NCBI RefSeq assembly: GCF_036323395.1
Contig: NZ_AP028907.1
Coordinates: 30,001-62,000 of the forward strand
Direction of reading: 5' to 3'
Source: Pyrodictium abyssi
Lineage (GTDB): Archaea; Thermoproteota; Thermoprotei_A; Sulfolobales; Pyrodictiaceae
Length of the DNA stretch: 32,000 bases
Positions within the stretch are counted from its first letter, which is position 1. The number at the start of each line of letters is the position of its first letter. Below, piece after piece: positions 1 to 32,000 of this stretch. The translations under genes and the position numbers were made by a program. Under the pieces are notes generated by a model. It was given only the letters and a program-made list of their open reading frames with translations, made no database searches and was not told the origin of the DNA.

Positions 1-2
1 AC

Positions 3-149
3 GATTTAAAGAAGCTCCGGGGCTTCGAGGACACCTTTAGAATCCGCTTAGGCTGCGTAAGGGTCGTCTACAGCGTTGACTAGGCCTCGGGGACAATTAT
101 AGTGCACTTCATAGGCTCCAGGAGCAGAGCCTACAAGCACACGACATAG
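3..149 (+). pseudogene. RelE/ParE-family toxin, C-terminal fragment (5' end outside the window) with an in-frame TAG at 81-83
   Basis: Frame 3 reads DLKKLRGFEDTFRIRLGCVRVVYSVD*ASGTIIVHFIGSRSRAYKHTT*. The RelE/ParE C-terminal pattern (L.G...yR.RvG.yRvvY.vd...i.v..ig.R..aY) continues across the stop. Confidence 0.5.
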
Positions 150-472
150 CACGCCGCCACCTATCGCCATGGGTCCTGGTGCATGTAGCGAACCCCCGGC
201 AATGCGTGTTCGCGGCATTACGGTAAGTGGTAATCAGTGTACACGGGGATACGCGGCTATATTGTTACCACTATTACAGCCTGAAGCATATTGTCATTGA
301 CGCTATAGTAGTCGTAGTCGTCGCCGCTGTTGCGGCAGCCATTCCGACCCGAGTTCAAATCCAACGCCGATTACTAGTATGTATCTAGTATCTACTCTAG
401 TTCCGCGTTTCCTCATAGCAGGCGAAAACAACCTTACCGTAGGACAGTAAAGAGTATTGAAAGAAGCGACAC

Positions 473-751
473 ATGGCTATTAAATTGTCTTGGCTTTATA
501 TTATTAGGGAAGTGGGGCAGGGACATGCCTTGGTGCGCCGCTGCGTCTGGCTTGACGGCTCGCTGCTGAAGGCGTGCCGGGTGCTAAGGGCCCGGCTCGG
601 GCCCCTAGGCTACCGCGCGATATGCCGTAGCGGCCTCCCCGACGGGGCTATAGACGCTATGGCTGCCAGGGCTGGCTGCGCTGTGGCGACCAGCGACGAG
701 CACATAGTGAGAGCAGTCATGGAGGCATGCTGGGCCAAGATACCACAGTAG
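473..751 (+). CDS. Small PIN-like protein (Mut7-C/DUF5615-like); the true start may be the GTG at 533
   Basis: CVWLDGSLLKACRVLRARLGPLGYRA...DGAIDAMAARAGCAVATSDEHIVRAV fits the pattern f.lD..L..La..L...Gy.a......D..I...A...g..l.T.D of PIN-like DUF5615/Mut7-C domains. The protein is short, so this is tentative. Confidence 0.4.
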   Translation: MAIKLSWLYIIREVGQGHALVRRCVWLDGSLLKACRVLRARLGPLGYRAICRSGLPDGAIDAMAARAGCAVATSDEHIVRAVMEACWAKIPQ

Positions 752-928
752 TACGCCGAGAAGAAGAGCACCAGAGGCCTCGCCACACATATACTCAAGC
801 AGCCTCCACAAGCGCAGTACTGGGGCCGATGAGCCGGGGAGGGTCGTGCCGTAGCGTCCCGTGTACCGGGGTACTGGCTGGGAGGCTGTCCCCCTGGCCC
901 GCGGGAGTGTGGCGGCGAGGCCCCCGGG

Positions 929-1726
929 CTACAGTTCGTCGTCAAAATCGAAGTCTGGCGCCTCCCTGGCTACGCGCAGCGACGCCATATGTAGGGCTGC
1001 CTCGAGCCCCTTTAGCTCGGTGTAGGCCTCGCGCACTCTCCTGGGCTCTAGCCGGCCGGTGCCGGCCAGGTATAGGAGAGCGTCGTACACCAGCGGCCGT
1101 GCCGTGTAGGGCCCGGGCAGGGTCTCTAGGAGCGGGCTAAGGGCGCCCTCTAGCTCGCTAAACGCGTCTAGCACCTTGTCGAATGCCCTCTCGTCCCTCC
1201 TCTCCACCATCTCCTCCAGCGCCTCGGGGCTGCGGGGAACACTGCTGCTATCCACCCCGAACAGCTCTGCAAGCCTGTGGAAGCCTCGGAGGTTGGCCGC
1301 GTAGGTGACGTATACGCGCTCCGGGTCGAGCACGAAGAGGATCTCGGAGGCCTGGCCCACGCCGAGGCCGAGCTCCACGAGGGAGGCCAGCGCCTCAAAC
1401 ACGCCCAGGGAGCCAGCTATGTAGCTCCTTAGGGTGGCCTGGAGCCTCTCCAGAGCCTCCGCGCTGAGCCGGGCCCGGGGCCTCGCCCATAGAGCGTCTA
1501 GCGCGCGCTCCGCCACGGCCGAGGCTTCGCCGCCGCGTAGAGAGGCGAGCATCGACACGAGCTGCTTTAGGTACGCGTACTTGCACGCCGCCCCATCGCA
1601 GCTCAGGGAGCCCTTCATGTTTTCCGGGGCACCATCACGGTATAGGAAGCCCACGAGAGCCGAGAACACCTCGGCTAGCGCGGACCCCGGCACGGCGAGC
1701 CACCGCACAGGAGTAGCACACGGCAC
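929..1726 (-). CDS. Hypothetical protein with an acidic C-terminus (...APDFDFDDEL); start uncertain (GTG at 1726 or 1708)
   Basis: This is the coherent C-terminal third of the 617-aa track ORF. It lies downstream of the ADH stop at 1753-1755. A TATATA element at about 1733-1738 (minus) sits just upstream. I recognised no family. Confidence 0.55.
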   Translation of the reverse strand: MPCATPVRWLAVPGSALAEVFSALVGFLYRDGAPENMKGSLSCDGAACKYAYLKQLVSMLASLRGGEASAVAERALDALWARPRARLSAEALERLQATLRSYIAGSLGVFEALASLVELGLGVGQASEILFVLDPERVYVTYAANLRGFHRLAELFGVDSSSVPRSPEALEEMVERRDERAFDKVLDAFSELEGALSPLLETLPGPYTARPLVYDALLYLAGTGRLEPRRVREAYTELKGLEAALHMASLRVAREAPDFDFDDEL

Positions 1727-1752
1727 ATACGCTATATAGACTGCCCCTGGGG

Positions 1753-2782
1753 CTAGGGCGGCTCGTAGCCCGTCTCGACAAGCACCTTGACGCTGCTGCG
1801 CTCCAGCGCCTTCTCGAAGGCCTCCCGCGCGTTCCTGAGCCCTCGCACCCGGTGTGTGACCACGGGCTCCACTATGCGCTCCCGGAGCAGCCGGAGCGCA
1901 TCCTCGAACTCGCGCCATGTGCCGCACCGGGTCCCGACTATGCGGATCTCCTCGACCACCGCCCTGGTCTGGGGCAGCCATGCGCCCCCGCCGTGGGTGG
2001 ACTTGACGTGCACCGTGGCCAGGGGCGCCGCCTCCACTGCCAGGCCTAGGCCCTCGCCGCTGCCAGTCGCCTCGAAGACGACCTCGTAGCCTAGGCCCCA
2101 CGGGGTCTCCTCGGCTACGGCCTCCTCTAGCTCGTCTACCCAGCGCACCCGCAGCCCAAGAGACTCGAGGATCCGGGCCTTGGGGCTGCCGCGGCGCGAA
2201 TACGGTGACGCGGAGCCGGTACACCTTCTCCATGACCTGGGCGGCTAGGAGCGTTAGGCTCCCAGAGCCCATCACGGCCGCCGGGGCTCCGGGCCGGGGC
2301 GGGTAGAGGGTGAACGCCCGGAGCACCGCAGCCAGGGGCTCAGCGAAGACCGCCCTCCAGGGCTCGAGCCCCTGGGCGTCGTGGAGCACGTGGACCGGAG
2401 CCACGAAGTACTCGGCCATGGCCCCGTCCACGTCTATGCCGAGCACCCGGCGCCCCGGGCAGTGCGTGTACATGCTCCGGCAGGGCTCCCTCCACAGCAG
2501 CCCCGGCTCCACCAGGTTGATCTCCGGCACCACGAGCCTCCCGACGAGGCGCTCGTGGCCCGGCGGCGCGGAGACAACCACGCCCACAGCCTCATGGCCA
2601 GGCGTCAACGGGACACGGCGCAGCCGGTAGCCCCCAGTGTACATCGCCTTGTCCGTGCCACAGACCTCCACCGCCACGGTGCGGACCAGAGCCCAGCTCG
2701 GAGGCGCCTCGGGGACCGGCACCCTCTCGACACGGAGGTCCCAGGGCCCGTAAAGCCGAGCAGCAAGCATAGATGCCAACAC
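1753..2782 (-). pseudogene. Zn-dependent alcohol/threonine dehydrogenase (MDR superfamily) interrupted by a frameshift near 2185-2198
   Basis: The N-terminal part is in the frame of ORF 929..2782 and carries VCGTDKAMYTG, GHEAVGVV and a Rossmann segment AAVMGSGSLTLLAAQV...RVTVFA. The C-terminal part is in the frame of ORF 1753..2148 (SPKARILESLGLRVRWVDELEE...THRVRGLRNAREAFEKAL...VKVLVE). The two parts join only if one nucleotide is removed around gcgccgcgg. Confidence 0.8.
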
Positions 2783-2813
2783 CAGAGCACCCCGAGCCGC
2801 AAGACCCGCCTCC

Positions 2814-3152
2814 TCAGCTCTCTTGAGCCAGGCCCAGCGGCAGCCACGGCGCCAGCACTACGGCCGACGAGAGCAGAGCCGCCGAGACAGCCGCGGCGTA
2901 GACCGTGTAGGCCGCTGGGCCGCCCCGCACCACGACAGCTAGGGCGAAGAGAACTAGAAGCGGGTAGGTGTACAGCGGTATCCCGCCCAGACAACGCCTC
3001 GTAGCGCCGTTGAGCACCCTCCTAGCGTCCTCCACCACGAGCATCTCCATGACCCCTAGGAGGAGCAGCGTGAGCCCCGCCAGCCTGCCCACAGCCACCA
3101 GCCCGCCGGCGCCCACCCGTAGCGCCTGCGTCAACAGAGCAGAGTAGACCAC
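2814..3152 (-). CDS. Hypothetical membrane protein (GTG start)
   Basis: A 112-aa ORF with about three hydrophobic helices (GLVAVGRLAGLTLLLLGV, IPLYTYPLLVLFALAVVV, AAAVSAALLSSAVVLAPWL). No family recognised. The upstream region is compositionally ambiguous. Confidence 0.4.
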   Translation of the reverse strand: MVYSALLTQALRVGAGGLVAVGRLAGLTLLLLGVMEMLVVEDARRVLNGATRRCLGGIPLYTYPLLVLFALAVVVRGGPAAYTVYAAAVSAALLSSAVVLAPWLPLGLAQES

Positions 3153-3831
3153 CCCCAGCAGCCCAGAGGAGCCGCCGACGCCAGCAGCCTGGGCCCGAGA
3201 CGAAGAACGTAGCAGCTAGGAGGATCCACGAAGGGCTTCGAGGGGTCGAGTAGCCCTCCCAGACGCAGCACAACCAAGCTCGCATCGAAAAGGGTCAACG
3301 TAGACAACACGACAAGCGGGTAGAGCCCGCCACCCGCACGAGAAGAGCCGTGAACGAACCCGGCCGCCCCTGCACGCGCCTAGGACGCACCAACCGCCAC
3401 CACTCCATAGAAGTGCTAGACCATATAGTGGGCCCGAAGTGTCCACCACAACAAAGCACGCAGACAAGCCACAGGCAGGCACTGCAGCAGAGAACCAAGC
3501 ACCCTCCCGTAACCCAGATTACACCAGCACCCGGCAACAGAGACAAACCCGGGGCACCACAGAGTCCCCACACGAAGCACCAAGAGGAGCCCCCGCAGGG
3601 AGGCTGCAGGCCACATGGCCCTCGCCGGGAGGCCCAAGCGGGGTAGATACGTATAGTACACGGGCTACGCCGCGCCATAGCCATGGCCCTAGCAGTGCTC
3701 TTCACCTACAAAGCTCTGAAGGAAGCAGCCACAGACCCCATCTGGAGCCTCATATACATCCTCATAAGCCTAGAATACCTCACAGAAACACCAACACTCT
3801 CAACAAAGAAGCAATAAACAGGGAGACAACA

Positions 3832-4980
3832 CTACTCTATCAGCCGGAACTTCTTCAACGCCTCAGCAACGTCATGGGGCTGCGTATCCCACTCGTTACG
3901 CCACGGATCAAACATCTCAACCGGAGTAGGAACAGCCACAGACCCCAGCACAGTGTTCTCCGAGTACACCTTACCGCTACAGTACTCCTCGATAAACCCG
4001 GTCAACAACGGACGTATCTCATTATTCACAAGGAAAGTCGCTATAACACGCTCCTCCCCTATAAACAGCTGTGGCGCCGACAACGTGGAGGCAGCAAGCA
4101 CATACAGCTGCTCCGCGCAATCCCCGCCAGCCACAACCATCGATACACCCACATCACCACGACCACCGTTATGGAGCACAGCACCTAGCCAAGTACGGCC
4201 AATATATCCTTTTTCGCTCAAACGGTCATAGTGGCTCTTCATGTAGCGAAGCCTAAGAGCAGCATCCGGAGGCAACTTCCTAGTTATGTCCTCTACACGC
4301 GCTCTAGCTAGCAAATTAACGCTACGCAAGTCAATGTTTCTTAAGAGCGGATAGTATTCCACCATTGTAACCACTATGACGTCTACAAACCTCATACGAG
4401 AATTCAACGGGGTAAACCTAGCAACATTTTCAAATGTATCGGCATGCATACTATAGGTTTCCCGAATATCATCTAGGCTTCTAGCAATTCTCCCGACACA
4501 ATTATACACAGGAACAGCGTAACCTACGTCAACAAAAGATATTCTATCCCCTAGACTTTCCTTGAACCCGTCCACGAGTTCAGGAACAAACCTCTTAGGA
4601 ACCTTATATGTTAGCAGCATCTTGCCCCCGAAGAGCCTGGAAACAGACACCAGGTAGCGTACCAGAGGCAGTTCGAGCTGGAACCACGCGTTCATTGAGC
4701 GCTCCTGGCGTATAGCGTTGAACTTCCTTGCAAGCTCCTCAGCGCCATGCACCATTGCTATAACTGACTGTAGGCCTATAGCCCTGTGGTCCACGAGAGC
4801 CATCGTTGACCTGCGGTGTTTCTTTATGTTTTCTAGCTCTATTTTCCGTACACGGCGTATGATTGCGCGCAGGTGCTGGTCTGTTATGCCCATTCTGTCT
4901 GCCATCTCGACTGCGCTAACCCTGAAATCGTAGCACGATAGTAGTGCTGCCACTATGTCTAGGTCTTTGTGTATCTTCAA
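3832..4980 (-). CDS. Putative transcriptional regulator with an N-terminal HTH and two Lrp/AsnC-like modules
   Basis: A clean 382-aa ORF. It has an HTH (VEMADRMGITDQHLRAIIRRVRK). A second module reads YMKSHYDRLSEKGYIGRTWLGAVLHNGGRGDVGVSMVVAGG, which follows the Lrp pattern L.e.G.I.g..a.l.....g....a.v.v. The first module reads MALVDHRAIGLQSVIAMVHG. GC is clearly lower than in neighbouring genes. Confidence 0.7.
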   Translation of the reverse strand: MKIHKDLDIVAALLSCYDFRVSAVEMADRMGITDQHLRAIIRRVRKIELENIKKHRRSTMALVDHRAIGLQSVIAMVHGAEELARKFNAIRQERSMNAWFQLELPLVRYLVSVSRLFGGKMLLTYKVPKRFVPELVDGFKESLGDRISFVDVGYAVPVYNCVGRIARSLDDIRETYSMHADTFENVARFTPLNSRMRFVDVIVVTMVEYYPLLRNIDLRSVNLLARARVEDITRKLPPDAALRLRYMKSHYDRLSEKGYIGRTWLGAVLHNGGRGDVGVSMVVAGGDCAEQLYVLAASTLSAPQLFIGEERVIATFLVNNEIRPLLTGFIEEYCSGKVYSENTVLGSVAVPTPVEMFDPWRNEWDTQPHDVAEALKKFRLIE

Positions 4981-5343
4981 TTTTCCCGTCCTCGGGGTAT
5001 TACGCTCAACATGCGTGCAAGGTAAACCAGTCCTCTCTACCCACTCAGAGCCTGGACAGCCCGGGCAGAGGGGTGTGGAAAAGCCATGTACGAGCCCTAC
5101 GACGTTCCTGTCCCGGTACTCTAAGCTCTGGGCGCCCGGCCGGGCCCCTGGGGGAGGGAGGGTTCATCCCCCCGGCCGCTCGCCCTCCCTTCCCCTGGGG
5201 GCCGCGTGGGCCCACGGGGTACGCGTCCACCCTTTTTCCTCCCGGTTCCTCCCGGGTGTTGTGCAGTGGGTGGTGGTTCCTCTTCTCGGCTACGCATCTA
5301 TGGCCGGGTTTTGGTTGTTCCGGGGCTCTGGGCTGTCTCCGTG

Positions 5344-5631
5344 TTACGCGCTGGCACGTACCAGCTTCTTCTCCAGTACGCGCCAGAGTATGCGTGCCTT
5401 GAGCTGTCCCATGAGTGTTTCTATTAGCGTGTACGCCTGCTGGGGGTCTTCGAGTAGTAGGCGGGTGAAGGGTTTGCCGTAGCGGTTCTGGGCGTGGTAG
5501 TTTAGTACTGTGGTTATCCCGGGGCCTATGCGCTGGACTATTTCCTCTACTATGGCCTCGTTTACTGGTGGTGGTGTGGGTAGTGTTACCGCAGCAATTA
5601 TGCCCACCCCGCGCCCCCGGGTGGGTAGCAT
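5344..5631 (-). CDS. Small conserved-looking hypothetical protein (95 aa from the ATG at 5631)
   Basis: The C-terminal 80 aa read coherently: VNEAIVEEIVQRIGPGITTVLNYHAQNRYGKPFTRLLLEDPQQAYTLIETLMGQLKARILWRVLEKKL. A TATA-like cttataaa lies about 60 nt upstream on the minus strand. It is divergent from aor. Confidence 0.55.
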   Translation of the reverse strand: MLPTRGRGVGIIAAVTLPTPPPVNEAIVEEIVQRIGPGITTVLNYHAQNRYGKPFTRLLLEDPQQAYTLIETLMGQLKARILWRVLEKKLVRASA

Positions 5632-5840
5632 AGGCGGGTAGTGTGGTTTAGTCTGAGGTGGCGTGGTTCTCCTGTGGGGAAGGCTCGCTGGGTTTATAAG
5701 CTGGTTTCGCGCGGCTATTTCGGGCATTATGCTCGTCTACGCTATTTATCCTACCGGCTCCCGTGCTGTCCTGTGGGGTGGTCTCATCCGGCTGGTTTTT
5801 GACCCCCTGGGCTGGGGCCGCGTGTCCTGGTGTCCACACG

Positions 5841-7682
5841 GTGGGTTCTACTCAGAAGTTGCCCGGCTGGAGCAAGAGGATACTCTGGGTCGACCTGTCG
5901 CGGGGCGTGTTCAGGGAGTGGCGCTACCCTGGCGAGATGGCGCTTATGTTCCTTGGGGGCCGCGGGTTCGCGGCCAAGATCCTCTGGGACTTCCTCGAGC
6001 CGGGGGTTGACCCCCTGGGGCCCCGTAACCTGTTCGTGGCGGCTGTGGGGCCTCTTACCGGGCTCCCTGGGCCGAATACGGGCAAGCTCGTTGTTGCGGC
6101 TAAGAGCCCGCTCACCGGGGGCTACGGCGACGGCAACATAGGCTCGTGGGCTGCGGTGCAGATGAGGGCTGCTGGCTGGGACGCGATAGTCCTGGAGGGC
6201 GCCTCGGAGAAGCCCGTGGTGCTCGTCGTGGAGGACGACCGTGCCTGGCTCGAGCCGGCGGAGGACCTCTGGGGGCTCGACGCGTTCCGGGCCTACGACA
6301 AGCTAGTGGAGCGGTATGGCCGCAGCGCGGGGATACTGCTGATAGGCCCTGCCGGCGAGAACATGGTGCGCTACGCCACCGTGGTCTCCATGAAGGGCCG
6401 CGCCGGCGGCAGGCCCGGCATGGGCGCGGTGCTTGGGAGCAAGCGCGTCAAGGCCATCGTGGTGCGTGGGACGAAGCGTCCGGAGCTGTTCGACCCCGAG
6501 GCGGTTATGCGGGCTGCGGTGGAGGCGATAAGGGAGGTCAAGGCTAGCCCTAGCTTCGGGTTCTGGATGCGCCAGGGCACAATGTTCACCGTGGAGTGGG
6601 CGCAGGAGGCTAGCGTGCTCCCCGCCTACAACTTCCGCGAGGGCGTGTTCGAGGGCTACGAGGGGCTCAGCGGCAGCTACATGGAGCGGATAGAGGTGGA
6701 CCTGCGTAGCTGCCCCCTCTGCGTGATACCCTGCGGCCACGTGATAGAGGACGTGGAGGGCCGCCGCGTCGAGCTAGACTACGAGAACGTAGCCATGCTC
6801 GGCAGCAACCTCGGCGTGTCGAGGCTGGAGGAGGCGGGGCTCTTGAACAGGCTAGCAGACCTCTACGGCCTGGACACTATCAGCCTCGGCGGCACCCTGG
6901 GATACGCCCTAGAGGCCGCTGAGAGGGGCAAGCTGGAGCTAGACGCGGGCTGGGGTGAGGCCCGGAAGATAGCAGGGCTCGTGGAGGATATCGCTCTACG
7001 CCGTGGCGTCGGGGACCTGCTGGCGGAGGGCAGCGCCAGGGTATCTAGAAAGTTGGGCGAGACCTGGTACGCTATGCACGTCAAGGGCCTCGAGGTGAGC
7101 GCCTACGACTGCCACGCAGCGCCCGGCATGGCGCTCGCCTTCGCCACGAGCCCCATAGGGGCGCACCACAAGGACGCGTGGATGATCGGCTGGGAGATAC
7201 AGCACGGCCGCACAGAGTACAGCCGCGAGAAGGTGCGGAAGCTCATATGGATGCAGAGGTTCCGCGGCGGCCTATTCGAGGCAGCCGTAGCCTGCCGCTT
7301 CCCAGTGGTCGAGACCGGCCTCGGCCTAGAGCACTACCTGCGCCTCCTCCAGGCGGCGACAGGGCAGAGCCTCAGCCTAGACGACATCTACACCATAGCG
7401 GACAGGATATACGCCCTCATACGGATGATATGGGTCCGGGAACACGGCGGCTGGAGCACGGACATGGACATGCCCCCAGAGCGCTGGTTCCGCGAACCCC
7501 TCACCAAGGGCCCACTAAAGGGCGCACGGCTAGACCCCGACCGGTTCCGGGACATGCTCCAGATGTACTACGAGGAGCGCGGCTGGGCCCCCAACGGAGT
7601 CCCACGCCCAGACACGCTACACAGGCTAGGCCTACACGACGCCGCCAACCTAGCAGAGAGACACATGACCACCGCGAGCTAG
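5841..7682 (+). CDS. aor: Tungsten-containing aldehyde:ferredoxin oxidoreductase family protein (start GTG 5841 or TTG 5859)
   Basis: Full-length similarity to AOR: ILWVDLS...LGGRGFAAKILWD, GPLTG...KSPLTGGYGDGNIG, GPAGENMVRYA, GRAGGRPGMGAVLGSKRVKAIVV, the CPLCVIPCG cluster motif, LDTISLGGTLGYALE, and LP.RW/ YYEERGW at the C-terminus. Confidence 0.95.
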   Translation: MGSTQKLPGWSKRILWVDLSRGVFREWRYPGEMALMFLGGRGFAAKILWDFLEPGVDPLGPRNLFVAAVGPLTGLPGPNTGKLVVAAKSPLTGGYGDGNIGSWAAVQMRAAGWDAIVLEGASEKPVVLVVEDDRAWLEPAEDLWGLDAFRAYDKLVERYGRSAGILLIGPAGENMVRYATVVSMKGRAGGRPGMGAVLGSKRVKAIVVRGTKRPELFDPEAVMRAAVEAIREVKASPSFGFWMRQGTMFTVEWAQEASVLPAYNFREGVFEGYEGLSGSYMERIEVDLRSCPLCVIPCGHVIEDVEGRRVELDYENVAMLGSNLGVSRLEEAGLLNRLADLYGLDTISLGGTLGYALEAAERGKLELDAGWGEARKIAGLVEDIALRRGVGDLLAEGSARVSRKLGETWYAMHVKGLEVSAYDCHAAPGMALAFATSPIGAHHKDAWMIGWEIQHGRTEYSREKVRKLIWMQRFRGGLFEAAVACRFPVVETGLGLEHYLRLLQAATGQSLSLDDIYTIADRIYALIRMIWVREHGGWSTDMDMPPERWFREPLTKGPLKGARLDPDRFRDMLQMYYEERGWAPNGVPRPDTLHRLGLHDAANLAERHMTTAS

Positions 7683-7761
7683 TATAAAACGCAAAAACCC
7701 TCCGCCTTCCGCTTTTATACCCAACGCTTCTCGGGAGACCAGAATCCCGCGTAACAAATTA

Positions 7762-7768
7762 CTTATAC
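7762..7768 (+). promoter_or_regulatory. TATA-like element (cttatac) about 60 nt upstream of cannula-like gene 1; a second TTTTATAC lies at 7713-7720
   Basis: This is an A/T-rich hexamer in an otherwise GC-rich spacer. The paralog at 13459-13998 has the same two-element layout (-60 and -110). Confidence 0.3.
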
Positions 7769-7825
7769 CACCCACACAGCACACTACACACGACCAAAAC
7801 TCACATCTAGAAGGGTGTGTTGGCT

Positions 7826-8362
7826 ATGAGGCCTACGGCTCTGGCTCTGGCTGGCATCGTGGCCTCGGCTGCCGCCCTCGCCCTGCTAGCTGGCTTCGCC
7901 ACTACCCAGAGCCCGCTCAACAGCTTCTACGCCACCGGCACAGCAGAGGCAGTGCAAGAGCCAATAGATGTTGTGAGCCAGCTGAACACTAACATAGACC
8001 CTGCTGCTGGCGCACAGGGCAGCAAGGATATGGGCAGCATAAAGATATACAATAGGACTGACGTGAACGTAGTAAAGCTGAAGATAACCATAGCCAATGC
8101 TGCCCAGCTAAGGCCCTACTTCGACTACCTACAGCTAGTAATAAACAGCACAGCTAACAGCAACGTCCCAGAGATCAAAGCCGTGCTAAGCCTCAAGAAG
8201 CCCAGCGCAGTCATAATACTAGACAACGAGGACTTCGCTGGCAGCGACAGTGGTGGCGACTATGCACAGCTACAAGTCAAGGCCTACTACGAGGCCAGGG
8301 AGGGCATGCTATTCGACAGCCTACCAGTGATACTCAACTTCCAGGTACTAAGCGTCAGCTAA
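7826..8362 (+). CDS. CanA-like extracellular tubule (cannula) subunit, paralog 1, with N-terminal signal peptide
   Basis: ATG at 7826 with a GGGTG Shine-Dalgarno-like element upstream. Signal peptide MRPTALALAGIVASAAALALLAGFA is followed by TTQSPLNSFYATGTA..EPIDV, KLKITIANAAQLRPYFDYLQL and YYEAREGMLFDSLPVILNFQVLSVS. These match my recollection of Pyrodictium abyssi CanA. It is paralogous to 13459..13998. Confidence 0.8.
   Translation: MRPTALALAGIVASAAALALLAGFATTQSPLNSFYATGTAEAVQEPIDVVSQLNTNIDPAAGAQGSKDMGSIKIYNRTDVNVVKLKITIANAAQLRPYFDYLQLVINSTANSNVPEIKAVLSLKKPSAVIILDNEDFAGSDSGGDYAQLQVKAYYEAREGMLFDSLPVILNFQVLSVS
8282..8362. repeat. Left arm of a perfect 81-nt inverted repeat (3' end of cannula-like gene 1)
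   Basis: gcctactacgaggccagggagggcatgctattcgacagcctaccagtgatactcaacttccaggtactaagcgtcagctaa is identical to the reverse complement of 13459-13539. Confidence 0.95.
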
Positions 8363-8398
8363 AGCCTACAATACTCCAGATAAGCCTACGTCAAGTCC

Positions 8399-8406
8399 TC
8401 TTTTTA
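8399..8406 (+). terminator. T-run terminator candidate (CTTTTTAC) after cannula-like gene 1
   Basis: A T5 run lies 37 nt after the stop. The same CTTTTTAC octamer follows the paralog and the peroxiredoxin gene. Confidence 0.4.
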
Positions 8407-8549
8407 CTTCCTCCTTCTAGGTCTCTCATTCAACCTTTAGCGAATCATTGCATGGGTCCTTTTGCCCTACCTTCTAGTTGGTGTCGCATACAAACGGTAT
8501 AACGGTATACCTTGACTGCACTGTCTCTCAGGGCCCTGGTGCAGTGGGT

Positions 8550-9458
8550 ATGCCGAAAGAGCTGCCCAGGCTGCTGGAGGATGCTGTAGAGGTTCTCCGG
8601 AGGCATGGCCCGGTAGTCCGGCTGGGCGCTGGTAGTGTGCTTGTTGCCGGTGATACGCATGGCTATCCCGAGGTATCCCGTTGGGTGCTGGGGCTGGCTG
8701 ACGAGCTAGGTGTAGATGCTGTAGTGTTTCTCGGGGACTATGTTGACCGCGGCCCTCGTGGTGTTGAGAACCTGTCTCTGCTGGTTGAGAGGCTGCTGGA
8801 GGAGCCTGGCCGTGTTATGCTCCTCCGGGGCAACCATGAGTCGCCGTCGATGAACCTATACTACGGGTTCCGCGGCGAGTTCGCCGCAAAGGTTGGCCTC
8901 GAGCACCTCGACGTCCTCCATGGGTTCTACTCGTGTCTACCCTACGCGGCTCTGATGGGACGCGTGCTCCTCGTGCACGGGGGTGTACCGTGCCGCCTGT
9001 GCCGGGGCGGGCCCGAGGAGCCCCTGAGGCTGGGGGAGATCGAGGAGAGGCTTCGGGGGCTCTTCTGCCGCCGCTGGCTGCTCGAGTGGGGTGATTCCGT
9101 GGCTGTGCAGCTTCTCTGGAACGACCCGCGGGGGGAGCTTGACTGGTTTGCGCCTAGCCTGCGCGGCCCGGGCATCTACTACTATGGCCGCTTGGCGTGG
9201 AGGAGGTTTCTCGAAGCGAACGGGCTGGTGCTGCTCGTGAGGGCGCATGAGGCTGTTGACGCGCACCAGGTGTGGGCGAGCAGCGGGAGACCGGTTCATG
9301 GCCTCGAGCACGGCTATGCTGTTGGCATGGAGGAGCTAGGGGGCTCGGTGGTTACTGTGTTCTCTAGCCTCTACCACGGTGCTGGCGCCGGGGCGCTTCT
9401 CCTCAGGGAGGGGGAGGTGGTGTTCCTGCGCTATCCCGGCGGGGCGCAGGGGCTTTAG
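8550..9458 (+). CDS. PPP-family serine/threonine protein phosphatase (metallophosphoesterase, PP1-arch-like)
   Basis: Motifs GDTHG, GDYVDRG and GNHE appear in canonical order and spacing, followed by VHGG. The ATG at 8550 is inside track ORF 8478..9458. Confidence 0.9.
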   Translation: MPKELPRLLEDAVEVLRRHGPVVRLGAGSVLVAGDTHGYPEVSRWVLGLADELGVDAVVFLGDYVDRGPRGVENLSLLVERLLEEPGRVMLLRGNHESPSMNLYYGFRGEFAAKVGLEHLDVLHGFYSCLPYAALMGRVLLVHGGVPCRLCRGGPEEPLRLGEIEERLRGLFCRRWLLEWGDSVAVQLLWNDPRGELDWFAPSLRGPGIYYYGRLAWRRFLEANGLVLLVRAHEAVDAHQVWASSGRPVHGLEHGYAVGMEELGGSVVTVFSSLYHGAGAGALLLREGEVVFLRYPGGAQGL

Positions 9459-9816
9459 GGGCTAGAACCGGGTCCTCCGCCCCTACTTCGACCCCCTACG
9501 CGGGGGCATCCGGGGCTTCACCGGGTCCCCTGCATAGAGTCGGGGACTGTCACATTAATCTTTGTTTGCGGCGTGCCTGGGGTGGCTACGGCGTGGCTTG
9601 TCTTGGGGCTCGTATGCTTCGCCGACGAGTCTGGGTCGCCGGTATGCTGCACTGTCATGTGTATGTCTATCCTCTGCTTCGAGCGGAGGCCGGGCGTAGC
9701 CAGCCATATGCACGGCTACGAGGCCTGGACCTCTGTACGCCCGGCTGCTCGGCTGGCACCGGGGCGAGCTGAAGTACCGTGGCGCTAGGCGCGCAGCAGA
9801 GAGGAGGGGGATAGGG

Positions 9817-10157
9817 GTGGAGGGGGTCCTGGCACGCATCCTCGCAGCAACCGTGCTTGCCGCGGGTGCTGCGTCCACGTGGAGGAGGCCCCTAGAGCTA
9901 AGGCCGGGGCTCGTAGAGGCCGTAGCGGGGCTCGTGCCCGGAGGCTCCACGGTGTTCCTTGACAACGAGGCTCTGCCCGGGGGCCTGGCGGGGCTAGGAG
10001 GCTCTCGCGGAGGCTCGGTGTGTGGCTGCGGTTCGCGGATAGCGCTAGGACTCCGGGCGTCCAGTTGGCTGATATCCTGGCCGGCTACCTGAGGGAGGAA
10101 GGCGTTATGGGGTGCCGCGTCCTCCTGGATAGAGTAGGGCGGGCTAGACTTGCATAG
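9817..10157 (+). pseudogene. Possible frameshifted small gene: N-terminal part in the frame of ORF 9817..10092, C-terminal part in frame 9963..10157
   Basis: Frame 9963-10157 reads ...RLGVWLRFADSARTPGVQLADILAGYLREEGVMGCRVLLDRVGRARLA*. Its TAG (10155-10157) overlaps the TTG start (10150) of the next gene in a typical coupled arrangement. The upstream frame looks coding by codon style up to the c3g5 run at 9976-9983. Alternatively, only a 45-aa GTG-initiated peptide is real. Confidence 0.3.
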
Positions 10158-11244
10158 GCTCTACGAGGAGGCGTGCCAGGGGCTGCGTCTCTGCCCCCGC
10201 CCCCTCCCCCCGGGGCTCCGGGGCGCAGAGCCGTCTATACTGGCCCGTGTCGACCCGCTGCTTGCCTCCTCCATAACCGGCGGCGAGCCAGCGCTCTACT
10301 ACGAGGGCCTCTGGCTGCTCCAGGGGCTGCTGAGGAGGCTACGCGGGAGGGAATGCCCCTACTGCGGGAGGCCAGCCCTCCACGCCGCTGGTGCATGGAG
10401 TATCTCTGTCGAAGGCGTGGAGGGCAAAGCCATTCTGGAGGGCCTCGTCCCTCTCTGCGGCTCGTGCCTCCTCACCTATAGGCTCGACGAGGCGTTCTCC
10501 CGTGGGCTCCTCCGGGAGGCTGTCCGGCACCTCGTGGTCGTCAACTGGGTTCCCGAGGACGTGGCTCTTGCCGTTGTGGACCGTGTGCTCGGGGAGTGGA
10601 AGGAGACGCTCCGGGTGAGGCGGTGGAGCATAGAGATGCCTGGCCTCCTGGACTACGGGATGGACCGGGACCATGTAGGGGTGCTGGAGGAGCTGGCCGA
10701 GAGGCTCGTCAACCCGCCCTACCTGGTCGAGGACGAATGGCTCCTCGTCCTCGGCGGGGACGCTGAGGCCCAGCGGGCGCGCGCGGCCGAGGCCCTGGAG
10801 GCCCTCTGCGAGGGGAGGCTGGGGGCAGCCGCCCTGGCCGCCAAGGCGGCCGAGCTGGGGCTTAGCACCGAGCCCAAGAGGATAAAGATGTACGTGGAGT
10901 CGCTAATCGCTAGGGATGTCTGCCGGAAGCCCCTCTACAAGGCGCTAGAGATGCTCGAGGGCGCATGGCTGCTCATGGTCCCCCGGAGGCTCCGCGCCTG
11001 GCTCGTGGTAGCATTGGCGGAGGAGGCTGAGAAGAGCCCCTGGCTACTCCGGCTCGAGACCCCCCTGGGGCCGCGCGAGCCAGCCCCGGTGGCCATCTAC
11101 ACGGCCAGCGTGTTCGACGTGGCTGGCATAGCGGAGGCAGCGCGGAGGCTCCACGAGCTACTCCCAGGGCAGCCCCTGGCGATGGCCTACAAGCCAGGCC
11201 TACCCGGACACCGGCTGGCAAACCACCTACTCTACAGCTACTAG
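10150..11244 (+). CDS. Hypothetical protein with a CxxC...CxxC zinc-ribbon (364 aa, TTG start)
   Basis: A coherent ORF containing CPYCG-x29-CGSC. No family recognised. Other-frame ORFs overlapping it look like GC-driven artefacts. Confidence 0.7.
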   Translation: MHRLYEEACQGLRLCPRPLPPGLRGAEPSILARVDPLLASSITGGEPALYYEGLWLLQGLLRRLRGRECPYCGRPALHAAGAWSISVEGVEGKAILEGLVPLCGSCLLTYRLDEAFSRGLLREAVRHLVVVNWVPEDVALAVVDRVLGEWKETLRVRRWSIEMPGLLDYGMDRDHVGVLEELAERLVNPPYLVEDEWLLVLGGDAEAQRARAAEALEALCEGRLGAAALAAKAAELGLSTEPKRIKMYVESLIARDVCRKPLYKALEMLEGAWLLMVPRRLRAWLVVALAEEAEKSPWLLRLETPLGPREPAPVAIYTASVFDVAGIAEAARRLHELLPGQPLAMAYKPGLPGHRLANHLLYSY

Positions 11245-11316
11245 CTTGCTGGACTACCGCTGCGCCGGGCAAGCCTAATAGCGTCTGAAAGCCGTAGTCG
11301 AGCCTGGTGGCCAGGA

Positions 11317-11577
11317 GTGGACCTGGTGGCAGAAACACGGGTGGGCCGTAAGGGCGCTATCTACATACCTAAGGGCATACTACGCCGGCTGGGTGTCGAG
11401 GAGGGAGACCAGGTTGTTATACGCGTCGAGGACGAGAAGAGAATTACCCTAGAGTTCATCCCCGACCCCTTCCTGCTAGCAGCGAGGCAAAAGCCCTGGG
11501 CCCGGACGAGCGTAGAGGAGTTCGAGAAGGAGAGTGAGGAGGAGCAGCTTGGCTGGACCAGTGAGGGCTCTGCTTGA
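11317..11577 (+). CDS. vapB: AbrB/SpoVT-fold antitoxin (VapB-like)
   Basis: RVGRKGAIYIPKGILRRLGVEEGDQVVIRVEDEKRITLEFI is a classic SpoVT/AbrB swapped-hairpin motif. It has an acidic tail and overlaps the downstream PIN gene. Confidence 0.85.
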   Translation: MDLVAETRVGRKGAIYIPKGILRRLGVEEGDQVVIRVEDEKRITLEFIPDPFLLAARQKPWARTSVEEFEKESEEEQLGWTSEGSA

Positions 11578-12031
11578 CACTAGCTACTTCCTCCCCGTAT
11601 TCGGGGTCGCTGTAGAGGGCCTAGAGCCCAGCGACCTCCTCGCGATAAGGAGGTACGCGCTCCGGGGCAAGCTAGAGCTATACTACGCCGAAGTAATGTG
11701 GCTAGAACTTGTTCCAAAGGTGTACCGGGAAGCGCAACGGAGAGGATACAACGCCGACGCCATAGTAGAGCAGGGAGCCAAGTCTATAATGAAGGCGAGC
11801 TACCTCAAGCGCGCCCTCGTGGACTGGAAGGCGGTCAGGATAGCCTACGAGATGCGGAGACTAGGCCACCGGGACATGATAGACAATATGCTCTACGGTA
11901 TAGCTTCCTCTCAAGGCCTAGTACTAGTGACCATGGATAGAGCGCTTGCCGGCCTCGCCCGGGACAGAGCGGCTGGAGGCGCAAAAATCCTGGACCATAA
12001 CGAGCTGCTGAAAATGCTCCAGGACGGCTAA
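11561..12031 (+). CDS. vapC: PIN-domain ribonuclease toxin (VapC-like), GTG start overlapping vapB by 17 nt
   Basis: ALLDTSYFLP supplies the first acidic residue. AEVMWLELV and HRDMIDNMLYGIASSQGLVLVTMDRAL supply the distal acidic residues. Size and gene order are typical of VapBC. Confidence 0.85.
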   Translation: MRALLDTSYFLPVFGVAVEGLEPSDLLAIRRYALRGKLELYYAEVMWLELVPKVYREAQRRGYNADAIVEQGAKSIMKASYLKRALVDWKAVRIAYEMRRLGHRDMIDNMLYGIASSQGLVLVTMDRALAGLARDRAAGGAKILDHNELLKMLQDG

Positions 12032-12062
12032 AGGCGGCGCCGGAGCCCCCTAGCCCTCCGGG

Positions 12063-13190
12063 TCACCCGCCCCGGAGGAGCCGCTCGTAGCTGCGGCGTA
12101 GCTTCTCGTGGTACCAGTGCACCAAGGTGCTGCGGAACGCTAGCTTCTTGCCTAGTATCAGTACGCCGCGGTCGGGGCCCAGGCCCACGCCCGCCATTGG
12201 CCGACAGCTGGTTATCAGGGGCTTGTAGGGCTGCTCGCTGCGGCCCCGAAGCCGCGCAGCTATGTTCTCGACCGCGCGGCTCGCGCTGCGCAGAGCCTCC
12301 CTTGCCATCTTGAGGCTTACGCAGTCGCCCCTCCTGAACGCCATAGCGTCGCCGGCCGCGTAGACGCGGCCCCCGAGCCCCTGGACCCGGAGGTACTCGT
12401 CCACCTGGAAGAAGCCACCCCGTGCCAGCGCCTCCCTGGGGGCCTCAATCCCGGGGCCCCGGAGCCCAGCAGACCAGACCACAACGTCGCCCTCCACCCT
12501 CGTGCCGTCCTTCAGCTCGACGCCGCCCTCGTAGACCCTGGTGACCGGGCGGCCCATCTCGAACCCTGCGCCTAGCTCCTCCAGTATCTCCCGGGTCAGC
12601 TTTGAGGCCTTCCGGTTGCCGAGGAGCTGGAGAGGCTCCTCAAGCATATCCACGAGCGTGACCCGCAGCTCCCTGCCCAGCCGCCGGGCTAGCCACAGCG
12701 CCTCCGCCGCAACCTCGACACCCACAAAACCGGCGCCGACGACCACCATGCTCCTTATCCGGCCCTGCTCAATCATCTCGCCCAGGCGCCACGCCTCCCC
12801 GGCACTGTAGACAGTCACGCTGAGTTCCTCGGCCCCAGGCACACCGTAGAACGCGGGCCGCGCACCGGCAGCCACTACGGCGTAGTCGAACTCTAGCACC
12901 TCGCTGTCCTCGAGCCTCATCCGCCCCGGCTCCACAGCAACAACGCGCCTGGCCACCAGCTCCACGCCGAGCCTCCTCGCGTAGCCCTCAACGCCCCACT
13001 CTACGTCCTCGGGCCGGTAGCGGCGGCTAACCAGCGCTGGCAGCAGGGGGAGAAACACCAGCTTGGAGTTCGCAGTCACCCAGATGCACTCGTTCCCGTC
13101 ACAGAGGCCGAGCCTGTGGAGCCGGCGTACAGCCTCTACCCCGGCAAACCCGCTACCAACAACAACTATCCGGGCCACAGCGGCCAGCAC
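12063..13190 (-). CDS. FAD-dependent pyridine nucleotide-disulfide oxidoreductase, type II NADH dehydrogenase-like (start uncertain: 13190, 13178 or 13262)
   Basis: Two dinucleotide-binding motifs are present (IVVVGSGFAGVE and MVVVGAGFVGVEVAAE), followed by YAAGDAMAF near the C-terminal third. Confidence 0.85.
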   Translation of the reverse strand: MLAAVARIVVVGSGFAGVEAVRRLHRLGLCDGNECIWVTANSKLVFLPLLPALVSRRYRPEDVEWGVEGYARRLGVELVARRVVAVEPGRMRLEDSEVLEFDYAVVAAGARPAFYGVPGAEELSVTVYSAGEAWRLGEMIEQGRIRSMVVVGAGFVGVEVAAEALWLARRLGRELRVTLVDMLEEPLQLLGNRKASKLTREILEELGAGFEMGRPVTRVYEGGVELKDGTRVEGDVVVWSAGLRGPGIEAPREALARGGFFQVDEYLRVQGLGGRVYAAGDAMAFRRGDCVSLKMAREALRSASRAVENIAARLRGRSEQPYKPLITSCRPMAGVGLGPDRGVLILGKKLAFRSTLVHWYHEKLRRSYERLLRGG

Positions 13191-13414
13191 CCAGGAGCCC
13201 AGGTAGCCTACCCCAAGCCAAAAGAATGCTACCACACCATGCAGCCACAAAGCCTCTAACAAAACGTAGCCACTACAGCCAGCCGGTAGACGACTGGCAC
13301 TACGAAGTAGACATGGATACTTAAGAAGGTGGCGGACCGGGACTGGAGCGTGCCGAGCAGAAGCAAGGACACGCTCAAAGCGTGGAGACCCTGGGGCTAG
13401 GATATGGAATTGAA

Positions 13415-13422
13415 GTAAAAAG
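13415..13422 (-). terminator. T-run terminator candidate (CTTTTTAC on the minus strand) after cannula-like gene 2
   Basis: The plus strand reads gtaaaaag, about 37-44 nt downstream of the stop at 13459-13461. Confidence 0.4.
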
Positions 13423-13458
13423 GTGTATGGTTGGGGCTAGGGGCTATGGGTGTGGGTG

Positions 13459-13539
13459 TTAGCTGACGCTTAGTACCTGGAAGTTGAGTATCACTGGTAG
13501 GCTGTCGAATAGCATGCCCTCCCTGGCCTCGTAGTAGGC
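13459..13539. repeat. Right arm of a perfect 81-nt inverted repeat (3' end of cannula-like gene 2)
   Basis: Its reverse complement is identical to 8282-8362. Confidence 0.95.
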
Positions 13540-13998
13540 TGTCACAGTTATGTTGGCCTGGTTATCGCTGCCTAGGTCCTCGTCGTCTAGTATTATGACT
13601 GCGCTGGGCTTCTCGAGGCTCAACACAGCCTTGATCTCGTCTACCTCGCCGCTAGTTGTCGCCTTGGACTCTATTACTAGCTGTAAGTAGTCGAAGTATG
13701 GCCTTAGCTGGGCAGCATTGGCTAGAGTCACCTTCAGCTTTACAGTGTCGACCTGGGCGTTGTTGGGCTCTGTTATCTTCACGTAGCCCATGTATATCTT
13801 GCCCTGTGCGCCAGCGGCGGGAGCTATACTGTTGACCGTGAGGTGGCTTTCTACGTCTATTGGCTCGCTTACCGCCTGAGCCTCGCCGGTGGCGTAGAAG
13901 CTGCTTAGCGGGCTCTGGGTAGTGGCGAAGCCAGCTAGCAGGGCGAGAGCGGCAGCCGAGGCCACGATGCCAGCCAGAGCCAGGGTCGTATACCTCAT
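13459..13998 (-). CDS. CanA-like extracellular tubule (cannula) subunit, paralog 2, with N-terminal signal peptide
   Basis: MRYTTLALAGIVASAAALALLAGFATTQSPLSSFYATGEAQAVSEPIDVESHL..., KLKVTLANAAQLRPYFDYLQLVI and YYEAREGMLFDSLPVILNFQVLSVS. A strong AGGTGA Shine-Dalgarno element lies 8 nt before the ATG. Confidence 0.85.
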   Translation of the reverse strand: MRYTTLALAGIVASAAALALLAGFATTQSPLSSFYATGEAQAVSEPIDVESHLTVNSIAPAAGAQGKIYMGYVKITEPNNAQVDTVKLKVTLANAAQLRPYFDYLQLVIESKATTSGEVDEIKAVLSLEKPSAVIILDDEDLGSDNQANITVTAYYEAREGMLFDSLPVILNFQVLSVS

Positions 13999-14050
13999 GG
14001 CTTGTTCACCTTAGGCACGGGCTCTGGTCGTGTATAGCGAGGCCCTAGGA

Positions 14051-14060
14051 TGTAATAAAT
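14051..14060 (-). promoter_or_regulatory. TATA-like element (tatttattac on minus) about 60 nt upstream of cannula-like gene 2; a second TTTTATAC lies at 14099-14106 (minus)
   Basis: A/T-rich elements occupy the same two positions (-60 and -110) as upstream of paralog 1. Confidence 0.3.
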
Positions 14061-14196
14061 ACTGTACACTTCGGGGCAAACGAGATAATGATGCGTAAAG
14101 TATAAAACTTGTGGGAGTGTGATGGGAGGCGCCTTTGTTGTGGTGTTCCGCTTCATGTACTGGATGGCTTAGTGGTTTCCGTACTATGGCTAGCTG

Positions 14197-14844
14197 TTAA
14201 CTATGGTGGGCTAGTGCCTCTTGTACGAATGGGTTGGCTTGTTTCTCGCGTGCTAGTGTTGTCTCTGGGCCGTGGCCTGGTAGCACGAGTGTGTCCGGGG
14301 GTAGTAGCGTGTAGAGGCGGCGGAGGCTCTGGAGTAGCTGACTGTAGCTGGAGCCGGGGAAGTCTGTCCGGCCGACACTCCCGGCGAAGAGGAGGTCCCC
14401 GGTGAACACTGTGGAGCCGCCTACGAGTACGAGGGCTGTGTGGCCTGGCGTGTGGCCGGGGGTATGCACTGCCTCTAGCAGGACGTCTCCCACGCGGATA
14501 CGCGCCTGGTCGTGTAGCGGTATGTCCGGCTCTCCCGGGGGTTCTGGGGGCTCTATGCCCCATATCCTGGCGAGCCTTAGGGAGTATTCTAGGGCGGGGC
14601 GGTCGCTGGCGTTGGCTGCGTAGGCTGCGCCGAGCCTGCGGAGACACTCGACCCCGGCGACGTGGTCTATGTGCATGTGCGTGGCTGCTACCACTTCTAC
14701 GCGCTGGCAGCCTGCTTCGCGGAGCCTCTCCTCCGGTATGCACTCGCCCGGGTCTATGACCATGCAGTCGCCGCTGCCCGATACTAGTATGTAGGTGTTG
14801 GTCTCCAGGGGGCCCGTGACCAGCCTCACTATGCGTGGCTTCAC
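14197..14844 (-). CDS. MBL-fold metallo-hydrolase (glyoxalase II / hydroxyacylglutathione hydrolase-like)
   Basis: The HxHxDH motif is present (ATHMHIDHVAG), along with HTPGHTPGH, GDLLF..SVGRTDFPG and LPGHGP. Confidence 0.9.
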   Translation of the reverse strand: MKPRIVRLVTGPLETNTYILVSGSGDCMVIDPGECIPEERLREAGCQRVEVVAATHMHIDHVAGVECLRRLGAAYAANASDRPALEYSLRLARIWGIEPPEPPGEPDIPLHDQARIRVGDVLLEAVHTPGHTPGHTALVLVGGSTVFTGDLLFAGSVGRTDFPGSSYSQLLQSLRRLYTLLPPDTLVLPGHGPETTLAREKQANPFVQEALAHHS

Positions 14845-14949
14845 GCTGCTGCCCCGCGGCGGGCCGGGGGCTAGGCTTCTAATGAGGGCTCGGGTCCCCG
14901 TGGGCGCTGGCCCGCCGGGGCCTGGGGCTGTGTCTGAGGGGCTGCGGCT

Positions 14950-15816
14950 GTGCCGCGTGGAGGTGGCGCTGCGGCTGCCGGGCGTAGGGGCGGCTGGAGG
15001 AGCCTAGCCGAAGCTGTTGCGGCTGCTGTGCTCTGGGGGAGTATAGGCGTTGTCTACAGGATGGGTGTAGCCGGTGGCGCGGATGGGGCCTGGCTCGTTC
15101 TCGGGCGGCCGCTCCTGGCGGGGCTCCCGGGCCTAGCGGCTGCCGTGCTTGGGCTTAGCCGGCCGAGCCGGTGGAGCGCCGCGGTGGGGCTCCTCGGGCT
15201 AGCCCCGCTCTACGCCTCCTACTTCCTGGCCGTGGAGAGGCTAGGGGCTGCGCTGGCTAGTGTGCTGCTGTACACGGCGCCAGTGTGGGTCGTGCTTGTC
15301 TCGGGGCCGGTGCTCGGCGAGCCTCCCGGGGCCCGGGGCCTGGCCGCAGCTGTGGCTGGCTTCGCGGGTGTAGCGCTCATAGCCGGGCCTGGCGCCGGGC
15401 CTGCCGACGCTCTGGGGCTCGTGCTGGGCCTTGTCTCGGGGGCCAGCTACGCGTGCTACATTGTCCTAGCCCGCTACGCGCAGGCGCGCGGCGCCCGTGT
15501 AGCGGAGGTAGCCGTCCATAGCCTCCCCTTCGCGGCCCTAGGGGTGGCCGCTGTTGTGAGGCCTGCTGGGCTGCCGGGGCTACTGGACCTGGCCTATGCC
15601 GGCTACCTGGCCTTTGTGGGGACGCTCCTCCCCTACACGCTTAGCAGCCGGGCGCTGAGGCGGCTGGAGGCGCACCGCGTAGCCGTAGTGAGCCTAGTGG
15701 AGCCCCTGACGGCGATACTCCTGGCTGTGCTGCTACTCGGCGAGAAGCTCTCAACGGCCCAGGCTCTGGGCGCCGCGCTTGTATTGGCTTCGTCCCTGCT
15801 AGCGGCCCGGGGGTAG
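14950..15816 (+). CDS. EamA/DMT-family transporter (10-TM type)
   Basis: There are two hydrophobic five-helix halves. The N-terminus is typical (AAAVLWGSIGVVY), and the second half carries SGASYACYIVLARY and LLLGEKLS. Confidence 0.8.
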   Translation: MPRGGGAAAAGRRGGWRSLAEAVAAAVLWGSIGVVYRMGVAGGADGAWLVLGRPLLAGLPGLAAAVLGLSRPSRWSAAVGLLGLAPLYASYFLAVERLGAALASVLLYTAPVWVVLVSGPVLGEPPGARGLAAAVAGFAGVALIAGPGAGPADALGLVLGLVSGASYACYIVLARYAQARGARVAEVAVHSLPFAALGVAAVVRPAGLPGLLDLAYAGYLAFVGTLLPYTLSSRALRRLEAHRVAVVSLVEPLTAILLAVLLLGEKLSTAQALGAALVLASSLLAARG

Positions 15817-15921
15817 CCCTTCTCCATCAGCTATGTGGGCTGCTGCGCCGGGTCTAATAGGCCGCTCCCCCGGTACTGCTACCGGTGTGCCCTCCCCTCA
15901 CGCTGGGGTGCTACCCGGGCC

Positions 15922-17316
15922 TTGGGCTTCATCCGCAACCGCAGCGTCCTCGAGAAGACCGGGCTGCACAGCGACCTCCTGGACGCGCTGGAGGCCGCTC
16001 TGGAGGCTGTCGAGCCCCGGAGGCTGCTAGCCCGGTGGCTCCGGCGGCGCGGCGGCTGCGTCGAGGTGCGGCGTGTCGGCGAGCTATGCCCCCGTGGAGG
16101 CGTCTACGTGGCTGGCTTCGGCAAGGCGTCGCGGGGCATGGCCGAGGCGGTTGTGGACGCCCTCGGCGACCTCGTGGAGGCCGGTGTCGTGGTGGCGCCG
16201 CGGGGCATGGCCGGGCGCGTCGGCCCCGTGGAGGTCCTTGAGGGCGACCACCCGATGCCCGGGCCGCGTACCCTTGAGGCGAGCCGCCGGCTCCTCGAGC
16301 TCCTCGAGAACGTGCCGGGCGACGGTCTCCTCCTCGTGCTGGTCTCCGGCGGGGGTAGCGCGCTCTTCGAGGTGCCGGCTGACGCTATAAGCCTCGAGGA
16401 CGAGGCCGCTGTTGTCCGAGAGCTTCTACGCAGGGGCGCGGACATCTACGAGCTGAACGCTGTGAGGAAGCACCTATCCGCTGTGAAGGGTGGGCAGCTT
16501 CTACGCTACACGAGGGCTAGCCGTGTCGTCTCGCTGATCATAAGCGATGTCGTCGGCGACCGGCTCGACACCATCGCGTCCGGCCCGACGGCACCAGATG
16601 AGACAAGCTTCCGCGACGCCTACGAGGTCCTCGCCCGGTACGGTGTATGGGACGAAGCGCCCGGGCCGGTGAGGAGGTGGATAGAGGCTGGGCTCCGGGG
16701 CGAGGCGCCGGAGACGCCTAAGCCCGGCGACCCCGTCTTCGAGAGGGTCCACAACATCGTGGTGGCGGGTAACCGTGACGCGCTCCAGGCCGCCGCTGGG
16801 CTCCTCTCCAGCAGGGGCTACCACACGGTGATCCTCACCGACAGGATGAGGGGGGAGGCACGGGAGGCGGCCAAGCTGCTGGCCGGCGTGGTCGAGTCGG
16901 TCGCCTCTGGGGGCCCCTCGCCGGTGGAGCCGCCCGCCGCCGTCATAGCGGGCGGCGAGACGACCGTGACTGTCCGGGGCCGGGGCCGCGGGGGCCGTAA
17001 CCAGGAGCTATGCCTCTCGCTAGCCCTGGAGCTCCACCGGGGCCGGGCAGCCGGCCGGTATGTCGCTGCTTGTCTCGGCACTGACGGGGTTGACGGGAAC
17101 AGCCCCGCTGCGGGCGCCTTGGTGGACTGGGAGACCGTGGACAGGGCGCTAGGGCTCGGCCTTGACCCACGCAGGGCGCTGGAGGAGAACGATAGCTACG
17201 GGTTCTTCAGCCGCGTAGGCGGCGTCGTGGATACCGGGGGCTTCACGGGGACTAATGTGAACGACGTGTTCGTAGCGCTGGTGCCGGGGGAGTGTGCTTC
17301 TTCAGCACGTGTTTAA
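15922..17316 (+). CDS. Glycerate 2-kinase / hydroxypyruvate reductase-like protein (DUF4147 + MOFRL); TTG start at 15922 is provisional
   Basis: VAGFGKASRGMAEAV, GDHPMPG, LVSGGGSALFE, LNAVRKHLSAVKGGQL, IISDVVGD.LDTIASGPT, GGETTVTV.G.GRGGRNQE, and GTDGVDG...AGA at the C-terminus. Confidence 0.85.
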   Translation: MGFIRNRSVLEKTGLHSDLLDALEAALEAVEPRRLLARWLRRRGGCVEVRRVGELCPRGGVYVAGFGKASRGMAEAVVDALGDLVEAGVVVAPRGMAGRVGPVEVLEGDHPMPGPRTLEASRRLLELLENVPGDGLLLVLVSGGGSALFEVPADAISLEDEAAVVRELLRRGADIYELNAVRKHLSAVKGGQLLRYTRASRVVSLIISDVVGDRLDTIASGPTAPDETSFRDAYEVLARYGVWDEAPGPVRRWIEAGLRGEAPETPKPGDPVFERVHNIVVAGNRDALQAAAGLLSSRGYHTVILTDRMRGEAREAAKLLAGVVESVASGGPSPVEPPAAVIAGGETTVTVRGRGRGGRNQELCLSLALELHRGRAAGRYVAACLGTDGVDGNSPAAGALVDWETVDRALGLGLDPRRALEENDSYGFFSRVGGVVDTGGFTGTNVNDVFVALVPGECASSARV

Positions 17317-17359
17317 GGGGGTTAAAGAGGCTATGCCTTAATGCCACTATGGCAATAGG

Positions 17360-17367
17360 CATAAATA
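17360..17367 (+). promoter_or_regulatory. TATA-like element (cataaata) upstream of the peroxiredoxin gene
   Basis: An A/T-rich octamer about 70 nt upstream of the ATG, followed by an AGGTGA Shine-Dalgarno element at 17419-17424. Confidence 0.3.
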
Positions 17368-17431
17368 CCAGAAACAACTTCTAGAGAGAAACTGGGACGG
17401 AAAACCGAGAAGATGCAAAGGTGAACAAGCC

Positions 17432-18130
17432 ATGCCCGGGAACATACCCCTAATAGGCGAGCGCTTCCCAGAGATACAGGTAGTCACCGACCAGGGCGTT
17501 ATCAAGCTGCCAGACCACTTCAAGGGCAAGTGGTTCGTCCTCTTCAGCCACCCAGCAGACTTCACACCGGTATGTACCACCGAGTTCGTGGCCTTCGCCA
17601 AGAGGTACGAGGACTTCAAGAAGCTAAACACCGAGCTGATAGGCCTTAGCGTGGACAACACGTTCAGCCACATCAAGTGGAAGGAGTGGATCAAGGAGAA
17701 GCTAGGCGTAGAGATACCATTCCCGATAATCGCTGACCCGATGGGCGAGGTCGCCAAGAAGCTAGGCATGATACACGCTGAGAGCGGTGTGGTAACAGTA
17801 CGCGCAGTCTTCGTAGTCGACGACAAGGGCGTGATAAGAGCTATACTCTACTACCCGCTGAACGTCGGCAGGAACATCGACGAAATACTAAGGCTGGTGG
17901 AGGCCCTCCAGCTAGCCGACAAGTACGGCCGCGCCCTGCCAGCCAACTGGCCGAACAACGAGCTGATAGGCGACCAGCTAATAGTCCCGCCAGCAGCCAC
18001 CGAGCAGGAGGCCAAGGAGAGGCTACAGCAGTTCAAGTGCTTCGACTGGTGGTTCTGCTACGAGGACAAGGCCAGCCAGGAGGAGAAGGAGCAGGCCCGC
18101 AGCTTCCTCAAGCGCGTCGCCAACTGCTAG
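17432..18130 (+). CDS. Peroxiredoxin (Prx6-type archaeal thioredoxin peroxidase)
   Basis: The peroxidatic motif is [36 protein letters not shown] and C-terminal Cys residues resemble the Aeropyrum pernix ApTPx decameric Prx over the full length. Confidence 0.97.
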
Positions 18131-18163
18131 CAACCGGTTTAGCACAGCCCCAGGCATAGAGGT

Positions 18164-18171
18164 CTTTTTAC
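18164..18171 (+). terminator. T-run terminator candidate (CTTTTTAC) after the peroxiredoxin gene
   Basis: A T5 run 34 nt after the stop codon, in the same octamer found after both cannula-like genes. Confidence 0.4.
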
Positions 18172-18339
18172 CGCCCAAGGGGGCCATCCAGGCCCAGCGG
18201 ACGCTTCATCCCGCTTCCTCGCCTACTACAAATTCTCACGCAGTTCAGCCCCTATCCCGGGGGCAACGTTCCGGTTGACCCTACGCTGTAGCGGATATAG
18301 CCCCTTAGCCTAGCCCTAGCCACTCCTACGGGTGTTCCT

Positions 18340-19713
18340 GTGGCTTCGCACCGGCTCGCCGCCTTCACCCTAGTAGTCCTCATCGTCGGCTGGGGCGTCC
18401 TCCTATCACCGCCCCTCAAGGACGTCCGGACCCTACTAGGGCTCCCAGAGCACCTGCCTGCCTCGCGGTTCAACAGCCAGGCCGCAGAGATAGTGCCCCC
18501 GGATAGGGGAGACGCCGGGTGGTTCCTAGCCCGGATTGCTCATTACTACCACGTGGTTTTCGCCGGGCTCCTATACGCTATGCTCGTGCTGGGCTCCCGG
18601 CTCTACCCGGGCGAGTGGCGCGACGCCCTACTCCTCGGCCTAGCCGGGGCTGTCGCGACCGCTGTGGGCGGGCTAGGCTACGCTTATGTCTCCCGCAGCC
18701 CGCCGTTACACGGGCTATTCATAGCTGGGCTCGCCCTCCTCTTCGCTTCCGGCCTACTCGTTGCCGCTAGGATGAGGCCCCAGGGCCTGCTCGACCACGC
18801 GCTGAGAGCAACACTTGTGCTCATGCTTGTGGGCGGTGTTATAGGGGGCTACCTGGGCAGTAGCTTCATCGACGAGGAGGCCCACCGGGGCTTCGTCGAG
18901 GCCAAGATAGCTGCCCGGTTTAACCCCGACGACGCCGAGGGCAACGAGCTCTGGCGGGCGATGGTGGCGCACGAGCACGCTATGGTCGCGCTGGCGGATG
19001 TCGCAGGGTTCCTAGTGGCTCTCCGGGCGCTCCGCATACGCCGGGGCCGCTCCACGAGGCTGGCCTCGTACATGCTCCTAGCCGGGCTCGTGGCCACCGC
19101 TACTGCGTCCTACGCTGTCTGGCCAGTGGGCGGGATAGCCCACATAGTGATAACGCCAGCCTCCCTGGTACTGCTAGTAGGCGTCACGGTGCTGGCTTTC
19201 CGGGCCGAGCCGGCCAGCAGCGAACCACAGGAGAGGCTACTGGCCATCGGCCTCCGTGCCGGCGTGCTGACACTCTGGACCTCCGTGGTGGTGCCCGGTG
19301 CCATTGTGGCTTCCAGCCTCCGCAAGCCGACAGCCTTCATCAGCCCTGCTTTCCGCGACCCCTCGTGGGACTGGGCAGAGCTGGCTTACAACATTGGCCA
19401 CTGGCACATACTCCTCGCCGCATGGGGCATAGTCCTGCTTCTAGCCGCGGTCGCGACGCAGGAGTACACCAAGACGGGGAGGATAGCCATCCTGGGCGGA
19501 TGGCTGGCCCTCGTGGGCTTCGTCGCCGCATCAGTGGCTGTTAACCTCTACATGCTCGGGGGCCCGCCGGGGCCCTACCAGCCGAACCCCTATGACAATG
19601 CCTGGCTGCGGCTCCTGGTAGAGCCATCACTAGCCGTCATGGCTGCCGGTGTTGCTCTGGCCTACGTCGCCGTGGCCCACGAGGAGGCAACTGCGCGCAC
19701 TCGACAGCGCTAG
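18340..19713 (+). CDS. Polytopic membrane protein of unknown function (about 12 TM) with conserved-looking His pairs
   Basis: A 457-aa ORF with a GTG start and many hydrophobic helices. His motifs are HYYH, AHEHAM and GHWH. No family recognised. Confidence 0.75.
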   Translation: MASHRLAAFTLVVLIVGWGVLLSPPLKDVRTLLGLPEHLPASRFNSQAAEIVPPDRGDAGWFLARIAHYYHVVFAGLLYAMLVLGSRLYPGEWRDALLLGLAGAVATAVGGLGYAYVSRSPPLHGLFIAGLALLFASGLLVAARMRPQGLLDHALRATLVLMLVGGVIGGYLGSSFIDEEAHRGFVEAKIAARFNPDDAEGNELWRAMVAHEHAMVALADVAGFLVALRALRIRRGRSTRLASYMLLAGLVATATASYAVWPVGGIAHIVITPASLVLLVGVTVLAFRAEPASSEPQERLLAIGLRAGVLTLWTSVVVPGAIVASSLRKPTAFISPAFRDPSWDWAELAYNIGHWHILLAAWGIVLLLAAVATQEYTKTGRIAILGGWLALVGFVAASVAVNLYMLGGPPGPYQPNPYDNAWLRLLVEPSLAVMAAGVALAYVAVAHEEATARTRQR

Positions 19714-20684
19714 AGCGCTAGCCCCCCGGGAGGGCTATCTTCTGGCTGGAGCGCGTCGCCGGCGGTAGTATTTCTCGCCCATGTCTCTACCTCCTCCAGT
19801 AGCCCCTCCTCCACAGCGTCGCCTAGTACTGTGAAGCTGCCGTGCTCGGGCCTGGCTAGTACCTCTACGCGGCTAGCGCCGAGGCGGCTCGCGAACACTC
19901 TGTAGGCCTTCTCGACAGTGCCGGGGCTCGGTGGCCCAGCCCAGGGCTCGGCTGGAGGCCTCGTGGGCACCGATATGTAGGCCTTAGCGAGGCGCCGGAG
20001 CGAGGCCAGGGTCTCCGCTATCTCCTCCAGCTCGCCGCCGTAGGCTATGCCGTTGACAAGCATTGTCTCCGAGATGTGTGTGCCCCCTGTACTCCTCGGA
20101 GAAGACGCGTATGCCCTGGATGACCGTGTCTAGCCGGAGGCGGGGATGCGGCCTGTTTACACGCCTCCACGTCTCCTCCCTTGCCGCGTCCGGCTTGACC
20201 GAGACGAGGTCAGCCTCCTGGAGGTCGCGGCGTACATCCTCCCTCCAGAGTAGCGAGCCGTTACTGAGCACTGCTACGCGCGCGCCTAGCGCCCGGAGCC
20301 CCTCGACGAGCCTCCCTAGGTTGGCGTCGAGGGTGGGCTCGCCGTCCGGGACCACTGTTACATAGTCTACGTGTTCGCCGACCGCGTCTAGCTCTTCTAG
20401 CCGTCTCGCTGCCTCGCCGACTACCTCGTCTGCTTGTAGAAGGTTCTCCGCTCTATGCTCGTGCCCGATCCTCTGCCGGCTTGACAATAGGCGCAGTTGT
20501 AGCTACACAGCTTCCCGGGTATGTTGTCTACCCCGAGGCTTCTGCCCAGCCTCCTAGAAGGTATAGGGCCGAAGACGTAGCGGTAGCTAGCCGTCTCACT
20601 CCACCAGCCGCGGAGCAGCAGGGGGCCCGGGGGGTCTAGGCTCCAGCGGCGTCTATGCCGGGCGACCGTGGCACCATAGGCCAT
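19710..20684 (-). pseudogene. Radical SAM protein (COG0731-like Fe-S oxidoreductase) split into three frames by two frameshifts
   Basis: Frame 1 (20421..20684) reads [34 protein letters not shown]...IERRTFY and carries CxxxCxxC. Frame 2 (19984..20487) reads [15 protein letters not shown]...VTVVPDGEPTLD...VAVLSNGSLL...EADLVSVKPDAA..ETWRRVNRPHP. Frame 3 (19710..20063) reads ISETMLVNGIAYGGELEEIAE...YISVPTRPPAEPW. The shifts lie near 20432-20438 and in the (tg)4c5 tract at 20075-20087. Confidence 0.8.
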
Positions 20685-20772
20685 AGCGTACTGGGCGCCA
20701 CGTCCCCGGGGGGCTGGTGCTCTTTAACCCTCCCGTAGCTCTAGAGGCCCACGTCTACCAGGGCTAGGGACC

Positions 20773-21336
20773 GTGGAGCAGCAGGACCGCCTCATAATCC
20801 TTGTAGCTGGTATGCCCGGCAGCGGTAAGAGCATGCTCTCCAGCGTCGCCCGGGAGATGGGTATCCCGGTCTACGTGATGGGTGACGTGATCCGGGAGGA
20901 GGCCAGGCGCCGGGGCCTGGAGCCGACACCGTCCAACCTCAACATGGTTGCGCGGCTCCTCCGCGAGGAGTACGGCCCAGCCGTTGTCGCAGAGCGGGTA
21001 GCCGAGAAGCTGGCGCGCGACACCAGCCGCGTGGTCCTCGTTGACGGTGTGAGGAGCCTTGTGGAGATCGAGGTCTTCCAGAGACTCGGCCGGGTAGTGA
21101 TAGTCGCTGTGCACGCGTCGCCCCGGACCCGGTTCGAGAGGCTCCGCCGGAGAGGTAGGCCCGGCGACCCGGTGAGCTGGGAGGAGTTCCGGCAGCGCGA
21201 CATGACCGAGCTCGGCTTCAGCCTCGGCAGCGTGATAGCCCTCGCAGACTACATGCTGGTCAACGAGGGCACCGCCGACGAGTTCCGGGAGAACGCCAGG
21301 AGGCTCCTAGAGAGGCTCATAGCGGGCAGGGGCTAG
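20773..21336 (+). CDS. P-loop nucleotide kinase, UPF0200 / dephospho-CoA kinase-like
   Basis: A Walker A motif (VAGMPGSGKS) lies close to the N-terminus. Length is about 187 aa. VDGVRS..E and RL..R.R.GDP are typical of the archaeal UPF0200 family. Confidence 0.8.
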   Translation: MEQQDRLIILVAGMPGSGKSMLSSVAREMGIPVYVMGDVIREEARRRGLEPTPSNLNMVARLLREEYGPAVVAERVAEKLARDTSRVVLVDGVRSLVEIEVFQRLGRVVIVAVHASPRTRFERLRRRGRPGDPVSWEEFRQRDMTELGFSLGSVIALADYMLVNEGTADEFRENARRLLERLIAGRG

Positions 21337-21571
21337 AGCCCCGCAGCCCCTCCCGTTTAGGCCGTGGACCCACGATACCGCGCCGGGGAAATACGGTACA
21401 CCAGATGTATGCGTTACGTATAGATGTGTACTAGCTCATTGGTCTTATAAACCGTCAGCATTGTTTAGGATGCTCGCTGGCCATCACCGGGGCTAAAGGA
21501 GCGCTAGCGCGGAGCGACGCACCCCAGGCTCTTATGGGGGTACAAGTCTAGCCGTAAAAAGCTGGCATGTG

Positions 21572-22958
21572 CTAGTCCATCCGGACTACTTCCCTTACTA
21601 GAGGGGTCACCGCGAGCAAGACAGCATAGAGTGCTGTTGCGAGCAGGAACAGGTAGTGGTAGGCTTCTACTCTCGGTACACGTATGTATACCGGGCTGCC
21701 CGGGAGCGCTATAGCTGTAGAATACATGCGAATACATGCTCATGAGGGTGCCTGCTACTGCGGGTCCCCATGCTGCGCCGAGGTTCCGGAAGAGGCTATT
21801 GAGCCCGGTAGCTATCCCCATAACCCTCCTACCGACACTGAAAACGAGGATGTTTATCAGCGAAACGTTTAGGACACTGATGCCAGTGCTGACTAGGACT
21901 ACTAGGCTGACTATCTTCCATAGGCCTATCGACACTGGGTCATATGATAGGGCTACGAGGCCAATAATGGCTAGTAGTGCTCCGAGCTGGATGAAGGGCT
22001 TTACCCCTATCCTGGTCATCGCCCTCCCGACTAGCGGCGCTATGAATAGCATAGCTATCGCACTAGGTGTCATTAGCAGCCCGGACTCGAGTATCGTCTT
22101 ACTGTAGCCGTATGGAGGCTGCATCTGGAACAGATAGGTTATTGCCTGGTTCATCATCTGTACTGCGAACCCTGCTAGGAATATCCAGAGGTTAGTTATT
22201 AGCACGTTACGCGATGTGAGGAGGCTTACGGGTATCAATGGGTTGTCCGTCTTCAGCTCACGTACTATGAGTAGGGTGAGGCTGGCCAGGGATAGAGCGA
22301 ACATCGCTAGAGTGGAAGGGGCTGTCAAGCCGGTGTCCGGTGCACGGGTGACAGCTACTAGCCCAGACGCTGCGAATAGTGATAGGAGTACTGCTCCTGG
22401 GACGTCGAGTTTCCCCGGGTTGATGTACCTGCTTTCTCTCAGCACTCTAGCCGACAACACGAGCATTAGTATAGCGAATGGCGCCACTGTGTGGTATGTC
22501 AATTCCCACCCATAGTTCTCAGCGATGTAGCTTCCCAGCGGGAGGGCTACGACTATCCCGACTCCGAACATGGCGCTTATCATTCCCTGTACCTGGGGCA
22601 CCATTCTTGGCGGGAACTCTTCCCTGACAATTGTGAATCCTAGCGGGAATATCGCCATCCCTATGCCCTGCAAAGCCCTAGCCAGTAGGAGTGCGTGGAA
22701 TGTTGGCGCGAATCCCGCGAATGTTACGCCGAGCGTGTACACCGCTAGAGCGATTAGGAAGAGCTTTTTCTTGCCATACATGTCTCCAAGCTTCCCCATT
22801 AGGGCTACGCTTATCGTGCCCGTGAGGAGGTAGATGGTGAGAACCCAGCTCACATCGCTCGGTGATACGTGGAACTGGCGCTGGATTGCCGGGAGAGAGG
22901 GTATCAGAACAGCCTCGGTATACATGACGAGTATGGGAAGCGTGACTAGTAGCATCAC
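21572..22958 (-). pseudogene. MFS transporter (DHA2/EmrB-like, 14-TM type) with its C-terminus displaced by a 10-bp tandem duplication
   Basis: MFS motifs are present (GKLGDMYGKKKLF, LLARALQGIG). After ...GTLMSMYS the track ORF runs into Cys/Pro/Ser-rich nonsense. Removing one copy of the duplication at 21720-21739 restores ...STAIALPGSPVYIRVPRVEAYHYLFLLATALYAVLLAVTPLVREVVRMD*, which ends at 21572 and supplies a final TM helix. Confidence 0.85.
21720..21739. repeat. Perfect 10-bp tandem duplication (gaatacatgc x2) inside the MFS gene
   Basis: Read directly: g aatacatgc g aatacatgc at 21720-21729 and 21730-21739. Confidence 0.95.
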
Positions 22959-23445
22959 TGCCTCCCTAGCGTAGCCTAGATCGTACCCCCGGCTCCTCGC
23001 CGCCTTTCATCATTATTCGCCGCGGACGCCGATAGCTCGGCTGTCGATATATAGGCCTTTCGACTACGGCATAACACAGTATTAAATCACGTATTTGAAC
23101 TCCCACAGCTGTACCAGGAGCAGCACATACGTCAGCATTACAGTGGTGGCCCGGGGGGACAGGAGCCTCTCGAGCCTCTGGGGTGCTCTTCTAGTACGGG
23201 CTTGCGCATAGTGTCCTCCTACAGAGCCCCTCTACCGCGTTTCGCTTGGGCCTCTGCTAGCCCGGTACCGGTCCGGTATGAGGCACGACTCTAGCTAGGC
23301 ACGCTAGACCATAGACCCAGGACGGTAGATATAACCTCTCTACATCATGTAGCTTTTCGTCTATCCCGAGAAGGGAAGAGCATTATAGGGATAGATAGAC
23401 ATTGTAATAGGAGGTGTGGATGAACTGTGTCCGTTTGGGGAACTA

Positions 23446-23454
23446 GCAAAAACT
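23446..23454 (-). terminator. T-run terminator candidate downstream of hcp
   Basis: The plus strand reads gcaaaaact, giving TTTTT on the minus strand about 17 nt after the hcp stop (23469-23471). Confidence 0.35.
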
Positions 23455-23468
23455 ATGAGCTAGCCTGG

Positions 23469-24818
23469 CTAGGCTGTTAGTGGGGAGTCGCTGGACAGCT
23501 CAGAGCCCTTGGCGAGCATCTTGGGGAGGTCCTCCTCGGGGGTGCTTATCAGCTGTAGGTCGAACCTCCTCCTTAGCTCCTCGAAGACGCTGGGTGTGAG
23601 GAACTCGGGGGCCTTCGGCCCTATGTATATCCCCTTTATGCCCAGGTATAGTAGCGTGTAGAGTATCGCGACGGCCTTCTGCTCCATCCAGCTCAGCACT
23701 ATGCTTACTGGTAGCTGGTTGAGATCCTTCCCGAGCCTCTTTGCTAGCTCCGCGGCGATCACTATTATAGAGTAGACGTTGTTGCACTGGCCGAAGTCCA
23801 TGAACCGTGGTATACCCTCTATGGTGCCGTAGTCGCGGCGGTTGTAGCGGAACTTGCCACACGCCGCTGTGAGTATTATGGAGTCTCTTGGCACTAGCTG
23901 GGTGAGCCTCTCGTAGTAGCCCATCTTGGGGCTGGGTACGTCGCAGCCGCCTATGACGAATATGTGGCGTATCTTGCCCTCGTTTATCAGGTCAACGACC
24001 TTGTCTAGTAGTGGGAGCACGTTGGTGTGGTGGAAGCCTGTCACTATCTTGCCGCCCTCAGTTCTCTTCATCCTGGGTGTCTTTAGCGCGTGCTTTATCA
24101 CCGGCTCGAAGTTGTAGTCGTCTATGTGGGGTACCCCTTCTAGGCCTGCGATACCCGTGGTGTATATCCTGTCGGCGTACTGCTTGAGTGGCTGTAGTAC
24201 ACAGTTAGTGGTGCCGATTATTACGCCGGGGAACTTGCCGAACTCCTGCTTCTGGTAGACCCAGCTTCCTCCCCAGTTGCCGTAGAGCGCCCTGAACGCG
24301 CGTATCTTCGGGTAGGAGTGGGCCGGTAGCGTCTCGGAGTGCGTGTATACCTTTACCTCGTCCTCGAGCCCCATCTCCTTGATCTGCTTGAGTAGCTCGT
24401 ATAGCGCCTTGTAGGAGTGCCCCGTGACGAGTATTCCGTGTCCCTCCTCCGTGCCCGTGGGGACCTCGACTGGTGTTGGGGCCCCGAACGTCTCGACGTA
24501 GGCCTTGTCTAATAGCTCCATGGCTCTGAGGTGCATCTTACCAGTCTCTAGTATCATCTCGAGGAAGCGGCCCTTGTTGAAGTTCACGTTGGTCAGTGTC
24601 GAGTACAGCGCCTTCGATAGGAAGAAGCCTATCTCTTCGTCCTTGTAGCCTAGCTCGTAGGCGTGGTAGTAGTATGCTGCTACGCCCTTTATCCCGTAGA
24701 TGAGGGCTTCCTGGAGCGAGTGGAGATCTGGGTCCTTGCCGCAGACTCCTGCAACCGTACAGCCTCCTGCTAGGCTCATGCTGCACTGGTCGCATTTCAT
24801 GGGTGTCCTCTGGAGCAT
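23469..24818 (-). CDS. hcp: Hybrid cluster protein / hydroxylamine reductase, short class III type (ATG at 24818 or 24800)
   Basis: The N-terminal Cys cluster is MKCDQCSMSLAGGCTVAGVCGK. GILVTGH, THSE, NWGGSW, GTTNC, GGCD, ACGKFR and FGQCND-like FGQCNN appear in Hcp order. The 50-aa N-terminal extension of the track ORF is unlikely to be real. Confidence 0.92.
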   Translation of the reverse strand: MLQRTPMKCDQCSMSLAGGCTVAGVCGKDPDLHSLQEALIYGIKGVAAYYYHAYELGYKDEEIGFFLSKALYSTLTNVNFNKGRFLEMILETGKMHLRAMELLDKAYVETFGAPTPVEVPTGTEEGHGILVTGHSYKALYELLKQIKEMGLEDEVKVYTHSETLPAHSYPKIRAFRALYGNWGGSWVYQKQEFGKFPGVIIGTTNCVLQPLKQYADRIYTTGIAGLEGVPHIDDYNFEPVIKHALKTPRMKRTEGGKIVTGFHHTNVLPLLDKVVDLINEGKIRHIFVIGGCDVPSPKMGYYERLTQLVPRDSIILTAACGKFRYNRRDYGTIEGIPRFMDFGQCNNVYSIIVIAAELAKRLGKDLNQLPVSIVLSWMEQKAVAILYTLLYLGIKGIYIGPKAPEFLTPSVFEELRRRFDLQLISTPEEDLPKMLAKGSELSSDSPLTA

Positions 24819-24851
24819 CTTCTGGACACTCACGGGGCAGCCCCTCCATCT

Positions 24852-24865
24852 ATGACATGCGTCAT
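24852..24865. promoter_or_regulatory. Inverted repeat ATGAC-n4-GTCAT in the hcp/regulator divergent intergenic region, abutting a TATA-like element
   Basis: atgacatgcgtcat is followed directly by ataagg. A second TATA-like tataaaa lies at 24889-24895. Confidence 0.3.
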
Positions 24866-24988
24866 ATAAGGCACGCAACGAGGCTTGTGTATAAAACCTT
24901 GCGGGCGATGCGACTACTACCATGCCTAATGGAGAAACTAGTAAGCCTCGGGCCTGGTGCCACAAGACTAGTGAAGAGGAGTTGCACC

Positions 24989-25408
24989 ATGAAGATCAAC
25001 GCCTTCGAAGTGGCATCCCGCTACGTCTACCCCTCAGTGAGAAGGCGCCTAGTAGAGAAGCTCAGCGAGAAGGGCCTAACCCAGACAGAGATAGCCAGGC
25101 TGCTCCACATAACCCAGTCGGCTGTATCCCGCTACCTCTCGGTGGAGAGGGGCTACGCGCTAGACCTCAAACCCTACCCCGACATAGATGCACAGCTAGA
25201 GCAGCTGGCTAAGGAGATAGTGTCGAAGCGCCCCGACGAGTACCAGATACACTACCACCTGGTGCGTATATCTATAGAGGTGCTTAGCCGTGGCTACGCG
25301 TGCAAGCTCCACGCCACCATAGACCCAGGGCTAGACCCCAGAAGATGCAGGGCATGCACAGAGCTCTTCAGGCCCACACAGCCGGAAAGCGCTAAGGGGC
25401 CGAGCTAG
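24989..25408 (+). CDS. HTH transcriptional regulator (COG2522-like) with a C-terminal Cys/His cluster; alternative start ATG 24929
   Basis: The HTH is GLTQTEIARLLHITQSAVSRYLSVERG. The C-terminal part carries YACKLH....RRCRAC. It is divergent from hcp. Confidence 0.75.
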   Translation: MKINAFEVASRYVYPSVRRRLVEKLSEKGLTQTEIARLLHITQSAVSRYLSVERGYALDLKPYPDIDAQLEQLAKEIVSKRPDEYQIHYHLVRISIEVLSRGYACKLHATIDPGLDPRRCRACTELFRPTQPESAKGPS

Positions 25409-25510
25409 CAGGCGCGCCCCGGATACCGGGCAGCGCCTCGCATGGCAGGCCCGGTGCACATGCAAGCAGCATATCGGTGCAGGGCCTCTAGCTTAGAAAC
25501 AGCTATGGGC

Positions 25511-25912
25511 CTAGGCGTGTACAGATGCAGGCTGGCCCACAGCGTTAGGGGCTATTGCGTGCTTCTCCAGGCCAAGCGCCTCTGCTATGACTGCTGCCCG
25601 GCTGTATACCATGCTCCGGGCCTCCGGCGCTAGCAGTGATAGCTCGACGTGGAGCTTGGCGGTGGCTGGCTCCTCGTACACTATCCCGGCTTCGCGGTAG
25701 AGCCGCAGCTCCAGGACCACTTCTCCTAGCGTGTAGCCGGGCGGCTGTATCCCCGCGTCAACCAGGCGGCGGAGGTCGTCGAGGAGCCTATGCAGCGTCG
25801 CCGGCTCCGCTGCTAGCCGCGCTAGTATGTTGACCCGCAGCTCCTCAGCAGCTCTCTCGATGCTGCCCTCCTCACCCTCCAGTAGCAGCCACTGGGGCCC
25901 GCCGACGGGCAT
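25511..25912 (-). CDS. Hypothetical protein, possibly winged-helix (133 aa from the ATG at 25912)
   Basis: Coherent from MPVGGPQWLLLEGEEGSIERAAEELRVNILARLAAEPATLHRLLDDLRRLV...GEVVLELRLYREAGIVYEE. The upstream 62 aa of the track ORF look non-coding. Confidence 0.5.
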   Translation of the reverse strand: MPVGGPQWLLLEGEEGSIERAAEELRVNILARLAAEPATLHRLLDDLRRLVDAGIQPPGYTLGEVVLELRLYREAGIVYEEPATAKLHVELSLLAPEARSMVYSRAAVIAEALGLEKHAIAPNAVGQPASVHA

Positions 25913-26243
25913 ACTGTCCGCCACCCGGTGTGTAGTATACCGTCCTTGCCGCGTGGTAGAGGCTTCCGGGGTAGTAGCCCGGTGGTATAGCTGCTGAAGA
26001 TATGTAGAGGCTATACGCCGCTGGTAACGCGCCCGGGGCGGTGAGGAGCCAGGGATTATGCCTACCAGCACGCTGGGGTGACGAGTCCAGCCGAGCACCG
26101 AGCCCCTCCCTTGGCCGCGGCCCCGGGGCTAAGCGGGGTCCGGGCCAGTGTTACCAGGCGGCCGTGGACACGGTGCGTCTCTATGCTGTGCGACCCAGCT
26201 ATAGGGGGCCGCGGCGCCTAGGCTAGAGCCCCGGGGCTGCTTC

Positions 26244-27293
26244 GTGCCAGGTAGCGGGAAGCCCCGGAGCCTCGTACGCACCCCGGTAGCGGTTATAGCT
26301 GACTGGGACGCGGACGGCGTCACAGCCGCGGCTATGATATACTATGCACAGTACTACCGGAAGCTCTACCCCCTCCAGGGCCGCCACGACGTGGTGCTCG
26401 AGCCGGCTGGGCCGAGGGGGTTCCCCGACGCGCTCGCCAACATAATGTCCAGCGGTAACTGCCCCGACGCGCTAGTGGTGCTGGATATACCCCTCACCGA
26501 GAAGCTCTACGAGGTGCTCAGCGGCTTCGCGAGGGAATGCCCCTCCACGAGGATAATCTACATCGACCACCACTTCTCCACTATCTACATGTCTAAGCGC
26601 CTCTACGAGCTCAGTGAGGAGGTCTACCTCGGCCACAAGCCTACCGCCGTGCTGACCTTCCAGCTCCTAAGGAGCCTAGGCGTGAAGCACCTCACGCCGA
26701 GGCTCCAGGCCTTCATGAAGGCCGTCGGTGTGCTCGAGCGGAGCAAGAGGCCCATGACGGAGGCCGAGAACCGGGTGGTCAAGCTCGCGGCGAGCATATC
26801 CAAGGCATCCACTGTCCTGCGGGACAAGGAGCTCTGGAGGAAGCTCGTCAAGTGGCTAGCCAGCCCCCTGCCGCAGGACGCCCCGGTGGACATGAACCTG
26901 GTCGAGCGCGTGCTGAAGGTCGCTGAGGAGAGTGACCGCAGGATAGAGGAGAAGGCGCGCGACCTAGCCTTCGGGGCCAAGAGGGTGGGCTACATACGGT
27001 TCGTCGACGCGCGGCGCCACTGGAGCGGACGCGGCGCGAGCGCGCTGGCATCGAAGCTCTACAAGATACTACGCCAGCCCGTAGCGCTGCTGGTCCGGCG
27101 CGACGACGGCGCGCTACTGCTGATAATCCGTAGCCGGGGCCGCGGCGCCTACAGGATGGCCGTAGGCCTGCTCAAGGAGGGTGTAGCCGAGAACATAGGT
27201 GGCCACGGGGGCCTGGCTGTGATAAAGCTGCGGGACGACGTGGACATGAAGGTGCTCGAGGAGAAGCTCCGCAGGCTCAGCCTAAAGCTCTAG
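26244..27293 (+). CDS. DHH/DHHA1-family phosphoesterase (NrnA/RecJ-like core)
   Basis: IADWDADGVTAAAM covers motifs I-II, VVLDIP follows, YIDHH is the DHH motif, and the C-terminal IGGHGGLA is the DHHA1 GGH motif. Confidence 0.85.
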   Translation: MPGSGKPRSLVRTPVAVIADWDADGVTAAAMIYYAQYYRKLYPLQGRHDVVLEPAGPRGFPDALANIMSSGNCPDALVVLDIPLTEKLYEVLSGFARECPSTRIIYIDHHFSTIYMSKRLYELSEEVYLGHKPTAVLTFQLLRSLGVKHLTPRLQAFMKAVGVLERSKRPMTEAENRVVKLAASISKASTVLRDKELWRKLVKWLASPLPQDAPVDMNLVERVLKVAEESDRRIEEKARDLAFGAKRVGYIRFVDARRHWSGRGASALASKLYKILRQPVALLVRRDDGALLLIIRSRGRGAYRMAVGLLKEGVAENIGGHGGLAVIKLRDDVDMKVLEEKLRRLSLKL

Positions 27294-27430
27294 GCCTCCC
27301 GCGGGCTTTGCTACACTACCTCTTGGGGGATGAGGTGCCCTGGGGATGCACCTCCACAGAGCCCCCGGAGAGGCCGCGGGGCCGTGGAGACCGGACACCT
27401 CGCCGACCCCGGTGAACACTTATTAGCTAA

Positions 27431-27472
27431 GCGTATCGTGTTACGCGTATCCTGGTACGCGTATCTTGTTAC
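27431..27472. repeat. Three tandem 14-bp repeats GCGTATC-N-TG-K-TAC spanning the start of the ATPase gene
   Basis: gcgtatcgtgttac / gcgtatcctggtac / gcgtatcttgttac sit at 27431, 27445 and 27459. The TTG start at 27466 lies in unit 3. A TATA-like cttattag lies at about 27418-27425. Confidence 0.85.
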
Positions 27473-28893
27473 GAATACCCTTCGTGGACCGTGTACGCGA
27501 GCTACAGATGCTCGAGAACGAGTACCGGAGGCCCAGCTTCAGCCTAGTAGTGGTCTACGGCCGCCGCCGAGTAGGCAAGACGCGGCTACTGCGCGAGTGG
27601 CTCCACGGGAAGCCCGGAGTCTACTACGTGGCCGCCGAGCTGCCCTACGAGAGCCTCGCCCGCGAGTTCTCAGAGGCTGTCGGCCGGCAGCTAGGGCTCT
27701 ACGTGACCCCCAGCGACGTCGTGGCGGCGCTGGAGCAGCTAGCCTCCCGGCGTGAGAGGGTAGTCGTCGTCCTGGACGAGTTCCAGTACCTAGTGGAGGC
27801 CGAGCCCTCGCTGCCAAGCCGGCTCATGAGGAGCATAGACAGCGTGCTTGCTGAGAGCGAGCTAAAGCTCGTGCTATCCGGCTCAGCTGTCTCCTTCTTC
27901 GAGAAGCGGCTGCTCGGCTACAGGGCGCCGCTACACGGCCGGCGCACAGGGCAGCTAAGGCTACGGCCTATGAGGATGCTTGAAGCCTGGGGGTTCACAC
28001 CAAAGCTCGGCCCCGTGGACGCTCTACGCGTGTACACGGTAGCCGGGGGTACACCGGCGTACCTGGCACACGTCTACGGCGTAGCCTCCGTGCGCGAGGC
28101 CCTGGAGAGGATACTGGTGCCCGGGTCCCCGCTCCTCGAGGAGGCTCTCTCAGTACTACGCCAGGAGCTAAGGGAGCCAGGCACCTATGCCCGGCTGCTC
28201 GCAGCTGTAGCTGCAGGGTACACCGAGCCCGCCAAGGCCGCGCAGAAGGCGGGAATCGACCCCCGGAACGTGCACCACTACGTAGAGGTGCTCGAAGAGC
28301 TCGACATCCTGGAGAGGGTGCAGCCCCTAGGCCGTAGGCGGGGTGCCCGTCTCCGGTTCCGGGATAGCTACTTCCAGTTCTATTTCGGCGTGCTCGTGGG
28401 CCTCCAGAGCCTCGTTGAGGCCGGCTACACCGGGGAGGCGGTAGAGGAGGCGCTGAGGAGGCTAGACGACTACGCTGCCCGTGTGTTCGAGCGCTGGGTG
28501 GAGGAGAGCCTGCCAGAGCTTTACCGCTCTGGGGCTGTGCCCGTGAAGCCTGTCGAGCACGGGCCCTGGTGGCACCGGGGCATGGAGATAGACCTGGTCG
28601 TGAGGGAGCCGGAGCGCCGGGCTGCATTTGTCGAGGCGAAGTGGAGCAGACTCAGCCTACGAGACGTTAAGAGGCTTGTAGCCGACCTTGAGGCTAAGGC
28701 GCGTAGAACGGGGCTCCAGGAGCCCGAAAACACCTACATAGTAGTGGCGAGGGAGCTCGTAGACGCTCATGGGCCCATTACAAGCCTTGACGAAGCTAGG
28801 GTGGCTGTAGACTTTTCACGCCTAGCCCCGGTCCTTCGCCGACTCCTCGACGCGGACGGGGAGGGGGGCCGAGTCCCTGATGTGCAGGTCTAG
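27466..28893 (+). CDS. Archaeal ATPase (PF01637-type AAA/DEXX-box ATPase) with a DUF234-like C-terminal domain
   Basis: FVDRVRELQML, Walker A (YGRRRVGKT) and Walker B (VVVVLDEFQYL) are present. SGS...GR.....L.P, the C-terminal WWHRGMEIDLV and FVEAKWS are typical of DUF234. Confidence 0.85.
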   Translation: MLRIPFVDRVRELQMLENEYRRPSFSLVVVYGRRRVGKTRLLREWLHGKPGVYYVAAELPYESLAREFSEAVGRQLGLYVTPSDVVAALEQLASRRERVVVVLDEFQYLVEAEPSLPSRLMRSIDSVLAESELKLVLSGSAVSFFEKRLLGYRAPLHGRRTGQLRLRPMRMLEAWGFTPKLGPVDALRVYTVAGGTPAYLAHVYGVASVREALERILVPGSPLLEEALSVLRQELREPGTYARLLAAVAAGYTEPAKAAQKAGIDPRNVHHYVEVLEELDILERVQPLGRRRGARLRFRDSYFQFYFGVLVGLQSLVEAGYTGEAVEEALRRLDDYAARVFERWVEESLPELYRSGAVPVKPVEHGPWWHRGMEIDLVVREPERRAAFVEAKWSRLSLRDVKRLVADLEAKARRTGLQEPENTYIVVARELVDAHGPITSLDEARVAVDFSRLAPVLRRLLDADGEGGRVPDVQV

Positions 28894-29679
28894 CTGCGGG
28901 AACGGTATCTCTATCCCGGCCTCCTCTAGCTTCTTCTTGGCCATGGTCTGTAGCTCCACCTTGGTCTTGAACCATACCTGTGGCGGCGCCCAGCAGCGGG
29001 CCGCGAGCACCACAGCCGAGTCCGAGTAGTCGACAACGAAGACCTCTGGGGCCGGGTTGACGAGGCAGTAGGGGTGCTCCTCCATCATCTCCCGGAGGAC
29101 CTGCATCGCCTTCTCGAGGTCACTACGGTAGTGTATGCCTATCCGCAGCTCGACGCGGCGTGCCCGGGTACGCTGGTAGTTGGTTATCAGGGCGTTGAAC
29201 ACTGTGGAGTTCGGGATCCTGACTATGTAGCCGTCCCACGTCCTGACGCGCGTCGAGAGTATGCTAATGTCCACAACGACTCCGCTCACGTTCTCGACTG
29301 TCACCGGGTCGCCTATCCGGAGGGGCTGCTCTACTAGCAGGAATATGCCGCTGATGAGGTTTGACACCGTCTGCTGCGAGGCGAGACCGACCACGAGGCC
29401 TGCGAAGCCGCCGGCTACCAGTAGGCCTGAGAGGCTTATCCCGAACGGCGAGAGCGCGGAGACCACGCCTAGTACGAGGACGCCGTAGAACACCATGTTC
29501 TCCATAGGCTTGTAGACGTATGTGGGTAGCCGGGGCTGCAGGCTCCTCCTCATGAACTGCCTGACAAGCAGTGCTACAAGGACGCTGGCTACGATAACCG
29601 CTGCTGCTAGCGCTATGTCGCTAGCCATAGCCTCCCAGCCGCCGGGGAGGCTTATGGTCGTGTTAGAGGCGGATACCAC
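28822..29679 (-). CDS. Small-conductance mechanosensitive channel (MscS family)
   Basis: Three N-terminal TM helices are followed by GLASQQTVSNLISGIFLLVEQPLRIGDPVTV..VSGVVVDISILSTRVRTWDGYIVRIPNS.V....I.N. Confidence 0.9.
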   Translation of the reverse strand: MVSASNTTISLPGGWEAMASDIALAAAVIVASVLVALLVRQFMRRSLQPRLPTYVYKPMENMVFYGVLVLGVVSALSPFGISLSGLLVAGGFAGLVVGLASQQTVSNLISGIFLLVEQPLRIGDPVTVENVSGVVVDISILSTRVRTWDGYIVRIPNSTVFNALITNYQRTRARRVELRIGIHYRSDLEKAMQVLREMMEEHPYCLVNPAPEVFVVDYSDSAVVLAARCWAPPQVWFKTKVELQTMAKKKLEEAGIEIPFPQLDLHIRDSAPLPVRVEESAKDRG

Positions 29680-29686
29680 GGCGTTC

Positions 29687-30463
29687 TCACGCCCCCTCCA
29701 GCGTTATCACGAATACCTGTGGCAGCAGCCCGCCGGCGCGTAGACGTGCGCGTCTAGCCTCTCTCAGCCCCTCTAGAGGCGGTCTCTGGGTCGCCCTAAC
29801 CGCTAGCCGTAGCTGGTCCAACTCAGCCTCGATCTCCGGGTAGTAGACTACACTGCCGTCGGTGAACAGGGGGACGCCTGAGGCATAGAAGCCTATGCCC
29901 GGTACCCGGCCGGGTGAGCCACGGAACATTATGGGGAGCAGCCCTACGCCGCCGCCGGCTGTTAGCTCGCTACGGCTAGCAGCCACCATGGAGCGGTGGT
30001 GGCGGCAAACCACTCCGTCTACTATGTCGCCGATGAGCGTGTATTTTACGCGGAGCGGTGAGAGGTAGCCGAGCACGATACCGTCTACGTGAACCATGAA
30101 CTCGTAGGGTGCTGTAGCCCAGAAGCTACTACGCCCGCCCGGGACCACTAGCTGCTCCTCGAACTCTATGTAGAGGCAGTTGGATACCCGGGAGGGGGCG
30201 TTGAGCGAGGGCACCGGGTCCAGCATGACGCTGCTGCCACGGGGCACCCGTGCCCTTATGCAGTTGTAGTCGTCGCACGCCTCGAGCGAGCCCTCCTCGC
30301 TGAGACGCGCCCTTATCCTCCCATAGGTCAGCTCGCCGCCAGGCTCTAGTATGAGCCTGGCACCCGGCGGCGCTTCATCCCTCAAGCTGGTGCCCCTTCT
30401 AGACCCAGGGCCGCCGGCTATATAGCCGCCTCTGACCACTCTCCGTACGCTAGACAGTACCAT
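29687..30463 (-). CDS. Conserved-looking hypothetical protein (258 aa)
   Basis: A coherent ORF separated from mscS by 7 nt. I cannot assign a family with confidence; it may be an archaeal DUF. Confidence 0.6.
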   Translation of the reverse strand: MVLSSVRRVVRGGYIAGGPGSRRGTSLRDEAPPGARLILEPGGELTYGRIRARLSEEGSLEACDDYNCIRARVPRGSSVMLDPVPSLNAPSRVSNCLYIEFEEQLVVPGGRSSFWATAPYEFMVHVDGIVLGYLSPLRVKYTLIGDIVDGVVCRHHRSMVAASRSELTAGGGVGLLPIMFRGSPGRVPGIGFYASGVPLFTDGSVVYYPEIEAELDQLRLAVRATQRPPLEGLREARRARLRAGGLLPQVFVITLEGA

Positions 30464-30530
30464 TGCCTCTATACTCCCTCCGAAACGACGGCGGCGCCCT
30501 GTATAGCTGCACGCCTCCCTGCACCACTAG

Positions 30531-31166
30531 GTGGGCCGCGCCGCTGGAACCAGGCTAATATACGCTAATGACGCTCCAGCAGGGCAGGAGCACAATCCCG
30601 AGGGGCCGCGGAAGATGCAGCAGGGGCCACGCAGCACGGCAGCGCCTGCATTCGGGCTACGCGAAGCCGGGCCGCTCGGCGTGATAGGAGCCGCGGGGCT
30701 CGCCGTGAGCGCTGCTGGCAACACGTTGTCGGGCAGCGCTATGGGTGCTGCTACCCTTGGCTGGCTCTTCACCAGCCTGGCAAGCGACGCGCTCGCGCAC
30801 CGCCTGGGAGAGCGCCGTATACTGTACATGATGGCTGCATCGGGGCTTCTCTGGCTAGCCGGGATGGCGGCTCTACGGGTGGCTGTAAAGAGCCCAGGGC
30901 CCAGCGCCTTAGCGGCCGCGCTACTGCTGGTAGCCGTCTCCGGCGTTACACGGTCCCGCGCCATAGCCGCGTCGAGCATACTAGCCGAGCGAGCCTCCAC
31001 CGTAGCCTCGCTAGCATGGCTTGTCTCCGGGCTACTGGGCCCGATGCTGCTGCTAGCCTACCACATAGCTGCGTCAAAGACCCTGCTAGCCGCCACGGCA
31101 CTCGTCCTCTCGGCCGGCCCCCTAGCCGAGGAGCTATTCTGGGCCAAGACGAGCCTTCAACGCTAA
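30531..31166 (+). CDS. Six-TM membrane protein resembling one half of an MFS transporter (start uncertain, e.g. ATG 30615)
   Basis: About six hydrophobic helices, plus an MFS motif-A-like loop SLASDALAHRLGERRILYM between helices 2 and 3. The antisense ORF 30527..31000 looks spurious. Confidence 0.5.
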   Translation: MGRAAGTRLIYANDAPAGQEHNPEGPRKMQQGPRSTAAPAFGLREAGPLGVIGAAGLAVSAAGNTLSGSAMGAATLGWLFTSLASDALAHRLGERRILYMMAASGLLWLAGMAALRVAVKSPGPSALAAALLLVAVSGVTRSRAIAASSILAERASTVASLAWLVSGLLGPMLLLAYHIAASKTLLAATALVLSAGPLAEELFWAKTSLQR

Positions 31167-31195
31167 CAGCGTCCTCTCCGCCAGCCAGTAGCACC

Positions 31196-31537
31196 CTAGC
31201 TGGGCTCATTGCGGCCCAGAGACGCACGGAATATGTTATCACGCACTTGCTCTAGCAGGGATGCAGCCTGGCCAAGGAATACCTCAAGCTTATCCGAGAG
31301 CCAGCAGGTTTCAGACTGGAGACGCTCTCTAACCGCCCTCAGCCTCTGGAGGGCGGAGTCTATGTAGCCGAGCGCCACTTCACTGTCGCCGGATGCCAGA
31401 GCTTTTCTAGCGCGGGCCACTAGCTCCCTTAGGGATGCTAGCTCCTCTGCAATACCCTCCTCTGCTAGGACTGCCATCCTCCAGGCTGTGGAGATAAGCG
31501 AGTATACTAGCGATAACGCACCCTTCCCACGCGGCAT
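31196..31537 (-). CDS. Hypothetical helical protein (113 aa from the ATG at 31537; the track ORF extends to 31693)
   Basis: The helical part is coherent: AVLAEEGIAEELASLRELVARARKALASGDSEVALGYIDSALQRLRAVRERLQ. The N-terminal extension is W/C/R-rich and doubtful. Confidence 0.4.
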   Translation of the reverse strand: MPRGKGALSLVYSLISTAWRMAVLAEEGIAEELASLRELVARARKALASGDSEVALGYIDSALQRLRAVRERLQSETCWLSDKLEVFLGQAASLLEQVRDNIFRASLGRNEPS

Positions 31538-31723
31538 GGGTACCCGCCCGGGGGCGCGGACAATCCAGTTCACCTGCCAGCATGACGTGGTAGTGTAGTA
31601 GCGTAGGGTGCCGCGGCTCCGCCAGGCTGCACATAGGAGCCGAGCCTTAACCCTCCCCCACAGGAGCGTAGGGCCCCGTACAAAACCGTTCATGAGGCAT
31701 CCTGGGGCAGGCCCTACTCTGGT

Positions 31724-31969
31724 CTAGTCTTCTCCGCCACTCACATGTATGAGCAGAAGCACAAGCAGCAAGAAGGCTAGGGTACGCTGCGAGTGTATCA
31801 TCCGCGCCACCAGCTTAGCTCTACGGCTACGGTAGTACCTCATCACCATCCCGCTGATAGCGAGCAACAGTATTAGCGCCACAGCCCCGTACTCTCCCAG
31901 GCCAGCCCTGTCCATGAACGTGAACCCGTGCCAAAGAGCTGATATAGTCAACACCATGTTGCCGTCCAT
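31724..31969 (-). CDS. Small two-TM membrane protein, hypothetical
   Basis: An 81-aa ORF with two clear hydrophobic helices (AVALILLLAISGMVM and TLAFLLLVLLLIHV). Confidence 0.45.
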   Translation of the reverse strand: MDGNMVLTISALWHGFTFMDRAGLGEYGAVALILLLAISGMVMRYYRSRRAKLVARMIHSQRTLAFLLLVLLLIHVSGGED

Positions 31970-32000
31970 GTGGAGCTCTAGCGCAAGCCTCTGCAGCCCT

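Follow-up and report, generated by a model that had tools for sequence, protein, structure and literature searches.

Homogenised ends of two convergent cannula-subunit genes and a probable recombinational inversion of the block between them in Pyrodictium abyssi

The ends of two facing cannula-subunit (can) genes of Pyrodictium abyssi have probably been homogenised by gene conversion, with homologous recombination between the same inverted paralogs flipping the block of genes that separates them in the lineage of strain AV2. The window, by which we mean the whole stretch of DNA that was analysed (32,000 nucleotides), represents the orientation of one P. abyssi assembly. In the scheme that we favour, canA and canB are complete, separately transcribed genes that point towards each other with 5.1 kb of housekeeping genes in between, and their coding ends specify the polymerisation interface, with the signal peptide and donor strand A encoded at the 5′ end and the Ca2+ loop and acceptor strand K at the 3′ end. 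Intragenomic gene conversion would homogenise these ends while the surface-loop centre remains old and diverged, and a reciprocal crossover between the inverted copies would flip the phosphatase-to-NDH-2 block. This event would have occurred in the AV2 lineage after its split from an uncultured sister lineage that retains the ancestral order, like P. delaneyi, and would swap only which can gene is upstream of the phosphatase group and which is upstream of the NDH-2 gene.

The two can genes lie in inverted, convergent orientation on one replicon, and they carry the following features.

7826 to 8362, plus strand: canA-like cannula subunit gene, 178 aa, product identical to P. abyssi hypothetical protein P0001
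7841 to 7939, plus strand: canA 5′ near-identical segment, codons 6–38, with 3 of 99 mismatches to the reverse complement of 13885–13983
8282 to 8362, plus strand: 3′ arm A, 81 nt with the stop codon, encoding AYYEAREGMLFDSLPVILNFQVLSVS, with 81/81 identity to arm B
8401 to 8405, plus strand: T5 tract in motif CTTTTTACTTC, 38 nt past the canA stop and inside the inverted block, a candidate archaeal terminator
13417 to 13421, minus strand: T5 tract in the CTTTTTACTTC motif, 37 nt past the canB stop, found by sequence inspection
13459 to 13998, minus strand: canB-like cannula subunit gene, 179 aa, translation equal to P0008
13459 to 13539, minus strand: 3′ arm B, a perfect inverted copy of arm A by direct sequence comparison
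13885 to 13983, minus strand: canB 5′ near-identical segment, counterpart of canA 7841–7939

Identity between the arms ends exactly at both edges of the 81-nt stretch, and the non-coding flanks adjoining the identical ends are essentially unalignable between the two genes. More broadly, the promoter and 3′ flanks are strongly diverged yet recognisably paralogous, as judged from motifs TTTTATAC, CTAYACACGACCA and CTTTTTACTTC. A repeat finder reports inverted arms of 89 nt at 97% (8282–8370/13451–13539) and of 161 nt at 86% (7823–7983/13841–14001), and perfect runs of 35 and 41 nt occur at the 5′ ends. Over their whole lengths, the genes have a DNA identity of 78% and a protein identity of 74%; the 525 coding columns that align without gaps contain 101 differences, and there are four indels, all of which are central. 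The canA-like reading frame is taken from the ATG at 7826 (178 aa), with an alternative GTG at 7817 (181 aa), and no third can copy was found within the window by tblastn. The initial annotation of this DNA had described two convergent cannula-subunit paralogs whose terminal 81 nt are identical, stop codon included, whose codons 6–38 differ at 3 of 99 nt, and whose central part is diverged and contains indels; direct checks of the sequence and the database matches given below agree with it on each of these points.

Sequence similarity places both products in the CanX/CanA family of cannula subunits (TasA superfamily). The canA-like product matches P. abyssi CanX (PDB 9h8b) with E=1.1e-79 (residues 1–178 against 1–174) and the canB-like product does so with E=1.1e-74, and both match CanA (PDB 7uii) with E values of ~1e-46 (4.5e-47 for the canA-like product). 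They are 74–76% identical to CanX, which belongs to the same family and the same organism, and they have in common with it a 25-aa signal peptide, the donor-strand motif and the C-terminal strand, although neither is the major subunit of native cannulae. Because of this degree of identity to a solved member, a jelly-roll fold can safely be predicted for both. An alignment with CanX, CanA and other paralogs reveals that the donor-strand motif TTQSPL[NS]SFYATG is invariant in both products, and that a putative Sec-type signal peptide of ~25 aa precedes the amphipathic donor strand, whose P1 residue is aromatic and which has a central Gly. The 25-aa signal peptide, the donor strand and the acceptor groove have been described as features of cannula subunits (PMC12518558).

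The homogenised stretches coincide with these elements. Specifically, the canA 5′ segment encodes signal-peptide residues 6–25 and the first 13 mature residues, where donor strand A starts. The arm A product AYYEAREGMLFDSLPVILNFQVLSVS corresponds to the axial Ca2+ loop and the last strand (K) of the acceptor groove (alignment to CanA numbering; PMC12518558), and EAREGMLFDSLPVILNFQVLSVS aligns to CanA loop 161–173 and the terminal strand, which are the predicted Ca2+ loop and acceptor strand K. The N- and C-terminal protein sequences are near-invariant across all paralogs and P. occultum, and it has long been known that the first 25 N-terminal residues are identical in CanA, CanB and CanC (PMC4187195). 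Strain AV2 carries 15 cannula-like genes, 11 of them in two clusters and 4 scattered (Nat Commun 2025, PMC12518558); the terms recombination, gene conversion and duplication have 0 occurrences each in that paper.

Given such conservation of the protein termini, synonymous sites are the more informative measure of how the ends came to be identical. Between canA and canB, dS is highest in the centre (0.83), low at the 5′ end (0.10) and 0 over the 17 synonymous sites of the 3′ arm. When only codons for the same amino acid are considered, synonymous differences number 22 of 73 in the centre, 2 of 34 at the N-terminal end and 0 of 25 at the C-terminal end; Fisher tests of the ends against the centre give p=0.005 and p=0.0007, with region boundaries that were chosen post hoc, and, if the central rate applied, 0/25 would arise with a binomial probability of 1.3e-4. 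When the 101 differences are shuffled, the longest identical run averages 24 nt, and a run of 81 nt arises in ~1/100,000 shuffles. A permutation of the longest run that uses synonymous differences only is not significant alone (p=0.08), and six P. abyssi Can proteins gave no recombination signal in a PHI-type homoplasy test (p=0.4–0.5, 31 informative sites).

The DNA-level comparison of paralogs covers two of the 15 P. abyssi copies, canA and canB, together with cross-species controls, and the controls for synonymous identity of the ends are L011 and L002. Orthologous genes in the window and the sister lineage differ with dS of 0.27–0.46, so that the probability of 0 differences in the 3′ arm would be 0.003–0.02 if the arm had been diverging since that split. 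In the sister-lineage can paralog L011, 5 of the 81 positions of the 3′ arm are changed, 4 of them synonymously, and 10–12 of 99 positions differ from the 5′ segment, whereas canA and canB differ there at only 3 of 99. This is the case even though overall DNA identity is similar for all three pairs (78% for canA–canB, 80% for canA–L011 and 81% for canB–L011). P. occultum likewise varies synonymously over the 3′ arm codons (68/81). The variation of the same arm codons in L011 supports the conclusion that the ends have been homogenised inside the P. abyssi genome, rather than being held alike by protein constraint only. The identity of the ends thus appears to be younger than speciation and to go beyond protein-level selection, a reading that should be weighed with the post hoc boundaries and the run test (p=0.08) in mind. 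The earlier suggestion that the identity of the ends implies gene conversion over protein constraint alone is upheld by the contrast in dS of 0 and 0.83 and by these two controls.

The second component of our reading concerns the DNA between the arms, for which the genes, flanks and breakpoint intervals are as follows.

8363 to 13458, no strand assigned: interior, 5,096 bp, inverted relative to P. delaneyi and an uncultured close relative (blastn and tblastn of L006, L007, L008 and L009)
8550 to 9458, plus strand: PPP-family Ser/Thr protein phosphatase (calcineurin-like phosphoesterase; Pfam Metallophos, 1.1e-22)
10150 to 11244, plus strand: lineage-specific 364-aa ORF that contains CxxC pairs, has no Pfam match and is kept beside the phosphatase in relatives
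11317 to 12031, plus strand: vapBC-type toxin–antitoxin pair by Pfam (MazE/AbrB antitoxin 11317–11577, PIN toxin 11534–12031)
12063 to 13190, minus strand: NDH-2-like pyridine nucleotide-disulphide oxidoreductase (Pfam Pyr_redox_2, 2.3e-36)
5763 to 7682, plus strand: left flank aldehyde:ferredoxin oxidoreductase (AFOR), collinear with relatives (Pfam AFOR_N/AFOR_C)
14197 to 14844, minus strand: right flank metallo-beta-lactamase-fold (MBL) gene, collinear with relatives (Pfam Lactamase_B)
7969 to 8536, no strand assigned: left breakpoint interval, where reverse flank homology ends at 7968 and forward interior homology begins at 8537
13247 to 14223, no strand assigned: right breakpoint interval, where interior homology ends at 13246 and reverse flank homology resumes at 14224

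The size and coordinates of the interior are as first annotated. Its longest phosphatase ORF begins at a TTG at 8478, and the product shares 94% identity with Py-PP1 from P. abyssi TAG11 (P0025), Py-PP1 being the name given to UniProt O08367 (PMC10214084). The longest NDH-2-like ORF extends to 13262, and orthologs start at a GTG equivalent to 13190. The vapBC-type pair is absent from both comparison genomes (L006/L007 and L009).

These comparison genomes are P. delaneyi (L009) and the uncultured relative, which has ~90% DNA identity and is represented by three assemblies (L006, L007 and L008). In both, the two flanks are collinear with the window and the phosphatase-to-NDH-2 block is reversed, which bears out the initial proposal that the orientation of the interior be compared among related Pyrodictiaceae. 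The gene order in L007 is MBL(+), phosphatase(+), a 181-aa ORF(+), X(+), NDH-2(−), a can 5′ remnant(−) and AFOR(−); its flanks match the window in reverse and its interior matches forward, with the same junctions in L006 and L008. The AFOR gene has 88–91% DNA identity to L006 and L007, and at the other side L007 1–69 and L008 1–146 match window positions 14224–14369 in reverse. In P. delaneyi, 12 collinear flank genes match the window in reverse, and the 3 interior genes match it forward. The breakpoint intervals hold the two can genes and their arms, with a resolution of 568 and 977 nt rather than at the nucleotide level because the intergenic DNA beside the arms has no alignment to the relatives.

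Values of dS relative to the window are 0.27–0.46 for the sister lineage and 0.77 to >1.4 for P. delaneyi. Since P. delaneyi is the more distant of the two from the window and both have one order, we take the order in the window to be the derived one. A decayed can 5′ fragment adjoins AFOR in the sister lineage, so a can gene occupied the AFOR junction before the flip, and no can gene was found at the MBL|phosphatase junction in P. delaneyi or the sister lineage. The central dS of 0.83 argues for old paralogs. Both can copies may pre-date the flip, and these copies are most likely the substrate of the crossover. As had been noted, flipping the interior alters neither coding sequence, given that the arms stop at the stop codons. 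With can coding sequences and promoters left unchanged, we regard the inversion as a passive consequence of the homology between the paralogs and not as a dedicated switch, and the flip presumably has no phenotype.

Two other classes of element were considered and rejected. Pfam scans that covered the interior, its immediate flanks and 10–12 other large window ORFs detected no integrase, resolvase or transposase. A programmed site-specific switch is thus disfavoured by the failure of these scans to find a recombinase or invertase gene within the element or next to it, and also by an inversion that would change neither a promoter–gene connection nor a coding end, with the can promoters predicted to be outside the block and the interior promoters to move along with it. 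A composite transposon or mobile island is likewise not indicated, as no transposase was found and the interior genes reside in the same chromosomal neighbourhood in P. delaneyi and the sister lineage.

It is possible, if unlikely, that the inversion created the repeat: a single can gene beside AFOR would have been duplicated in inverted form by staggered breaks or template switching at one breakpoint, and one of the two copies would later have had its centre overwritten by conversion from more divergent can paralogs. The MBL|phosphatase junction is free of can sequence in both comparison genomes and the sister remnant is present only at the AFOR junction, and the end dS of 0–0.10 is younger than the sister split (0.27–0.46), as expected for a second copy formed after it. 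However, the central dS is about that of P. abyssi–P. delaneyi orthologs and well above the sister split. Central canA segments are closer to P0007 and CanX than to canB, and a near-identical donor was not found among the retrieved paralogs (best 0.88 over 32 columns). Moreover, the diverged but recognisably paralogous promoter and 3′ flanks described above point to an old duplication of whole transcription units.

We also doubt that the locus is an active flip-flop, in which arm-to-arm recombination would still flip the block with appreciable frequency today, so that the orientations coexist and possibly regulate the phosphatase group or NDH-2. The perfect 81-nt arms and the 35- and 41-nt 5′ runs would be usable substrates, as is established in bacteria (tuf) and inferred for this archaeon, the block has flipped at least once, and either orientation leaves the phosphatase group and NDH-2 each with a can gene immediately upstream that is transcribed in the same direction. 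Against this, a single orientation is present in the three sister-lineage assemblies, though this lineage has no intact arms; the terminator-like T5 tracts past both can genes make transcriptional coupling doubtful, and the Pfam scans reveal no recombinase nearby. Comparably doubtful is a broader proposal that the can family uses frequent homologous exchange as a variation system. Identical ends would serve as recombination handles: because the donor strand would still fit the acceptor groove, every paralog could go on co-polymerising even as the surface-loop cassettes are reshuffled, and at this locus the handles would drive a reversible flip that exchanges the can promoter upstream of the Py-PP1 group and NDH-2. 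If true, handle-driven exchange and flipping would constitute a phase-variation-like mechanism that needs no recombinase, in an archaeon that grows near 100 °C.

A misassembly, in which the true AV2 orientation is ancestral and the assembler misjoined through the inverted repeat, would give the same picture with junctions at the arms, and four short-read contigs from other samples end 0–5 nt from a can stop codon, indicating that can ends confuse assemblers; we nevertheless consider it very improbable, as the source is a single 2.22-Mb contig described as the available type-strain genome (NZ_AP028907.1), and the 81-nt repeat is shorter than ordinary reads, such that a closed genome would imply spanning reads. 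Equally remote, and disfavoured, is the reading in which purifying selection on the interface and codon bias produced the identical ends and the breakpoints are near can genes by chance, which fits the near-invariant termini, the identical N-terminal 25 residues of CanA, CanB and CanC (PMC4187195) and the synonymous-only run test, but not the synonymous variation of the same codons in L011 and P. occultum, the low probability (1.3e-4) of 0/25 at the central rate, the can gene in both breakpoint intervals or the can remnant at one sister-lineage junction.

Gene conversion of the ends with a recombinational flip, the reading that we prefer, would make this locus a clean, dated example from a hyperthermophilic archaeon of paralog homology that both homogenises gene ends and rearranges the chromosome, with the ancestral and derived orders both known. 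The donor-strand and acceptor-groove parts of the interface appear to be kept identical in DNA between the copies, whereas the exposed centre is old and diverged, which suggests a possible route for 15 paralogs to stay compatible for co-assembly. There are also practical warnings, in that can-gene ends break short-read assemblies and can-family gene trees will be mosaic. The finding opens no long-standing question, and is an ordinary, if well-documented, instance of a genome being rearranged through recombination between repeated genes.

Among known systems, Hin/hix, fimS and shufflons encode a recombinase beside short specific sites, and their inversion alters a promoter or a coding end. The can locus is like them in having a segment that is bounded by inverted repeats and occurs in two orientations among genomes, and unlike them in having no recombinase and no coding or promoter change. 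In bacterial flagellins and Neisseria pilE/pilS, conserved ends build the polymer core or interface, the exposed centre varies, and recombination between copies shuffles segments; pilE/pilS conversion is programmed, high-frequency antigenic variation with silent cassettes, whereas the can pair consists of two complete genes with promoters and exhibits no evident directional donor–recipient system. Also relevant are prokaryotic paralogs that have evolved in concert over long periods (PMC6053082) and the gene conversion of mtrA in methanogens (PMC4632066). The can pair resembles these cases, archaea included, in that intragenomic paralogs are more alike than their age predicts, although they involve whole genes or domains in the same orientation without an associated inversion. 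Work by Abdulkarim and Hughes in 1996 and by Hughes in 2000 reportedly tied the concerted evolution of tufA/tufB to chromosomal inversion. Concerted evolution with chromosomal inversion has been described for these genes in Salmonella and E. coli (Paulsson et al. 2017, PMC5485169). As at the can locus, inverted paralogs are kept alike by gene conversion, and the same recombination, with no dedicated recombinase, can invert the DNA between them while leaving the coding sequences intact. The tuf genes are near-identical over their full length and hundreds of kb apart, whereas in the can pair, 5.1 kb apart in a hyperthermophilic archaeon, homogenisation is confined to the ends, synonymous sites in the centre differ by ~50%, and recombination is inferred by comparison rather than measured. 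The class of mechanism is already well known from bacteria, and the P. abyssi locus is a further tufA/tufB-like example.

The window carries two convergent genes for cannula subunits of the CanX/CanA family, both of which were reported by a repeat finder as an inverted-arm set:

7826-8362, + strand: canA-like gene, 178 amino acids from the ATG (the mechanical ORF start is the GTG at 7817)
13459-13998, - strand: canB-like gene, 179 amino acids, as in the ORF listing

No third can copy was found within the window. Over their full length the two genes are 78% identical in DNA and 74% in protein, and their products match P. abyssi CanX (PDB 9h8b) at E=1e-79 and 1e-74, respectively, and CanA (PDB 7uii) at E ~1e-46. 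A P. abyssi protein matches the canA-like product at 100% identity, and the canB-like translation is identical to P0008, which is encoded on the same contig as that match. Fifteen cannula-like genes have been counted in strain AV2 (PMC12518558). A further P. abyssi protein (P0018, 131 amino acids) is a truncated or fused family member, in which residues 1-40 are identical to the canA-like protein of the window and ~100 can-like residues are followed by an unrelated tail.

Direct comparison agrees with the initial annotation that the last 81 nt of the two genes, stop codon included, are identical (8282-8362 and 13459-13539, hereafter the arms), and the identity breaks off exactly at either end of this stretch. 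Codons 6-38 differ at 3 of 99 nt (7841-7939 versus the reverse complement of 13885-13983), and the centre, described as diverged and containing indels, proved to hold four of them; all of the numbers in that annotation were correct on re-check. Cannulae polymerise by donor-strand complementation, in which each subunit's N-terminal strand A slots in between strands B and K of its neighbour, and an axial Ca2+ site is contributed by CanA loop 161-173 (PMC12518558). Mapped onto this description, the arm encodes the Ca2+ loop and terminal strand K, and the near-identical 5' segment covers the bulk of the 25-amino-acid signal peptide together with the start of the donor strand. Thus, the parts that appear homogenised correspond to the polymerisation interface, and the diverged centre is what remains of the fold, surface loops included. 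As proteins, CanA, CanB and CanC had earlier been shown to share the same first 25 residues (PMC4187195), and the terms recombination, gene conversion and duplication are absent from the text of PMC12518558.

The initial annotation held that protein constraint alone would not account for such identity, and this view is borne out by the low dS of the ends relative to the centre and by two external controls. Among codons specifying the same amino acid, synonymous differences occur at 22 of 73 in the centre, at 2 of 34 within the first 38 codons and at none of 25 within the last 26 (Fisher tests, p=0.005 and 0.0007, with boundaries set after data inspection). At the rate seen in the centre, a count of 0 in 25 would arise with probability 1.3e-4. 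By the Nei-Gojobori method, dS falls from 0.83 in the centre to 0.10 at the 5' end and 0 in the 3' arm. Given that a longest-run permutation restricted to synonymous sites yielded p=0.08, and that the boundaries were chosen post hoc, we added external controls and relied on rate comparisons. The can paralog L011, from an uncultured sister lineage, has 5 mismatches to the 81-nt arm (4 synonymous), and a P. occultum can gene differs at 13 of 81, synonymous third positions among them, so the synonymous sites of these codons are free to change. Within the 5' segment, L011 differs at 10-12 of 99 nt versus only 3 of 99 between the window genes, and its overall identity to those genes is 80% and 81%, compared with 78% between them. 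Since orthologs of the window and the sister lineage show dS of 0.27-0.46, an arm diverging from the time of that split is expected to carry 4-6 synonymous differences, and the probability of none is 0.003-0.02. We consider it likely that the ends of the can genes have been homogenised via intragenomic recombination.

The perfect identity of the 81 nt could be due to continuing conversion, and could equally be the conversion tract of the inversion crossover itself. Among P. abyssi Can proteins, switching of the nearest paralog between segments is only suggestive, and a PHI-type homoplasy test of six of these proteins was not significant (p=0.41-0.49). Two metagenomic can homologs, P0004 (JGI) and P0006 (ENA), differ in their first ~45 residues and are identical through the centre and C-terminus except for a 3-residue indel and one substitution, a mosaic compatible with a swap of segments in the 5' part of the gene.

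The non-coding DNA bordering the identical ends is essentially unalignable save for short shared motifs, including two that lie upstream of both can starts:

7713-7720 and 14101-14108 (approximate): TTTTATAC, ~110 nt upstream
7790-7802 and 14028-14040 (approximate): CTAYACACGACCA, ~35 nt upstream

In addition, CTTTTTACTTC is common to both genes ~37 nt downstream, and CTACACAACCAAA, which resembles the upstream motifs, precedes a can remnant in the sister-lineage contig L006. Since a sigma-70 promoter and intrinsic-terminator scanner is inapplicable to archaea, visual inspection and regular expressions were used to find TATA-like and oligo-T motifs. The shared upstream motifs are candidates for promoter or 5'-leader elements in the can family, and the divergence of the flanks is the pattern that old paralogous transcription units with recently homogenised coding ends would present. 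Four contigs from four assemblies (a Hyperthermus MAG, two Logan assemblies with a P. occultum-type gene, and JGI 3300005753) end 0-5 nt from the stop codon of a can-like gene (stop/contig end: L001, 6308/6309; L003, 10525/10525; L004, 4271/4271; L011, 1024/1029). These look like assembly graphs branching where common 3' coding ends meet unique flanks, which hints that DNA-identical 3' ends are common among Pyrodictiaceae paralogs.

The 5,096-bp interior between the arms (8363-13458) encodes, in keeping with its earlier description, a calcineurin-like phosphoesterase, a 364-amino-acid ORF with CxxC pairs that matches no Pfam family, a MazE/AbrB antitoxin with a PIN toxin, and a Pyr_redox_2 (NDH-2-like) protein. 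Contigs of relatives were reached through homologs of two of these proteins: the 364-amino-acid ORF has an 86% identical homolog on L006 (a JGI contig of 5.6 kb), and one of the phosphatase, likewise 86% identical, is found on the ENA contigs L007 (8.5 kb) and L008. All three derive from the sister lineage, with 99.7-100% mutual DNA identity and 87-93% identity to the window.

Alignment of contig L007 with the window
L007 1-69, window 14292-14224, reverse: right-flank metallo-beta-lactamase-fold (MBL) gene
L007 459-3168, window 8537-11244, forward: phosphatase to 364-amino-acid ORF
L007 3485-4668, window 12063-13246, forward: NDH-2-like gene
L007 4857-4989, window 7968-7836, reverse: can 5' fragment (73.5%)
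L007 5128-8472, window 7663-4322, reverse: left-flank aldehyde:ferredoxin oxidoreductase (AFOR) gene and upstream DNA

The right junction of L007 is repeated in L006, and the left in L008. The isolate genome of P. delaneyi (L009), reached through the database protein P0028, has the order MBL, VWA, phosphatase, 364-amino-acid ORF homolog, NDH-2, AFOR; relative to the window, 12 flank genes are collinear in reverse and three interior genes are forward. Given that the flanks are reversed and the interior is forward in these relatives, the window interior is inverted relative to both flanks. Hence the interior, proposed earlier as a possible invertible unit, does have the opposite orientation in related Pyrodictiaceae. 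The sister lineage is closer to the window (dS 0.27-0.46) than is P. delaneyi (0.77 to >1.4), yet it shows the P. delaneyi order, and therefore the window state is derived and the flip post-dates the split. We are confident that the block has been inverted relative to its ancestors. The breakpoint intervals, 7969-8536 and 13247-14223, each enclose one can gene and its arm.

Other differences between these genomes lie in and around the block. The vapBC-type pair (11317-12031) is missing from the same junction in the sister lineage and in P. delaneyi, where the gap between the 364-amino-acid ORF homolog and NDH-2 is 317 nt (L006/L007) and 18 nt (L009), so the pair was inserted recently, within the AV2 lineage of P. 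abyssi. Window 9603-10146 is homologous to a 181-amino-acid ORF called in L006, L007 and L008 but two frame changes are needed to read it in the window, which makes it a possible pseudogene unless the ORF is spurious; P. delaneyi lacks the whole stretch. The window phosphatase (8550-9458) shares 94% identity with Py-PP1 of P. abyssi TAG11 (UniProt O08367), an archaeal PPP phosphatase whose biochemistry has been characterised. In 1998, Mai et al. reportedly described the Py-PP1 operon of strain TAG11 and reportedly linked the phosphatase gene to cannula genes. Their paper is cited elsewhere for the three cannula glycoproteins, so this linkage may already have been observed in TAG11.

In P. delaneyi, a VWA/ArnB_C gene lies between MBL and the phosphatase (L009 8797-9972) and an FHA and zinc-ribbon gene lies in the flank (3422-4075). 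These look like the archaellum-regulation types ArnB and ArnA. Searched with tblastn, the window gave no match to either, in line with the account of P. delaneyi as a motile species and of a sessile life cycle to which cannula-forming Pyrodictium is adapted (PMC12518558). Window 21324-23467, with an MFS transporter gene (21504-22958), has no counterpart in L009, where the neighbouring genes are ~70 nt apart.

On balance, we favour the can paralogs themselves as the substrate of the crossover. In the sister lineage (L006, L007), a frameshifted, stop-containing can 5' fragment of 133 nt adjoins AFOR, and thus a can gene occupied this junction before the flip. Two inverted can paralogs, already present, would have undergone crossover, and the copies would subsequently have been lost from the sister lineage. 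Beyond that fragment, neither sister-lineage junction yielded can remnants or homology to the intergenic DNA bordering the window's arms, and remnants of the VWA gene were sought and none found. Alternatively, the inversion could have duplicated a single can gene in inverted orientation, after which one centre was overwritten from other paralogs; this fits the observation that neither the sister lineage nor P. delaneyi has can sequence between MBL and the phosphatase. However, the central dS of 0.83 is far older than the split, in its central segments canA resembles paralogs other than canB more closely and none of these emerges as a near-identical donor, and the promoters and 3' flanks are strongly diverged, all of which lead us to prefer a crossover between pre-existing paralogs.

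Chimeric assembly of the relatives, notably of L006 through an inverted repeat, was rejected because the junction in L006 and L007 lacks an arm and holds only the decayed, frameshifted 5' fragment at ~74% identity, and because two assemblies besides L006, as well as the isolate genome of P. delaneyi, show the same order. A composite mobile element was dismissed because the interior is syntenic in relatives.

As originally predicted, the flip leaves both can coding sequences unchanged, because the arms stop at the stop codons. The can promoters lie outside the inverted block, and in either orientation the phosphatase group and NDH-2 are each immediately preceded by a can gene that points the same way, so the flip merely swaps which can gene that is. 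Read-through is doubtful given the T5 tracts downstream of both can genes. Scans of the interior genes, the immediate flanks and twelve additional ORFs revealed no integrase, invertase or transposase, which argues for a passive homologous-recombination event rather than a dedicated switch, and we regard it as very unlikely that the segment switches today.

The locus is a neat case that lends itself to testing and bears to some extent on the continued compatibility of cannula paralogs, and the mechanism itself is unsurprising. Work by Abdulkarim and Hughes in 1996, and by Hughes in 2000, is said to have linked tuf gene conversion to chromosomal inversions. The nearest parallel is offered by tufA/tufB of Salmonella, inverted paralogs whose gene conversion is tied to chromosomal inversions (PMC5485169), and concerted evolution is documented for archaeal paralogs (PMC4632066, PMC6053082). 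Unlike tufA/tufB, the can genes are homogenised only at their ends, are closely spaced and reside in an archaeal setting.

Follow-up and report, generated by a model that had tools for sequence, protein, structure and literature searches.

Two orphan genes of Pyrodictium abyssi AV2 encode CanX-type cannula subunits with conserved interface motifs and divergent sequon-bearing segments

Introduction

What are the two short secreted proteins encoded in a 32-kb stretch of the Pyrodictium abyssi AV2 genome (the window, by which we mean the whole stretch analysed), and could they take part in building cannulae? Cannulae are the heat-resistant extracellular tubes of this deep-sea archaeon, and proteins of the CanX/CanA family are their building blocks. 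A reading made from the sequence alone had assigned both to the CanA family and pointed to structures in which CanA polymerises by N-terminal donor-strand complementation, which is indeed the published mechanism (Sleutel et al. 2025, PMC12518558). The same study reported many Can paralogs in the AV2 genome, raised the question of minor subunits, and placed the Can family in the TasA superfamily. The sole structural study of native AV2 cannulae recognised CanX (PABY_06890) from its side-chain density as the major subunit, and its cryo-EM 2D classes gave no sign of subunit heterogeneity (PMC12518558). Natural cannulae of strain TAG11 were reported to contain the short proteins CanB and CanC besides CanA (PMC12326000).

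Results

Two intact genes

Both ORFs were found at the positions and lengths given by the sequence-only reading, one on each strand (Table 1). Paralog 1 is identical (100%) to WP_338250752.1 (PABY_00420) of P. abyssi AV2, a precursor of 178 aa with a mature protein of 153 aa (16.5 kDa, pI 4.6). Paralog 2 is likewise identical (100%) to WP_338250768.1 (PABY_00490) of the same strain, with 179 aa as precursor and 154 aa when mature (16.6 kDa, pI 4.3). The mechanical ORF of paralog 1 begins at GTG 7817 and yields 181 aa, as in GenBank BES80475.1. However, ATG 7826 is the better start because it is the RefSeq call, because paralog 2 starts at the equivalent position of the alignment, and because in both genes a GGTG Shine-Dalgarno-like motif lies 8 nt 5' of the ATG.

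Table 1. Features of the two can genes, in window coordinates
Feature	Position	Strand	Basis or remark
Paralog 1 CDS	7826..8362	+	ORF; AF2 and Foldseek; CanX E 1.1e-79
Paralog 1 Sec/SPI signal peptide, MRPTALALAGIVASAAALALLAGFA	7826..7900	+	Predicted cleavage before TTQSPL, by homology
Paralog 1 N-terminal donor strand region, mature residues 1-25	7901..7975	+	Homologue conservation, low pLDDT
Paralog 1 sequon N51-R-T (mature; precursor residue 76)	8051..8059	+	
Paralog 1 sequon N82-S-T (mature; precursor residue 107)	8144..8152	+	
Paralog 1 last 26 codons and stop	8282..8362	+	100% DNA-identical to paralog 2
Paralog 1 candidate archaeal TATA box, TTTTATA	7713..7719	+	107-113 nt 5' of ATG
Paralog 1 weaker proximal TA-rich box, CTTATA	7762-7767	+	
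Paralog 1 conserved leader elements	7784..7817	+	CTACACACGACCA (7784-7796), GGTG (7814-7817)
Paralog 1 T-run terminator candidate, CTTTTTACTTC	8400..8410	+	38 nt after stop
Paralog 2 CDS	13459..13998	-	ORF; AF2 and Foldseek; CanX E 1.1e-74
Paralog 2 signal peptide, MRYTTLALAGIVASAAALALLAGFA	13924..13998	-	22/25 codons as in paralog 1
Paralog 2 donor strand region, mature residues 1-25	13849..13923	-	
Paralog 2 sole sequon N124-I-T (mature; precursor residue 149)	13546..13554	-	
Paralog 2 last 26 codons and stop	13459..13539	-	DNA-identical to paralog 1
Paralog 2 candidate TATA box, TTTTATA	14101..14107	-	103-109 nt 5' of ATG
Paralog 2 proximal box, ATTTATTAC	14052-14060	-	
Paralog 2 conserved leader elements	14007..14037	-	CTATACACGACCA (14037-14025), GGTG (14010-14007)
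Paralog 2 T-run terminator candidate, CTTTTTACTTC	13412..13422	-	37 nt after stop

Family membership and fold

The two proteins are 74% identical to each other (BLASTP E 1e-78). Searching the PDB with phmmer gave significant full-length matches to three cannula proteins: CanX (9h8b; E 1.1e-79 for paralog 1 and 1.1e-74 for paralog 2), CanA (7uii; 4.5e-47 and 2.4e-45), and Hyper2 (9bab; 3.5e-12 and 4.1e-11). Across these solved proteins, the E values of 1e-79 to 1e-11, together with the fold matches, bear out the assignment to the CanA family. The family was thus named correctly, but the closest characterised protein is CanX rather than CanA (72-79% versus ~53% identity). The family belongs to the Pyrodictiaceae, among them the source strain AV2, and a search across 1.84 billion proteins found no more than 42 representatives. 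Profile libraries were silent: hmmscan against Pfam-A with E up to 10 returned no model match, only sub-threshold chance hits to DUF5068 and DUF4340, no NCBIfam model matches either paralog, and neither matches the Pfam model DUF1102, the name that Hyper2 bears in PDB 9bab. The automatic UniRef name "Flagellar protein FliL" was rejected, as neither Pfam nor NCBIfam supports FliL.

AlphaFold2 (AF2) monomers of paralogs 1 and 2 reached a pLDDT of 80.6 and 82.5 and a pTM of 0.75 and 0.76, respectively. In both models a jelly-roll core carries a disordered N-terminal donor strand, with pLDDT < 50 at residues 1-18 of paralog 1 and 1-17 of paralog 2. Foldseek against the PDB retrieved, at E < 1e-3, only CanX, three CanA structures, and Hyper2 (the top five, TM 0.72-0.82), followed by weak echoes of FimG (TM 0.42), CfaB (TM 0.40), and AbpA (TM 0.45). 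The chaperone-usher pilins (FimA/FimG, CfaB) and the bundling pilins TasA/AbpA share with the Can family the N-terminal donor-strand complementation of a beta-sandwich. In contrast to these pilins, Can proteins use no chaperone or usher, self-assemble when triggered by Ca2+, and build hollow tubes that are wide, where the pilins make thin fibres; the pilins have no significant sequence similarity to the paralogs. Chaperone-usher pilins are Ig-like proteins without their seventh strand that depend on a dedicated periplasmic chaperone and an outer-membrane usher. Membership in the chaperone-usher pilins was rejected, with no chaperone or usher genes in the window, TM of 0.40-0.42, and E above 5e-3.

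Comparison with CanX (WP_338251948.1, PDB 9h8b), the major subunit ex vivo in AV2 (Sleutel et al., Nat Commun 2025, PMC12518558), shows how close the relationship is. CanX comes from the same genome and shares the 25-aa type of signal peptide, the mature N terminus TTQSPL, and the short, loop-less build (149 aa, against 153 and 154 aa for the mature paralogs), while its buried donor-strand residues and its C-terminal strand are identical in both. Departures from CanX lie in four stretches (precursor residues ~49-58, 66-82, 107-116, and 137-152), and it is these that bear the sequons. Both paralogs are also more acidic than CanX (pI 5.1). CanA of P. abyssi TAG11 (PDB 7uii, 9dlo, and 9hdi; E ~1e-46) shares the jelly-roll fold, the donor strand, the Ca2+ loops, and the C-terminal motif, whereas its mature chain of 182 aa carries two large outward loops, or an extra domain. 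The paralogs are shorter than CanA, as had been suspected, because they do not have these two outer loops; the AV2 counterpart with CanA-like loops is PABY_06990 (P0007), neither of the two paralogs. CanB and CanC of TAG11 (15.6 and 16.7 kDa) are short and devoid of the extra outer domain of CanA (PMC12326000). The masses of the paralogs resemble theirs, a comparison made by description and across different strains; the CanB and CanC sequences are those of Mai 1998, as cited in PMC12326000. Hyper2, from a Hyperthermus sp. MAG (PDB 9bab/9bac), shares the fold, the donor-strand Gly, and the Ca2+ sites, and assembles with Ca2+ alone (PMC12518558). However, it is only 25-30% identical to the paralogs (E ~1e-11, TM 0.72), its tubes have a different helical symmetry, and it was deposited as "DUF1102 domain-containing".

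Signal peptide, donor strand, acceptor groove, and Ca2+ loops

The motifs picked out by the sequence-only reading are all in place. Both proteins have the signal peptide ending in ...LLAGFA, the mature N terminus TTQSPL(N/S)SFYATG...EPIDV, the internal blocks KLK(I/V)T(I/L)ANAAQLRPYFDYLQLVI and KPSAVIILD, and the identical C terminus, 26 residues long (AYYEAREGMLFDSLPVILNFQVLSVS). Relative to the CanX precursor, the signal peptide has 4/25 changes in paralog 1 and 2/25 in paralog 2, all within residues 1-12, and the last 13 residues, through ...LLAGFA, are those of CanX in both. The Sec/SPI cleavage site after ~25 residues was assigned by homology to CanX and CanA: the modelled CanX chain in 9h8b comprises 149 of 174 residues (174 minus 25), and M-TTQSPL is the start of recombinant mature CanA.

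One face of the paralog 1 donor strand is formed by F9, A11, G13, A15, and A17; the first three are invariant, and the last two nearly so, in 14-18 homologues. According to the published pocket rule, an aromatic residue occupies P1 and G, A, or V occupy P2-P5, with a conserved Gly (PMC12518558). Donor-strand substitutions in both paralogs are confined to the alternate, exposed positions, and in paralog 2 the buried face is the same as in CanX while T14E and Q19S change the exposed face. Across 18 homologues, the invariant residues (mature numbering of paralog 1) are F9, A11, G13, E20, P21, A35-G40 (AAGAQG), D108, Y130, E131, and G135. On the acceptor side, both paralogs share strand K (LNFQVLSVS) with CanX residue for residue. 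Strand B is IDVESHL in CanX as well as in paralog 2, and the version in paralog 1, IDVVSQL, differs at alternate positions only.

The Ca2+ sites of the family are axial (types I and II) and radial (type III). Their conservation was assessed on the loops that PMC12518558 names in its text and on CanA NMR data. The CanA loops 34-40 and 161-173 contribute to the axial Ca2+ sites (PMC12518558). The first corresponds to AAGAQG: six residues match, and at the seventh paralog 1 has S and paralog 2 has K. The second corresponds to YYEAREGMLFDSL, with two differences from CanA (F to Y and K to R). In addition, the acidic counterparts of E97, D114, E116, and D117, which lie in the NMR-defined Ca2+ area of CanA, are conserved. 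In paralog 1, the shared C-terminal DNA encodes both the loop YYEAREGMLFDSLP, which binds Ca2+ in the published structures, and strand K of the acceptor groove (NFQVLSVS).

The sequons were reported exactly right by the sequence-only reading, NRT and NST in paralog 1 and NIT in paralog 2. Asn51 of CanX (N-Y-T) was found glycosylated experimentally (PMC12518558); paralog 1 keeps a sequon there as a potential glycosylation site, whereas in paralog 2 it is gone (N-N-A). The second sequon of paralog 1, N82-S-T, lies in the loop of the first outward insertion of CanA, and CanX has N-A-S two residues off. N124-I-T of paralog 2 lies in the strand before AYYEA, and the homologues P0009, P0010, and P0012 also have a sequon at this site.

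Genomic setting and candidate expression signals

The neighbours of the two genes encode an AOR, a metallophosphoesterase, a VapBC pair, an FAD oxidoreductase, an MBL-fold protein, and an EamA transporter. Genes for a chaperone, an usher, or a signal peptidase are absent from the surroundings of both in the window, and all can loci were described as likewise free of chaperone, usher, and dedicated signal peptidase genes (PMC12518558). The canX cluster is ~650 genes away, other can genes do not flank either paralog, and a profile search of the window in six-frame translation picked up no further can gene of divergent sequence. Both genes appear to be monocistronic "orphans" among metabolic genes, probably transcribed independently.

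The motif TTTTATA occurs four times in the window (both strands), and two of these copies lie equally far 5' of the can genes, where they may serve as TATA boxes. The leader motif is found window-wide only upstream of the two can genes, and CTTTTTACTTC has two copies in the window, one 3' of each. Scans of the window for Rfam families and for tRNAs returned no hit, and a scan for bacterial sigma-70 promoters and intrinsic terminators, models not applicable to an archaeon, returned nothing near the genes.

Homogenised gene ends and a diverged core

Divergence between the paralogs is distributed unevenly. Non-synonymous or gapped positions account for 2/25 in the signal peptide, 5/25 in the donor region, 36/102 in the core, and 0/26 at the C terminus, in keeping with the earlier remark that the differences are concentrated in the core. 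The DNA also shows conserved ends: whereas dS is ~0.7 in the donor region and core, it falls to 0.09 in the signal peptide and to 0 over the last 26 codons, and the C-terminal end includes a 78-nt run of identical DNA (inverted-repeat arm I2). Among codons for identical residues, synonymous differences were seen at 1/47 at the ends and 21/82 elsewhere (Fisher P 4e-4). Moreover, synonymous differences cluster next to non-synonymous ones (permutation P 2e-4). The can genes, both paralogs included, have strongly biased codon usage, and in comparisons between genomes, too, synonymous changes are somewhat rarer at the ends, though not near zero. Codon bias alone is nevertheless insufficient to account for the identical ends, given 1/47 synonymous changes there within the genome versus 8/46 between genomes at similar core divergence (P 0.015). 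The opposition of homogenised ends and diverged core, a new observation of the present analysis, points to gene conversion within the genome. The dN/dS ratio of ~0.13-0.4 indicates that both genes are under purifying selection.

A PHI-type recombination test did not reach significance on the protein alignments, whether of 6 or of 11 sequences (P 0.4-0.9), and a sliding-window nearest-neighbour scan for mosaicism among the paralogs gave only hints. Two metagenome homologues are 100% DNA-identical over the aligned core and C terminus and differ in their N-terminal modules; one of them, P0006, is without three core codons. Two contig scans yielded no P. abyssi or P. occultum loci and only one Hyperthermus MAG contig end.

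It is conceivable, though doubtful, that the conserved gene ends, which comprise the codons of the signal peptide on one side and the last 26 codons on the other, act as recombination arms through which the ~15 can paralogs swap surface-exposed, sequon-bearing core segments by gene conversion, varying the charge and glycans of the cannula surface. The two genes described here form an inverted pair, in which recombination could instead invert the 5.1-kb segment between them. If such exchange occurs, it would amount to a programmed or frequent change of cannula-surface charge and glycan pattern, an archaeal analogue of pilin antigenic variation, and the resulting surface variation might evade viruses or tune adhesion or cargo binding.

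The homogenised ends, the low count of synonymous differences within them, the clustering beside non-synonymous changes, and the metagenome pair could also be read to mean that both genes are silent or rarely expressed spares, sequence donors that recombine with the expressed canX or with each other through the identical ends in the manner of pilS cassettes, thereby altering the cannula surface; that published native cannulae looked pure CanX would agree with this. However, neither gene resembles a promoterless cassette, as each is complete with a start, a Shine-Dalgarno-like motif, a signal peptide, TATA-like boxes, and a T-run. Their dN/dS is well under 1, both share the biased codon usage of the can genes, and for the six AV2 proteins the PHI-type test was not significant (P range as above). 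We therefore regard spares of this kind as rather unlikely.

Discussion

Our analysis establishes the family membership and fold of both proteins and the conservation of their interface motifs. The best explanation, which we hold with high confidence, is that both ORFs are intact genes, paralogous to each other, for cannula subunits of the short, loop-less CanX type in P. abyssi AV2, which would assemble as CanX does and probably serve as alternative or minor subunits. Given their 72-79% identity to CanX and their length, both are almost certainly among the 15 CanA-like AV2 paralogs already counted in PMC12518558.

Carried over from the published structures of CanX, CanA, and Hyper2, the assembly of both paralogs may be pictured as follows. 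The precursor would be exported by Sec and its 25-residue signal peptide cut after ...AGFA, releasing a mature jelly-roll protein, 153 or 154 residues long, whose N-terminal strand is disordered. Once the protein is outside, Ca2+ from the seawater would order the loops PAAGAQG and YYEAREGMLFDSLP, upon which the groove between strands B and K would open. The N-terminal strand of the next subunit could then enter this groove via F9, A11, G13, A15, and A17, completing donor-strand complementation, and Ca2+ bridges would lock the axial and radial contacts into a rigid tube ~25 nm wide. A chaperone or usher would not be required.

Within such tubes, the most likely role for the two proteins is that of an alternative or minor subunit, because their interface matches CanX while their differences lie in four segments that hold the sequons and the positions of the outward loops of CanA. 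These variable segments were placed on the outer surface through alignment with the outward loops of CanA and with Asn51 of CanX. The paralogs would thus either enter the CanX lattice or form tubes of their own with a differently charged, glycosylated outer face. With interface residues conserved and sequons moved, the subunits may be interchangeable and differ in their glycosylated faces, as the sequence-only reading had proposed. From the published native structure, both paralogs would be sub-stoichiometric at most in cannulae under the culture conditions used there.

A different role, outside the tube wall, would make the paralogs initiators, caps, branch-point subunits, or subunits of some other filament or sheet. 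Hyper2 lends this some plausibility, since one protomer builds tubes of different symmetry as well as multi-walled forms. In paralog 2, the Asn51 sequon is lost and the protein is more acidic (pI 4.3 vs 5.1 for CanX). Moreover, the short CanB and CanC were speculated to permit bifurcation, which is seen in natural but not in pure CanA cannulae (PMC12326000). However, both paralogs are essentially CanX-like in length and predicted fold. Terminators and initiators of chaperone-usher systems are without one of the two strands, whereas the donor and acceptor strands are complete in both paralogs, and neither is thus an obvious terminator or initiator. Altogether, such specialised functions seem improbable. 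A superficial or chance likeness of unrelated small secreted proteins to CanA has a negligible probability and was rejected, given full-length E values of 1e-79 to 1e-45 and fold matches to cannula proteins only.

With the reading of both genes as CanX-type wall subunits retained, the finding is correct but ordinary, as the family and its assembly mechanism were already published in 2025 for the same strain, AV2. It nevertheless allows two "hypothetical proteins" of AV2 to be named with confidence as CanX-like cannula subunits, and the automatic name "Flagellar protein FliL" carried by both in UniRef is wrong. As orphan copies that keep every interface motif and move their sequons, the two proteins are clean candidates for tests of co-polymerisation and of surface engineering. 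Finally, the homogenised gene ends hint at concerted evolution of the can family and at a possible shuffling of its surface segments.

Two can genes and their products

Both reading frames proposed by the sequence-only reading are present at the coordinates, strands, and lengths it had given, and their proteins, which are 74% identical to each other (BLASTP, E = 1e-78), are judged by 100% identity to be proteins of Pyrodictium abyssi strain AV2. The elements it had quoted, namely the signal-peptide end LLAGFA, the mature N terminus TTQSPL(N/S)SFYATG...EPIDV, the blocks KLK.T.ANAAQLRPYFDYLQLVI and KPSAVIILD, and a shared C terminus of 26 identical residues, were found in both proteins. The sequons (N-x-S/T) also agree: paralog 1 carries NRT and NST, and paralog 2 carries NIT. 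Comparison by codon and residue located the differences between the two mid-protein, as had been claimed. Only the start of paralog 1 needs qualification: the proposed ATG at 7826 is the RefSeq call, whereas the mechanical ORF, like the GenBank call (181 aa), opens at GTG 7817. The ATG lines up with the start of paralog 2, and a GGTG motif lies 8 nt 5' of the ATG in both genes.

Coordinates of the can genes and associated features (window positions unless otherwise indicated)
Feature	Position	Strand	Description
Paralog 1 ORF	7826-8362	+	178 aa; WP_338250752.1 (PABY_00420), 100% identity
Paralog 2 ORF	13459-13998	-	179 aa; WP_338250768.1 (PABY_00490), 100% identity
Signal peptide	residues -25 to -1		Differences from CanX precursor: 4/25 (paralog 1), 2/25 (paralog 2)
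Inverted-repeat arms of the can pair	7823-7983 / 13841-14001		86% complementary
Inverted-repeat arms of the can pair	8282-8370 / 13451-13539		97% complementary
TATA-like box GTATAAAAC	7682-7690		Upstream of paralog 1
TATA-like box CTTTTATAC	7712-7720		Upstream of paralog 1; inverted relative to GTATAAAAC
MazE/AbrB-type antitoxin overlapping PIN-domain toxin	11317-12031	+	86 aa and 165 aa; VapBC-like pair
Low-GC segment	3000-5000		GC 49% vs 60-70% elsewhere
ORF in low-GC segment	3832-4980	-	382 aa; no Pfam or NCBIfam match
Contigs of homologues P0004/P0006	L004 500-1024, L006 331-876		Metagenomes JGI 3300005753, ENA ERZ27236690

Family membership and fold

In searches of all PDB sequences, both proteins matched CanX (9h8b), the main wall protein of AV2 cannulae, over the full length (E = 1.1e-79 for paralog 1 and 1.1e-74 for paralog 2), and also matched Hyper2 (9bab), a cannula protein from a Hyperthermus sp. 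metagenome-assembled genome (E = 3.5e-12 and 4.1e-11). Similarity to the CanA family, set as a test beforehand, was found at E = 4.5e-47 and 2.4e-45 to CanA (7uii/9dlo/9hdi). AlphaFold2 models of the mature proteins (pLDDT 80.6 and pTM 0.75 for paralog 1; 82.5 and 0.76 for paralog 2) have a beta-rich core with one short helix, while residues 1-17/18 are disordered. Monomer fold prediction had been proposed as a further check, and when each model was compared with the PDB by Foldseek, exactly five matches fell below E = 1e-3, comprising CanX, three CanA structures, and Hyper2 (TM 0.72-0.82), with the remaining matches at noise level. Chance similarity to cannula proteins is excluded. Paralogs 1 and 2 are members of the CanX/CanA family and carry all of its testable defining features; the present analysis shows that they belong to the family, have its fold, and conserve its motifs. 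Chaperone-usher pilins and TasA-type pili would have donor-strand complementation in common with the paralogs, but the paralogs belong to neither group.

No Pfam or NCBIfam model matched either paralog, and the automatic UniRef names attached to the two paralogs and the homologue P0010 ("Flagellar protein FliL", "Type VI secretion system tube protein Hcp", and "SAF domain-containing protein") are misleading, having no support from these libraries. The family is very small: from 1.84 billion proteins, only 42 representatives were recovered (E up to 1e-3). Nine representatives (P0023-P0029 and P0034-P0035) are 372-422 aa long, and in several the Can N-terminal 110 residues and C-terminal block match as separate stretches, indicating that the core carries a large inserted domain, in line with the 2025 paper (PMC12518558), which speaks of "substantial domain insertions". 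Can-like fragments that are truncated or have a disrupted frame also occur: P0018 (PABY_15020; 131 aa), in which a normal signal peptide and donor region run into an unrelated tail, and P0020, from a metagenome (157 aa). Such fragments suggest birth-and-death turnover in the family.

Conservation of the assembly interfaces

The ex vivo cannulae of strain AV2 were solved at 2.3 A by Sleutel et al. (Nat Commun 2025; PMC12518558), who named the major subunit CanX (WP_338251948.1). Axial interlocking is by donor-strand complementation, in which the N-terminal strand of one subunit fills the groove that strands B and K form in the next, and axial and radial contacts are bridged by Ca2+ sites of three kinds (PMC12518558). 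According to the published donor-strand rule, P1 is aromatic, P2-P5 are Gly, Ala, or Val, and the central Gly is essential (PMC12518558); the donor strands of both paralogs fit this rule. In mature paralog 1 numbering, the face F9-A11-G13-A15-A17 is kept in both proteins; across 14-18 homologues, F9, A11, and G13 are invariant, and A15 and A17 are almost invariant. Substitutions in the donor strand (paralog 1, Q16E; paralog 2, T14E and Q19S) occupy the alternating positions that are exposed. Strand B of paralog 2 reads IDVESHL, as in CanX; that of paralog 1 reads IDVVSQL, a change at alternate residues only. Strand K together with the full C-terminal motif YYEA(R/K)EGMLFDSLPVILNFQVLSVS is the same as in CanX save for K to R. 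Both axial Ca2+ loops named in PMC12518558 are likewise conserved: AAGAQG is invariant, and the YYEAxEGMLFDSL loop has a single difference from CanX (K to R) and two from CanA (F to Y, K to R). The acidic counterparts of the NMR-defined Ca2+ area of CanA (E97, D114, E116, and D117) are also conserved in both paralogs.

Variable segments and sequons

Variation lies in four segments, at precursor residues of about 49-58, 66-82, 107-116, and 137-152. The second includes the site of Asn51, which in CanX is N-glycosylated and lies on the outer surface (PMC12518558), and the third and fourth occupy the positions of the outward-projecting loops of CanA; from these placements, it is reasonable to infer that the variable segments face outward. 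The Asn51 sequon is NYT in CanX and NRT in paralog 1 and is lost in paralog 2, whose NIT sequon is at Asn124, where several homologues also have one. Both paralogs are more acidic than CanX (pI 4.6 and 4.3 vs 5.1).

Homogenization of the gene ends

Between the paralogs, dS (Nei-Gojobori) was 0.09 in the signal peptide, 0.76 in the donor region, 0.70 in the core, and 0.00 in the last 26 codons, which are covered by a 78-nt identical run ending exactly at the stop codon. Among codons for identical residues, synonymous differences numbered 1/47 in the two ends vs 21/82 elsewhere (Fisher P = 4e-4), and they were clustered next to nonsynonymous sites (permutation P = 2e-4). The ends have slightly fewer synonymous changes in between-genome comparisons too, but a metagenome homologue whose core has diverged to the same extent has 8/46 there (P = 0.015 vs 1/47), which indicates that the ends were homogenized inside the AV2 genome. 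Gene conversion acting on the codons of the signal peptide and the C terminus is the simplest explanation. Applied to protein alignments, a PHI-type test was negative and thus lends no support to general recombination among the AV2 paralogs. Values of dN/dS between 0.13 and 0.4 indicate purifying selection on both paralogs; that they are silent spare copies, kept mainly as recombination donors, is unlikely.

Codon usage in the can genes is strongly biased, with AGC, AGG, and CTA accounting for 83% of Ser, 100% of Arg, and 51% of Leu codons, respectively, vs 49%, 29%, and 24% in 15 neighbor genes, and GCG and CCG are avoided. This bias may be a signature of high expression.

Over the aligned core and C terminus (120 codons), the DNA of the metagenome homologues P0004 and P0006 is 100% identical, P0006 being without three core codons; in the donor-strand region, identity is only 81%, and the N-terminal sequences differ. 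This pattern suggests that the module comprising signal peptide and donor region is swapped naturally, or it may be an assembly artifact.

Genomic setting

The AV2 genome encodes 15 CanA-like paralogs, 11 in two clusters and four as orphans; six of the 15 have mature lengths of 140-160 aa, and no chaperone or dedicated peptidase gene is near any can locus (PMC12518558). With mature lengths of 153 and 154 aa and 72-79% identity to CanX, paralogs 1 and 2 appear to be among these 15. Their locus tags place both genes well away from the canX cluster (PABY_06890 to 06990) and from the other cluster (PABY_14980 to 15020), and no third can gene was found in the window; they are therefore probably two of the four orphans.

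The genes are convergent, with coding regions 5.1 kb apart, and enclose a metallophosphoesterase, an ORF without family matches, the MazE/PIN pair, and an FAD oxidoreductase. An aldehyde:ferredoxin oxidoreductase flanks paralog 1 on its outer side, and an MBL-fold protein followed by an EamA transporter flanks paralog 2. A PIN gene is also close to the P. occultum can locus L002. The noncoding flanks of the paralogs are only about 55% alike, yet have discrete motifs in common: TTTTATA at -113 (paralog 1) and -109 (paralog 2), a motif with only two further copies in the window when both strands are counted, together with CTAYACACGACCA at about -40 and CTTTTTACTTC 37-38 nt past the stop codon, neither of which occurs elsewhere in the window. 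As motif matches, these are read as a candidate promoter, leader, and terminator belonging to each can gene. The inverted pair of TATA-like boxes begins where the aldehyde:ferredoxin oxidoreductase gene ends, at its stop codon. Elsewhere in the window, the low-GC segment, which is preceded by a kilobase with strong AT skew, may be foreign DNA.

Proposed role

The evidence best supports functional CanX-type subunits as the products of both genes. If the assembly steps are carried over from the published structures, Sec would export the precursors, and the mature proteins would polymerize by donor-strand complementation in seawater Ca2+, as CanX does. Since the interface elements are all CanX-like and the surface segments and sequons differ, the paralogs could enter the CanX lattice or build tubes of their own with an altered outer face. 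Natural cannulae of strain TAG11 are reported to contain short CanB and CanC besides CanA (PMC12326000); however, native AV2 cannulae looked homogeneous (PMC12518558), which counts against this. That the paralogs are instead specialized nonwall components, such as branch-point subunits, is also unlikely.

The sequence-only reading was correct about a family already fully described for strain AV2 in 2025 (PMC12518558). What is added here is limited to names that can be given with confidence to two "hypothetical proteins", a comparison of their sequons with the glycosylated Asn51, and new evidence for the concerted evolution of can-gene ends.
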